Source: Adineta vaga (lineage: Eukaryota > Animalia > Rotifera). Taken from it: a stretch of DNA of 64,000 nucleotides. The notes beneath the pieces were generated by a model. That model was not told where the DNA came from. It did no database searches and was given only the letters and a program-made list of their open reading frames with translations. The position numbers and the translations under genes were made by a program. Shown here piece after piece: positions 1 through 64,000 of this stretch. The stretch spans positions 1,550,001 to 1,614,000 of the forward strand of contig CP075496.1 in the NCBI GenBank assembly GCA_021613535.1, in the 5' to 3' direction. How positions within the stretch are numbered: the first letter of the stretch is position 1; each line of letters opens with the position of its first letter.

Positions 1-2398
1 TACACGAAATGTATACCATCGATTATCTCGTTGAATATTTCTTATAATAGCTTTTGTTTGTGAAACTTCTTCTTTGACAAAACCCCATTTTGATATTGTG
101 TCTTGTTGATAGAGATCAACTTTTGGTAATGTCCATTGAGCTTCAATAACATAGAAAATTGGTTCAATATTATTCATTCCATTGGAATTCCATTTTAATC
201 GAACAGTTCGTCGACTTTTTCTTTCTATAGCCGTCACATTCGTCGGTTGAGGTATTGTTTCTAGATGAAAAAACATATTCACGTATGTTTTTTTTTCTCA
301 CATTTATCATTATCTCGCGTGCAATACAAGGCTAATTATGAACAGCTTTTCTTTCCCTTTCAATATGTCAATCATTATTTTATGATGGCATCCGAGACAC
401 CTGTATGAATCGATCAACTTACCGAAACAATCATTCGCGGGTGAACATGACGATGATGATGATTGACAATCATCTAAAAAGGAATGAGAGTTAATCCGTT
501 TCTTCGATCTTTATTCCTCACGAGACATCAAATGTCATTTACATTGTTATTTGAAACAATTCAATTTTCTTACCTGTTAAACAATTCGATTGTTGTTCAT
601 AAAGCTTTTGGACAAAACCACAACTTCTTTGACATTCACCATTTTGTAACTAAGATTAAGAAAAAGAATATAATTTTCATTAACTAAAGTTAATCTATTT
701 ATTTGTTTCATATCTGCTTTCTTCTATTTCATTCTATCATGAGTGTATATATATATATATACACATATATACAGTTGTCGACATCAAGCGTTCATCACAA
801 TGAACATATCATCTTTCTTAACTTTGTTTTTTACCATCGATAATGATCTCGACAGATACGAGGTCATGCTTTCGATCAGAGATAGGCAAAAAGAAAGAAT
901 AACTTACTGTCGAACAGATTGCTTGACAACTTTGGTCATTGGACAGGAGAAGTGGCGGATCCAAATCACATGGGAGTAGACACTAGAATAGACATTAGAA
1001 AAAAACAAGTACAAACAGATCAACTCGTTTGCATACTGATGAGCTAAAAAGAAGAAGGAGAAAAAGAAAATCAGCCGATTTCCGCCTTTAGTCTATGCAA
1101 GTTTGTCGGTCAGTGAGATTTTTTTTCCTTCATAATTCAATTAGTTAGACATTAGATTCTCTATTTCTCATTAGCTCTATATTGTTAGTCGAGTTATCAT
1201 ATGAGACAATCATACGTTTTTCAATCTCCTCCTTCTTTCTATTCATTCAGGGCAATTTACTTACCGAGCTACATGTGATAAGGCGTGGACAACGTTCCCA
1301 GATAGATCGCCATGGTAAAGTTAGTGCATGTGTCGTCTAAAATAAAATCATAATTATTGAAGACATTCAATCGATAGGACAATTCTTTTTGTTTTCTTAT
1401 CGCGTTTTTCTTTCTTTGTCGAAATGATTATTCGTATAATTATAATGTATGTCAATGTGAGATGCGAAAAAAGGCAGTTCGAACAATTGTTAAATGATCA
1501 GTATGAAATTTTAACTTGTTCATTTCATTAATTTAAAATCAACATCATTAGAATGTATGAATGAATGGAAAGTGAAAGACAAGTTCGATTGAGTTTTTCT
1601 ATTTATTTAGTGTCTTGTCATCAGATTGTATATATGATAGACGAGACACCTCATCTATAAAAATAACAAAATGAGAAACGGAAGCACCTGTGTATATGGC
1701 TAACTAACACCTTTCATTTTTATGTTTTTCTTCGACTAATAACTGAAACAAAAATCAAATCTGATATTCTACGAACTAATTTTGTTTGTCTAATGGCTTA
1801 ATTGAGAGAGAGAGAGAGTGAGTGAGTGAGGAAAGTAAATGTACACACCTTGAGGGTTAATTGAACATTTTTTTTCGAATAAAAGATGAAAAGAAAGGTG
1901 TTTAATGTTTTCTATAGTCGATGAGAAAAACAAAATCTTTTCATTAAACAAATGAATTGATCAATATAATCTTCTTCTACTTGTAGATTTTCATCTTTCC
2001 TTGAGTTTGACTAAATAAACAAATCTACATAGTGTGCATGTTTTCTTAACCTCCATGGAAAAGTCTATCAATATATATCCTTGTCTCAGCATGTAACATA
2101 TTCACAGGTGATAATCTCACTCGGTGGTCTAAGACTAATTTTGAGTGTCAATTACAGATAAAGCAAAGTCATTTCTATTTGATCTCACCAGTAGACGTTT
2201 CGATTTTCCATTATTGTCCATGACTCGTAGTGAACGTTGCTGTTGTTGATGATGATGATTTCGATATTCATATAAACAACGAGCTTTACATTGAGCTGAT
2301 ATTAAAGAACTATATCGAATATTGGATATGTCTTTCGTTGATGTTGAACTTGAATAAATAATTTGTAGAATAAAAATGGTTATAATAGAGACAATCAT
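1..2398 (-). CDS. ANOS1: Anosmin-1/KAL1-like secreted protein (signal peptide, Cys-rich box, reduced WAP-like segment, FnIII); 3' end runs off the window
   Basis: Exons ~2398-2189, 1336-1265, 982-908, 649-574, 473-423, 260-1 join in frame via GT-AG introns. Signal peptide MIVSIITIFILQIIYSS; Cys box AQCKARCL...CSSCLLPC...CQAIC...ECQRSCGF; FnIII LKWNS...IEPIFYVIEAQW...RWYTFRV, resembling anosmin IEPVIYVVQRRW...RWYQFRV. Confidence 0.8.
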
Positions 2399-4411
2399 GA
2401 TGCATCAAATGATTAATCTAGCGAAATATATTCGTGTGCGTATGTGTGTGTGTACAGTTCGATAAGATCAAACGTTGAAATGAAAAAAAAAAGAAAATTA
2501 GCTCCTATGCACGATGTCTATATATATATGTATGTGTATGGCTTGCGATTTTTCCAATATATGAGACGCGATAGAGGGTGAGTGTATTCGCCCACCCACT
2601 CCATGATTTCTCTCTCCCTTCTCTTCTCTTCCTCTCTCTCTCGTTCTTTCCTGCGTTCATCATCGTTCGGTCTATTTATTTTTTGAACTCGACACTACAG
2701 TAAGAGAGTTGTACATTTAGACAATAAGAAGAAAAAAGGAGAACAAAAAAAAAATTATTCCATCATTGCCGATCATTATATACATACAATTGTCCTATGT
2801 CCAGTAAAATGAATGTACTAGTTAATGGTCAATATTCAGATCGGCATTAAATTTTAATAAGAGAAAGAACAAAGAAAATGAGTTTTCAACGATTAAAGAT
2901 CAATTTTCTCATTTTTTTTCTCTATCTATTAGAAGAAGAAGAAAAAAAACTCGCGTTCCATTCTATTCATTAAACAGGAAGTGTGGACTACGCGCACTCT
3001 TCAGGTAATTGTAAATGTATGATGGAATGCATTGCTGTTTCAAGTGCTTGTTGCCGATCGCCATATGGACAGATTTTTTTAATGACAATGACAACGAACG
3101 TGATGGCGAAGGATAGTTTAAAATTCAAGTAGCCGGAAATATGTATATATATGTGTGTGTGTGTATATAAATCAAGGCACAAAAAAAAAACAATATTCTC
3201 TTTGCCCATTAAAACTGGTCATTGAAGTAGACGAATAATCAATCTATTTCTCTTTTTTCATACGAAAGTGACATAATCCTTTTGTCGCCTGTTGTAAAGT
3301 GGTCTCATTTTTTTCTCTTACTCTCACCCTACAATTGTGAACACCTTTGAAGAGAAAAGAAAATAGCGTTTCCTCTGTTCTCTCTCTCTCTCCTTCTCTC
3401 GTTCACTGTTTTATCATCTTTCGATAATAATGATGGTGACAGATCTAGAAAATCGAATTGGAGATGTGAGATGCATGAGAGAAAGAAATGTCACGCAAAT
3501 TAGTTCCTCCTTCTCTATATTGTGTATATATGATCGATTCATAACGGAACGGAAATGGCGTAATAAGACGCCGCATTTCTTTTCCTTGCCCTCTCAGTTC
3601 AATATAAAGAGAAAGAGAGTCATCAAATTAATTTATTCCAACAATCGTGAAGTGGCCTCTCCGCTGTCGTTGTCAATTTGTTCTTTGCGTGTACACATAC
3701 ATATATGTATATATATATATATATCTTTGTTTGTTACGTCAATCCTTATATTCTACTGTTAGAATAATCAACAAAAACTTTCTACTTCTTATCTTTCACC
3801 CGGAAATTGAGAGTCTTCAATGTTGACTATAACTACAAGAGCATCTAATAAAGAACTCTTGAAAGATTTGTGTGAGAGAGAGGATGTTGCCATATTGAAT
3901 AATATTATCAATATCCTTTTGTGATGTAAAATCAATGCATAAGTATGTGAAGACAAAAAAAGAAAGAAGAGGAAAGTTTGATCATAAAGATATCGATTGT
4001 TCTCTCCTTGAAAGTCTTTTCTTTTATTCAAATATAAGATTAACAATAGAATGATTGTTCAAGAAGACTATTGAAGAGATTTCAATGTCAAAATGGATTT
4101 TTTTTCTTGTTTCGAAACGAAATATGATCATCAAAGTAAACTAAATTATATATATCTTGTTTATTAGCAAGTATTCATTTTTTTTGCTTAAGTATGTATA
4201 AATATGTATGTATGTATGTGTATATATCTGAGAATCAAATACAAAAGAAAAAGTAAGAAAAAGTCGATAGAGAACAGAGTGAATTGTCATATCACAATAG
4301 ACTTCACAAAGCAGAAAAGAGAAAAAAAATATATAATAGGTAATCAAGAAAACAGATCAGAAATTTATGTATATATTTATAAATGCATACACATATGTAT
4401 AAAGAAATATT

Positions 4412-7255
4412 CTATTGTCGATAAGCGACACAAGCAAAACCCGAATCACATCTTGGTGTTAACATTTGACTTTCAATTGTCCATTCATCTTTGTCACTAT
4501 CATAAACTTCAACTGTATCAAGTAAGGATGTTCCATCATAACCACCAATAACTGCAATTCGACCACGAATAAATGCAGAACCACAATAACATCGACGTAC
4601 AGACATACTTGTAACATTGGTCCATTGATTTGTTTGACTATCATATCGTTCTACACTTGATAAATGAACTGTTCCATCAAAGCCACCACACGCAAAAATA
4701 TACTGATCAATAGTTGCACAACCAGCACCTAATTTCATTCAAAAAATTCAATTGAAATTGTTTAAGATAAGGAGTTTTTACCTGAACGTGGAGTTAACAT
4801 TGGTGCCATTTGTGACCATCGACCAAGATTAATATCTAAATGATAAAGAAAATAATGAAGAATTTCATCGTTCAAATTATTTTTACCGTATTTTTCAACT
4901 GTTTGAAGTAAACTAAGACCATCGTATCCGCCTAGAAGAATCAGAATTCTAATTATTTTATTGAATAAAGCAAATTTAATTTCGACCGAAAAACATAATA
5001 GATTTTGACGTTTCTTTATTGACAGGAAAAAACACATACTCGACAGTAACATAATCTATTTCGACAGACTATTTACTAATCGTCTTCTGATCTTTCACAA
5101 AGTTATTCATAAGACAAATCTAATGTTGTCTCATCATCAATTGTCTAGGCTAGACAAAATCATGTTTTCCTAAGCAAATTTTTACTGTCACATTCGATAA
5201 AAATAGTCAAACTTCGATATCAATTAGAGAATATTTCCTTACCAATACAATAGAGATGATCACTGATTGCAACAAGACCAGCACCTTCTCTTCCAACATG
5301 CATATCTTCACCAATAGTCCAAACATCGGTTTTTTCATCATAACATTCAGTTGATGCCAATCGAGATGATCCATCGAATCCACCACATACATAGATTAAA
5401 TCTGAAGAAAAAAAAAACAAGACTCATCTACACATTTAATACATATGAAAAGAAATTTACTTTGATGTACACAAACACCAGGTAGTGCTAGAAGTAACAA
5501 AATGCGATAAACTATGTGATAAACTATATGAATTTTCTTACCTCGTCGATAAGTTAAAGAAGCAACTGGTTGCCAAGTGGAATTTTCTTGCGATAAATCC
5601 AAACATTCAACAGAATTCATACGTTGTCGTCCATCGTATCCACCGACAACATAAAGACGTTTACCAATCGCTGCTGCAGCAGCATATCGACGTCGTTTTG
5701 TTAATGGCTATATAAAATCAACAAAATTTCATTCATATTTATTATCAATAATTTCAAACTTGTAAAGCAATCCATTCATTATTTCGTGGATTCCATCTTT
5801 CAACAATATCGACTGGTCGTTGATGAGCACCAAAACCTCCTGCGACCTACGGAAAACTCAATTTTACTTTCCAATCCAATATAAAAAACAAAAAACTTTC
5901 TCCATACAATCAGATGTTCATCTTTTCCTAGAAAACAAAAATTCGTTATTTTGTTTTTACGATTAAAATCTCGAATTCAACTAACCACGTCGACTAGTAA
6001 ATCGTGTTCCTGTCATTGTCTTTCGACAATCTGGTCTTAAATGATATCGTTTTGCTTCATCCAACAAATCTCGACATTTATGTGACGTTCTAATCAAAAC
6101 CTTCAAAACAAAAACCTTTAATTTCACAAAATAAAAACACATTTCCTTACTTCATTATCACAAATATCAGTGAGAAATCGAACGCCAAGAAATGGTAATC
6201 GAACATGTTGTAAAAGTGTTAATAAATACTGTTGACGAAATGTTTGATCATGTTTTATCCAAGACATAACACAATTATAGATAATTTCTTCATTCGGAAC
6301 CTAAATAAATACAAAATACTCATCTTTCAGCAAACAAAGAATTTCTCATTAACAAACTTCAATTTCATCTGATTGAATTAGATCTTCCACTTCATTTGCT
6401 TTCAATGTTAGAAATTCTTCACTATGAATAACTGCACCAAAATGTGTCCAAATAAATGATAATGCTAAAAGTAGTACCATAGTGAAAATCTTCGTCGAAA
6501 AAATTCAAATTCTTACCAGCTTGTTTTAACTGTGAACAATTATGTAAATCAGCAAAACAATATATGCCCAAACAATTTGCTGGTTCAAGTTGACTAGCAA
6601 GAAATAGAGCACATTGTCGCTGAATATCTAAAAAACACAAACATCTATTCATTCAAAATCCACTCAACATAATAAACAAACCAGTTCCATTTAATTGAAG
6701 TAAAGAAGCTGCTGGAAGGATATCTTGAACATTATCATGTGTAACTGTTGCTGATTCACCATAGATTGAATTGAGAAGAATTTCCATAACAGAAGCACTA
6801 AATCCTTTCAATTCAATTACATTCATATGACGTTCAACCATCTAAATTCATTGACAAAATTAACATTGTTCAGAAAGAAAAAGTTTACTTTACTTCTCCT
6901 GTAAACATTGCAGCAAAATAATCACTAACTGCTGCAAGAACAAGACGATGTGCAGGAAAAAGTGTTTGATCAACTTTGAGAGTTACGTCACAAAGATGTT
7001 CAGCTTTGCGTAATTTGTTCATACGAGAAATTAATTGTTGAGAATGAATTGAATCTTGTAAAGAACTATTTGATATTGCACCATCAATTAAATTTGTTAG
7101 TTTTGATTCATTTCTATAGAAAAAGAAGAAAAAAAACTAAGTTTAAACAAACAAAGACAATAAACATACTCAAGCAAATGATCATGTTGATACATAGAAC
7201 CGGGAACTTTGCTTTTAAATATTTCATTAGTACTGTTAGGAGAAGGACTTGACAT
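4412..7255 (-). CDS. KLHL12: Kelch-like protein 12 (BTB-BACK-Kelch CUL3 adaptor), multi-exon
   Basis: BTB LCDVTLKV...FPAHRLVLAAVSDYFAAMFTG; BACK domain; Kelch repeats GGFGAHQRPVDIVERWNP, KRRRYAAAAAIGKRLYVVGGYDGRQRMNSVECLD, GREGAGLV, GGFDGTVHLSSVERYD, which track KLHL12. ATG at 7255 splices in frame to exon 2. Confidence 0.85.
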
Positions 7256-7641
7256 GATTTTTACTGTGAACTATGTGCACTAGTCGTGTAAAATATCAAG
7301 GATAATGTGTCAGAGGTAAGATACACTTTCGATTGGATACACTTGATAGAAACAGCTGAGTTAGAAACAAAGATGTCGCCGAAAGTTGTACATTTATATG
7401 TATAGGTATGTCAAAGCATGACATATGATATGCATTGAGTCAATGCTTCTATGGTTATCTTAAGTGCTCGTTTTATATAATCAATGATTATTATTCTATT
7501 ATCGGAGAGAAGTATCGAATGATACAATAGATACGTTCTTAACAAATAGAAAATCTCTAATTGAGATAGTTCGTTGTATTATATGAAGATTTTTATTGCG
7601 TGATTATTAGTTTATGAAAAATTAAAAATTTTTTCTCTTGA

Positions 7642-7955
7642 TTAATCTTTTCGTTTATGTGGAGGTCGAAAACGATTAGTAGGTTTTGCTTTAGGTTTAT
7701 TTTTATCCACTGGACGAATCGGATGTCGATGATTTCGTCGAATACTTCCACGATGTTTTGTTAGAAAAGATCCACGTGTATTTTGATCGTTTCGCGATGT
7801 AACAACACCTCGTCCATGTGTACGTGGATTAAGAGAAACTTGATCACTCACTAGAAGAAAATATAAAATTCGAATAATTACATGAAAAATAACAAACTTG
7901 AGAATAGAAACATCAGAATAAAAGTTATGATTAAAACAAGAAGATATAATCGCAT
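7642..7955 (-). CDS. Small secreted, Arg/Lys/His/Pro-rich peptide precursor (88 aa, 2 exons), orphan
   Basis: Exon1 7955-7898 (MRLYLLVLIITFILMFLFS), 47-nt GT-AG intron 7897-7851, exon2 7850-7642 in frame (MSDQVSLNPRTHGRG...RFRPPHKRKD*). Confidence 0.6.
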
Positions 7956-8295
7956 TGTGTAAATGATTAATGATGAAATTCAATTGTATATTTTTACTCG
8001 TTTGATGATTAAATACAATAGATTGAATTTCGTGATGTACTTTTATAATATCAGAGAAGAAAAAGATAAGAGAGAAAAATGTATTTTTACATCGCATGTG
8101 ATCTTAAGTTAATAAATGTCATCAGAGTGTATCTCTGAATTCTATTAATGCAAATCTTGTTTATTGGCTTCTTCTACGAATGAATTATTTTGTTATTCAT
8201 ACTTTTATTCCACGTAAATATTTCTCATTTTTTTTATTAAAAGAACAATTAAATAATTAGAATGTTTTCTTTCGTGAAAAAATGAGAATTAATGT

Positions 8296-8658
8296 TTATG
8301 TATAATAACCACTAAAATCCAAAGCTGTTGATACATTTTGATGTTTAACTACATACATATCAGGTAATTGTCGAACCGGTCGATAAGGTTCTTGTTTTGT
8401 TGATGCGCCAAGTTGAGAAAAATTTCGAAAATATAATTTCAATGTTCGATCTAAACCCGAATCTGTTGGATAAAATCGATTCATTTTCATTCCATTGATA
8501 TTATAATCATATCGAACTGTTCGTGCATGTTCTTGTCGACTATTTCGATTATTAATTTCTCGTTGTGCATGTTCACAAGATGATTGATGATTTCGTAGAA
8601 CATAACCGTTTTCAAATGTTTTTAAACATGATGGAAAACCAATACATGGATAACGCAT
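8296..8658 (-). CDS. Small protein with N-terminal C2HC-type zinc finger motif, apparently intronless
   Basis: ATG at 8658; MRYPCIGFPSCLKTFENGYVLRNHQSSC = C-x5-C-x12-H-x3-C with finger-like F and L positions; coding-like composition. Confidence 0.55.
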   Translation of the reverse strand: MRYPCIGFPSCLKTFENGYVLRNHQSSCEHAQREINNRNSRQEHARTVRYDYNINGMKMNRFYPTDSGLDRTLKLYFRNFSQLGASTKQEPYRPVRQLPDMYVVKHQNVSTALDFSGYYT

Positions 8659-9201
8659 ATTGTTCAAAAGAAAAATTTCTTTCTATACTTTTTCTTAACT
8701 ATTTACCTAAAGAAATCTGATGTTGATGTTTGTTGCTAGACACTTATGATTTCACGTATAGTAAGAAGAGAGAAAGAATGTTAATAAAACGGGCATCGTT
8801 TATATTTTCTTCAGAAGAATAAGCACAAAAAGAAAATTGTTGGAGTGAATGGTAAACACTTAAGAAACATCGATCGTGCAGTATCCAAGGTTCATATCCG
8901 TAGTTACACTTTCAACTCGATTGAGAATTGTTTGAACATATAACTTATCTTAATCTCTCTAATCGTTGATCAAATAAAACAAACAAATTACTTCCGATAG
9001 GTAATCTTATTCTTCTGTTTCTTACAATTTATTATCAAACTCTTCGATGATAAATACAAAGCTCGAATTTTGAAATATATATATATTGGAATGTAATAAT
9101 AAAAAGAAAACAAACACTTTTTTCGAAGATATATATATAGAAATATATACATGTACATTGATAAAAAGAAAACTAAGCAAATGAAATCATTGCAATTTGA
9201 A

Positions 9202-12200
9202 TTAGAAATGGTCCACAAGAATTGAAACATTTGAACTAGTAACATGATTGATTCCATTAAGAGTTGTTGATTTATCTTGTTGATGATTAGATGAACCATC
9301 TAATGAAGAAGAAAAAAAACAACGAATAGTTTGGATTAAAATGTATTTATTGCTTACTTTGATTAGCACCATGAAGCATCAAAGCTAATTGTTGAGCATC
9401 TGTTCCCGCACAATGCGGTAAGATTAATTCAACTGGTTTTAAAAATTGAACACCATGAGGACCACACATGACAATGGGACTTAGCAAACGTTCACCTTGT
9501 TTGGCATTAAATGTTGGAATATTACTTCCATCTTGACATACTTGAAAATAAATTTCTTGTTGTACACCTTCAGGAATCGCTCCAACAGGAACAGAAATTG
9601 ATACACCTAAAATATGCTTGAAAATTTAAATAAAATCAATAGAAAATGATTTCAAACCTGTTAATGGACAAACTAATTTTCCTCCATAATAATTGAGAAT
9701 TCCACGTGCACCTCCAATGACATCACATGTATCTTGAGCTGAATATGATCTTCAAATAGAAATCATTAGTTTAGAGAATGAATGAATTATATATATATAT
9801 ATCGAATGAAAAGCAAAGCGCATGCCATGCATTTATCATTTTATATCAAATAAATGAATTAGAAAAGAAGTTTTGAAAGATTTTCTACCTTATTTCATTC
9901 ATTTCTTTGATACTTTTATCTTTTACACTTAAAGTTGATGATGTCGAAGATGATGAATGTGCATTCTGTTGTTGTTGTTGTTGTATTAGAAACGCTTGAT
10001 CATCATGTGTATAAACACGTGGTTTTTGTAAAGAAAAATCACCATTTTGATAAGGATGTCGATCACTTGGTGATTGATAATAAACATTTGGAATTGTCGG
10101 AGGAAAGATTTCGGATCGTAAACTTTCAGTTGGAACTGAGTTACCCAATGAAGTATGATTTGACTTCTTATTCGAAGATATTTTCTGTTTTAATAATAGT
10201 TCCGCACGTAATTTCTCATTGGAATTAACGGATTGAATTTGTTCATTACGACGAACAGTATCCATGGATGTACAACGGATAATACGATGAGATGTATCCG
10301 TAGAATTTGAATGAGAATGATGGCCATTAGAAGATGATGGTAAGATCGTTGGACGAGATGATGAAGAAGATAAAGGTCTATTAAGAAATGAATTCTTTCT
10401 TTTTTTATGTTACCAAATTCTCTTCGAATTCATACCTATTCCAAGTTGCATAACCATTCATTGCTGTCATTGTTGATTTATGATTGCCATGTTTAGTTAT
10501 ATTATGTTGTAAAGATCCACCACTATCACTTGAACTCAATCGTCCATTCGGATTTGTCGTTCGAAGTTTTGGTGCAAGTAATGGTCGTCTCGATGGAATT
10601 CGAGTTGTCTTTCCATTCGTTGTTGATCCACTGAAAAAATAGATAATTCATGCAATTTACTGGAACATGCAAAGCTATTTATTACTTCGTTTCATGCATC
10701 TGTGTTTTAACTAAAGGTGCTTGAAGAAGCTTAGCAATGTTCTGTGTATTTGATAAATGATCATTTTCATAGTGAATTTTATACTTGTCTTCTTCATCGA
10801 AATGATATAAACGTTGTAAACGATAGATATCATCATGTTCAACATGAGAAATCGAGTCCGTATGATAGACTAGATGACCATTCGATGTTGATTGATATGG
10901 ACGTTGATTGATCGAAGAATTTTCATTCTAAAAAATACGAATATGTTTTATGAAGATATAACAAAGAATTTGAAGAATTTACAATATAAGATTTATCTGT
11001 ACGAAATAATTCATCATTATTATTAGAAATTGTTTGAAAATGATTGTTATTATTCTCCTTAATTGGTTTAATATAAGGTAATGTTTTTTGATAAATATCT
11101 GAATTGTTCATAGTCGAATTTGAGTGTGTGATTCCCGATCGACGATGATGTTTTTCACCATTAATTGTTGAAATTTCTGCAACTGAATGACTACGATTAG
11201 GTAGAGACATTGATGAATTTTGCATATATGCACTATCTAAATAGAGATTTTCTTGAAATGTTCGATGAACAATGGAATATTTACTATCATCTTCATCTTC
11301 ATCGTCTTCATCATCGAAGTCTGGATGTGAATCTGTTGAATAGGATCGCTAAAACAAAAGACATTCAATAAAAACATAAGAAGAATTGTTTTTTTTTCAC
11401 GAAGAATTTTACAATTTTATCACGTGGAAAAACGACGGGATCAGATGCAACTCTTTGTAAATAATTTTTTCCTTTTCGTTCACGAGAACTCATCATTTCA
11501 GAATCAGGACTTGATTCATCACGTGTTGTTGTATTATCATCGGAATAACTATGTCTTGTTGAAATGAAATATTCATCAGAATTTGGTAAATCTTTATCAG
11601 CTGGTCGATCATCACTCATCCAAATCGGTTGTTCTTGTTGAATTTCAATTTGACTTTTTAAAATCTTATACCAATTTGTTGTTGAATCAAGTTTAACTGT
11701 TGATGTAAATAAATAGGAATATAGAAATTCTAAACGTTCAGATGAGTCAAATAAACGACGAGATGATTTTTGATAAAGTTTCCCATATTCTTGACGCATT
11801 TGTTTCACTTGTCGACGATCATTTGCTTTGAAATAGATCACAATTGGATAACATTGAGCATAGTTTAATTGTTCAACAGCTGTTGGAGTTATATCAAGTA
11901 AACAATGACGATTCTAAAAGATTCATTAGGATCAAAAACAATTCGCATCGATTTCCAATGAAAATGTTTACTTACTCGTTGAATAACATTTTTGATACTT
12001 TGTAATTTAATAACATTTGCTCGTGCTTTTGTTGGAGAATGCATTTCAATGCCTAAACAAAAACAAGATTTGATTGAAATTTAGTGATCAATTATTAACT
12101 TACGAGGTAATTCAAATCGTTCGGGATGCTCTTTGATGAGACGATCTCGTGCAATATCAGCCAAGGGACCAAAGAGAACCACTGGCCGAATAATTGTAAC

Positions 12201-14718
12201 TATATATTCAATAATTTCAAATATCAATCAAAAGCTTTCCAATGTAAATCTTACCCGCTTTCAAAACAACACGTTCATAGGCAGGAAATTTTGAATTTGT
12301 CAATGCTAAAACAGATATTTGTTAATTTTCATTCTTCAATTTTCATTTAAAAAATCAAAGCAAAGTTATTAAGCAAAACAATAATAAAATGAAAACATAT
12401 CCGTTTGATTAGGAAATGTATAAGTAGAACAAACAGTGCGATAAATGACTTACGCTTCCAAGAACTAGCTTTAGCTATAAAAATATGCACAGAGATATTG
12501 AACGAATAAAACTTATCGTTTCAAAAATGAAAGAAAAGCAATTACATACCGAAAATGGATTCTTCTTTTAAATGATGAATAGAAGAGACAGAACGTGATC
12601 GTTTATCACTAAATTTTGATCGTAATTTACGTTTAAATGACGGTTGTTTTGTTTTTAATAATTGTTCAAGACTCGGTGCGATACTTGCTAATTGTTCCGC
12701 TCTACAAAAAAAACGATCAATTCATCATCTTTTATCAACAACGAAATTTCTTGTTCTACCGTGATTTATTTGGAATAGCACCTGTAATTTTATTCATAGT
12801 TGAAGGTGCATTTAATTTCGTCGCAACCCAATAACCAACTTGACCGTTATAAAGTGTATCAGTGACATGAAAAATATCATTCACACGAATTGATAATTCT
12901 TCTTCATTCGCAGTTTTATATGTAAAATGTGCTCTGAAAATTCAATGTAAAAGAAATGAAATTTTCAATAAAATTATCTTTACCGAATATAAAACGAATC
13001 ACCGCCAACATCGGCTAATAATTGTTCATATTCTATTATTGAAAAAAAAACGTTTTCATATAAAAAGATGTTCATAAACATAATTGAATGATACAAACCA
13101 TGACGAAGATTAGCAACGATCATATTCACTTGTGATGTTTTCATATTCATTAAACAAAGAACAGCTTCTTCACGAGTTAAACTTGTAAAATCAATATTAT
13201 TCACCTATAAATCAATGAATGATTAAAAAAAATCATTTATCATTAAATATTTGAATGAAAAAGTTTACGCTAAATATTTTATCTGCAACTAATAATCCGG
13301 CTTTATGTGCGACACTTGTCGATTGAACTTCACAAATAAACAATCCATGTTTATCTCCACCTGCCAAACGAATTCCAATACTTGATGTATCAGTAAAAAA
13401 TGAGACATATCTCGTTCCCGTACTAAAGAAAGAATATGAATTGATCGAAAAAGTTTTAATTCATTCTTACATCGGTCGAATAAAATCTTGTCGAGTTGGC
13501 CGTTCGAAAACATGTTGATTGTATTCAGCTTGTAAGTCTTTTCGTGTGGATATTGGACGATTTTGAACAATAATTGGAACGGATGTTGATTCTTGATGAA
13601 CGCCATTTTCTATAGATAAAGATACGATTATATCAAAGTAACGATCGATTTTTTTCTCTCTGAAATCTTACGATGATTAATAGAATTTTCGGAATTCAAT
13701 TTATTTGGAAGAACAAAAAGTACCAATCGTTCTTTTGTTTTATCAATTAATTTCTGTGCTTCTTGTAATGTTAAACGATCAACAGGTGTTTCATTTATCT
13801 TAAAAAAGAAGTTTTTCTTTTTATTAAATTTCTTTTTCTCATTAAAACATTGAAGTTCTTCTTACTTTAATCACTTCATCGCCTTCTTGAAGATTCGTAA
13901 ATATCTCGTTGTTTGTATAATGAATTTTTTTAATAAAATATCGACAACCAAGAATCACACCAAATTTCTCATCTTTACGAGTTTTGTTCAATATACATTT
14001 AATAGGAGGTTCACTATCCGATACAATCACCGGATGTTTTCGTCGACGAACAACCTAATCAACGAATTCATAGAAAATTCATTTTCGAAAAAAAAAGAAG
14101 AAGAACAAATCAATGATTTACTAGATTAACAAAATCAGTTGATTCTCGAATTAATTTCAATGCTGTATGTTCCATATGACGAATAACAGGATGACCATTT
14201 ACATTGACAATTTGATCATTCGGTCTGAAAGAAAAGATCTTCATTTAAATAACGAAGATTTCAAGAAAGACATACAAAAGTTTTCCATCAGCAGGACCAT
14301 TTTTAATCACTTCACAAACAGTTAAAGATTGATTATCATCATAAGAAGAAAGATTAGTTCGTTTGAAATCATTCAATTTCGTTTCATTATTACCACCACT
14401 AATCGCAATACCGAACCCATGTAATGGAGACTAAAATAAAAAAATCATTTTCTTTCTTTTGTTCTCTTTCATAAATCAATATATCTTCAACGAGAGACGC
14501 CTCTAGGCTGGTTCTGACTCAATTGTCACTCGTTGAATGATTACGTCAACATTATACTGACATAATAACATGACGAAGAAAAAAAATCACTTTTAACACA
14601 AGCACGTTAAAGAGATTATGATAAGAAATCGATCAGATGCGAACAAGTTATGACAAACTTACTCTTGTTAATGTAACTTGAATACAATCCGTTGTCTCAT
14701 CATCAATGAAACTAGTTC

Positions 14719-14758
<40 letters not shown>

Positions 14759-15128
14759 GGTATTGTTATTGTCAATCTATGAATACAAATATAAATAGAA
14801 AGTAAATGTGTATAGAAAAAAAAACGAAAGCTTCAGCACACAAGTAAGACAAGTAAACAGCACGTTCATCGATCTATAGACAAAAAGCCTAACGACTAGT
14901 CCATTTTGCACGTTCGACAAGACTACATGATTAAATATCGATTACAAGATAGAATATTGTTGTTCCTCTTCATCCGTCTTACATACATTCATTTCACTTG
15001 ATTCAAAAACATAAATCCAATTTTTATCGTATTCAACAAGATACATTCGAATAAGACGATCAGTTTACACTCTCTCGATTCATACATTTTCTTCTTTTTC
15101 TTCTTCTTTAATTACGTACCAAAGGCAT
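9202..15128 (-). CDS. TJP1: Tight junction protein ZO-1 / Polychaetoid MAGUK (PDZ1-3, SH3, GuK, ZU5), many exons
   Basis: PDZ1 [13 protein letters not shown]; PDZ3 [20 protein letters not shown]; SH3 GDSFYIRAHF...[15 protein letters not shown]; Gu[11 protein letters not shown]...[44 protein letters not shown]; ZU5 [24 protein letters not shown]; C-terminus VSILVDHF* (ZO-1 ends VSVLIDHF). The first coding exon (MPL, ATG ~15128) is tentative. Confidence 0.92.
14719..14758 (-). repeat. (AAT)n microsatellite encoding poly-Asn in the ZO-1 N-terminal exon
   Basis: About 13 TAT/AAT units inside the exon reading [10 protein letters not shown]...RTSFIDDE. Confidence 0.85.
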
Positions 15129-15371
15129 TGAATAATGTCGAGTCAAGATTTTTTGAATAAAATAATTCTTTCAATAATAGTTGTTGTTGTAATCAAGGTC
15201 GTTCGAAGTAAAAGTAAACGATAAGAAGACCCTAAATAAAAGGATCAAATTCGGCTTATGTTCAATTCACTTCGTATAGTTAGTTGACGATCGGACAGTG
15301 TAGGAGAAAGAGAAGGAGAGGGGGAGAAAAAGGTATACATATATTCAATGTTGATAATCATGCCTGAACAG

Positions 15372-15404
15372 GAAGAAGAAGAAGAAGAAGAAGAAGAAGA
15401 AGAA
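15372..15404 (+). repeat. (GAA)n microsatellite
   Basis: About 11 tandem GAA units upstream of the ZO-1 coding exons. Confidence 0.85.
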
Positions 15405-16867
15405 AAAGTTCACCTCTTTCTCTTTAACCGTCGTGTCCGAGAAGCGAAATAAATGATTCTTCTTTTCCCTATAACATTCTCTACGTTTGTCGTTCACCGG
15501 TCATCTTAGTTTTTCTTTTAGATTTTACTCGATATACACATACGACCAATGAATACACGTGATTTGTTAATGATGATGTTGATTTTAATATCACAATAAT
15601 CATTCATAGATTCACTTACCTTTAACTAAACTTTCAAACCGATAATACTACTTATAGTTTCTTTCTCTCTACACTATAATTATCTTGAACAGACAAAAAG
15701 AAGAAAAACACAACACTCAAATGATTTTTATACTCGAAGAATAACATATATGCAAAATATTCGTGTTCTTTTTCGTGTTCTGTCTGATCCGATTGAAGCA
15801 CAATAACAACATAGAGAAATACACGAACAACGAGATGAAAGAAAGAGGGGAGAGAGAGCGAGAGGAGGAATTCAGTATTGCTTACAACAACATATGCGAG
15901 ATGAAAGTGAATGTGAGAAACAGGTGTTTGTGGTTTTCATATCACTATTATTTGACAATCGATGGTCAGTAAAAATGAGAAAGAAAATAATTCATATTCT
16001 TTATAAACTGTAAAAGAAATTTCTTAAGAATTCTATGACCCGAATAAATGTCTAAGATCAATCAATAATTGGCATTTTTATCGAAATTGAATAAGAAGAA
16101 AACTATTGATCGAAAAAACATTCTTATGATAAACAAGACGTGATCCACTGTAGGAAATTGAAAGGTTGCTTACTATTTTTAATTAACTTTATGCTCATCA
16201 AAAACAAAAACTATCTGGATCATTAACGATTGATCGATCGATCAGATTTAATGGTTGATTTACTTAGATTGATAAGAATATTCAAATCAAATTGATAGGT
16301 TTAGAGTAGAAGAAGAAGAAGAAGAAGAAAAACGCGAAAAGAATTGAATGATCGATATAGTGTAAAATTTATTAAGCAAATATTTTCTCATTATAAAAAT
16401 ATTCATCCGTATTTTTTTCTCTATAACTTTACTATTCTATTGACAAAAGGTGGTAACGGATAACCTTCATTTGAGAAGATCTAAAACTGTTTGCATATAG
16501 TTTGAAAATAACGACAATTACTATTGAATAAATCATAAACTTGAAAGTAACATTGATGATCTTTCCGGTTTCATCAAAGTTCTTAAAAAATAATTTTCTA
16601 AATCATTACGGATAATCTTCTTGGAGAAGAGATCAGTTTTGTTTTTGTTTACACGCATGATTTTACTATTCAACGGAAAGATCAATACAAATTATCTTCT
16701 TACTCAATTGAAATTCTTCGCCTGATGAAAAGACTTATCTTTACTTATGATCCGTCTAAGAAAACTTAAGATATTTGAAAAAATTTAGTCACATCGATGA
16801 ATACGACGACTTCGAGCATAATCGATAACATTTCGAATAATCAACGATTAAAATTCTTGATTAGTCT

Positions 16868-17537
16868 TTGTACTTAAATCAATTCATTTCTTTAATTCTT
16901 ATTCATTACATTGGATTCAAATATTTTCGACAAATCAATTCAAAATATGCATCATTATTTCTCTCCTGTAATACTTGTTTCGCAATTATTTGTTCGAATT
17001 GTACATTAATATTAATGACATTATCAACAATCGGTGGAGATTTTCATATAATTCTTTTAAAAGAACTTTCATTTTGGATTTGTTCCTTTCTTTTAATTCT
17101 ACTTGTTTTAATTTCTGAAAAAGATTATTCATCTTTGATTATTTATCTTCCCAATGAATTCTATTGTCAAGTACCAATGACAAGTATTCGTGAAATTAAT
17201 TTTTCAATTCTTAGCGTTTATTTCGTTCCATTATGTTGTATTGGATTGATTTATTTTGGGATTATTCTTTATATACGACGTCGAAATAATTCATTTTCTA
17301 TTATATTTACATTGGACAGCTTATCGACTTGGTTGGATGACAATTTCTATCTCATTTTCATTGACTAGTCTTTCGTCACTTTATGTAACACCGGAAATTT
17401 ATAAAACAATACGAACTATGTTGAGAACATCGTTACAAAATCCAAGTCGTTCGCGACTAATGATGAATCAGTTGGATAGACAGAAAACAAATGAAAAAAT
17501 AGGGATTCATCCAAAGACAACGACGAGTGCAAGTTGA
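16868..17537 (+). pseudogene. Decayed rhodopsin-class (7TM) GPCR with internal deletions and a frameshift
   Basis: TM2-like LFLSCNTCFAII, TM4-like FWICSFLLILLVL, ECL2 YLPNEFYCQVP, TM5 YFVPLCCIGLIYFGIILYIRRR in one frame; TM7 YRLGWMTISISFSLTSLSSLYVTP in another frame. TM3 and TM6 appear absent, and there is no clear ATG. Confidence 0.6.
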
Positions 17538-17884
17538 TTATGTGAAAAAAAGTGAATTTCCTACGAGAAATTTTTGAGTTTATAAATGTTTGATAAGAGA
17601 AATTGTTATTAAAAGTGGCTTCTTTTATGTTATGGAAAAGTCTATTTCATATAGGTAATTTTGCAAATAAACTCATTTTTCTTTCTCGTCTGTGGTTGTT
17701 TAAAGTTAAATAATATTGAAGAAAAGACGTTTTTTTTTCTTTTCTAAAAAAAACCGTCGAGTGAGGTTACTATGCCACCTCAAGTTTAACATTCTTTGCA
17801 GTAAAAGAAAAAGAAAAAAAGAACATTTGCAAGTTTGAACAAAAAACCAGCAATTTTTTTTTATCATTGTAAAAGAGGAAAAAA

Positions 17885-18746
17885 ATGGATCGAAAATTTA
17901 TCGGAATACGACGACGATTATCATCTCGACATACACAAACAATTGTTCAATTAGTTATTGCTTCAGTTCTTTCCTTTGCACTTATTTATATTTCAATCAA
18001 ATATGTTTATCCCTCAGTATCGAATTATATGATTCCAACAACTCGTCCGACAACAACAACAACAACAAAAGCAACAACAACAATAAGAAAAACGACAATA
18101 AAACAAGCATTCGGTAAAATTTGAATTTCGTATAAAAGTAATTCCTTTTTTTTCTCTTCTTGAAGATATCGGATGTTTTTTTCATCAAACAAATATAACA
18201 CTTGTTGATGGATCAACTCGTTCATTAGATTCGTTAAATATTGGTGATAAAGTTCTTGTTTATCATCCATCCGGACAACTTCATTCAAGTACAATCTTAA
18301 CCATTTTTCATCATCAACGTTCATCAGTTCGATTATTAGATATTTATACAATCAATCAACACGAACCACTTCGTCTTACACCATTTCATTCAATTCTTAC
18401 ACGAAAATCAACTTCAAAACAATCGACATTTCATTATGATTTTGCATTGAATATTGCCATTGGTGATTTTGTCTTATCATCAAACTTTCAATCATTAAAA
18501 GTGACAAATATCAAAGAAATTATTCTTTATAATCAAACAATTTCAACACCATTAACATTTGAAGGAAATATCATCGTAAATAATCTTATCGCTTCATGTT
18601 ATGCGACTTATCAACATAAATTCATGCATTTATTAACCATACCAATTCGTTATTGGTATCAATTAGGAAACTTTCCTCGATTGAATCATTTTCTTATTGA
18701 TCTAATTGAATTTTATTCGAAAATCAATTTTTTCAATCTTTCGTAG
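17885..18746 (+). CDS. Hedgehog-related Hog (Hint+SRR) domain protein with N-terminal hydrophobic anchor and Thr-rich stalk, no Hedge domain (269 aa, 2 exons)
   Basis: Exon1 17885-18113, intron 18114-18165 (GT-AG), exon2 18166-18746. Junction gives KQAFDIG|CFFHQTNITLVDGSTRSLDSLNIGDKVLV (Hint block A), LRLTPFHSIL (TxxH), PLTFEGNIIVNNLIASCYA (Hint C-terminus), HKFMHLLTIPIRYWY (SRR-like). Confidence 0.88.
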
Positions 18747-18847
18747 AAACCTTTGATTTCGTTTTTTTCTTCTTCTATTCTTCTCGAACAATTTAGTTTT
18801 CTTTTATTTGAAAAGAAAACAAACGATACATATTCCTTTATAAAGAA

Positions 18848-20582
18848 TTATTCTTCTTTTGAAATCTTTCGAATTCGTTCAGTTTTATCTGAATCAACTT
18901 GTCGATGACGTTGTTGTTGATACGATCCTGTTCGTCGATGATAATTTGTTGACAAAAATGTTTTGAAACTTTGATATTTTTGTCTCAATAAAATTGGTCG
19001 AGTTTTTTCACGAAGTTTATCACGTAGAACACTTGATGTTGTAGAAATATTTCCCAAAAATAGAATGAAAAATATTATTGCTAACACATAAACTTGCCAT
19101 TCATGTGTTGTTGATAGATGAGCTAATTTCCATAAAGCATATGCGTTATATAATTGAAATAAATAACCAAAGAGAAGAAATGGAACCAAAAATGAAAGAC
19201 CACCTTATAAAAAAAATGAAATCATATTTTTATTGAAGAAAGAAGTTTTCGAAAACTTACGAAACATCCAACGATGAAATCCTTCGATAGTTATATCCAT
19301 ATCATGTGTTTCTCCTAATGCTCGAAGACGATAGAGACAACCACGTTGATAATAGAATTGTAAACCCTAGAATAAATTTCATTATCTTATTTTGTAAACG
19401 AAGAGATGAAAGAATGTTTTCTTACTTGAACAAAACTAAGATAGAATGAAAAAATAAAAAATTGTGTACGGAATGTTTGATAAGATAACGAATCGGGCCA
19501 TGTTAATAGAATACCTGTTGCTACTGTTGCTATAAAATGATGAGCTCTCCACCAAGCTAGAAAGAGAAATGACTGGAATATATTAAAGAAAAAGATTTAA
19601 AGAATATTACGATTTATATTTGATCCATTAACAAGAAGAATTGATTCACGTATTGTTAAGGTACAATAATACCAAACAAGTAAGAAATGAAATAAAGCAT
19701 CAAATGCTCGATAACGTGATGTTAATGACCATATAACAAGAGACGAAACTAATGAGATACACGTAACAATAAATTTGAATTTTTCATATTCTTGTTTATA
19801 AGTCCATTTTTCTGCTTTATTTAAGATCGAAACATCCACACCACCGAGAATAACTCTTAAATAAGGATCTTTTCGAGGTAATGTATCCGAGATTCTTGAA
19901 AGATATAACTGATTCGTTTCTAATTGTTGAGAAATGAGATTCAATCGTTCAGCAGCTGTTAATGTATCAACTAGTTTATCGAATGAAGGTGATGAATTAA
20001 CTGATATTAATGGACGTAAATGAGGTGAGGATGGAATTGCAAATGAAGCATTTCTATTGAGAGATAGATTAGATGTTGAAAGAGAATTTTTTCGAGTTCG
20101 AAGATTTGAATTAGTTCGATTTTTCTTAGTTTCTTCTTCTAAATAAACGAAAAATTTATTCTTAAAACTAAAACATTTCAATCATTTCGGTTTCTTTTAC
20201 CTTTTTTTGCATATGATTTCCGTAATTGAGCAACATCTTTTTGTAATTGTTTGATTTTCTTATTATATTTATTAAAATCCTGTCTATATTGTGTTTTTAA
20301 TGATTCAACTTTATCTAATTTTTCTACATATTCTTTATGTTTGGGTTCGAATATACGTATTTCTCCATCAAGTGCTAACCATTCGTCATATAATCGATTT
20401 AATTTCTTATCTTCAAATGTTTCAATCGTATTTTTCATTATGGTTTCTTGATTATCCAATGAACTCGTTGATGATAACGATATTGGATGTCCTTCATCAT
20501 CATCTTCTTCTTTTTCCGAATTCACCAGATGAAAATGACTTTTTTTATCATTTTCTATATTAAATATCGTATCTGTTGTCAT
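18848..20582 (-). CDS. TMEM120: TMEM120 (TMPIT/TACAN) family membrane protein
   Basis: [90 protein letters not shown] are TMEM120 hallmark motifs; 5 exons. Confidence 0.92.
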
Positions 20583-20806
20583 CGAAATGATTTTACTTGA
20601 AACTCGACATCTAGAAAATAAATAGAGATAAGTATTAACAAAATGGTACTTTTCCTTTCAAAGAAATAAAGATAAATTCCATTAAGATTATTGACAAAGA
20701 TCTTGAAAATCATCAAGACATTCATGATACATTATAAATGATAAGTAAATAGAATCTATTTGCTAGTAGTTCGATGAATATAATGACATTTGAATAGAAA
20801 ATCATC

Positions 20807-22249
20807 ATGAAACAAGAACGACCAAAATTGAAAATACGTTTTACACCGTTTACAACTTATGAACGATTTGACAATGAAACGGAACAATTATTTCTTCATC
20901 AATGTCCAGAAGAGACAAATTCACATATATCCGATACAAAAGGTGGTCTGACAGCACTTGAAGCAGCATGGAATGTTACTAATGCAATACAAGTTCAGTA
21001 TTTCTTTTCATTTGAAGGAAAAAACTAACATATTTCTTTTCTTATTAATTAGGGAATGTTTTTAGTTAGTTTACCATATTCGGTACATCATGGAGGTTAT
21101 TGGTCTTTACTCGCCATGGTTGTTGTCGCATGGATATGTACTTATACAGGTCAAATACTGATATCATGTTTATATGAACCAAGTCCATCGACAGGTTTAT
21201 TAACAAAAGTACGATATTCATATGTCGACATTGCCGAATATATTTGGGGAAAACGTTATGGTGCACGATTATTATTTATCGCACAAAATATTGAATTATT
21301 GATGACATGTAAGTCATAAATTTGAATTTCAAAATCCGAAAACAATCATCATTCTCATTATATTTTAGGTATTCTATATTTAGTTCTTTGTGGCGAATTA
21401 TTTGCTGGTAGTTTTCCTCAATTTCATATTCCTGTTCGTTATTGGATATGTCTATCCTGTTTATTTACACTTCCCTATTCCTTTATTCGTAGTCTTCGTT
21501 TAGTCTCTCGTTTTAGTGCTGGAAATGCAGTTGTTCATTTAATAATCAATATGATTATAATTATTTATTGTCTTACGAAAGCTTCAACATGGGATTGGTC
21601 AAAAATACAATTTCGAATAAATCTTGCTTCATTTCCAACATCATTAGGAATCATTGTATTTAGTTATACATCTCAAATCTTTCTTCCTACATTAGAAAAT
21701 AACATGCGTCATCCTTCTCAATTTAATGCAATGCTTAGTCTATCACATTTCATTGCTGCAGTATTCAAAACAGGTTTTGCTCTAATCGGTTTTCTCACCT
21801 GACAAGAAGAAACATCAGAAGTCATTACAAATAATTTACCAACACAAGAATTACGAATTATTATCAATTTAACATTAGCAATCAAAGCACTTCTCTCTTA
21901 TCCATTACCCTTTTTTGCTGCCTGCGAACTTATTCTACCGAAATTTTCTCTCTCAAATGATCGAACAACATGGAAAACAATTCTAGCACGCATTTTAATT
22001 ATTTTAAGTACATTAATGATGTCATTATGTATTCCACATTTCGCACAATTAATGGGTTTTATTGGAAGTATAACAGGCGTATTTCTTTCATTAATATGGC
22101 CATGTTATTTCTATTTATATTTAAAAAGTTATTCACTTTCATGGACAACAATCGGAGGAAATTTAGCGATTATGATCTTTGGATTTCTATGTACAATATC
22201 AGGAATTATCGATTCATCAAGAGAATTAATGAAGAAATTTCGAGAATGA
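20807..22249 (+). CDS. SLC32A1: Vesicular inhibitory amino acid (GABA/glycine) transporter, with one in-frame TGA at 21800-21802
   Basis: [102 protein letters not shown] match VGAT/unc-47. Introns ~20993-21052 and 21309-21368. Confidence 0.88.
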
Positions 22250-22472
22250 GAAAATAAATTTATAAAAAACAATCTGATATTTTCTTAGTTTAATTTACTT
22301 CTGCTAAATATGTTTCTAACTCTATGAAAATTTCTATTTAAAACGAAAAAAATCAAAATCAAATAGAAACAAAACTAAGATTTTTCATCAGAGATCTTTA
22401 TTAATGATACTTTTTTTTTGTGTGTGTATGTTTCGTTTAATCAATGAAAGAAATAACAATAACAAGAATGAA

Positions 22473-24303
22473 TTATTCCATTAATGGAACATTTCCACTG
22501 GTTGTTTGAACTTGTTGATTTTGATTATTATGCCAATTAGCCTAAAAGATATTCGAAATCCAACGCGTTTTCTTTTCAAATCTTAATTAAATCTTTACAT
22601 TTGTATCTTTTCGTCGTTCACTATTGTGTACTAAACTTTGCGTTCGATTGAACAGATTCTTTGTTTTTTCAATAATTGTTTGATAAGGTGATAAACTTTG
22701 TGAACCCATAACAACAGCTCCGTTTTGTGAATCAATTTTCGCATCTAAATTCGCATTACGTATCAAATTCACAATCCAACGTTCAGCTTCTTCAGAACTC
22801 ATATTCAATTTTTCTGCAAGTAAACTAAATGAGAGAGAAAGAAAACAAAATGGAATTTCATCGAAAAAGAAATCTTCTTCGTACTCAATTGTAATTCGAT
22901 GATGAATACGACAGAATGTTTCGAAAATTAATAATCGTGCATTTTCCATAAATTCATCCATACAACCAATAAGAAAGAAATCATTATTTAAAACTTCAGT
23001 ACAATCACGTAGTTTCTTTTGTGCATTATCGAAATCGAAATGAACATAGAGACATTCAAGAAATTCAGTTATTGGATCCCGATATGCATAAGATTCCTAA
23101 ATAAACATCATTGATCATCCATGAGAGAACAATATATTCAATAATACCTGTTGAATAACTTTAATCAATTCTTTTAATGTTCGTTCATTCTTTTTTCGTG
23201 GATTGATAATCACAGCAGCTGAAAGATAACGTAAGAGATGTGGTGCAGTTGTTTGTAATGTATTTAGATAAATATTTGTTTGATTTGGTGTTGAATTAAG
23301 AAATAATTGAACGAGATCATCACGACCTTGTGGATGATTAAAGTAAACAAATAATGACCAATGAATAAACCATGTACGTTGATGTAATAAATCTAATGGT
23401 GAACGCGTACTATTTGTTTCAATTGCAAGTTTCAATTGATTTAAATCATCATAAGCTTCTTCCCAACGTTGCATAAGAATTTCCGAAGCTAATTTACCCC
23501 ATAAACATGACATTAAGTTTTTATCATTATTTGGTACCTTGAGATAAATTCAAAAAATCAATCAAATCTTCACACTTTCAAGAAATTGATACTTACTAAT
23601 GCACGATAAAGACCTAAATTTGCAGCAGCTCGAGAATAATCACCACAATCGTAAACATATCGAGCAAAAGTATGAAGATCATCGACCATCGTTCGTTCAA
23701 TCTAATCAAAATCGAATAATTGTCAAAGATAATTATAGTAACGAGATTTGAATAAATGAGAAAAATATAAACTTACGCCAAATTTTTTCTGTAAGAAATC
23801 TAATACTAATGTTGAATCAGTATTTCTAAAAGAGAAAAATTTTCATTCCATTTTCTTCAGTTGAATTCTTACCGTTGATTTTCAATAAGTCGAGCTGCAT
23901 CTTCAGTAACAGCTGCATCGAGTAATCGTTGAACTGCTTCGGAAAGTTCATTGAAACGAGCAACAATTCCTTCACGTTTATCAATTAATTCTAGAAAAGA
24001 TAATTCAACTAAGTATTTTCTTATTTTATCATTCAAAAAAGAAAACCTTTTGGTTCTTCTCCTTCCGGATGAAGTTTTTTGTAAATATCCAATTGAAAAT
24101 CCACCATAGTTGTATGTTGTAGAAGATCATATTTCGCTTGAAGAATTTCTTTTTCATCGAAAATCTAAATGAAATAGTTAAAGATTTTTTCTTCTTCGCA
24201 ATGATTTTCTTACATTTCTATCAGTTAAAAATTCTAATAATGGAAAGACAAGATGTCGATCGAAATATCGACCTAATTTCGCTGTTAAATCGTATTCAGC
24301 CAT
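22473..24303 (-). CDS. EIF3E: Eukaryotic translation initiation factor 3 subunit E (Int6)
   Basis: [26 protein letters not shown]; [12 protein letters not shown]; [17 protein letters not shown]; [17 protein letters not shown]; [22 protein letters not shown] (PCI domain). Confidence 0.96.
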
Positions 24304-25248
24304 CTAGAAAAATAGATATAATTATCGATTGTATAACAGAATGAATATTTCATATTTTGAAATTACGAATGCTTGTTTTCGGTCTTTTTTTTATCATTAG
24401 AAAATTTTCCAGTGACATCTGTATTTTTCCGAAGAAATGATTTCCGAAATGTTTTTCATTATTTTTGATTTCAAAGTGAAAGAAAAGCTTTGAAAAATTT
24501 TTGATGAAATATTTCGTGGTGGAAAGTTGAAGAGGTCGATGATGAGGAACAATGGAATGTTTTAATTGTTCGAAGAGTTTCATAGGCGCGACTATCGATG
24601 GCAAATTGATATTGATATTAACGACAAAAACGAATTTGTTCAGTTTTAAAGACAAAAATTGTTCTTTTTGAACGATGTTTTGATTTTTAAAAGGTTTTCT
24701 ATAGAATGCTCATCGAATTTCGAATAGGTCAGTAGTTTTATTTCGATATTTAACAATTTTCTTGTACAAAATCATTTGAATTTTTAGTCAAATTTTGATT
24801 CTCTACGATAATCTTCGATTAATCAAAAATCGGTAAGAATGTTTTGAGAGATTTCTTGAATTATTTCGAAATGACATAGATATTTTGAGTTTGTTCAGTT
24901 TGGTGTAAAGACGAATTGTTTGATAAGACTTTGTATATGAGTGAACACAGATCAATAGCGAAATATTACAAACAAAGTATTAAAACACATTCCGTGATAT
25001 GATTTAGACGATATCGATCCATCCGTGATCAATCTCAACATCAGAAATCCAAATCAACGAATGAGAATATCAACATTTTTTATTATATTATTTATTGTTT
25101 TCTTTATACACGTTTTTTCCTTGGATTTTTTCAGATAAAATTCATCGTTTTTCGCTCATTGATCTGTGTCACTCTACTTTCTGTAAATGTTCGAATAAAT
25201 TTTCTTATCTTCAAATTTTAGATTCAATTTATATGATCTAAAACAAAG

Positions 25249-28200
25249 ATGAGTGGTAGTCAAGATCAATCAGTTAAAGAATTTTATCATGAGGTTTGTT
25301 CTTCATTTCCTTCTCAACTTTCTTCTCTATCATTTGACAATTCTTCTAGCTCCATAGTATAATGGATGCTCGTCCACCGATATCCAAAGCGAAGATGATG
25401 TCAATAACAAAAGCTGCTTTAAAAGCAATTAAATATTACAAACATATTGTCATGAATGTTGAGAAATTCATCACAAAAGTACGTAGAACGAATCTCTTTC
25501 GATATACCATCACAATAATTTTTCTATATTTTAGTGTAAACCGGAATATAAAATTCCTGGTTTATATGTAATTGATTCGATAATTCGACAATCTCGACAT
25601 CAATATGGTATTGAAAAAGATGTTTATGCATCGAGATTTGCAAAAAACATTCTTTCAACATTACATCATGTGAATAAATGTCCAATCGATGATCGAGTAA
25701 TGTTTCATATGAAATCAAGTCTTTTGAAACCATTCTTTATGTTAATAAATTTAGTCGAAAATTACTCGAGTATTGAATTTATGGGAAAAAAATGCGATAT
25801 TTACCACTGATTTAATACGGCAACTGTTTGAAGTCCATCAATTTAATGTAAATACAGATGAATTATCAACAAAAGGTAAGAATTAAATTGAACGATTGAT
25901 TTCAAAAATTTGTTTTGATTTTAGTTGTAATATCAGATGATAAACAAAGTGGTGAAGTAAGAAAAGATTTCGATTTGAAATCAAATTTCAAGATGAATTT
26001 TTTCTTTTTTCAGATATCTTCGAGTGCAAAAGAAATGGATCGCTTTCGAGAATTACAAGAAACATTATTACGTGCATCTGCCAAAGGTGATCCGGATACA
26101 ACATCGATTCTAACTGAAATTCAACAGATTACAAATCAATTATTAGAATCTCAAAAGAAATCTACGACAGTTAATAATTCAGGTGATGAACCATCATCAA
26201 CAACAGCATCAATTACGAATCCTGTTGAATCAATGCAATCCAATGTTGCTGTAAATATACAAAGTTTTCTTATCGAAAAATGATCGTATGATTTTCTTTT
26301 AGAATGTTCTCGACGATTTCGATTATGGGTCAGATAATGATGATGATGAACCTCGACGGCCCTCGGTATCAAATCTTCCATCAAATTTATCTGTGCCAAA
26401 TATTCCACCACCGACGCAATATTTTCCAGTAAAATCTTTTTTATTTTATTAAATAAATCAATCAAATTCATGTTTCGTTTTCTAGGCACAATCGGGAATT
26501 TTAATCAATCCTAATCATACAAATACTATTTCGTTTCCCATGACTAATTCAAACAATATGCCAATATCTATGCCATTTGATCCTACACATCCTCCACCAA
26601 TTTTCTATCAACAACAATTATCAACTTCAATTTCTACTCAACAACCGATGAATTATGATCATACTCATTCAATGTTACGTCAAGTTCGTTAAAATAAGAG
26701 AAAAATTCATTTGGAAAATTTTATTTCTTATTTAGCCAATTGATGTTGATCTTCGTCCAGAAGATATGGATGCAGATAATACTGATCAACGTCGTCCTAC
26801 TCATATGTCTATATCACCATCACATCGTCATTATAATCGTCGTCGTTCGCGTTCACCATCACCAGTTCGAGATTCGAAACGAACTCGTTCATCATCTAAG
26901 TAAGACATTTTTTTTAGGAAATCTTCTCTAGAATTCAATGGAAATATTTAGTTCATTGGATCGTCGAGATTCGGCTACTACACGTTTACAAGAAGCAGAA
27001 AAACGTGAACGTCAACGAAAAGGTCTTCCACCACTGAAAGAAGGTTATCTTGTTGGTAAGTTCGTTGTAAAAACAAATCTTTATAAATGAATTATTTGTT
27101 TATTAATCATAGTCAGTTCACGAACACTTTGGCTTGGACATTTACCGAAAATAATTAGTGAAATTGATCTTCGAGAAACATTAGAACCACATGGACAAAT
27201 CGAAGATATAAATGTAAAGTTTTGCTTTTCTTATGAAGAAAGATAAGAATGTCGTTTTAATTGAATAGAATATTCCTCCGCGTGGTTGTGCATTTATTTG
27301 TTTCAAACAACGATCAGATGCAGCTCGATGTTTAGAAAAAAAGAGAGATTTTCGTTTTCATGGAAATCCAATTAAAGTAATATTGAATAGATCGATTTTT
27401 CGAAATGAATATTATTTATTCATTTAGATCGCCTGGGGAATGAGTAAAGGTGTCAAAGATCGTTTTAAACATTATTGGGATGCTGAAAATGGTTGTACTT
27501 ATATACCATATGCAGAACTAAAAGATTTTTCTAATTTACAAACATTAGCAGAAGGTGGAACTGTTGATGATGCATCAATACCACCATCTTTGAAAGGTAT
27601 ATAGTTGATTTGTTTTTATTTGCAATTGATTGATTTATTTTAGCATCATCTTCATCACAAATACAACAAGCAACTCCTCCAATAGTTCAACCTCAACCAT
27701 TTATTCATCCTCAACAATCATTTTCTCACCATGACTTTCAAGCTTTACAACAAAATCAACAAACAGTGCATTTAGATTCCACAAATCATTTACCACCAGG
27801 TTCAACTATATTAATGGCACCAAGTCGTGAATCATCTATACATGTCGGTGTGCCTGTTCAAATGATGCCATCCGGTGCACAAATTATTCAAGTACAACAA
27901 CATCCACACGGACAACCTGTTCAAGTTGTTCAAAATCTTGCCGGTAAATTTATCTAATCTTATCTATAAACACTTTATTTCTATTTCATTTGCTTCTATC
28001 TAGGTCCAATGTATCATAATAGTCAGATCGTTCATCAAATGTCCTATGGTCATGTTATCGAAGGTCATCCACCTCGACATACAATACAATTACAACATCA
28101 TCCAGCTGAATTGAATGTAATAATAAATCAATTTGTTCTCGTTATAGTTAAAAGAAATTTATGAATCTATTTCAGGATCTTAATTCACAAGCAGCATTTG

Positions 28201-29618
28201 CTTCAAGTAAGTTTTGAATTGCATGTTCTTTGATATTCTCATAATGCTTTGAATCAATCTTGCTATTCGAATGAGAAAGCAACTAATGTTTTGCTAAAAT
28301 TAAATCTCACTCTCTAGGTGGTGGGATACATCTATTAACCCATCCAAGTTCTGTACCAACTCATCTTCATCGTCATCATCATTTAGTTGGACATACAGCA
28401 GTAGCAACAGGAGTTCCATTAAATACTATTGCTCATAATCTTGAGGGTAAACATGAAATCATTTGTAGTTGATTTCTCTGCACCTATTTTAGTAAACTAG
28501 TTTAAACCTTTTCAATTGCATGCTTATCTACTTCTGATTATCTAGTTGATATTTTAATTATCCTTTCAATTATATCACAAAGTTCATTTTGTTTTTCAAC
28601 AGGACATTCGCTAATGGAATTTCCAAATAATAATCACCATCGACAAATCTCGCCATCACCATCACTGCGACATTTCAATGAACATCCACCTCCTCTAATG
28701 CCAACCACAGATGAAACTTTAGTTCTGCTATCACAGTCAGCAGCAGCAGCAGCACAAGGGTCTTATCAACCGCACCCTACTACACATCAGCAACCATTCG
28801 CAGGTAATATTGTTCAAGGACAAACATCAGTGGGTTTAGCATTAGCAATGGATAATAATGAACATCAAAGTCCATCACCATTTCCAAGACAAATGCATCA
28901 TTTTCAACAACGAGAGAATTCTGGTCAACCGCATGATGCTAATGCAAATTTTTCAGGACATCGCGGTGGACGTCCTAATTTTAATGATCGAATGAATTCG
29001 CGAGGGATGCCAAGAGGTCCTAATCGAGGACGAGGTGGTAAGAATAACAATAAACGCGTTTTATCAATCTGATTAATCTTTTTTTGTAGGTAATATGGAT
29101 GGTCGAGGTTTTAATAGTAACAATAATCCTAATAACAATCGACCAGATCATAATAGTAATAATCGTGGAGGATTTCAACCACGAGCTAGTTTTAATCGAG
29201 GAGGTATTATATTTATTCATTATTGTGAATGAATTATTTTTATAACTTAATAGGTCGTGGTGTTGGTGATCCTGGTGCTGGTCCCGGCCAGAATGTTAGA
29301 CGACAATCGCGGTTTTCTGATCGTGAACAACATCGAGTTAATACTGTACAGGAATATTCACCCCCAGAACATAGTCCTGATCGTCATTCAGCGTCACGAC
29401 GCGAAGATAAATACTCATCAACATCAAGTAGCGGATTTTCTGCTCTACCATCCGATGGATATTCTCATCGTTCACTACCAATCGAAGCATTACGTAAAAG
29501 AGATCAATCAAATTCCGAACTATCATCATACAATGATCCCTATAATAATAATTCCACTAAATCTTCATTAATCATCGATGAAACCTTGACTAATCGAAGT
29601 GGAAATATAGAATCATAA
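25249..29618 (+). CDS. SCAF8: SR-related CTD-associated factor 4/8 (CID + RS-like + RRM + Q/H/RG-rich tail)
   Basis: CID: RPPISKAKMMSITKAALKAIKYYKHIVMNVEKFITKCKPEYKIPGLYVIDSIIRQSRHQ; LDDFDYG; KGLPPLK...SRTLWLGHLPK; RRM IPPRGCAFICF...IKIAWG..KGVK...YWD...GCTYIP. SCAF4 versus SCAF8 is not resolvable by eye. Confidence 0.88.
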
Positions 29619-30003
29619 GTAATGATTTATTCGAGTTTTCTTTCCTTTTTTTTGTGTTTCATGAAAATATACACTCATTACTATTTCTTGTTTGTCATTG
29701 ATTCTCTATATGTTGCTTGTTTTTCCTCCTTTTTCTTTTTTTTTGTGTGTTCGATTTCAATGTACAGCATGATGTGTCCATTTATCTTTTCTTCTTTTTT
29801 CGTACATATATACATATCTAAGATGTTTGATAAAAAAAACATGAAAACAACTCATAAAGAATATCATTAAAGAATTCTCTAACTAGAATCTGAATCAAAT
29901 TGAGAACAGTCTATGTCAGATATAAAAAAATGTCATTGTTTATTGGATTAATTATCTCTATTATCCTTAACGAAAAAAGAGAAATATTTAATATTATTGG
30001 CGC

Positions 30004-31317
30004 ATGTTTTTCTCGATTATTTTCTCAATAATCATATCTTGTACAATGATATTGCTACTATTAATATTTCTCCCATTGTGTATTGGTGACACACCTTATC
30101 TTCTTCGTTCATATCCTACTGAATCTACTGTAATTCAAGCATCATTTACTGATGGTCCATGTATAGATCCGATTAAAACATTGCCATTTCTACAAAATAC
30201 CGAGATTGAATCTTTAAATCATAGTGAATGTTCTCATAATGCTGATGATTCAATTTTAATATGTAAATTAGGCTTGTTCAATGGTGCTTCTTTAATTGAT
30301 CTCGATAATTATCCATTAGATAATATAAATATTGTAATTTTATTTGTTCAACAATTTCCATCATTAAAAGTGATACCTCGTGTACTTGATTTATGTTTTT
30401 TGAATCGTTTTGATCAATCATTAAAAGAACTTGCTATTTGTGGTTATCAACCACAAATTATTAATCCGAAACTACATCCTTATTTACATATTCTCGATGT
30501 TCCTACTCTTGCTATTGCTGCTCGAAACATTCAGACATTATTAATTAGTGGTACTCTTGTTTTCTCTTGATGAAAGATGAGTAAGATATCTTTTTGAATT
30601 TACTTTTCTTCTGTTTAAGGTGTTGATGTTTGGCAAAGTGTCGAATTACGTCAGTTGAAATCTTTAAAACATTTATTAATTATTCAAGGGAGTAAGTTAA
30701 TGAAATAGTTGAATATAAGATTTTTCTTCTCTAATGATATTAAATATTTAGGAACTATTCAAATGAGATATTATCATTCTCCACATTGTGCTGATTGTGT
30801 AGATGCACATCCGAAAGCAGATTATTCATTTCATTATCTCATTCCTCTTTCATTACAATTAACTTATTTTCTTTATGATTCACCATATGATTATAAGTCA
30901 TGCAACTATGATTTATTGAAAACAATACATTCGAATCCATCAGAAATTTCTACATTTATTGTTGCTTCAAAAGCATTTCATACAGATTTAGATAAACCAA
31001 TATGTCAAACATGTATAAGTGGTTTATGTCCATTATTAGCTGTATGTCTTGATGAAACATCGAAAACAGGACGAAATTCAAAAGAACCATTTGAGTGTTT
31101 ATGTGTAGAAGAACTAGCAGTCGAAGATGAATTTCAGTCATGTAAACCTATGACTATTCATCCCCCAATGTATTCACTACGATGTAATCATACTCCATCA
31201 ATCTTGAATTATGTATCTCGATCGATGATTATTACTGCAAGTTATTTTCTCTCTTCAATAATCGTTTTTATTTGTTCAACTATATTTCTATGGAAAACAA
31301 AATCTGAATTGGATTAA
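30004..31317 (+). CDS. Uncharacterised Cys-rich type I membrane protein (signal peptide, LRR-like segments, EGF-like Cys cluster, C-terminal TM)
   Basis: Signal peptide MILLLLIFLPLCIG; exons ~30004-30550, 30620-30689, 30752-31317; CISGLCPLLAVCLD...FECLC; TM IITASYFLSSIIVFICSTIFLW with a very short tail. Confidence 0.6.
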
Positions 31318-32092
31318 ATAACGAATAAGATAGAAAAATAACACGCATGTAGTTATTTGAAAGTCATTTACATGAATAAATTGCTCTTTGGTTTCCTGTG
31401 CTACTTGCCCTTAGATTGATTTGATTTGCTTGATAGTTGAAATAACTTGATAGATTGCCGCTTATGTGCCACTCAACATCTATACATTTTGATTATCACT
31501 TCCTTGTTTTGCCTGTTTACCCACAAGCATCACCAGAGATTTGTTTGCCATCAGAATTGGCTACTGTTAATAGTCATCTGATTTCAAAAGAAAAGAATTC
31601 ATTAGAATTCCGTTCTACTCTAACTCTCAAGTGTTCCCTCTTCTTCATCATCATCATCATCTTCATTTTCTTCTCCTCCTTTGCATGCGGCTCTTTGTGT
31701 CCATGTATCGTAACAACTTGCAACTACAGCAAATTGGACTCGTTTGATCAACGCGTGCGTGCGCGACGCATAAGAGAGATGGAATTGTACGTCTCTTTCT
31801 CTCTCTCTGTCTGTCTATCTTCTTAGTAACAGTAAAAGAGAGTAAAAAAAAGCGAGAAGAAGAGGAGAAAAAAAAGAAGAAAAGAGAAAACGTATTTCCG
31901 GATGGTCGCGGCGGTCTTCTCATCTCTACCACGTACTACTCATCATCATCACCAGTGCGGTTAGATGCCTTAGGGAAATGCTTTGTTAAGTTAAAAAAAG
32001 GAGAAATCGAGAGAAAGAAGAGAAACAAGACGAAGGAGAAAAAAAATTAGCCGTGTGAATAGAATCATATCATTTTAAATATAAAAAAAAAG

Positions 32093-32406
32093 ATGTTTGC
32101 TGTTCCTGAGGTCGACGACGATATTGATGTTTCGACTCCGGTTGGAACTAAACAATCGATAGCGTTGCCCGAAGCCACGAAAAAATCTTTTTCATCACCA
32201 CCACCACCACTTCCGCCAGTCGAAAAGGTAGAAAAGAATCTAATTAAAACAGCCGTTCTACCACCACCTCCGCCGCCGCCGCCGCCGCCACCACCACCAC
32301 TTGTTCCATCAACATCAGTACCTATGTCATCGAAACAACATCGTTCGCGTCGAAGTCTTTTCCATCGAAATACAATTCACATATGTGATCAAATTGTCGA
32401 TCGAGT
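32093..32406 (+). CDS. Proline-rich coding exon, probable alternative first exon of the WH1-like/CRIB gene
   Basis: MFAVPEVDDD...PPPPPPPPPPPPP...HRNTIHICDQIVDR ends at a GTAAGC donor (32407, phase 2); a phase-2 acceptor exists at 37467. Confidence 0.5.
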
Positions 32407-35400
32407 GTAAGCGATGACTTTCCTTTCTTTCTTTCATTTTTGTTTTACTTTTTTTTTTTGATAATAACGATGTCTGATTTCATGATATATGCATGTGCGG
32501 GTCAGTGCACATGCAAACAGACAAAGAATGAATAGGAACTAATAATAGATACAGTGACAGAGGCGTCAATGACGGCTGCTTGTGTTTGCTGAAGCGAAAG
32601 TGAATTAGTTGGTTAGTTACTAGATATAGCCTTCGTATCATGGGAATACGGACTAAATGTCATACGTCACATTAAAAAAGAAGAAGAAGAAAGAAGAAAA
32701 GTTTCGTCCGTCTGTCACACATTCTAATGAACCTCTTTCATTTATATATATTATCTCGACATATATACTTAGTATGTCTGCTTTCTTCATTTCTGATGAG
32801 AAAGGTAAACGTGCCAAGAGAAACAACCATCAATGCTATTCTTCATCGGATACTTCGAGAAAGAATGTCTCTTTCTCTCTCTCCTTTTCCTCTTCATTCG
32901 GTGATGGATGACCGGAAACAGTTGTTACTAGTCTTGTGACATTCGATAAATCTTGTGTTTCAATGATGCTGTAATCACATACACATACTTATAGGCGTAA
33001 CCTATATATGTAACACATATAAGAGATGAAACTAAGAAAGGACATTACTCAAAGACGTTAAAGAAAAAAAAAGACTCAGTAACAGGTATCGATCTGTTGT
33101 ATATATGTATATATACAATAAGAAAATCGAAACTTTGACTGTTAATTCTTCATGGATGATCTAAGAGATAATTTTATTACTATATGGAACATCTGCTGTT
33201 AATAGTAAAAATGAAGATGATTTTTGCCTCGAGAAAAACAATTTCTACACCGCAGAAGAGTTTAGTTGAAGGTGACACAAGAAATAAATATACATATTTC
33301 TGGCAATCGTATCTATCTTTCTATATTGCAATGAATGACAACTGATGGTGATTTGAGTCACGTAAACAAAACAAAAAAGAGAGAAGAAAAAAAAACTCAA
33401 CCGAAGAAAATATTCATTTGGAATGTAAGAGAAGTAGATTACATCAGTATTATACGCATAAGCACTGTTTAGTTGTCTGTACAACCTGAATTGTTTCTAT
33501 TCTGCTTATCTATATCTGTTTTTCTTGTTATCAAATATATATTAAAGAATGTTGAATCATTTATTTCATTCTTTTCTCAGTATTAGTTACAAATATTGTA
33601 TCTATATAAACTAAATTTTTTCTTCTTACATCTCTCGAAAATGCATCTAAGATCTATTCAAAGGTAAGCCTATTAATCCTTTCTTTCCTAACAAATTTCT
33701 ATTCCAGATGTGTTTATGCTAAGACTTCGGGGGTGTTCGAAGTTGTCCATTAGTTTTCTTTTTTGTTAATCATTGTCCCACTTCTACTCGCATGACATCA
33801 AAATAAGAAGATCATCGACTACATTACTAGCATATATATGTAGAGAGAGAGAGAGAGAGAGAAATTAAATTAGATGAAGAGCAATACTCTTTGAAATAGA
33901 AAAAATTATTTCAATGATCGATCTGATAATGAAAATGGTTTTTTTATATAACATTTAATGACTCTTACGTGAGAATATTGCACACCTTTTTTTCCCGTCA
34001 TTTTCTCGGTATTAGAACTTATTATTAATAGGGAAAAAAATGACGGCATTTTCCGCTTTTTGTTTTATCATAAATAACCATCTTATTCTCGTTTCTTTTC
34101 TTTCTCGATCTTTTATATGAGTTTTATTCGAAGACTTGGAATACTATCTTAGTTCTATATGACTCGGATCCATTCAATCATAAAGTACTACCACATATTT
34201 TTGTGATGGTATCTGACAGCAGCTGTATGTTAATAGACACCAAGGAAAGAGATTCACTGAAGAAAAATAAAGAAGAAACGATCTTTTCTTCGTTTCTCTC
34301 TCTCTTTCTATCTATCTTTATTCAATGTTTGATCATAATTCATTGAATATTGTCATTTCCAAATCATATTTGTATCTATTCTAATAAAATCTGACAATAT
34401 GTTCATTCCTTCGAGATTTGTTTTATGCAGATCATTCTACAGTGAAGAAAATGATATATCTATCTATCTATATATCTATGTATGGTAACCTTGATCAACA
34501 TCATTCGGAAGTCGACAACCTTAGTTAGATATGTGTAGAGAAAGCCTTGGCATTCCATTAGAGACCAAGTTAATGGAGAGTAGAGAAAGGACAGCATCCG
34601 ATTGCCTTAATTACAATAGAGAACATTGTATCAAAAACAGTCTATTATTCTTTCACAACATAATATTTTGACGTAACTAGATAATAACGAACAAGAATTT
34701 CTTTTTCAATTTGACAAATCTGCTAATCGTTCTTTTCTTATTGATATTCATTGTCATGTCAGAAGTTCTTTTCCTATCATCATTCGTCCATATGTATACG
34801 TATACTATAGTTTCATCAATATAATGATACAGTCTTCTTCTTTTCTCCTTCTCCTTCTTCTTCTCCTTCTTCTGATGGATAGTAGTGTTGTTGTTGTTGT
34901 TTGACGACGAGTACTAAATAAGAAATAAACGATAACGCACGACTTCTCTTATGATGCTCCATTGTTTTTTGTATCGATCATAATAATAGGAAGAAAAAGA
35001 AAGAAAGACGTGTATCAGCATTGGTGTGTTTGATATTTATCGATGAATCTCTAAACAATGCAAACAAACAGGTAACGGAACATATCCAATTGACAGACTG
35101 TTTTCCTGCTGAGAATTCGTGTCAATATCTTCTAATTTCATTCCTTCGGAATCATTAAATCGATGTTTTTATTCGTCAAACAAAACTGCATGATATATAT
35201 CTTGTCAAAGGTCATTTTTCATTAGAAACTCGGATGAAATAAATATGAAGCTCTGTTGTCATTCTCGGTATGATTTTTTAGTTCGAGCAAGAGCAAACGT
35301 CAATGATGATCATTATTACTCCTCATATCTCTTCCTATTTTTTTTATGTCTTAGATATGCGAAAGAGAATAGAACAAAAAAAAAGAATATTGATGTAATT

Positions 35401-35684
35401 TGAATATATTGCTTCTTTTTTTCCCTCTCTTCTTATTCTTGCCGCAGACATACTCACATGAATATATCAAATAGGTCTGTAAAATAAAATAAAAAAGACA
35501 AAGATAGAGTCATAGAATGCAAACACACACTTTCGACGTTCGTATATGTTCGAATCGATAGAGAACAAAAAAAAAAGAAAACGTAGAGAAAAAAAGAGAA
35601 AGTGAAGCGCTCGTGTCCATTTTTCTTTTGTCTTTATTATATGAATAAACCTTTTGTGCAATCTATCTGTTCTACACGTGTGCC

Positions 35685-38175
35685 ATGTCCTCTGTAATAA
35701 TACATACCGAAGAATCACCATGTTCATTATCAAAGAAGAAGAAGAAAGTGTCTATAAAAAAGAAATCTTCATCTCTTCTTACTTCTAGTACATCACATCA
35801 ACAACATCATTCAGCTCCACCATCACAGAGTCAACAGGCAAAACTTGGTTTACATTCTATTAATGAAAATGTTGAATATCTACCGACGAATGCTACAGCT
35901 GAACAACAACAACAGCAGCAACAACAAGAATTGAATAATCCTCGTTTTCCTCGTTCAAGTACAGTACCTTATCCAGCATACGCAACATTAAGAAAAGGCG
36001 GAGGAACTCGTCTTCCTTCACATTATTATTACACTGATTATCCAACATTTGTTCACGGAACGGTTTCTCCAGCACAAGCTCAAACATATTTTAATAATCG
36101 ACAACCATTATCATCAATAAATTCAAATTTTCAACCAATATCTCCTCATCATCAACAATATTCTAGTCGACCTGTTGATATTCTTAAACCAACATTTTTA
36201 ATTGTTTCAAAAGAAGCTGAACAACAATTAACATCTCAACTTTCAACTTCGAATTCACCTGTACCACTCGGTAATCAACATTCAATAAAAACATCATCGA
36301 AATCTGTAATAAAGAAATCTCAAGAAAGATCAACAACGAACATGGAACAATCTTCTCCAACAAGTCAACAAGTCGAAAGTCAAACTAATACTAATTCACC
36401 AACTCGAACAACTACAGTAGGAGTAACAACTATCGATAATACTCAACCACATGTTGGCCTTATTCCTACAACTAATCCATCTCCATATGTTCATTTTGTT
36501 AATGTAGCATATTCACCACAATTTTTTCAAGATGGTCCACCAGAAACATCGATTTTACAAGACGATTTTATTAATATCAATGAGTATCATCAACCATCGG
36601 CTAGTATACGATCAATGCCAAATATTGCTTTAACACAAGGTAGGTAGTATCAATCAAACATACTCCTTCTATTGATATAGCAGTCGAACAAAAAAATGTA
36701 TGTTTTAACGCTGTTAATATATATATATACAAAACTCCACCCATTGATATTCTTCTCATCTATATGTAATAATCTTCAACTAATATTGCATCATAGACAA
36801 GGTTCTTTTTCCGTCAATCATTAGCTCTATACATCTATCTACAATATTTTATTCTCATTTTAACAGTCTTTGTCGTCGCATAAACATTCTTTTTCTCTTA
36901 CATGATCTAATCAAGATATAGAAAAGAATCTCATTTTTTTTCTTCTTATTCTCTGTCTTTCTCTAGTCTCGCCTCATCACTTGTATGGCTCACCTACTTT
37001 ACAACATTATCATCTTTCTCAACAAGCTTATGAAGAACAACAACAACAACAACAACAACAACAAGTACCCCCAGTAGGTATAGAATCAACAGGTATTCGT
37101 TCTGCAACAGTACCACAAATGGGACCAACATTTAAACCGGCACGTACTGAAGCAGGAGAAACAGATGAATCAAGTTTAGCCTCATTGGATTTTGTTCATA
37201 CAGATATGGTTGATATACCTGGTTCATGGCGATATCGATCCGTACCAGTTACAGCAGGAGGACGACGTTATCGTGCACCAATACCACAATCATTTCTTGA
37301 TTCTCAACAATATGCCAGTGATTCTGAACAAGTCGTACGTTCATCGAGTTTTCGTCATGCTCAACAACCATTAGTTCAAGTACGACCGTTTGGTTCAATA
37401 CCAACAATTAATCGGTAAGAATCGAAAGTGAGAAATAGGAACAGACACACTTTGATTCTTTTTATAGACCATTTGATTCCATTCGAAGTCAATCAGGAGT
37501 ACAATATGGTCCAACTATTCGTTTAAGTGAAAAAGATGTTATAAAAATAGCTTCTTTCTATCAAAGTATTGGTACACTTGTTTATGTTGCTCGAAGTATA
37601 GCTACACTCTATACGTCTGATTTCGATGCTATGGCAAATTTAAAAGATTGGAAAGTTCTTTATACAGGTGTACCTATATGGCTTTTCAATACTGGTATGA
37701 ATCCCAAAAGGTAAATATGAACAAAACTTATTTATGCAATTGATAATTGAATTATTTTTCTTTAAGATCACGTTGTATTCGTTTAATAATATCTGAACTT
37801 GGTTCAAGTTTTACACTTTGGGATACCATTGTCAATGGTGCATCTGATGTTCGTTTACCAAAAGCACGTCATATTACATTGAAATCACTTGAAACAGGTA
37901 CAATTCTTGCTTTAAAATTTGATGATACAAATGCAACAGATGAATTTCATCAATATTTTGTTAAATTATCATGTGATCCACGTAATGGAGATTTATTTGA
38001 TATATTCAATGCGAAACGTCGTCGACCTATATTTATCTTACGAAAACGTAAAATAAAAAAATCTGCTATTTCAAAACCATCCGAATTTAATCATATAACT
38101 AAAGTCGATGAACATGATCGCGATTCATTATATACTTATTCGGTGCTTGTCGATGATGGAGCCATTACTAGTTAG
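35685..38175 (+). CDS. WH1/EVH1(PH-fold)-like domain plus C-terminal CRIB motif protein (similar in motifs to insect MESR3-type proteins) with long Q/S/P-rich N-terminus
   Basis: Exons 35685-36640, 36967-37414, 37468-37710, 37768-38175. LSEKDVIKIASFY...TGVPIWLFNTG...LIISELGSSFTLW...LKFDD; CRIB-like KSAISKPSEFNHITKV. Confidence 0.7.
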
Positions 38176-38779
38176 ACAGAATATAAAACCTCATTTCTTC
38201 TTCTTCTTCTTCTTCTTTTCTCATCAAATTTTGTTGTTGTCTTTGTCTCTATGTATGCCTTATACATGTATGTATGTGTGTGTGTGTGTGTGTGTTTTTT
38301 TATACACGTATATTCTAAGTATTGTATTGCTTATTCTTATGTTTAACATCTGTGGGGCTTTTTAACTATATAACCCATAAGTAAACATATATTCGTATTC
38401 GTTCATAAAAGTAAGATAAGTGAGTCAAACAAGATTGTTTAGTTGACCTTTGAAAGACATCTCGAATATCGATGACTACCTGCTTTCAATTGTAGACGAC
38501 AAGCTTAGAAGTGAAGAAATTGAGAATATGATCTTTAGACATTTTGATTGCATTTGAAACCGTTCTTGTCTCTTAGTCTTTTCTTTCTCAATCAAATGAA
38601 TTTTGATGATTAAATCATCGAGGGAAAAGACAAAAGGCGGCATGATTAACACAAAGATCAAAATTGTCTTCATTAATTTGCATGACTAATAACGTCAAAC
38701 TTTGAATTCCATAAGAGAGTTGAATTATAATCAAGATGCTTAGTTAATTACATATTGAAAGCGCGAGAATAGATCAAAA

Positions 38780-39793
38780 ATGAAACATCTCAATATTCTC
38801 TCTCTATTAGTCGGAATTCTTTTTCAGACAATCGATCTTTTCATAACCAATGATCCTATACTAATTGCATCACCATATCCGTTTAATACATCAAAATCTT
38901 CATCTTTTGAATGTTTTAGTAATGATCAAGGAATTATTCTTTCTTTGACTATCATTGCAACAATGTTCAATACAACATCTACATCATCATTAAAGACTAC
39001 TGAAGAAAATATAATCCATAATGGAAGTATCGTTCTAACGATTCCGATATTATTTAATTATTCACAATTATATTCGAAAATTGAATGTCGATCTAAGTAT
39101 CATTATGGACAACACAAATTTAGTCAACTTGAAGTTTTTTCAGTTGCGGAAATACCGGGAAAAGACTTTCTTTCAATGAGTAGTTCTACAAATCAACTAG
39201 CAACTATCCATTGTCTTACATATGGGACAAATGTTTGTATGTAAAAACATGTTAATGAGATAGTTTTTCTCAATATTTTTCTAGTAATTCATTGGGATTT
39301 TACTCCGGATTTGACAAATAAGAAATTCAGTTCATTACCATTTGGTATTCGTATAACATATCGATTTATATTAAATGATACATTAATTATTGATCATGTT
39401 TCCTATTCGGATCATCATGGTTATTATCGTTGTAATGCAACGAATCAATTTCGCAATCAACTTTATGAAGATAAACGTGTCTTTCATTTGACTGTAAAGA
39501 AAGGTTCGATTTGGATTCCAATTGTAATCGTTTGTGTTGCGATTGGTCTTGCAATTTTATTACTGATTCTTTGTTCGAAATATTGTCAGAAAAGAAAACA
39601 ACGATTAGAGAGGAAAAGTTTGTCAAATGAAAACGATTCAGAAGTATTACCAATTGACCAGAAAAATGTTTTGACATTATCTCGTTCTGCTAAATCACAA
39701 ATCTCATCAATATCAATCGAAAGAGAACGACGAGAACCTCAATTTGTTCTTGGAAATCCATTTCTTGATCCAAATGTTCAATCAATTCTTTGA
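38780..39793 (+). CDS. Immunoglobulin-superfamily single-pass membrane protein
   Basis: Signal peptide MKHLNILSLLVGILFQ; Ig pattern ATIHCLTYG...IHW...LIIDHVSYSDHHGYYRCNATN; TM IWIPIVIVCVAIGLAILLLILC; one intron ~39233-39284. Confidence 0.75.
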
Positions 39794-40330
39794 TATAATC
39801 TCATTTAATATGCGTTTATTTTCTTGAAAGATGAAATTAGAATCTTGAATAATAATAAGCAGGAAGATTTGATTACACAGATCTTTTTGTTTGTTTTTTC
39901 TTTCCGAAGAAACGTATCATGTTTGTAGACAATCAAGGAAAAGTAAATAATGATCGAACTATCAGGGTTACGATCTCATTTCAATGAATAACATTAAAAT
40001 TTATTTGACATTCGATCAATTATATTGATTTTCGTACGTCAATAGTACTCTATTCATTCACATCGATTGATTTCATTCACGATTTCAATCGTCATAACAC
40101 AATTTAATCAAGGTTTTCCTTCATTTTTATCAAAGTATATTAACTATCGAATAACTAATCAAATTGACAACCTATGATCATATTCTAATCATAAACAAAA
40201 TCATCCAAGCGTATTTACAAAATACTTAAATCTGATGATTGGTTATCTGATATAATTCATTCTTTGAATGACTATATATTAATTTCAATTAAATAAAAGA
40301 TGTCTCATGAAAATAATTCGGTTTCTTTTT

Positions 40331-41514
40331 CTAATAAAGAAAAGCAGCATCGTCTTTCAATCGTCGAAGCATATTTGTTCGTCTCATGGAATCGGATGTT
40401 GTTGTTCGAGATGCTAAAAATTTACCATATGGATTTTTTTGTTGAAAATAATCCGTTGATGGAGTTGTGGATGAAACTAAATCAGGTGGAACAGACGGAA
40501 GTTGAATAATTGAAATTTTCTCATTCTCAATATTTGCTGTTGGCATCATTAATTGTCTTAAACTATGTGTCCATTCAGTTTCATAAATTGGTGTTGTAAC
40601 ATCCGGAGATAATGACGGTGGATTTGTAGTTGGAAGAACTGTTTCATAGATATTGACTGAATTAGAATTTATGAGATTTGTATCGTCAAGAGGAGGAGAA
40701 GGAAGTTGTGTTACGTCGATTGAGATAGCTGCGGCTGGAATGGAATGTTCTTGTGGAGTTAAACGACGAAGAATTTGTGCACGATCATTGGTATTTTTTA
40801 TATATGAAAATGGACGAACACATGGACCTAAATTAGTTTTCATGATAGTTGTCTTTGGAACAGATATCGATGATTTCGCTTTTACCTTTCGCTGATGAAG
40901 GTGGAGGAGGACGAAGGGAGATATTGTTCGTTTTATCTGTAGTTGTTTGTAATGGTAATTTACTCGTTTCATTTTGCAGAAGTGAAGCTATTCAAACAGA
41001 GAATAAATAATCAAAAGTATGTTTTCGTTTCCTTTGAAAGATGAAACTTACGTTTATTATCTTTTGGTAATGTACCAGATCCAAGAAATGATCGAAATGA
41101 ACTACACGGTGATACAGGATTCACAATTGTATCAATAGTTGTACAACTTGTTTCCATATTTGGACCTGTGGGTGCCACGGCTTTACTATTGATCAGATGT
41201 GGACATGAATCATATAATTGTGAGAAATCTGCTACATCACTTGGATGACGTCGAATAAAACCAATTTTTTTCGAATCATTACGACCCGTTTTATTCAAAT
41301 GTTCTGATCTTCGACGTAGTTTGTACGATGAATGTCGATGATTTCGTAAACAACAGAAAGAACATGGTGATAACGAAAAACAACAATAACAGGATGTACA
41401 TAAAAGAATAACTAAACCAAGTATGGCAATCAATGTTAATAAACCAACAATTCCATAGATAAGATAAGTATCAAATAATGACGATGTTGATGACAAAACG
41501 AATTGTTCATTCAT
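40331..41514 (-). CDS. Single-pass membrane protein with juxtamembrane Cys cluster and Tyr-motif-rich disordered tail (353 aa, 3 exons)
   Basis: Exons 41514-41052, 40987-40886, 40827-40331 splice in frame. Short N-terminus, TM YLIYGIVGLLTLIAILGLVILL, then CTSCYCCFSLSPCSFCC and a basic patch; tail motifs LYDS, IYETV, IYETE, DYFQ, NPYG. Confidence 0.72.
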
Positions 41515-42701
41515 AATATTCACTAAATAAATGAGAACGATTCTTTGCGTACAAATAACAGATTTGTCACCGAAATGAACGATAGAGAAAGAAGAAAAAA
41601 AAACAACATATGTCATTAGAGATGTTGATGAGAGAAAGGAGAAATTCGAATACTCTGTTAGAGTCACGTCTACATTTTTTTTATGAATAATTGGTGTATA
41701 CATACACAATGAATGTTCGCACGAGGCGATGTTTGCTTATGGTGTATAAAAGTATACATATCCCTTTTCATAGAAAATATTTTGTTTTATAATTTGAATA
41801 CAAAAGAAAATTTACTCTTTTCGATTAATTTATTTTATCTCAAGTTTATCTTCTTGTTCTTCTTGTATTTTATTCAAATTTAACAAGTGTATATAAACGA
41901 TCATATAAGTTGAATATACATATCGATACAATCTTTATTACGTCTCGAAGATTTTCATGGTCAAACATAAGAATAAAATAACGAAAATGGTGTTATATCA
42001 CATTGAATTATAATCAACAAAGTGCGATGAAAAACGAAAGTAATCTCTCCAATAAATTTCTTCACACGTACATGTATGTGTGTAGATTGAACGACGAAGA
42101 AGTATTATTAAAAAAAAGATTCATATTAAGAGATCTACTCACTTGTAAAATCTGTACCTATGTATGACAAGAAGTATTGACTTTATCGAATGACGGCAGT
42201 ACATATAGACAGTGCATGATGATGATGATGATGAACAGTAAACTATTTCTCGATACATATGATGGTGACAGTTTGAACCGACAGTACCTAATCCTCTTCC
42301 TTACTTGAGCTCTTTCGAAATACAAAAAAGTGATCGTCGGTCATTCATTCCCGTCGCCCATCTGTTTGCTTGACCTTTTAATTGAGCACATACAAAAGCA
42401 GTCATTGTAGACATGCTACTTATATCTTTACCAATACACATGAACCCATGTACTTCGTTGACGTGAAATCAACTGATGACAAAAAAAAAGAAGAAGAAAA
42501 ATCTTCTGATTGACTCATTATATCTCACAAAAGAAAAAAAGCCTCAAGTATTTGATAACGTACACGATGCACAATTTCTCGCTTCACTTGTTTTTGTCAT
42601 ATGTAATATAAATATAAAAAAAACATCGATCATTATACATGTACCAGTATTGCGATATATATATATATCTCACATAACTTCGTTGACTATTAGAAAGTAA
42701 A

Positions 42702-43888
42702 ATGGCGTCATTAAATGACAATGAAACAGGTTTCTCGGAAAATGATATACATTTTGCTCGTCAAACATTCTTTCGTGATTGTCCAAATGGATTTTGTTCG
42801 AAACGAAAATTTCTCACTTTTCTAAGGAAATCATCTGTTTATCCTTCATTTCAAAAATCGACACGTTCAAACATCCTTGTTCAAATATTACTCACGCGAC
42901 AAACTTATCGTCAAAGTCGAAAATTTTTCTCCATGATGTTCGATATCTATGATCGTAATCATGATGGTCAATTAGATTTTCACGAATATCTTTATGCTTT
43001 ATCTGCATTAACTGGTGCAAATCGTTTACGTACAATTGAAACTTTATACAATTTTTTTGATAATAACAATCAAGGTTATATCACACGACAAGAATTTAAT
43101 TCTCGAAAGAAACTAGCAGCACAATTTCTTGGTCAATATCAACCGAATATCAATGAACATTTGTTATATGAACAAGCATTTAATACAATTGATACAAATC
43201 AAGATGGACGAATAACAAAAGAAGAATTTATTCAATGGTATTTTCAAGATCATTTCACAAATGATGAAATTAAACCAATTAAAAAACGAACACGTTTATT
43301 AAAAAATCTCACGACTCTTGTTGATCTTCGTGGTGGACAAATCAAAACATCATCATTACAAACGATTGATCAGAATAAAAACTCGATCGATGCTTGGTTA
43401 GAAACAACATTAAATAATCCACATCAACAATCGGAGTAAAATTTTCTTTTCTTACATATTTACATTTTCAATCCTTTTCTTTTCAAAGAATTTCATCGAT
43501 ACCATCATCTCCAATGTCAATAAATGCCGATCGATATTTATTGAAAGTTCTTCGTCGAGCAAGAAATCGTTTTATTCAATCACGACATTCACAAAGCAAA
43601 CGAATAATAATTGATAATCAATCGGATTCAGGTGTATTTACGTCATCATCAATAACGAATTTTAATGATAATGATGATGAATCAGATAGTTTACGCGATA
43701 CAGATGAAGATTATTTACAATCTATTGAAACAGATGATCCAACTAATGAACTTTTATGTCAATCATTAGAAGCTGTTCTAATGGAAACCTTACTTGAATT
43801 AAGACAACATCGACAACGACGTTCAACAAATTTAAATATAAGTCGAACAATGAATAATACAGAAGAATTAGTAATAACGCGATTATGA
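42702..43888 (+). CDS. Neuronal calcium sensor/recoverin-like EF-hand protein with long C-terminal extension
   Basis: Inactive-type EF1 FFRDCPNG; EF loops DRNHDGQLDFHE, DNNNQGYITRQE, DTNQDGRITKEE; one intron ~43436-43488 joins to the 43514 ORF. Confidence 0.8.
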
Positions 43889-45981
43889 AAGAAAATCGAA
43901 CGAACAAAACGTCGAATGATTAGATTAACCTGTCAAGTCATTTGATAAGCTGAAGAAAAATGAAATTTTTCTCTTCTTTTATCATATCAAAATAAGTCTA
44001 TGATCAAATATGTCAGGTGATATTTAACCGGTAATGTCTTATTTACATTTCATATGGATAAAACTCTACTAATCTTTAATCAACAACTTCAAAATGTTTT
44101 TGAAAAGACTCATTCATTCTTTCTTATTTCAATGTTAATTTGTGATGCATATCGAACAGTACTATTTTCATAAGCAAATGATTAATCCAACGAATTTATA
44201 TATTGATTGTCGTTCATTTATTTGAAATTATCAAGATAAATCTTCATTCATTAATTTGTTTTCGGTATTTAACCTGTTTGTTACTTGTCATTGTCTATTC
44301 GTATATTTTTCTATCTTATGAATCGTTTTTCTTTGTGTTAATAATCATATTCATTATAAAAAGAATGTGATGTAACGAACAATAGACTTTCTTTGTAATT
44401 ATATTAGTATAAATGATACTCATTAACCTTTTTTGCTTTTGAAAAACTGATATTCTATTCTCTAATCGTACAAATCGATGTGTGTTCGAGAGAATTTCAA
44501 CAGTATGTATTTCGTATTCATATGATTATGTGAGTTTTGTCAAATATCCCGTGTTTCGGAGACGAAGTATTTTATAATCAGTAAGTCATCAAGTTCAAAA
44601 AAGCATCTGTATCATCTTAATAGTAAATTGTTGGAAAATTCTTACATATTCAAAAGAGTTTGATTGAAGTTTTCTAGAAAACGAAATAAGATCTTATTAT
44701 TGTCGAAAATAAATGTTACAATCGATTGCTCAAAAATGATCAAAGTCATTCAGTTGAAAAACACGACATTCTATCGCTTTTATTTTTATTTAATATTTTA
44801 GCAACGATCGATCACAGCATCAAATACTGGTATCTCACCATCGACAATCATTGTCATTCAATGCACTGTCGTCGACAATCTCAGTATATAAATCTTCATC
44901 TGTAGACAACCGGATGAGAATATTACTTCTATTATTGGAAATCTACCAGGTTCGAACAGTTATTTCTGAGGTAATTGTGCTCGATGTCGTACTCAAATCT
45001 ATCTTGATGCATTATTGAATCGTGACAATTTCTTTTTAACATTTATTGCTGATAATGGTACTCGATTCATATTTTTCATAACAATTCTCTTAGGTAAGAA
45101 AAAAGAACACTTCTTGAATAATTCGAAGCAGGTTTCACCGCACAAGATTTTACCGCTGCATATTTTACTCAAGAATCCTATGATTATTTCAATATTATTT
45201 ATGTTCATGAACTAGCACATGTTCGAAATTACATAAGTGTAGCAAGAGTGTTAGAAAATATTAATGTAATGACGTAAGACGGTCCGCATCGATTTTTTAG
45301 TTGATTTATCTACGATTATTATTTGTTTTGTATTTAGGTGCTGCTGATCCTACATTAAGACAAATGAGTACAACAGTCGCAACAGGTAAATCGAAGAAAT
45401 TTCATTCTATATGAAACTGTTCATCATTCTAGTCGAAGCTCGTCATACTGGTTATCTTAACTGTCTCTCTCTCTCTCTCAATAATTTAATTCCATTTCCA
45501 AATGTATTTGAAAATGCCTCAACTCCAGATGTAATTATTCAAGTTATCAAGTCATTTATTATCTCCTGTCCGTTTGCAATTAACTGCTCCCACTGTTCCC
45601 TTTATTGGTTCATCAAATGATGCTATGATTACACCATGTATCAATGAACAGTATCATAATTATTTACGAATCCTTAATTTTGCTCTTACTACAGAATATT
45701 TAGAAGCCAATTTCTTTGGGTGAAGCAATTATTGCGACATTTGAAGCACGTTTTGTATTGTATGTCAATGGATTAAATGATATTGTTCCTTTTCCATCCA
45801 TAGTAGATGGAATACTTTCACCACGCGAAATAGTTATTTTTCTCAATGGTTTTCAGACATGTCCATTTATACCTGAACTAGATTTTCTAATATTAATACA
45901 TAAAGATAACATTTATTTGAAATTTTAATTACTATAAACAGAATAAGATCTACTCTTCCAGTGTAATAAAAGAAAAAAAAA

Positions 45982-47474
45982 TTAAATTATATGTTCTTTA
46001 CGTAAAGCATAATCAACAGCTTCTAATGCATCAGATTTAATCGTTGTTGGAATTGTCCACGGTAATTTTGGATTTAATTGATGAATAGTTGAATCATATA
46101 CTCCCGTACATACTAAAATTGACTCACAGATTTTCGCACCTAATAAACGTGGATGTGCTAGACGTCCACAACCAGTAAAACTATCTCTTGACTCTTTGCT
46201 TTTTTGAAGAAATGCATTGTAAACATTTGCACCAACGATATCAACTTCCGGATTATCTCTAAAACAAAAAATGTACAGAAAATGAAACATTTGAAATCTA
46301 ATACAAAGAATGAAACATACCCAATAAAATACATTCGTTCAATTTTTGTTTGACCTTTTGCACGTGCCACTTTATTTGCTATCATTTCAGCATATTGAAA
46401 AGATATTTCATAAGGTTTACCGACAAGTGCAGTGTACATCAAATCATTTCCACTTAATTTCTAAATGAATAATAATAATAAACTATTTCTAATTACAAAT
46501 TTCTTCATACTTTATACAATGCTTCAAGACATGTTAGAAATGCACCATGACCAAAGCGAGGTAGATCAGCAACAGCTTTGAATACTAAATCTTTGTTACA
46601 CGCAATTATTGGTATATGGCTACCAATATTTGATGAATTTGGAGTGATATTTGGATTTCCATGAGTTAATAAAATATCTGTTATGATTTGTAACGATGTT
46701 TCCCAATGAATTGGTTCACCAAGAAGTATAACAGCTAGAATATGTTCACATCATCAAAAGCTAATCATTACACAAGAACGAAAGTACCTTCAATTGGTCG
46801 AAAATCTTTTCCATGAACAAGACCTTGATTTTTAATTAATTCACACTAAAACAAACAAGAATAAATGGATTTAGTTGAAAATTAACTCGTTTTTTTTTTA
46901 AAATACCAATTGACTTCTATGTGTATGATCAACCATATCTAATTCAGGAAAATCTGTACATAATTTATCGATAGTTGTTACATCTTTAAAACCAACTCTA
47001 GAAGAAAAAAAAGAAGAAAATAAAATTAGAAATTAATCGAAATTTTTCTCTTTACATTCGAGCGATTTCTTCTACATCACCTTGTCCACATACTAAAACG
47101 TGTTTATGATGAAATTCAGTTAGACAACGCATTGGTGTATGTGCTAAAACAACTTGTTCAGGAAGAACCTAGAGAATATAAAATAATTCATTTGTTTCTT
47201 TTGGATTAAATTGTGTCCAAACTTACAGGTACATCAAGCATTGCTGCTAATTGTTCGGCTTTTTTCGATTCTAACATACATGTATTTGAAACAAATACAT
47301 AAGGAACATTATATTGAACCAATTTATGTAAAGCTGATTTAGCAGCAGGAATTGCACATGGACCTTTGGTAATAACACCATCAACATCAAAAAAACAGGC
47401 AAAGTTTGACTAGAGAGTTATACATAAGTACATATACAACGAGAGAGAATCTATCATACCGATTTTTTAGACAT
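45982..47474 (-). CDS. HDHD5: HAD-superfamily subfamily IIA hydrolase, HDHD5/CECR5-like
   Basis: Motif I FACFFDVDGVI; VPYVFVSN; EQVVLAHTPM; EAVILLGEPIHWETSLQIITDIL; PRFGHGAFLTCLEALYKKLSG; GKPYEISF; YFIGDNPEVDIVGAN; SILVCTGVY. Confidence 0.9.
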
Positions 47475-47552
47475 GATTTGATTTAAATTCGTTGGTTGGT
47501 TGTTTATTCGAAGAAGTTTTCGTTTTGTTTTTATGTTTGTAATGAAAGAATG

Positions 47553-47664
47553 AAGGGGCATATATATATATATGTTAGAAGAATGGAACGACGTCACAAG
47601 GGGCATACACAGATACACATATTAGAGGAAAAATGCGTTGTCACGAGGGGTATGTAGAAGAATG
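47553..47664. promoter_or_regulatory. Degenerate tandem motif (TAGAAGAATG...GTCACRAGGGGYAT) just upstream of the HDHD5-like start
   Basis: AAGGGGCATA at 47553, GTCACAAGGGGCATA at 47593, GTCACGAGGGGTATG at 47640, interleaved with TAGAAGAATG/TAGAGGAAAAATG. Confidence 0.4.
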
Positions 47665-48842
47665 TTCGTCGCGTATTTTTGAAGTGCTACACTCTAAACT
47701 TTGTCTTTACGTGCGCAGATTCGCTAATACGAGTTTTTCGCTGCATTTGGGTACATTATCCCGTCTTATCAATGGATAACGCCTTGCCATTTAGGTCAGA
47801 CGTGTGTATGCGATTGTGTTTTTCAGAATTCATTCTTCTCACTCTCTTCTAACTTCATCAGACAAACAATATTCATTTTTTTCTTCTAAAAGTACATATC
47901 TCTTTCTCTTTGTTTTCGATGTTTTTTATTGGATATATTTCAAGACTGATGATATAACTAGTATTTTGTCTTTGGACTATGCGTAGTCAAAGAACGAACT
48001 ATTATAGTTTTGGGATGGGAATGCGAATATCTGGTGATAGATTAGAGGAGTAATGATAAGAATGTGTGTGTGTGTGTGTCTTTATCTACGTTGAAGAGAA
48101 AGAAAATCTTACATACTTTCAGAATTAATGAAATGATAAATTTCATTTTTTGAATCAAATATGCATTGAAGGATAAGCATGCTTTTATATTTTCTAAATG
48201 AATTTGTAAAAGCATGTGATACAATTGAATGTTCGTGTCGATGAAGTACATATGCATCGAATAATTATTCGTTAAGAATCCATTTTTATGAATGATTTTG
48301 AAAGTATTGAAACAGGGAGAGACTATTCAATCTTTTGAACATTTAATTTCGATACAACAGAAGAAAATTTTGATCCTATTTGTCATTTTTATATTAGCAA
48401 GATTCGAATAATAAGAAATGAGACTTTCTTATTAGAAATAACGTTAAATACTCTACTGATATTATTCATTATTATCGATCTTTCTCGCATTAAGTACAGA
48501 ATAATGTCTTATAATACATAGTACGAATTCACCCTATCATCTGACAAGATATTCATATAAACAAAACACATTCTTATCAAGAATTTCGTCTCTACGTGCA
48601 ATTGTATGATCATTCATACAAGTAAATTCAAATCTCGATGGATCTATTCTTTGTTTTTTTGTTTTTTTTTGTAATAACACGTTGAATATCTGATTATTAA
48701 TCATATATATTTTTTTCGCTAAAAAGATGAACCGGACATACAAATATACACAAGAGAAGAGAGAGAAAAACAGACCACATTGACTACAAATAGAATAGAA
48801 AAAAAGAGAACGAGATAGTAAAAAACAAAGGAACAAGGAATT

Positions 48843-50855
48843 CTATTGATGAGTATTCGTCGAGATAAAATGTGGTCGATATCTTGGTGGAGGTTCAATT
48901 GTTTTTCCTGATGATGAAGTTGAATCATTTAATTTTTCTTGTTCAACACTAACATGTTGTTCAATTCCATAACGAAATGCACATTTTCCTGACATAACTG
49001 TTCGAACTGTTTGTGTTTGTTCATGAACTTCAAATTGACCGGCACTTGCTCCTGATCCACCTGCACGTAGTGCATCAGCAAAAATTGTTGCTAAATCACC
49101 TTCCATATATTTATAATAACCTCCGGTATTATTTCGTGAACTAATCATCGCTGATATTCGACCACTAAAACGAACTTCAACAGAAAAATCTGCCGAATAT
49201 TCCTCTTCAGTAATATTCAATCTAAATAAATTTGCAATTGATAGAACAAAATATAATTCAAAAAAGAAAAGTAAGATGAGAAAATACTTACTCAGCATTT
49301 GCCCTTGAATGTGGCGCAACACGAATAGCCGAATCAGCTGACCAAGTCATTTGTGTTTCAAATGTTGAATCTTTTCCATAATCAACACGTTGTTCATGTC
49401 GAATACCTCCACCAACTTCGAGAACTTCATTAGGTAATTTCAAAGTCACTGTTCCTTCTTTTTCTTTTGTAAAACCACGCATAAAACTAAATGTCAATGT
49501 CGTTATTGTTGAACGTTCAGCACGTAAAGAATATTCTTGTTCACTTTCTGTATTATTCGAAAAATGTGTACGAAATAAGATTTGTGATTTCGGAATACGT
49601 AATTGAGCAGGTCGAGTAAAAACAGCTTCGGATTGCCAAAAATTGACACGTTTCCAATTGATTTTTACATCCAATTCTTCTCGACGATATTTCGAATCTT
49701 CGCGCGAACGTTTTGATAATTCCCACATTTTCCATACCTACAAGCAACAAATCGTTTTCTTTGATCGTATCAAAGAGAAAAAAAGAAGGGAAGCGTGACA
49801 TGACATGTACTTTACATCTCGAATTTCATCAGAGAATGAATTTGACACCATTTCCTTATTAAAATCATTGAAGAGAATACGTTTCCGTCTGATTCAAGAG
49901 AAAAAGAATCCGATTCTATCTAACATCATTTCTTTCTTCTCTTCATTTCAAAGTACCTCAATTGAAGTAATAGATGTCTCGTCTTATGATGCAATTCATC
50001 GTATTCGATTATGTTCAGTCTGTGAGTAATATATTGTTGTATATTATACACCTGCTGTGTTCTCTTTGCGTATGTTTAAACAGCATGATGTCTTTCAGCT
50101 TACCCATTTTTCGATGATTTCATCGAGATCAACAATTGTTTTATTATTGGGTGTTGCATCCAAACGTTCTTTGATTTCTTGTCGTTGAAGAGTCATTGGC
50201 TAGAAAGAAAAAGAAAAAGAATAAGAATAAGATAAGAATGCATTAAATTCAGGAAATGATCCGTCAAATAGTGAACATATGAAGTCGGACATCTATTCTC
50301 TCCACTTGTACATGAAGGAAATTAAGCAGAAATGATTCATAATCGGTATGTTACTCAAATCATTACTAAGCATGATGAATTTTAGCTATGATGGCGGCAT
50401 TTGTCAAGCATCGAAGTAGAAAAACAAACATAAACTGCTTTCGCCCCGAAGAATAAGCAAAAGAGAAAAGAGAAAAAAAATCACATGTGTCTGTGATTCA
50501 ATCGATAGAAGTTTATTTAGATAGTGAAATTAGATCGACTCAACATAGTATAGGTATATAAAATCGATACAATATTTGAAAAGGGCATACTTGAGACTAT
50601 ATACTTTCATTGATCACGAATTATTCGAACTTCAATCGATGATTAGAATCTAAACTCACACTAATGATGAATTTATTACATAGCATTCTTTTCAATCAAT
50701 GTGAAAATATGTAATTAAATGTTTTTCTGCTTTCGAAATTTACTTACACTCTTGCTTTGATTATTCAACATTGGATGGTTATGTATGAGTCTTTCAGTAG
50801 CTTTACTCGAGATATCAGTAAACGTTGTATTACTCATATTCGTTATACCCGACAT
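48843..50855 (-). CDS. Aerolysin/ETX-MTX2-type beta-pore-forming protein, LIN-24-like (342 aa, 4 exons)
   Basis: Exons 50855-50748, 50199-50104, 49737-49292, 49221-48843 in frame. DLDEIIEKW...INWKRV; LFRTHFSNNTESEQEYSLRAERST; LKLPNEVLEVGGG; TWSADSAIRVAPHSRANAELNITE; EGDLATIF; GKCAFRYGIEQHV, collinear with C. elegans LIN-24 family motifs as recalled. Confidence 0.82.
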
Positions 50856-52285
50856 AGTAAAAATAAGAAAAAAATATGGCAATGAGGGTTAGATTCTTTT
50901 TTTCTACAATGGTCGTTTCTGATTCTCACATTTTTTTTCTTTTTCTCTTTCTACCACTTACAAGAGAATGTTATGTTGATGACGGCACAGGAAGAGAGTG
51001 AGGGAACAAAAAGAGAGAGAGAGAGAGAAAGAAAGAATAGTTTCAGATGCTTATATCCAATCGGCGACAAGCACCAATCGAGAAGTTCTTCCTTCTCTAT
51101 CATAAAAAAATATGGAGAAGAGGACAAAGAAGGTTCTTTGTTATCTCTTTTTATCTCGTTCTTTCTTATTGTGCAAATTCTACCGAACATGTGTTTACTC
51201 AGTTCGAGAGAAGAAGAAGAAGAACACAAACTCATTTTGTTAAAAGCTTCGTGTAGGTCGCATGTTTAACAACGATTATAAATGTCCATTCTCTCAGAGG
51301 AATTACTACTAGTAGTTCACTTCGGGTTTTTTTTCATGAAAAAGTAACAGTCAGAAGGGCAAAAAGTCAATTATTTTTCTTGATTCGCATATGCTTGAAG
51401 CTGAATAATATATGCACGAACGATCGGTAGACTACACAGTGAGTCAGTGGATGTGACTAATCGGATTGTCTACTGTATTATTAAAAAAGAAGTGAAGAGC
51501 ATTATAATAACTTCCTCTTGAAAAGATTAGTCGTAGATTGATTTGAATTACTTTATCTTCGAAAGAAGAGTCAACCTGTCGTTGAACGAACATTTTTCTT
51601 TTCTTGTTATTAAACAGATATTTCAAGTCATTTGGTACCTGTTTCATTGCTATTATAGGAATTTTATTCAGTAGATAAGAGAATAATTTTCCTCTTTATC
51701 TCTTGTTTTTATCTTCTTTGATTGTTTTATTTTCTTTGAAGAATATCCCTTCACTTATTTTTGTTTATATCCAAATGTCATGAACTATTTACTGATGATT
51801 CATCATTATTTCTTTTTACAATAATCATTCTGATATCATTTGAGATTAGACAAGTAAGAAGAAAATCTAACACTTTTTCTTTTGACCATATGTATCTTTT
51901 AACACCTAACTTATTCATTGAGACAGCAGTAATACTGGTAGTTAATTCAATTCTTTTTTTTCTTTGCCTTCGGCTATCATCAATGTACAATCTGTAAGAA
52001 CAAACAACAAGTACACTTGAATCAATTGACAAGTCTTTTCTCTCGTCGCTTTGATCATCAACTAATCAGTAGCTCTTAGGACAATACTTTCTATTTCTCT
52101 TTACATAAATGAAATACAGAAGAAGAGGAAGAAGCTTACCGAATGACGAACCATGATGATGAAGACACCTTGCAATGCGTAAACAAACAACAATCGGATT
52201 AATACAAATGAATATTTAAAGTTCGTCGAGATGTTCTAATCTTCGTTCACCTATATTCGAACGTTGTGTAAACAAGTAAGAATAA

Positions 52286-52306
52286 TATATATATATATAT
52301 ATATAT
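52286..52306 (+). repeat. (TA)n microsatellite
   Basis: About 10 tandem AT units. Confidence 0.8.
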
Positions 52307-53534
52307 GAGAATGTCTATTTTTCACAAGTAGATTACAAATGAATCATTTGGTTGAGAGCTTTGAAATAAGTGAGAGAAAAGACGAAGATATTTTTCTCGT
52401 CCTTCTCATCGACAACGATGAGAGAAATGTTTCATTAGATAAATACACATGTACGTTAAGATGATGAGTCTCTGACCAGATGGTCGATTGTTGATTGGAA
52501 CCTATAAAATATGATAGAACTATACGACGAAAGATAGACAAGAACGAGCAAGTGCATAGACGTATATTCAATTCAATCTACCATCGATGTATATAGAAGA
52601 GTGTGATTTATGGGAATAGCCACGCGTCAAACTAATAAGATAACAAGGCACTAGAGACAAGGAGAAACATGAAGATGTACTCGTTTTTATACTGCTCACA
52701 TATGCGGGTCATTGTTTAACATATGCTTTCGACATTTTCAATTAATTTTGCTGCTTTCTTTCTATTCAATTTATAAAAGTTGATTTATTTTCAATGTAAA
52801 AACATGTGTCAGTTTTTCGTGTAAAGGTCGTTGTTTTCATTTGATCGAATAATTGTCATGAATCATCTACTTATGAATCTAATTCCTCTTTATTTTATAA
52901 CATGTACTTGAACTTTTCACATAGAAAGAGTAAATGGAAGGAATTTTTTTTTATATTCTTTATAGACAATCCCGCCTTGATTTGTTTGTAATGGGGATCA
53001 TGTCTATACATACGTACACAAAACGATTTATATGTTCATATACGCCTGCAAACGTATAGATTTCATCGTTTGATTGATTAGAGCATGACAATTGAAATTG
53101 TGTTTGATCAGCTTTCTTTTCTGAACTAAAAAAAAGCCTAAGATGCACATGCATTTATTTGTTGATAGAATAAGATTATGAACAATGGACAAATTCCATA
53201 TAGTATTGACATAGATGTGGCTTCTGTAAATGATGATATTTCTATGCATTCATTTAAATATAAATCTATTTACGAAATTCTTCGATTCTTTCTCTTAACA
53301 CATGATTGATTCTACATCGATTTGAATATAAACGAACTATCGTTTTTTTTCTTTTTTATTAAAATAAAAACCGAAGAATAATAAATAAATGCAAATATCT
53401 ATAATATAAAACATTGACATATAAGACAAGTATGAAAAATAAAATTCTTATTTAATATTAACACATGAAATCAATCAAAGAAATACTTTATAGTTATTCG
53501 AATTCAATACAATCTTGTTGCATTTAAATATTGA

Positions 53535-56500
53535 TTATGTCCATGTAATAACCGGAACAATACCTAAAAGAAATACTATTATTTGAATAATTCAATATTT
53601 TTCTATCATTTCTACCTTCAGGAGTTCGTAAACTTGGTAAATAATTTTCATCATCAAGAAAATAAAGTGGATATTCAACAATAAGACCTTGAATACCTTT
53701 TAATTTCTCTTGTGCCTAAACAAAATATTCCATGAAATTTTCCTCTTAAATAAATATTGACTTACTTGTAATGGATCAGTATCTTTCAATTTTGGTGCAT
53801 TCGTATATTTACTAACATCTGAAAATTTTCTTACATGATCAGTTGGTAATGTCGCAAAAACTTCTTCATATATCAATGCATTTTTTCGTGCAACATCACG
53901 AATATAATTGTAGAATTGATCCGAAACTGGATCACTTATATCAATATTTAATGGATTTTCAAATTGAATACCTAACATCATTCTAAATAAAAGCTTGATT
54001 ACATAAAAAAAACCTTTTCAAGTTAATAAATATCACATACGCAAATAATTTTTTTCGCCAACTTGAACAAAATTTTCCTACACGAACGGATTTACCATTC
54101 ATTCGACCATGTTCTTTTTCTCGATCATTAATCACCATACAAAATTCACTATCACGAAAACCAAGTAAGGAACGATCATTGATATTTGCACTTCCACAAA
54201 TAACCATACGATCGTCGATAATCATTAATTTCGAATGAATATAGATGATTTCAGTGACCTAAAACAAAGGAAAAGAAAAAACGGATGTTTTAAAAGGAAA
54301 ATTATTCTTACCAAATGACCCATGAGAATATCATGAGAACGCATACCGAAGAAACTAATATAGTCATTCGGTGGGACACCTAAACAATTCGAAATATGAT
54401 TAGAATTTCTCAGAGAAAAGTGGTAGTCTATTCTTCCTCAAAAATCAGCCGAGATCTTTCTGTAAAACTGCCTATTCTAATTGAAAACCTTAATTATTTA
54501 CCTGCTTTTTCTAATCGTTTAAACAGAGATGTTTCTCCTTTTGTAATTGAACGCATGATAAAAAACAATACCGCTTGAATAGCATTGACATTATCAAAAC
54601 CCGGCAAAAGTGGAAGAACAATATATACACGAAATTTTTCTTGAGAACTAATTTAAAACAAATATTCCAGAGAAATTTTTGAGAGAAATTCGTTCTTACA
54701 GATGTGCTCGTTCAATACGTCGAAAAAGTGCTTCAGCTAACTGATTTCGAACTTGTGGATCTTGTGCAATCGTAATGAAAAATTGATTCTAAACAGACGA
54801 ATTTTATTTTAATGAATTTGTGTGCATAATCTTCTTTGATTTACTTCAATATAAATATAATGTTTCGCTGCATCAATCATTTGTATATATGCATTTTGTA
54901 TTGATGTTTCAATTATTTTTGTTCCTAATGACCATCGTGCACCGGATCGAACACACTGAAAAATCATGAAAATAAAGAAAATTCTTCAATAGAAATCTTT
55001 CCTAACTTGTGCATCGACTTTAAATGGTTTACTTGGAAGAAAATCTCGCCAATTTTCAACTTTTAATTCTTCTTCATCATCGTAAGATTTCGGTAGAAGA
55101 AATGGATATGATGCATTATTAAGTTTCTTTTCACACTTGAATAAAGACAAGAAAATATGAAATGAATCAGTTGAATTCTTTTCTTTCTTTCTATTTCAAA
55201 CTTTATGAATATTCCATCGTTGAATGAAATGTCGAGCGACATCACGTGCTGCTTGACCAAAAACAACAAGAGCTTCATCATGCCATGGCATACGTGGAAC
55301 TGTCTTTCGATCGATATAATCTTTCGAAAAGAAAAGAAAAGAAAAGAAATCAATCAATCAATCCATGACAATCGATCGATTTACCTTCACTAAATTTCTC
55401 AAGTGTTTCGAAATCTTTTTGATAAAGATTTGAATAATCTTTTCCAATGAAATATCGTTGTGTTGTATCAGCCGTATGTGATGGGCCAGTAAATATTTGA
55501 GGCTCTTCAGATAATTCTTCTTCTTCAGAATCATCTTCATAACTATTTCTCATTTTCTGAAATCAATTTCAAAACGAAATTCTGATGTTTTTTTTATGAA
55601 TTCAAATCTTTACGTAGGCAAATTTTCTCCACTTTCGTGCATAACGATCTGGACGTCGGTCGTCGTCGAATTGCCGTCGTTCGATTGATAAAATATCGTC
55701 TTTAAAAAAAACGATAGCATATCAAAATAATCAATTTTCAGTCTTCTAGTTAATAAAAAAAACCCACATGCAAGTTAAACATATCACCATTTATTAAATA
55801 GTTTTCTTCATAGCATTAGTAATATATGCAGAATTGATCTGTTTATAGACACATTACCATTGTCTAAATCATCACTATTCTTATCAGCATCGCCTCCTAT
55901 GGAAAAAAAATAAACAAAACTATAGGATCCCTTTCGATTTCTACCTGTAAGTTTCGTTTCCAACCCTACGCAAAAATCGATTGAAATAATAGAAAATATG
56001 ACGAAATTTCAAAGTCAATATTTACATTTCTTTGCAACTGATTTCATATGATATCCTGTTCCAGGTGGATGTACTGGTGAACCTGGTTTAGGATCTTCAC
56101 TGCTTTTATGTGGAGCACCAAATGCTGTTACCATATGATCACTACTCTAGAAAAAGTATTCTCAACTATTCATTTGATCAATACATAAAAAAAATCATCG
56201 ATTTTCAGAAGTTTTAACATGCTGTTATATGTATATATATATTCGTACAATTTGTTGTGTATTCATTGACAATTATCAACATACATAGACATTCCAATTA
56301 GACTTTTTATTCATTCACAAACTTACTTGTGATTGCATACTCCATTGTGTGTATAGTGGAATTTTCTTTATATTGGATGGATAGATAGATAGATTAAATT
56401 AATCCTTTTTGTTTTTTTGTTCTCTCTTCCTCTCTCGCATGATTTTATTAACTTACCTTAGCAGGTTTTTCACCAGCTTGTTCCGCCATTTGTGTTGTTG

Positions 56501-58627
56501 CTTTTTCTGCTGTTTCAACGACTTCAGTTCCACCAGCTGCTTCTTTCTCAGCAGCAAGTTCCGAAGGCATTTTTAAGTTTCGATCATTTTCGTCGCCCAA
56601 ATCCACCAAACTAAAATATTCCATTTCTTTTTACTTACAAATCATAAATCCGTAACATACCGCATAAATTCATCATCCCAACGTCCATAACATAGATCAA
56701 TTCCACCAACAAAAGCTATTTTTTGATCAATAACAACTAATTTTTCATGATGAGACCAAAATATAACTCCTCCTTTGGGATAATGATCTGGATGACGAAT
56801 AACCTATTAAAGAATTCATAAATAAATGAAATCAATGAACATATTCTTGGCAAACTTTAATAAATCCTGTTTGACTTTTCGATGTTAATGCTCGTTTTGT
56901 ATAAGCACTATTTAAACCCAGAGCAATTTGCATTTCTTTATAAACCATAATATAAACACGAATTCCTGAATCCTTCAAAATCATTTCAATATTACAACAA
57001 TAAAACAAATTTCATAAACTATCTTACCGCTAATCTTCCTAATAACAAATCCAATCGATATGTTTCATCATTCGACGGTCTAATCAACATAATTTCAGGT
57101 GAAAGCCACCAATCAGTAATAAATATTTCTTCTTTAGCGGTCAATAACGCTTTCGCCACCGCTTCCATATATGATTTTCCATTAATAAACCTAATAGATA
57201 AATTTGTTCTTATTCAATCAATTCTTATCGATGTACATTTACCAATACGCTAATTGTTTTTCTCGTATAGGTGCAAATGAATTAAATCGACTAGCTGTTG
57301 CATGAAGAAAACCTTTGGCTTGTTCTTGTAAATTTTCTAAATGCTGTCTCCATTCTTCACAATTACGTGTTGTTCGACATTTAACAACTAAAGTTCGTTG
57401 AAGATTTTTAATTCGAATACCATGATATGTTCCGGAATGACGAAAACCAGTGGAAACTTCAAATCCTCGATCAACTAACATGGGAAAACGGATTTCATTT
57501 GTATCTGGTCGAATATATGTTAAATAAGTATCTTTAATCACAAACCATCTACAATAAAAAGATGAATGAAAACACGTTTTCTCGAATGAAAGAAATCTTG
57601 AAACATACTTTCGACCATGTTGAAATTTACATGAATCACAAAAAAATGGTAAACGGAAGAACATACGTTGACCACGATAATGATCATGTGATCGTTTTAT
57701 AGAATAACATTCTTTTCGACTAACAGATATACCATAAACAAATGATATACAACTAACATTAAAGAATTCACTCTAAAAAAAAATTAGTTCATAAAAATGT
57801 TTATCGGAAATTCTTATATAAAAATAATTTCTTACTGTTGATGGATGACGACGAAATTTTGGATGTCGAAGAATTTTGTTCAAATATTCAGCTAGAATTT
57901 GCTAAGAAAACAAAAGATTATCATGAATATATGCTTAGAGACATACACAACGTTCTCGAATAAACGTTTCATTAATAAAAGCTAAACGATCATTTCGAGT
58001 TGGAAAACAAGGATTTTCATTGTCTTCATCTGATGGTCTAAAAATTCATGATATATTCATTCTATCAATTAGAAATAAATACATACCTATCAAAATCATT
58101 GAGATTTCGTTTTGTTTCTCCTTGAACGAATTGAAATAATGATTTATGTAAATCATGAAAATGACGATAACGTTTATAAATCGACCATTGAAAAGTTCCA
58201 TGTAAAATTGTAATACAATATCTAAAAGTTTCATTTATTCAACAAAACAAATAATTCATCCAACGAAAACTTACAAATAAGGATTAAGAAATTCCGTGAA
58301 TGCAGTATAAGTACGTTCGGCTGTTATAGATGTTACAGTAACCGGAACATTAGGAACGAAAGTTCGTCCAGTACGATCATATGCATGTGAAATCGTAAAT
58401 TTATCATCTAAAGGAACATAGCTGACGAATTTTCAATGGCATACATTTTTGAATTCTTTCAAACCTCGTTGAAATCGTTCATTTTGTTCTCCAAAAACAT
58501 CATCAGGATAAGGAAGATATTCATTATGTTTTCGATCCGGATGGCCAGCATGAATAGCTAATTCAGCTATACCTGCTGTATGTTGAACGAGAGCACCGAC
58601 ACCACCGGGTTCATCTTGATGTGTCAT
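53535..58627 (-). CDS. PLD1: Phospholipase D1/2 (PX, PH, two HKD motifs), many exons
   Basis: [16 protein letters not shown]; [17 protein letters not shown]; [10 protein letters not shown]; [12 protein letters not shown]; HKD1 [29 protein letters not shown]; VPRMPWHD; IYIENQFF; HKD2 [29 protein letters not shown]; C-terminus GIVPVITWT*. Confidence 0.94.
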
Positions 58628-59810
58628 CTAAAACGATAAGATAGGATTGATAAATAAGAAATGATTTCGATCTATTCATTTGTAATAATAAATAAATCGA
58701 AAACAAAAACGAACGAGAAGGACATAATGAAAATTTATTTGTTTTGTTGTTCGGTAAGATATCATAGTAAAGAATAGTGATTCTTCAGGTGAATAGATAT
58801 ACATATAGTCAAACAAATCTTTCGCTTTTGTTTAGTTGTTCGAAATATATTTGATAAGAATGATATAAATAAAACTTAACGATTAGTTTTTCATGAAATT
58901 CAATATTAATAAAAATAAAGTTTGATTTATCGGCTAATTATTCTTTTATTAGGTTTTTTCCCATCTGAAAGGATATTTAAATAGAAGAAGAAAATGATGA
59001 GAAACAGATTGATCTTGCATTTCTATGGTGTAATACAATGCATGATACAGAAAACATGATTGCATTGCATTTAGTCATGCATAGTTTTACTTTACTTGTA
59101 CATATTTTTATACTCATTATAGGTAGACGAATTGAATTAGGTGAATGAGATGTCACTCTTATCAATTGATAGTAAATTGAACAATTGAGATATTTTTATT
59201 ATCATTTGTACCAAAGAGATAATGCGTGATGTTTAGAGTTGAAGAAATGACTTTAGTTTTGTATAATTGAAAGTGAGATGATGAATTTCAAATGGAATTT
59301 ACAAGAGTTTTATCTCCTTTGTGGAAGATTTGCTAAACGCTATAAGGTTGTTTGGTTAGAAGACAAATCGACAGGTGTTTTTGAAAGGAAGATTTAAATC
59401 ATTTATTCATTTTTGATTTCAAATCGTTGCTCATCGTGTTTTATCGAGCCTATTGATCTTCGAAATCAAATTTATGTTATCTACAGACATATATTTAATT
59501 GAACTTCATTTAGTACTAAATTTTATTGCTTAGTAAGCATTTTATTCCTGTTAGTTGTAATCATTAATCATCGATCAATAAAAGGTTGCGAAAACGGTTT
59601 TGACTGACTTTATTTACCTATTTGTAGGATTTTGATTAATTATATCATATAAATTAGAAAAACGAACTACTTAGATGTCACTGTAAACATGCATATAATC
59701 GGTCAAGAATTTTATCCAATGAAATTTTTCAGTCTCGTTGAATCGTAATAGTAATATTTCTTCTTCTTCGTTTTTTTTTCTTCTGATTTGAATCTTGAAG
59801 TTTTTCGAAG

Positions 59811-61695
59811 ATGACTGATTTTAAACAATTACATATTGAACGTTCTTTTGATGATGGTCAAGCATTAACTGATGATGATATTTATTGGGGACCATTATCT
59901 AATTCTCATCCAACAACACTTCGTGAATACGGACCCGTAACTACTATTGATATTTCTCCAACACGTCAACAATGGATTTCTATAACTGATTCTACACGTG
60001 TTCAAATCTATTCACCTGATACATTATCACTTGTTCGATCATTTTATTCATTTAAAGATACCGCTTATTGTGGAACATTTCGTTCAGGTACGGATCAAAA
60101 TAAAAAAAAAGAATTTCATTATTTATGGTTTTCTTCTTCTTTAGATGGTCGTTTAATATGTGCTGGATCTAAAGATGGAATTGTTCGTGTATTTGATTAT
60201 GAAACACGTACTCAATTACGTCATTTTAAAGAGCATCAGGGATCACCTGTACATTGTACACATTTTTCCCGTGATAAAACATATATATTTACAGGTAGTG
60301 ATGATCGAACTGTTCGTGTATTTGATTTGGCAACAGAAAAGCAATTATCAAAATTTGATCATGTTCATACGGATTATGTTCGAGCTTTGACACCAGGTTC
60401 AGCAACAAATCCTCATTTATTATTAAGTGGAAGTTATGATCGAACAATGAAATTAATCGATCGACGAATGTCAAATAATGATAATGTTCTAATGAATTTT
60501 GATCATGGTGATCAGATTGAATCGGTAAGAACACGAGAAAATAAAAGCAAATACTTTATTATTCAATTTTCATTTAGGTATTAATGTATGCAAATGAAAC
60601 ACTTGCTATAACAGCTGGTGGTCTTTATTTAAAAGTTTGGGATTTATTAGGTGGTGGTCGTCTATTAGCATCGTTATCTAATCATCATAAATCGATTCTA
60701 TGCACAGGATTTACAAGTGAACAACATTATATTCTATCAGGTGGTCTCGATCGTCATGTTAAAGTTTATGATGCTTCAACATTTCGTGTTGTTCATACGA
60801 TAACATATCCTGATGCTGTTCTTTCATTAGGAATGGTTGGTCCGAATGATCGAGCATTATGTGTTGGTATGCCCGGTGGTTTATGGTCAGTAAAACGACG
60901 TGATGGAAAACAGCAAATTTCTAGTTCATCATCAACAATTCCAATGAATAATAGTTATGACTCCATTCGAAATGAAACCAATAGTGATATGATTTCATCA
61001 ACAAATTCACTTGTACCAATTGATGATGAATCAACTAATGATACAAAATCAACTGCTTCATCTGGTTCAAGAAAAACCAAATCGAGACGACGATTTTTTC
61101 CATCAGGTGATTAAAACTTCATTAAATTTCAATGCATTTAATTTTTCTGCTTCTTCTTCTAGGTATTGTTACACCAACAACAACAGATCCGATTGCAACT
61201 GCAAAACGTCGTCCTCGTCTAGCTCCATATGATAATTATTTACGAAAATTTCGTGCATCCGCTGCTTTAGATGCTGCGTTTACAGCAGCATTAAAACGTC
61301 GACAACCTGATATTGTTTTAGCTTTATTCAAAGAATTATCACGTCGTCAAATGTTAAAACAAGCTTTAGCTGGTCGAGATGATTTATCTCTATTAAAAAT
61401 TCTTCGTTATTTACAAAAACATATTGCTCATACAACTTATATGCCTGTGCTTATTGAAGTTGCATATTTTATTTCTCATCTATATGATTTTTCCTCGTTA
61501 TCGCCTTCGGATAAAAACAATAAAGCTATGGAAAAATTAAAACGAACCATTCATGATGAATTGCAATTTCAATTAGAACTAATGAAAACAAAAGGTGCTA
61601 TTGAAATTATTCTTGCTGCTGCATCCGCATCAACATTAGTAGAAAATGATTCATTTTCAACAAACAATAACAACACGGTGATTTCATCATTGTGA
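59811..61695 (+). CDS. UTP15: U3 small nucleolar RNA-associated protein 15 (WD40 + UTP15_C)
   Basis: FKDTAYCGTFRSDGRLICAGS, HTDYVRAL, SGSYDRTMKL, DHGDQIESVL, AGGLYLKVWDLLGGGRLL, NHHKSI, SGGLDRHVKVY, YDNYLRKFRASAALD, ELSRRQMLKQALAGRD; 4 exons. Confidence 0.92.
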
Positions 61696-64000
61696 TTATT
61701 CAATGTTCTACTTCCTTCTTTTTGTGTCTGTGTGTTTTGTTATTACGAGCTCGAGTTGTGCTCGATATTATTAAAGTTGATTACTGCATAAGATTTCTCT
61801 CTCTCTCGCGCGCGCTCCCAATATCCATTCGGGGTATATCCTATATGAAGTGGAAGAGATGACAGATAGAAAGAGATTGATTGACATGAAGTCCAATGCG
61901 CGAAAGAAAGATGTTGCCGCCTGACGATATATATATATATATATTAGCTTGAAGCTAATGTTGTAAAAACAATAAACAGCAAACGACGCCTTGAATTAAT
62001 GAAGCTACTTTGAGATATCTCTCAAGAGAATCTTATCCGAGAGAGATTTCAAACATATACATAATATATTTCAGTAAGGTTAGATGTAATCTTAATGAAA
62101 AAGAAAAAAGAAAGTGAACAAAAGAATCAGATTTCTTGAAAAGAAAAAGAATACTTCAAATGGCGACAACTTACATAAAAAAAGAATGTATCGAATGAAA
62201 TCAAAGATCAAACAAAAACTTAATGTTCATTTAAACATTAAGAACAAAAAAGGAAAAAGGAAATCGATTATATAAGTGAGAAAGAATTACTTCTTTGGTT
62301 TCGATTCGTTTTTATTCTTCTTTTATTTGTCTAGTAGGCAGATTTAAGATTACAAATTTGAATGTCTTTTCTATGTTCTCTTGGGTATATCATTTATTAG
62401 AAATTCAAATAAGATGCTACTTGAATTGATCACATCTATATGCAATATTGGAGAAAAAAAAGAGAGAAAGAGAGGGAAACGTCAAGTGGCTCATTAATTT
62501 TTCTATGTGTCGACTTTTTCTTCTTGTTATTTTTATTCGCGTTTTTTCTTCGTTTCGTGTTGTTCAACATCTAGGTGACAACAACGTATCAAGTGACGTT
62601 GACCTAAATGTAATAATCGAGACGATGTACATATACATATATACATTCATTTTTGTTTTTATTGAACAATTGTATGTGCAAATCGAGATTGACATGAGAC
62701 AGAAAGTGAGAAGCATTGTCGATCACTATTCTCAATGTATTGAGTTGGTCATGTTCGTGAGAAAGAATAATAATGACGAGAGCAATCGTTTTGTGCAATG
62801 AACACGCAAATCTTTTCTTTTTGTTTGTGCATGCACTGATTAACATCATCAACATAGGAAGAACAAGCAGGCAGTCTCATTTTATGCCCATTAGAATACA
62901 TACGATAGTCTTTACTCTCTCGATGTTGACAGTAGTTACCAATGGCTTCGATATTGTCGGTTCCTAATTGAATAAGATGCTAATTCATGCACAAGAAAGA
63001 TATGCTTTCTCGTTTTGTTCTCAGCAGGTCAGACAAGATGTTTGACCTTTTTATGGTTTCGTCATTTATCTCTTTTGTTTCTTTACCTCCTACGATCTGT
63101 GAGTTTTTTTCTTCGTTTTGTTTTTCAATGACGTGTCTTCTTTATGGGATAATAGTGAGACATCTGCTTTGTGAATACCGATACTAGATGTTACAGATCC
63201 ATCACATTCGTCTTTTTTTGTTCTATCGAAGAAACAAAATTGATAGGAATACTTTGATGTGAAGAATCTATCTTGAATAATGACGTATATGTATCATATT
63301 TGTTCAATGAAGAAAGAGTAAAAGCGACCATCTGGTGCATCATCAGTCTTAACTATTGATGATGATCAAAAGGATCTCGTCTTTCTTCACTTGGTCAGTT
63401 ACATCATTGTTTTCCATCCGGACCGTTTGCCTACACTTCCGGAGTCTCGTTTTTCTCCCTCGTATTCATATAATCAAAGAAATGTATGGTGATGAGTGAC
63501 GACGACAACGTCGACGAACGACAACGATTTGATTCGATCTTGAGCTTCTCTTCCCTTTTTTTTTTCTTTTTCTTCTTCTTCTTTTTTCTCTCTTCTATGC
63601 CTGATGTGTCTTGTTTGGAACAGTGTAAATCACACAAGCTGCCTTCGTCTTCTCTAGTAGAATAGACACATACATACAAATACACACACGAGAAATATAG
63701 CGAAAAAAAGAGAATAGCAAAAAAAGAGGAAAAGACAGTCGTTACTACCGCATCTAGAACCGCAATAATGATGATCTCCCTCAACGTTCTACTACCGGCG
63801 TTGTTTTTCTCGTTTCATACTAGTTGTTCTACGCTCTCTCTCCCTCTCTCTCTCTCTCTCCCCTCTGTCTATCTGCCTGTATTGTCATTCTAACTAATCA
63901 GTCGTTGTCGTTTTTTTTCTGTTCGTTCGTATAATATATGACCTTGTAGATCTCAGGAATTTTTGTGCGTGTCTATTAATGATAAAGACACGAATTATCA

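What the first reader, a model, noticed from the sequence alone, without database searches (positions are those of the whole stretch)
17885..18746. Hedge-less Hog protein: membrane anchor + mucin stalk + Hint/SRR, predicting a doubly anchored autoprocessed product
Seen: basic N-terminus (RRRLSSR), a ~22-aa hydrophobic segment, a Thr-rich stalk (PTTRPTTTTTTKATTT), then G79|C80-F starting a full Hint domain (C1, T69, H72 and the second Cys in ASCYA retained) followed by an SRR-like tail. There is no Hedge signalling domain or other globular N-domain. Known: Hog domains cleave at G|CF and attach a sterol to the new C-terminus. Inference: processing gives a ~79-aa type II membrane protein anchored by a TM at one end and a sterol at the other, with an O-glycosylated linker (tetherin-like topology). 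If the hydrophobic segment is instead a cleaved signal, the product is a lipidated mucin-like peptide. The ORF track misses this gene because the Hint N-half lacks its own start codon. This is the best candidate for an undescribed system in the window.
Basis: partly seen in the sequence, partly recalled or inferred. Interest (0 to 1): 0.85.

Follow-up and report, generated by a model that had tools for sequence, protein, structure and literature searches.

The report
Membrane-anchored threonine-stalk Hog protein of a rotifer
This is a real, expressed two-exon gene of the bdelloid rotifer Adineta vaga encoding a membrane anchor, a threonine-rich stalk and a hedgehog-type self-cleaving (Hog) domain; it belongs to a large, unstudied rotifer family of such proteins, and this kind of architecture has been catalogued before in nematodes and choanoflagellates.

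Summary
Exon 1 (17885-18113), a 52-nt GT..AG intron and exon 2 (18166-18746) encode a 269-aa protein identical to an annotated Adineta vaga "hypothetical protein".

- **Parts:** a basic tail, a roughly 19-22-residue hydrophobic segment, a Thr-rich stalk, then G79|C80-F opening a Hint module (Pfam PF01079, E 2.4e-26). The model matches Drosophila Hh-C at TM 0.84. A short, conserved SRR-like helix-loop-helix follows.
- **Catalytic residues:** C1, T69, H72 and the second Cys are kept. Asp46, the base that activates the sterol, is not. His125 sits there, followed by clade-invariant His126.
- **Transcripts:** RNA-like contigs from two studies cover both exons without the intron. They show no alternative upstream exon.
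- **Family:** the architecture is conserved in Adineta, Rotaria and Didymodactylos. A. vaga has about 39 Hint loci and no Hedge domain over the Pfam cut-off. At least 14 loci have a Thr-rich tract just upstream.

The signal-anchor reading is favoured and self-cleavage is likely. Sterol addition, and therefore the double anchor, remains an inference. It is not an undescribed kind: Bürglin (2008) already lists "T-hog", "Short-hog", "Hog only" and the Thr-rich Hoglet. I class it as a new variant (transmembrane-tethered, rotifer expansion). Another note of this scan (s1-494285) reports a second membrane-tethered Hog gene in this genome.

The parts
17841..17884 (+). 5' untranslated region (minimum extent); in-frame TAA at 17870-17872 closes the frame upstream of the ATG
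   Evidence: RNA-like contig of run X2 lies on 17858-18012, and its 17 loose letters resemble 17841-17857. Sequence read.
17885..18113 (+). Exon 1 coding part: residues 1-76 plus the first base of codon 77
   Evidence: Translation; identical to the N-terminus of P0001; covered by RNA-like contigs X1 and X2.
17885..17941 (+). Basic N-terminal tail (residues 1-19, net charge about +5), predicted cytosolic; motif RR[LI]xxR[HY] conserved in orthologues
   Evidence: Alignment A1; charge count.
17942..17998 (+). Hydrophobic core (residues 20-38), predicted type II signal anchor
   Evidence: Best 19-residue window has mean Kyte-Doolittle 2.4 and a rough insertion energy near 0. AlphaFold helix 4-41. 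Relatives have the same segment internally.
18035..18097 (+). Thr-rich stalk core (residues 51-71, 13 Thr in the 41 residues after the TM); (ACA)n-rich DNA, apparently length-polymorphic
   Evidence: Translation. Model disordered over 42-78, pLDDT below 50. Thr-rich in all full-length orthologues. The RNA contig is 3 nt shorter here.
18114..18165 (+). Intron, 52 nt, GT..AG, phase 1
   Evidence: Sequence. RNA-like contig X1 has 69 letters where the genome has 124 between 18040 and 18165, which fits 52 nt of intron plus 3 nt of repeat. The database protein P0001 matches this splice.
18166..18746 (+). Exon 2 coding part (rest of codon 77, residues 78-269, stop TAG at 18744-18746)
   Evidence: Translation; Pfam Hint E 2.4e-26; RNA-like contigs X1, X2 and X3.
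18171..18176 (+). Predicted autocleavage site G79|C80
   Evidence: Aligned to G257-C258 of Drosophila Hh. Cys is present in 131 of 131 aligned Hog domains; Gly precedes it in 20 of 25 clade members.
18174..18602 (+). Hint module (residues 80-222)
   Evidence: Pfam. PDB sequence hits 6tyy, 6td6 and 1at0. AlphaFold pLDDT 75-91. Foldseek to 1at0/6tyy: TM 0.84, rmsd 2.2-2.3.
18306..18314 (+). F124-H125-H126, the place of the Hh general base Asp46. H125 is the aligned column by three methods; H126 is invariant in the clade
   Evidence: HMMER against 6tyy, MAFFT and hhalign place H125 at D46. HMMER against wild-type 6td6_B places F124 there. Column counts.
18378..18389 (+). T148-P-F-H151, the TXXH motif (T69/H72 of Hh-C)
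   Evidence: His is present in 131 of 131 domains and Thr in all 25 clade members.
18597..18599 (+). C221 in A-S-C-Y-A, equivalent to C143 of Hh-C (branched-intermediate thioester)
   Evidence: Role of C143 from PMC12054796.
18603..18743 (+). SRR/ARR-like tail (residues 223-269), predicted helix-loop-helix with conserved H227, M230, H231, P236, R238, W240, Y241
   Evidence: Pfam profile matched to position 203 of 213. hhalign aligns both helices to the Hh SRR motifs. AlphaFold helices 227-243 and 247-268, pLDDT 58-65. Invariant columns.

Best explanation
The gene encodes a 269-aa precursor of a bdelloid-specific family of Hedge-less Hog proteins (a "T-hog" type).

The proposed mechanism has five steps.
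1. The long hydrophobic segment (residues 20-38), behind a strongly basic tail, acts as an uncleaved type II signal anchor. The tail stays cytosolic. The Thr-rich stalk and the Hog domain enter the ER lumen.
2. The Hint module performs an N-to-S acyl shift at G79-C80, helped by T148 and H151. The acyl group may pass to C221 as in Hedgehog.
3. The thioester is resolved by a lipid nucleophile held by the SRR-like helices, most likely a sterol activated by His125 or His126. Failing that, water resolves it.
4. The products are a free 190-aa Hog fragment and a 79-aa membrane protein whose roughly 40-residue, probably O-glycosylated stalk ends in a lipid-esterified Gly.
5. That product would be held in the membrane at both ends.

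Shown here: the gene model, transcription, the domain and its fold, the catalytic residues, conservation, and the family context. Inferred: topology, cleavage, the adduct, glycosylation, and any biological role (perhaps a short surface mucin).
For: - Gene model and identity with P0001.
- RNA-like contigs from two studies cover both exons, lack the intron and show nothing upstream of about 17841. Introns of the neighbouring gene are spliced out in the same contigs, so these runs hold RNA.
- Hint module by Pfam, PDB sequence hits and fold.
- C80, T148, H151 and C221 are conserved. Their roles come from PMC12054796.
- His occupies the D46 column by three alignments. D46H Hh autoprocesses in cells (PMC12054796). 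His is the majority residue at that column in 106 other natural Hog domains.
- The SRR helices are conserved and align to the Hh SRR.
- Signal anchor: hydrophobic length, charge, a conserved tail motif, and internal TMs in relatives.
- N-x-T sequons at N86 and N196 are kept in most orthologues, which fits a luminal Hog domain.
- The architecture recurs. TM or signal peptide plus poly-Thr plus Hog is seen in Rotaria, Adineta and Didymodactylos proteins, and at 14 or more A. vaga loci.
- The clade is monophyletic (SH-aLRT 97).
Against: - No biochemical data exist for any rotifer Hog protein.
- Asp46 is absent. The aligned column is Arg, Asn or Tyr in 12 of 25 clade members, and one alignment puts Phe124 there. 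Sterol transfer could therefore be lost while cleavage is kept.
- The two closest A. vaga paralogues have Pro instead of Gly before the Cys.
- The Hog domain is far better conserved (about 72% identity Adineta-Rotaria) than the N-product (30-50%). This could mean the Hog part, not the stub, is the functional product.
- No signal-peptide or topology predictor was available. A cleavage after S46 cannot be excluded.
- The SRR part of the model has only moderate confidence.
Confidence: 0.6

Rival explanations
1. Cleavage without a sterol. The Hog domain only cuts itself off, by hydrolysis or transfer to some other nucleophile. This leaves a singly anchored 79-aa stub and releases a soluble Hog fragment. 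The purpose would be regulated shedding or release of the conserved Hog part, with no second anchor.
For: - The Asp46 general base is missing, and the aligned column varies (H, R, N, Y) within the clade.
- In Hh, D46 is the residue assigned to cholesterol activation, while C1 and TXXH make the thioester (PMC12054796).
- The Hog part is much more conserved than the N-part.
- For nematode Hog proteins the adduct is likewise unknown, hence the name "ARR" (PMC2362128).
Against: - The SRR-like helices are strongly conserved and align to the Hh SRR motifs. That is hard to explain if no lipid is recruited.
- His at column 46 supports autoprocessing in Hh.
- His126 is invariant next to it.
Confidence: 0.22
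2. The hydrophobic segment is a cleaved signal peptide. Processing then gives a secreted or membrane-associated Thr-rich peptide of about 33 residues carrying a lipid, like the nematode T-hog and Short-hog predictions.
For: - P-S-V-S|N after the hydrophobic segment offers small residues at -3 and -1.
- A relative (P0055) has a classical short N-terminal signal followed by poly-Thr and Hog.
- Bürglin predicts signal peptides for the nematode short Hogs.
Against: - The hydrophobic core is 19-22 residues and the preceding tail is 18-19 residues with net charge +5. Both are long for a signal peptide.
- The tail carries a motif conserved across genera.
- The putative cleavage motif is not conserved in orthologues.
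- Relatives have the TM 60-70 residues inside the protein.
Confidence: 0.12
3. No processing. The protein is a membrane-tethered, catalytically idle Hint domain displayed on a mucin-like stalk, acting as a binding module.
For: The two closest paralogues have Pro at -1, which is unfavourable for the acyl shift. No activity data exist.
Against: In the clade, C80, T148 and H151 are invariant and C221 is nearly so (22 of 25); Gly79 is kept in 20 of 25. Such conservation of a complete catalytic set is unexpected for an inactive domain.
Confidence: 0.05

Closest known systems
XC Thog ("T-hog") and Short-hogs of Enoplea nematodes (Xiphinema, Trichinella), Bürglin 2008, PMC2362128
   Same: No Hedge, Wart, Ground or Qua domain. 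A secretion signal, then a short N-terminal region (79 residues in XC Thog, about 70 of them Thr/Ser), then a Hog domain.
   Different: Those N-termini are predicted to have cleaved signal peptides. Here the hydrophobic segment looks like an uncleaved type II anchor with a conserved cytosolic tail. The host is a different phylum. The rotifer clade forms its own branch.
Hoglet of the choanoflagellate Monosiga ovata (Snell et al. 2006, as cited in PMC2362128)
   Same: A Hog domain behind a long poly-Thr stretch, with no Hedge domain.
   Different: Hoglet has about 200 Thr residues and a region resembling a cellulose-binding domain, and is described as released. There is no transmembrane tether.
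Hedgehog C-terminal autoprocessing domain (Drosophila Hh-C, PDB 1AT0/6TYY; SHH-C)
   Same: Hint fold (TM 0.84). G|CF site, TXXH and the second Cys. SRR motifs (AH..P.R and the aromatic second helix).
   Different: No Hedge signalling domain. Asp46 is replaced by His125-His126. The SRR loop is much shorter (47 residues in all). The substrate end is tethered to the membrane.
C. elegans Hog-1 and the warthog, groundhog and quahog families
   Same: A lineage-specific expansion of Hog proteins in an animal genome without a recognisable Hedge domain.
   Different: The nematode N-domains (Wart, Ground, Qua) are Cys-rich globular modules. Many rotifer members carry Thr-rich stalks, and some carry a small Cys-rich peptide.
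Tetherin/BST-2 (from my own knowledge, not tested here)
   Same: The predicted end product would have an N-terminal TM and a C-terminal lipid.
   Different: Tetherin has a GPI anchor and a structured coiled-coil ectodomain. Here the second anchor is hypothetical and the 40-residue linker is disordered. This is a resemblance of topology only, with no homology.

Membership tests
Hog domain proteins (Hint module PF01079 plus SRR/ARR) | Score over the Pfam Hint gathering threshold | tested here: met
   93.1 bits against a cut-off of 29.7, E 2.4e-26, profile positions 12-203 of 213.
Hog domain proteins (Hint module PF01079 plus SRR/ARR) | Hint fold | tested here: met
   AlphaFold model with pLDDT 75-91 over residues 80-222. 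Foldseek to 1at0/6tyy: TM 0.84, rmsd 2.2-2.3.
Hog domain proteins (Hint module PF01079 plus SRR/ARR) | Catalytic Cys1 in G|CF, the TXXH motif, and the second Cys (C143) in SCYA | tested here: met
   G79-C80-F81, T148/H151 and C221.
Hog domain proteins (Hint module PF01079 plus SRR/ARR) | Asp46 general base for sterol activation | tested here: not met
   There is no Asp. His125 is at the aligned column, or Phe124 by one alignment. His is a functional substitute in D46H Hh and is common in natural Hogs (62 H against 30 D).
Hog domain proteins (Hint module PF01079 plus SRR/ARR) | C-terminal sterol/adduct recognition region after the Hint module | tested here: met
   A 47-residue tail. hhalign aligns both helices to the Hh SRR. 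Conserved H227, M230, H231, P236, R238, W240 and Y241. Predicted helix-loop-helix at moderate pLDDT.
Hog domain proteins (Hint module PF01079 plus SRR/ARR) | Autoproteolysis with transfer of an adduct | not testable with these tools
   Needs expression and mass spectrometry.
Hedgehog proper | N-terminal Hedge (HH_signal, PF01085) domain | tested here: not met
   Exon 1 has no Pfam hit. The whole genome has no PF01085 match over the cut-off; the best is 17.5 bits, E 0.17, and is not near a Hint locus.
T-hog class of Bürglin 2008 | Secretion signal, Thr/Ser-rich short N-region, Hog domain, nothing else | tested here: met
   The one departure is that the signal looks like an uncleaved anchor.
Inteins / bacterial intein-like domains | C-terminal Asn and a downstream extein with a nucleophile for splicing | tested here: not met
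   The protein ends after the SRR-like tail, so there is no C-extein. The PDB sequence search returned only Hedgehog chains; inteins appear only as fold matches, with TM scores mostly below those of 1at0/6tyy.
Doubly anchored (TM plus lipid) surface proteins, tetherin-like | Uncleaved N-terminal TM and a covalent C-terminal lipid on the mature protein | tested here: inconclusive
   The TM is supported by hydrophobicity, charge and homologues. The lipid is inferred only.

The most novel reading that the evidence does not exclude
Bdelloid rotifers lack a Hedge domain and instead carry about 40 Hog genes. A bdelloid-specific clade of these makes type II membrane precursors whose self-cleavage esterifies a sterol to the end of a short O-glycosylated Thr stalk. 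The result would be mini-mucins held in the membrane by a TM helix at one end and a sterol at the other. No sterol-modified protein is known to have this topology. The recurrence of poly-Thr plus Hog in rotifers, nematodes and choanoflagellates would then point to lipid-anchored mucin-like stalks as a general, perhaps ancestral, substrate of Hog domains.
Probability: 0.25. Interest if true: 0.7.

Novelty: new variant of a known kind. Interest (0 to 1): 0.45.

Why it matters
Only Hedgehog ligands are firmly known to be made by Hog-domain cholesterolysis. What the many Hedge-less Hog proteins attach, and to what end, has been open since they were found in nematodes.

This rotifer clade offers compact natural test cases:
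- The substrate is only 79 residues and is already tethered to the membrane where sterols reside.
- A natural His sits at the general-base position that was engineered in D46H Hedgehog.
- Close relatives carry Arg at that position, or Pro at -1, and can serve as built-in comparisons.

It also adds a second animal group, besides nematodes, with a large Hog expansion and no detectable Hedge domain. It is a third independent or ancestral pairing of poly-Thr with Hog. If the double anchor is real, it would be a new way to build a surface glycoprotein.

Tried and rejected
- **Alternative upstream exon.** RNA-like contigs show nothing between 16000 and about 17840 in X1 and X2, and only one 3-fold contig belonging to the upstream region in X3. 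An in-frame TAA lies 15 nt before the ATG. Rejected.
- **Hedge domain elsewhere in the genome.** PF01085 found nothing over the cut-off, even at E up to 10. The tool's prokaryote controls cannot validate this search, so absence is provisional.
- **Close duplicate (ohnologue).** None found. The nearest paralogues are 45% identical, on C1.
- **Literature on rotifer Hog or Hedgehog genes.** Four searches found nothing on the point in the held library. This does not show that none exists.
- **Fixing the residue equivalent to Asp46.** HMMER against 6tyy, MAFFT and hhalign give H125. HMMER against wild-type 6td6_B, and an ungapped comparison with the sister "A-I-D-I-Y-Q" group, give F124. H126 is the invariant residue. 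Model coordinates are not returned by the tools, so distances to C80 could not be measured. Left open.
- **Signal peptide versus anchor.** No SignalP or DeepTMHMM was available. I used only length, charge and a rough insertion scale written from memory, plus homologues.
- **RNA status of the runs.** The runs are marked "RNA? (a guess)". I take them as RNA only because three introns of the neighbouring gene are spliced out in the same contigs. The splice of this gene is not listed as a joint, because the Thr-codon repeat next to it was skipped by the tool.
- **Sterol supply.** One single-exon triterpene cyclase ORF exists. It was not followed, so nothing is concluded about sterol synthesis.
- **Not run.** Complex prediction and a second fold were not needed.
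- **Joined spliced protein.** The joined step is left out. The 269-aa database protein P0001 returned was used where a full-length sequence was needed.

Full report
**What is there.** The window is Adineta vaga chromosome piece C4:1550001-1614000, at about 30% G+C.
- On the + strand an ATG at 17885 opens exon 1. It is preceded by an in-frame TAA at 17870.
- A donor G|GTAAAA at 18114 and an acceptor TTGAAG| at 18165 bound a 52-nt phase-1 intron.
- Exon 2 runs from 18166 to a TAG at 18744-18746.
That step is left out.
- The search with exon 2 returned a 269-aa NCBI protein (P0001, hypothetical protein I4U23_017614, Adineta vaga). It is 100% identical over exon 2, and its first 76 residues equal exon 1.

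**Transcription.**
- Three runs from two studies hold contigs on this gene. In the same contigs three introns of the convergent neighbour (19202-19258, 19366-19424, 19557-19610, CT..AC) are removed, so the material is RNA.
- Contig 1 of X1 lies on 17960-18040 and on 18165-19201, with 69 letters between them where the genome has 124. That is the 52-nt intron plus 3 nt, one Thr codon, of the (ACA)n repeat that the tool skipped.
- X2 covers 17858-18012. Its loose end resembles 17841-17857.
- X1 and X2 hold nothing between 16000 and about 17740.

**The domain.**
- Exon 2 scores 93.1 bits on Pfam Hint (PF01079, cut-off 29.7) over profile positions 12-203 of 213. Exon 1 has no Pfam hit.
- The only solved relatives by sequence are Hedgehog C-domains: 6tyy, 6td6, 1at0 and 7e2i.
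- An AlphaFold model built on 18 relatives gives a helix over 4-41 and a disordered stretch over 42-78. The β-rich Hint module spans 80-222 (pLDDT 75-91), followed by two helices, 227-243 and 247-268 (pLDDT about 60).
- Foldseek matches 1at0 and 6tyy with TM 0.84 and rmsd 2.2-2.3. Bacterial intein-like (BIL) domains and inteins also match as Hint folds, mostly with lower TM scores.
- A profile-profile comparison with 14 Asp-bearing Hedgehog-like Hog domains gives probability 99.9%. It extends through both SRR helices.

**Catalytic residues.** PMC12054796 defines the Hh-C active site as C1, D46, T69, H72 and C143. C1 and TXXH make the thioester, D46 activates cholesterol, and C143 forms a branched thioester.
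- Here C80, T148, H151 and C221 match C1, T69, H72 and C143. They are invariant or nearly so in the clade.
- Asp46 is not kept. The local sequence is F124-H125-H126.
- HMMER against 6tyy, MAFFT over 131 Hog domains, and hhalign all put H125 at the D46 column. HMMER against wild-type 6td6_B puts F124 there.
- In the 25-member clade the column is H in 13, R in 10, N in 1 and Y in 1. The next residue, H126, is invariant.
- Among the other 106 Hog domains retrieved, the column is His in 62 and Asp in 30. His is thus a common natural occupant, and D46H Sonic hedgehog still autoprocesses in cells.
- Cleavage chemistry is therefore intact. The sterol-transfer step is plausible but not secured.

**The N-terminal part.**
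- After a tail of 19 residues with net charge about +5 comes a hydrophobic core, residues 20-38, within an uncharged run over 17-38.
- About 40 residues follow, 13 of them Thr.
- Orthologues in A. steineri, A. ricciae, Rotaria sordida and R. socialis, and in unnamed metagenome contigs, keep the same plan. They share a tail motif RR[LI]xxR[HY], a Y-P after the helix, a Thr-rich stretch of variable length, and a conserved [DE]-[IL]-G|C-F junction.
- A conserved tail, a long h-region and a long charged n-region argue for an uncleaved type II signal anchor.
- Relatives agree. In P0057 the same helix lies at residues 68-92. In the A. vaga paralogue L016 the open frame extends some 70 residues upstream of the helix.
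- N-x-T sequons at N86 and N196 are kept in most orthologues, which fits a luminal Hog domain.
- No topology predictor was available, so this remains an inference.

**Family context.**
- The A. vaga assembly has 54 exon-level Hint matches, which I group into about 39 loci.
- There is no HH_signal match over the cut-off; the best is 17.5 bits. Several Patched-family loci are present.
- This gene is single-copy. Its nearest paralogues (45% identity, C1 at 13.33 and 13.38 Mb) are single-exon TM + T17 + Hog genes with Pro instead of Gly before the Cys.
- A Thr-rich tract lies on the same strand within 1.5 kb upstream of the Hint start at 14 or more loci. Four of them (this gene, L016, L018, L048) also show a hydrophobic helix just before it.
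- Another group has a signal peptide and a Cys-rich peptide of about 35 residues before the Hog domain.
- In a quick maximum-likelihood tree of 131 Hog domains the 25-member clade is supported at SH-aLRT 97. It joins an Asp-bearing group of 8, which also has poly-Thr N-termini, at 95.
- Every named member of these groups is a bdelloid: Adineta, Rotaria or Didymodactylos. The ESM Atlas neighbours are also rotifer Hint clusters.
- Another note of this scan (s1-494285) describes a Hog domain on a membrane-tethered knottin array at the Hint match C4:165749-166129. I confirmed only that the Hint match exists.

**Comparison with what is known.** Bürglin 2008 (PMC2362128) classifies Hog proteins by their N-termini. 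The classes include "T-hog", "Short-hog", "Enop-hog" and "Hog only".
- XC Thog of Xiphinema has a signal peptide and a 79-residue N-region, about 70 residues of it Thr/Ser.
- The choanoflagellate Hoglet has a 200-residue Thr stretch.
- The paper calls the repeated appearance of poly-Thr "striking".
- The kind of architecture is therefore catalogued.
- New here are the transmembrane tether with a conserved cytosolic tail, the natural His-His at the general-base place, and the size and taxon of the expansion. I found no paper on any of these in the held library.

**Mechanism and odds.**
- I put self-cleavage at G79|C80 at about 0.75.
- I put an uncleaved type II anchor at about 0.75.
- I put a sterol or similar lipid on Gly79, given cleavage, at about 0.5.
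- The full doubly anchored product therefore comes to about 0.25-0.3.
- One observation cuts the other way. The Hog part is about 72% identical between Adineta and Rotaria, while the N-product is 30-50%. The released Hog fragment, or the act of shedding, could be what selection sees.

**Verdict.** This is a new variant of a known kind, of moderate interest.

Noticed in passing
window 18848-20181 (- strand): A convergent neighbour is a TMEM120A/B homologue (Pfam PF07851, E 2e-36 and 3e-19 on two exons). Introns 19202-19258, 19366-19424 and 19557-19610 are confirmed in RNA contigs. Its stop lies about 100 nt from the Hog gene's stop, and assembled RNA contigs run across both genes.
   Followed up: partly
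window 18041-18098: The Thr-codon (ACA-rich) repeat of the stalk seems length-polymorphic. The RNA contig of run X1 is 3 nt shorter than the assembly, and DNA contigs of run X9 break on both sides of it.
   Followed up: partly
L016 (G000:C1:13329875-13330465, -) and L018 (G000:C1:13380562-13381068, +): The two closest paralogues are single-exon TM + 17xThr + Hog genes. They have Pro, not Gly, before the catalytic Cys (T-T-P|C-F), which is an unfavourable residue for the acyl shift.
   Followed up: partly
L006-L009, L012, L013 (e.g. G000:C1:15037258-15039456; C2:1118981-1120841): A second Hog subfamily occurs in tandem pairs. Each member has a signal peptide, a Cys-rich peptide of about 35 residues (4-6 Cys) and a Hog domain. 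His sits at the D46 column, and Asn replaces the second Cys (S-N-Y-A).
   Followed up: no
G000 whole genome; best weak hit G000:C4:14510489-14510680: No Hedge (HH_signal) domain scores over the Pfam cut-off in the A. vaga assembly, although there are about 39 Hint loci and several Patched-family loci. The only weak hit (17.5 bits) is not next to a Hint match.
   Followed up: partly
L038 (G000:C1:17657229-17661217): Two near-identical Hog genes lie in inverted orientation about 2.5 kb apart, both starting S-S-S-S-C-F-A-R-D. They look like a palindromic duplicate.
   Followed up: no
G000:C1:10786520-10787515 (-): A single squalene/oxidosqualene cyclase match (PF13243, E 6e-60) sits in a 750-aa uninterrupted open frame. 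It bears on whether the animal makes its own sterols or hopanoids. Its origin was not examined.
   Followed up: no
window 16868-17537 (+ strand): The upstream ORFs look like a multi-pass membrane protein and have no Pfam family. Only one 3-fold RNA contig lies there.
   Followed up: no
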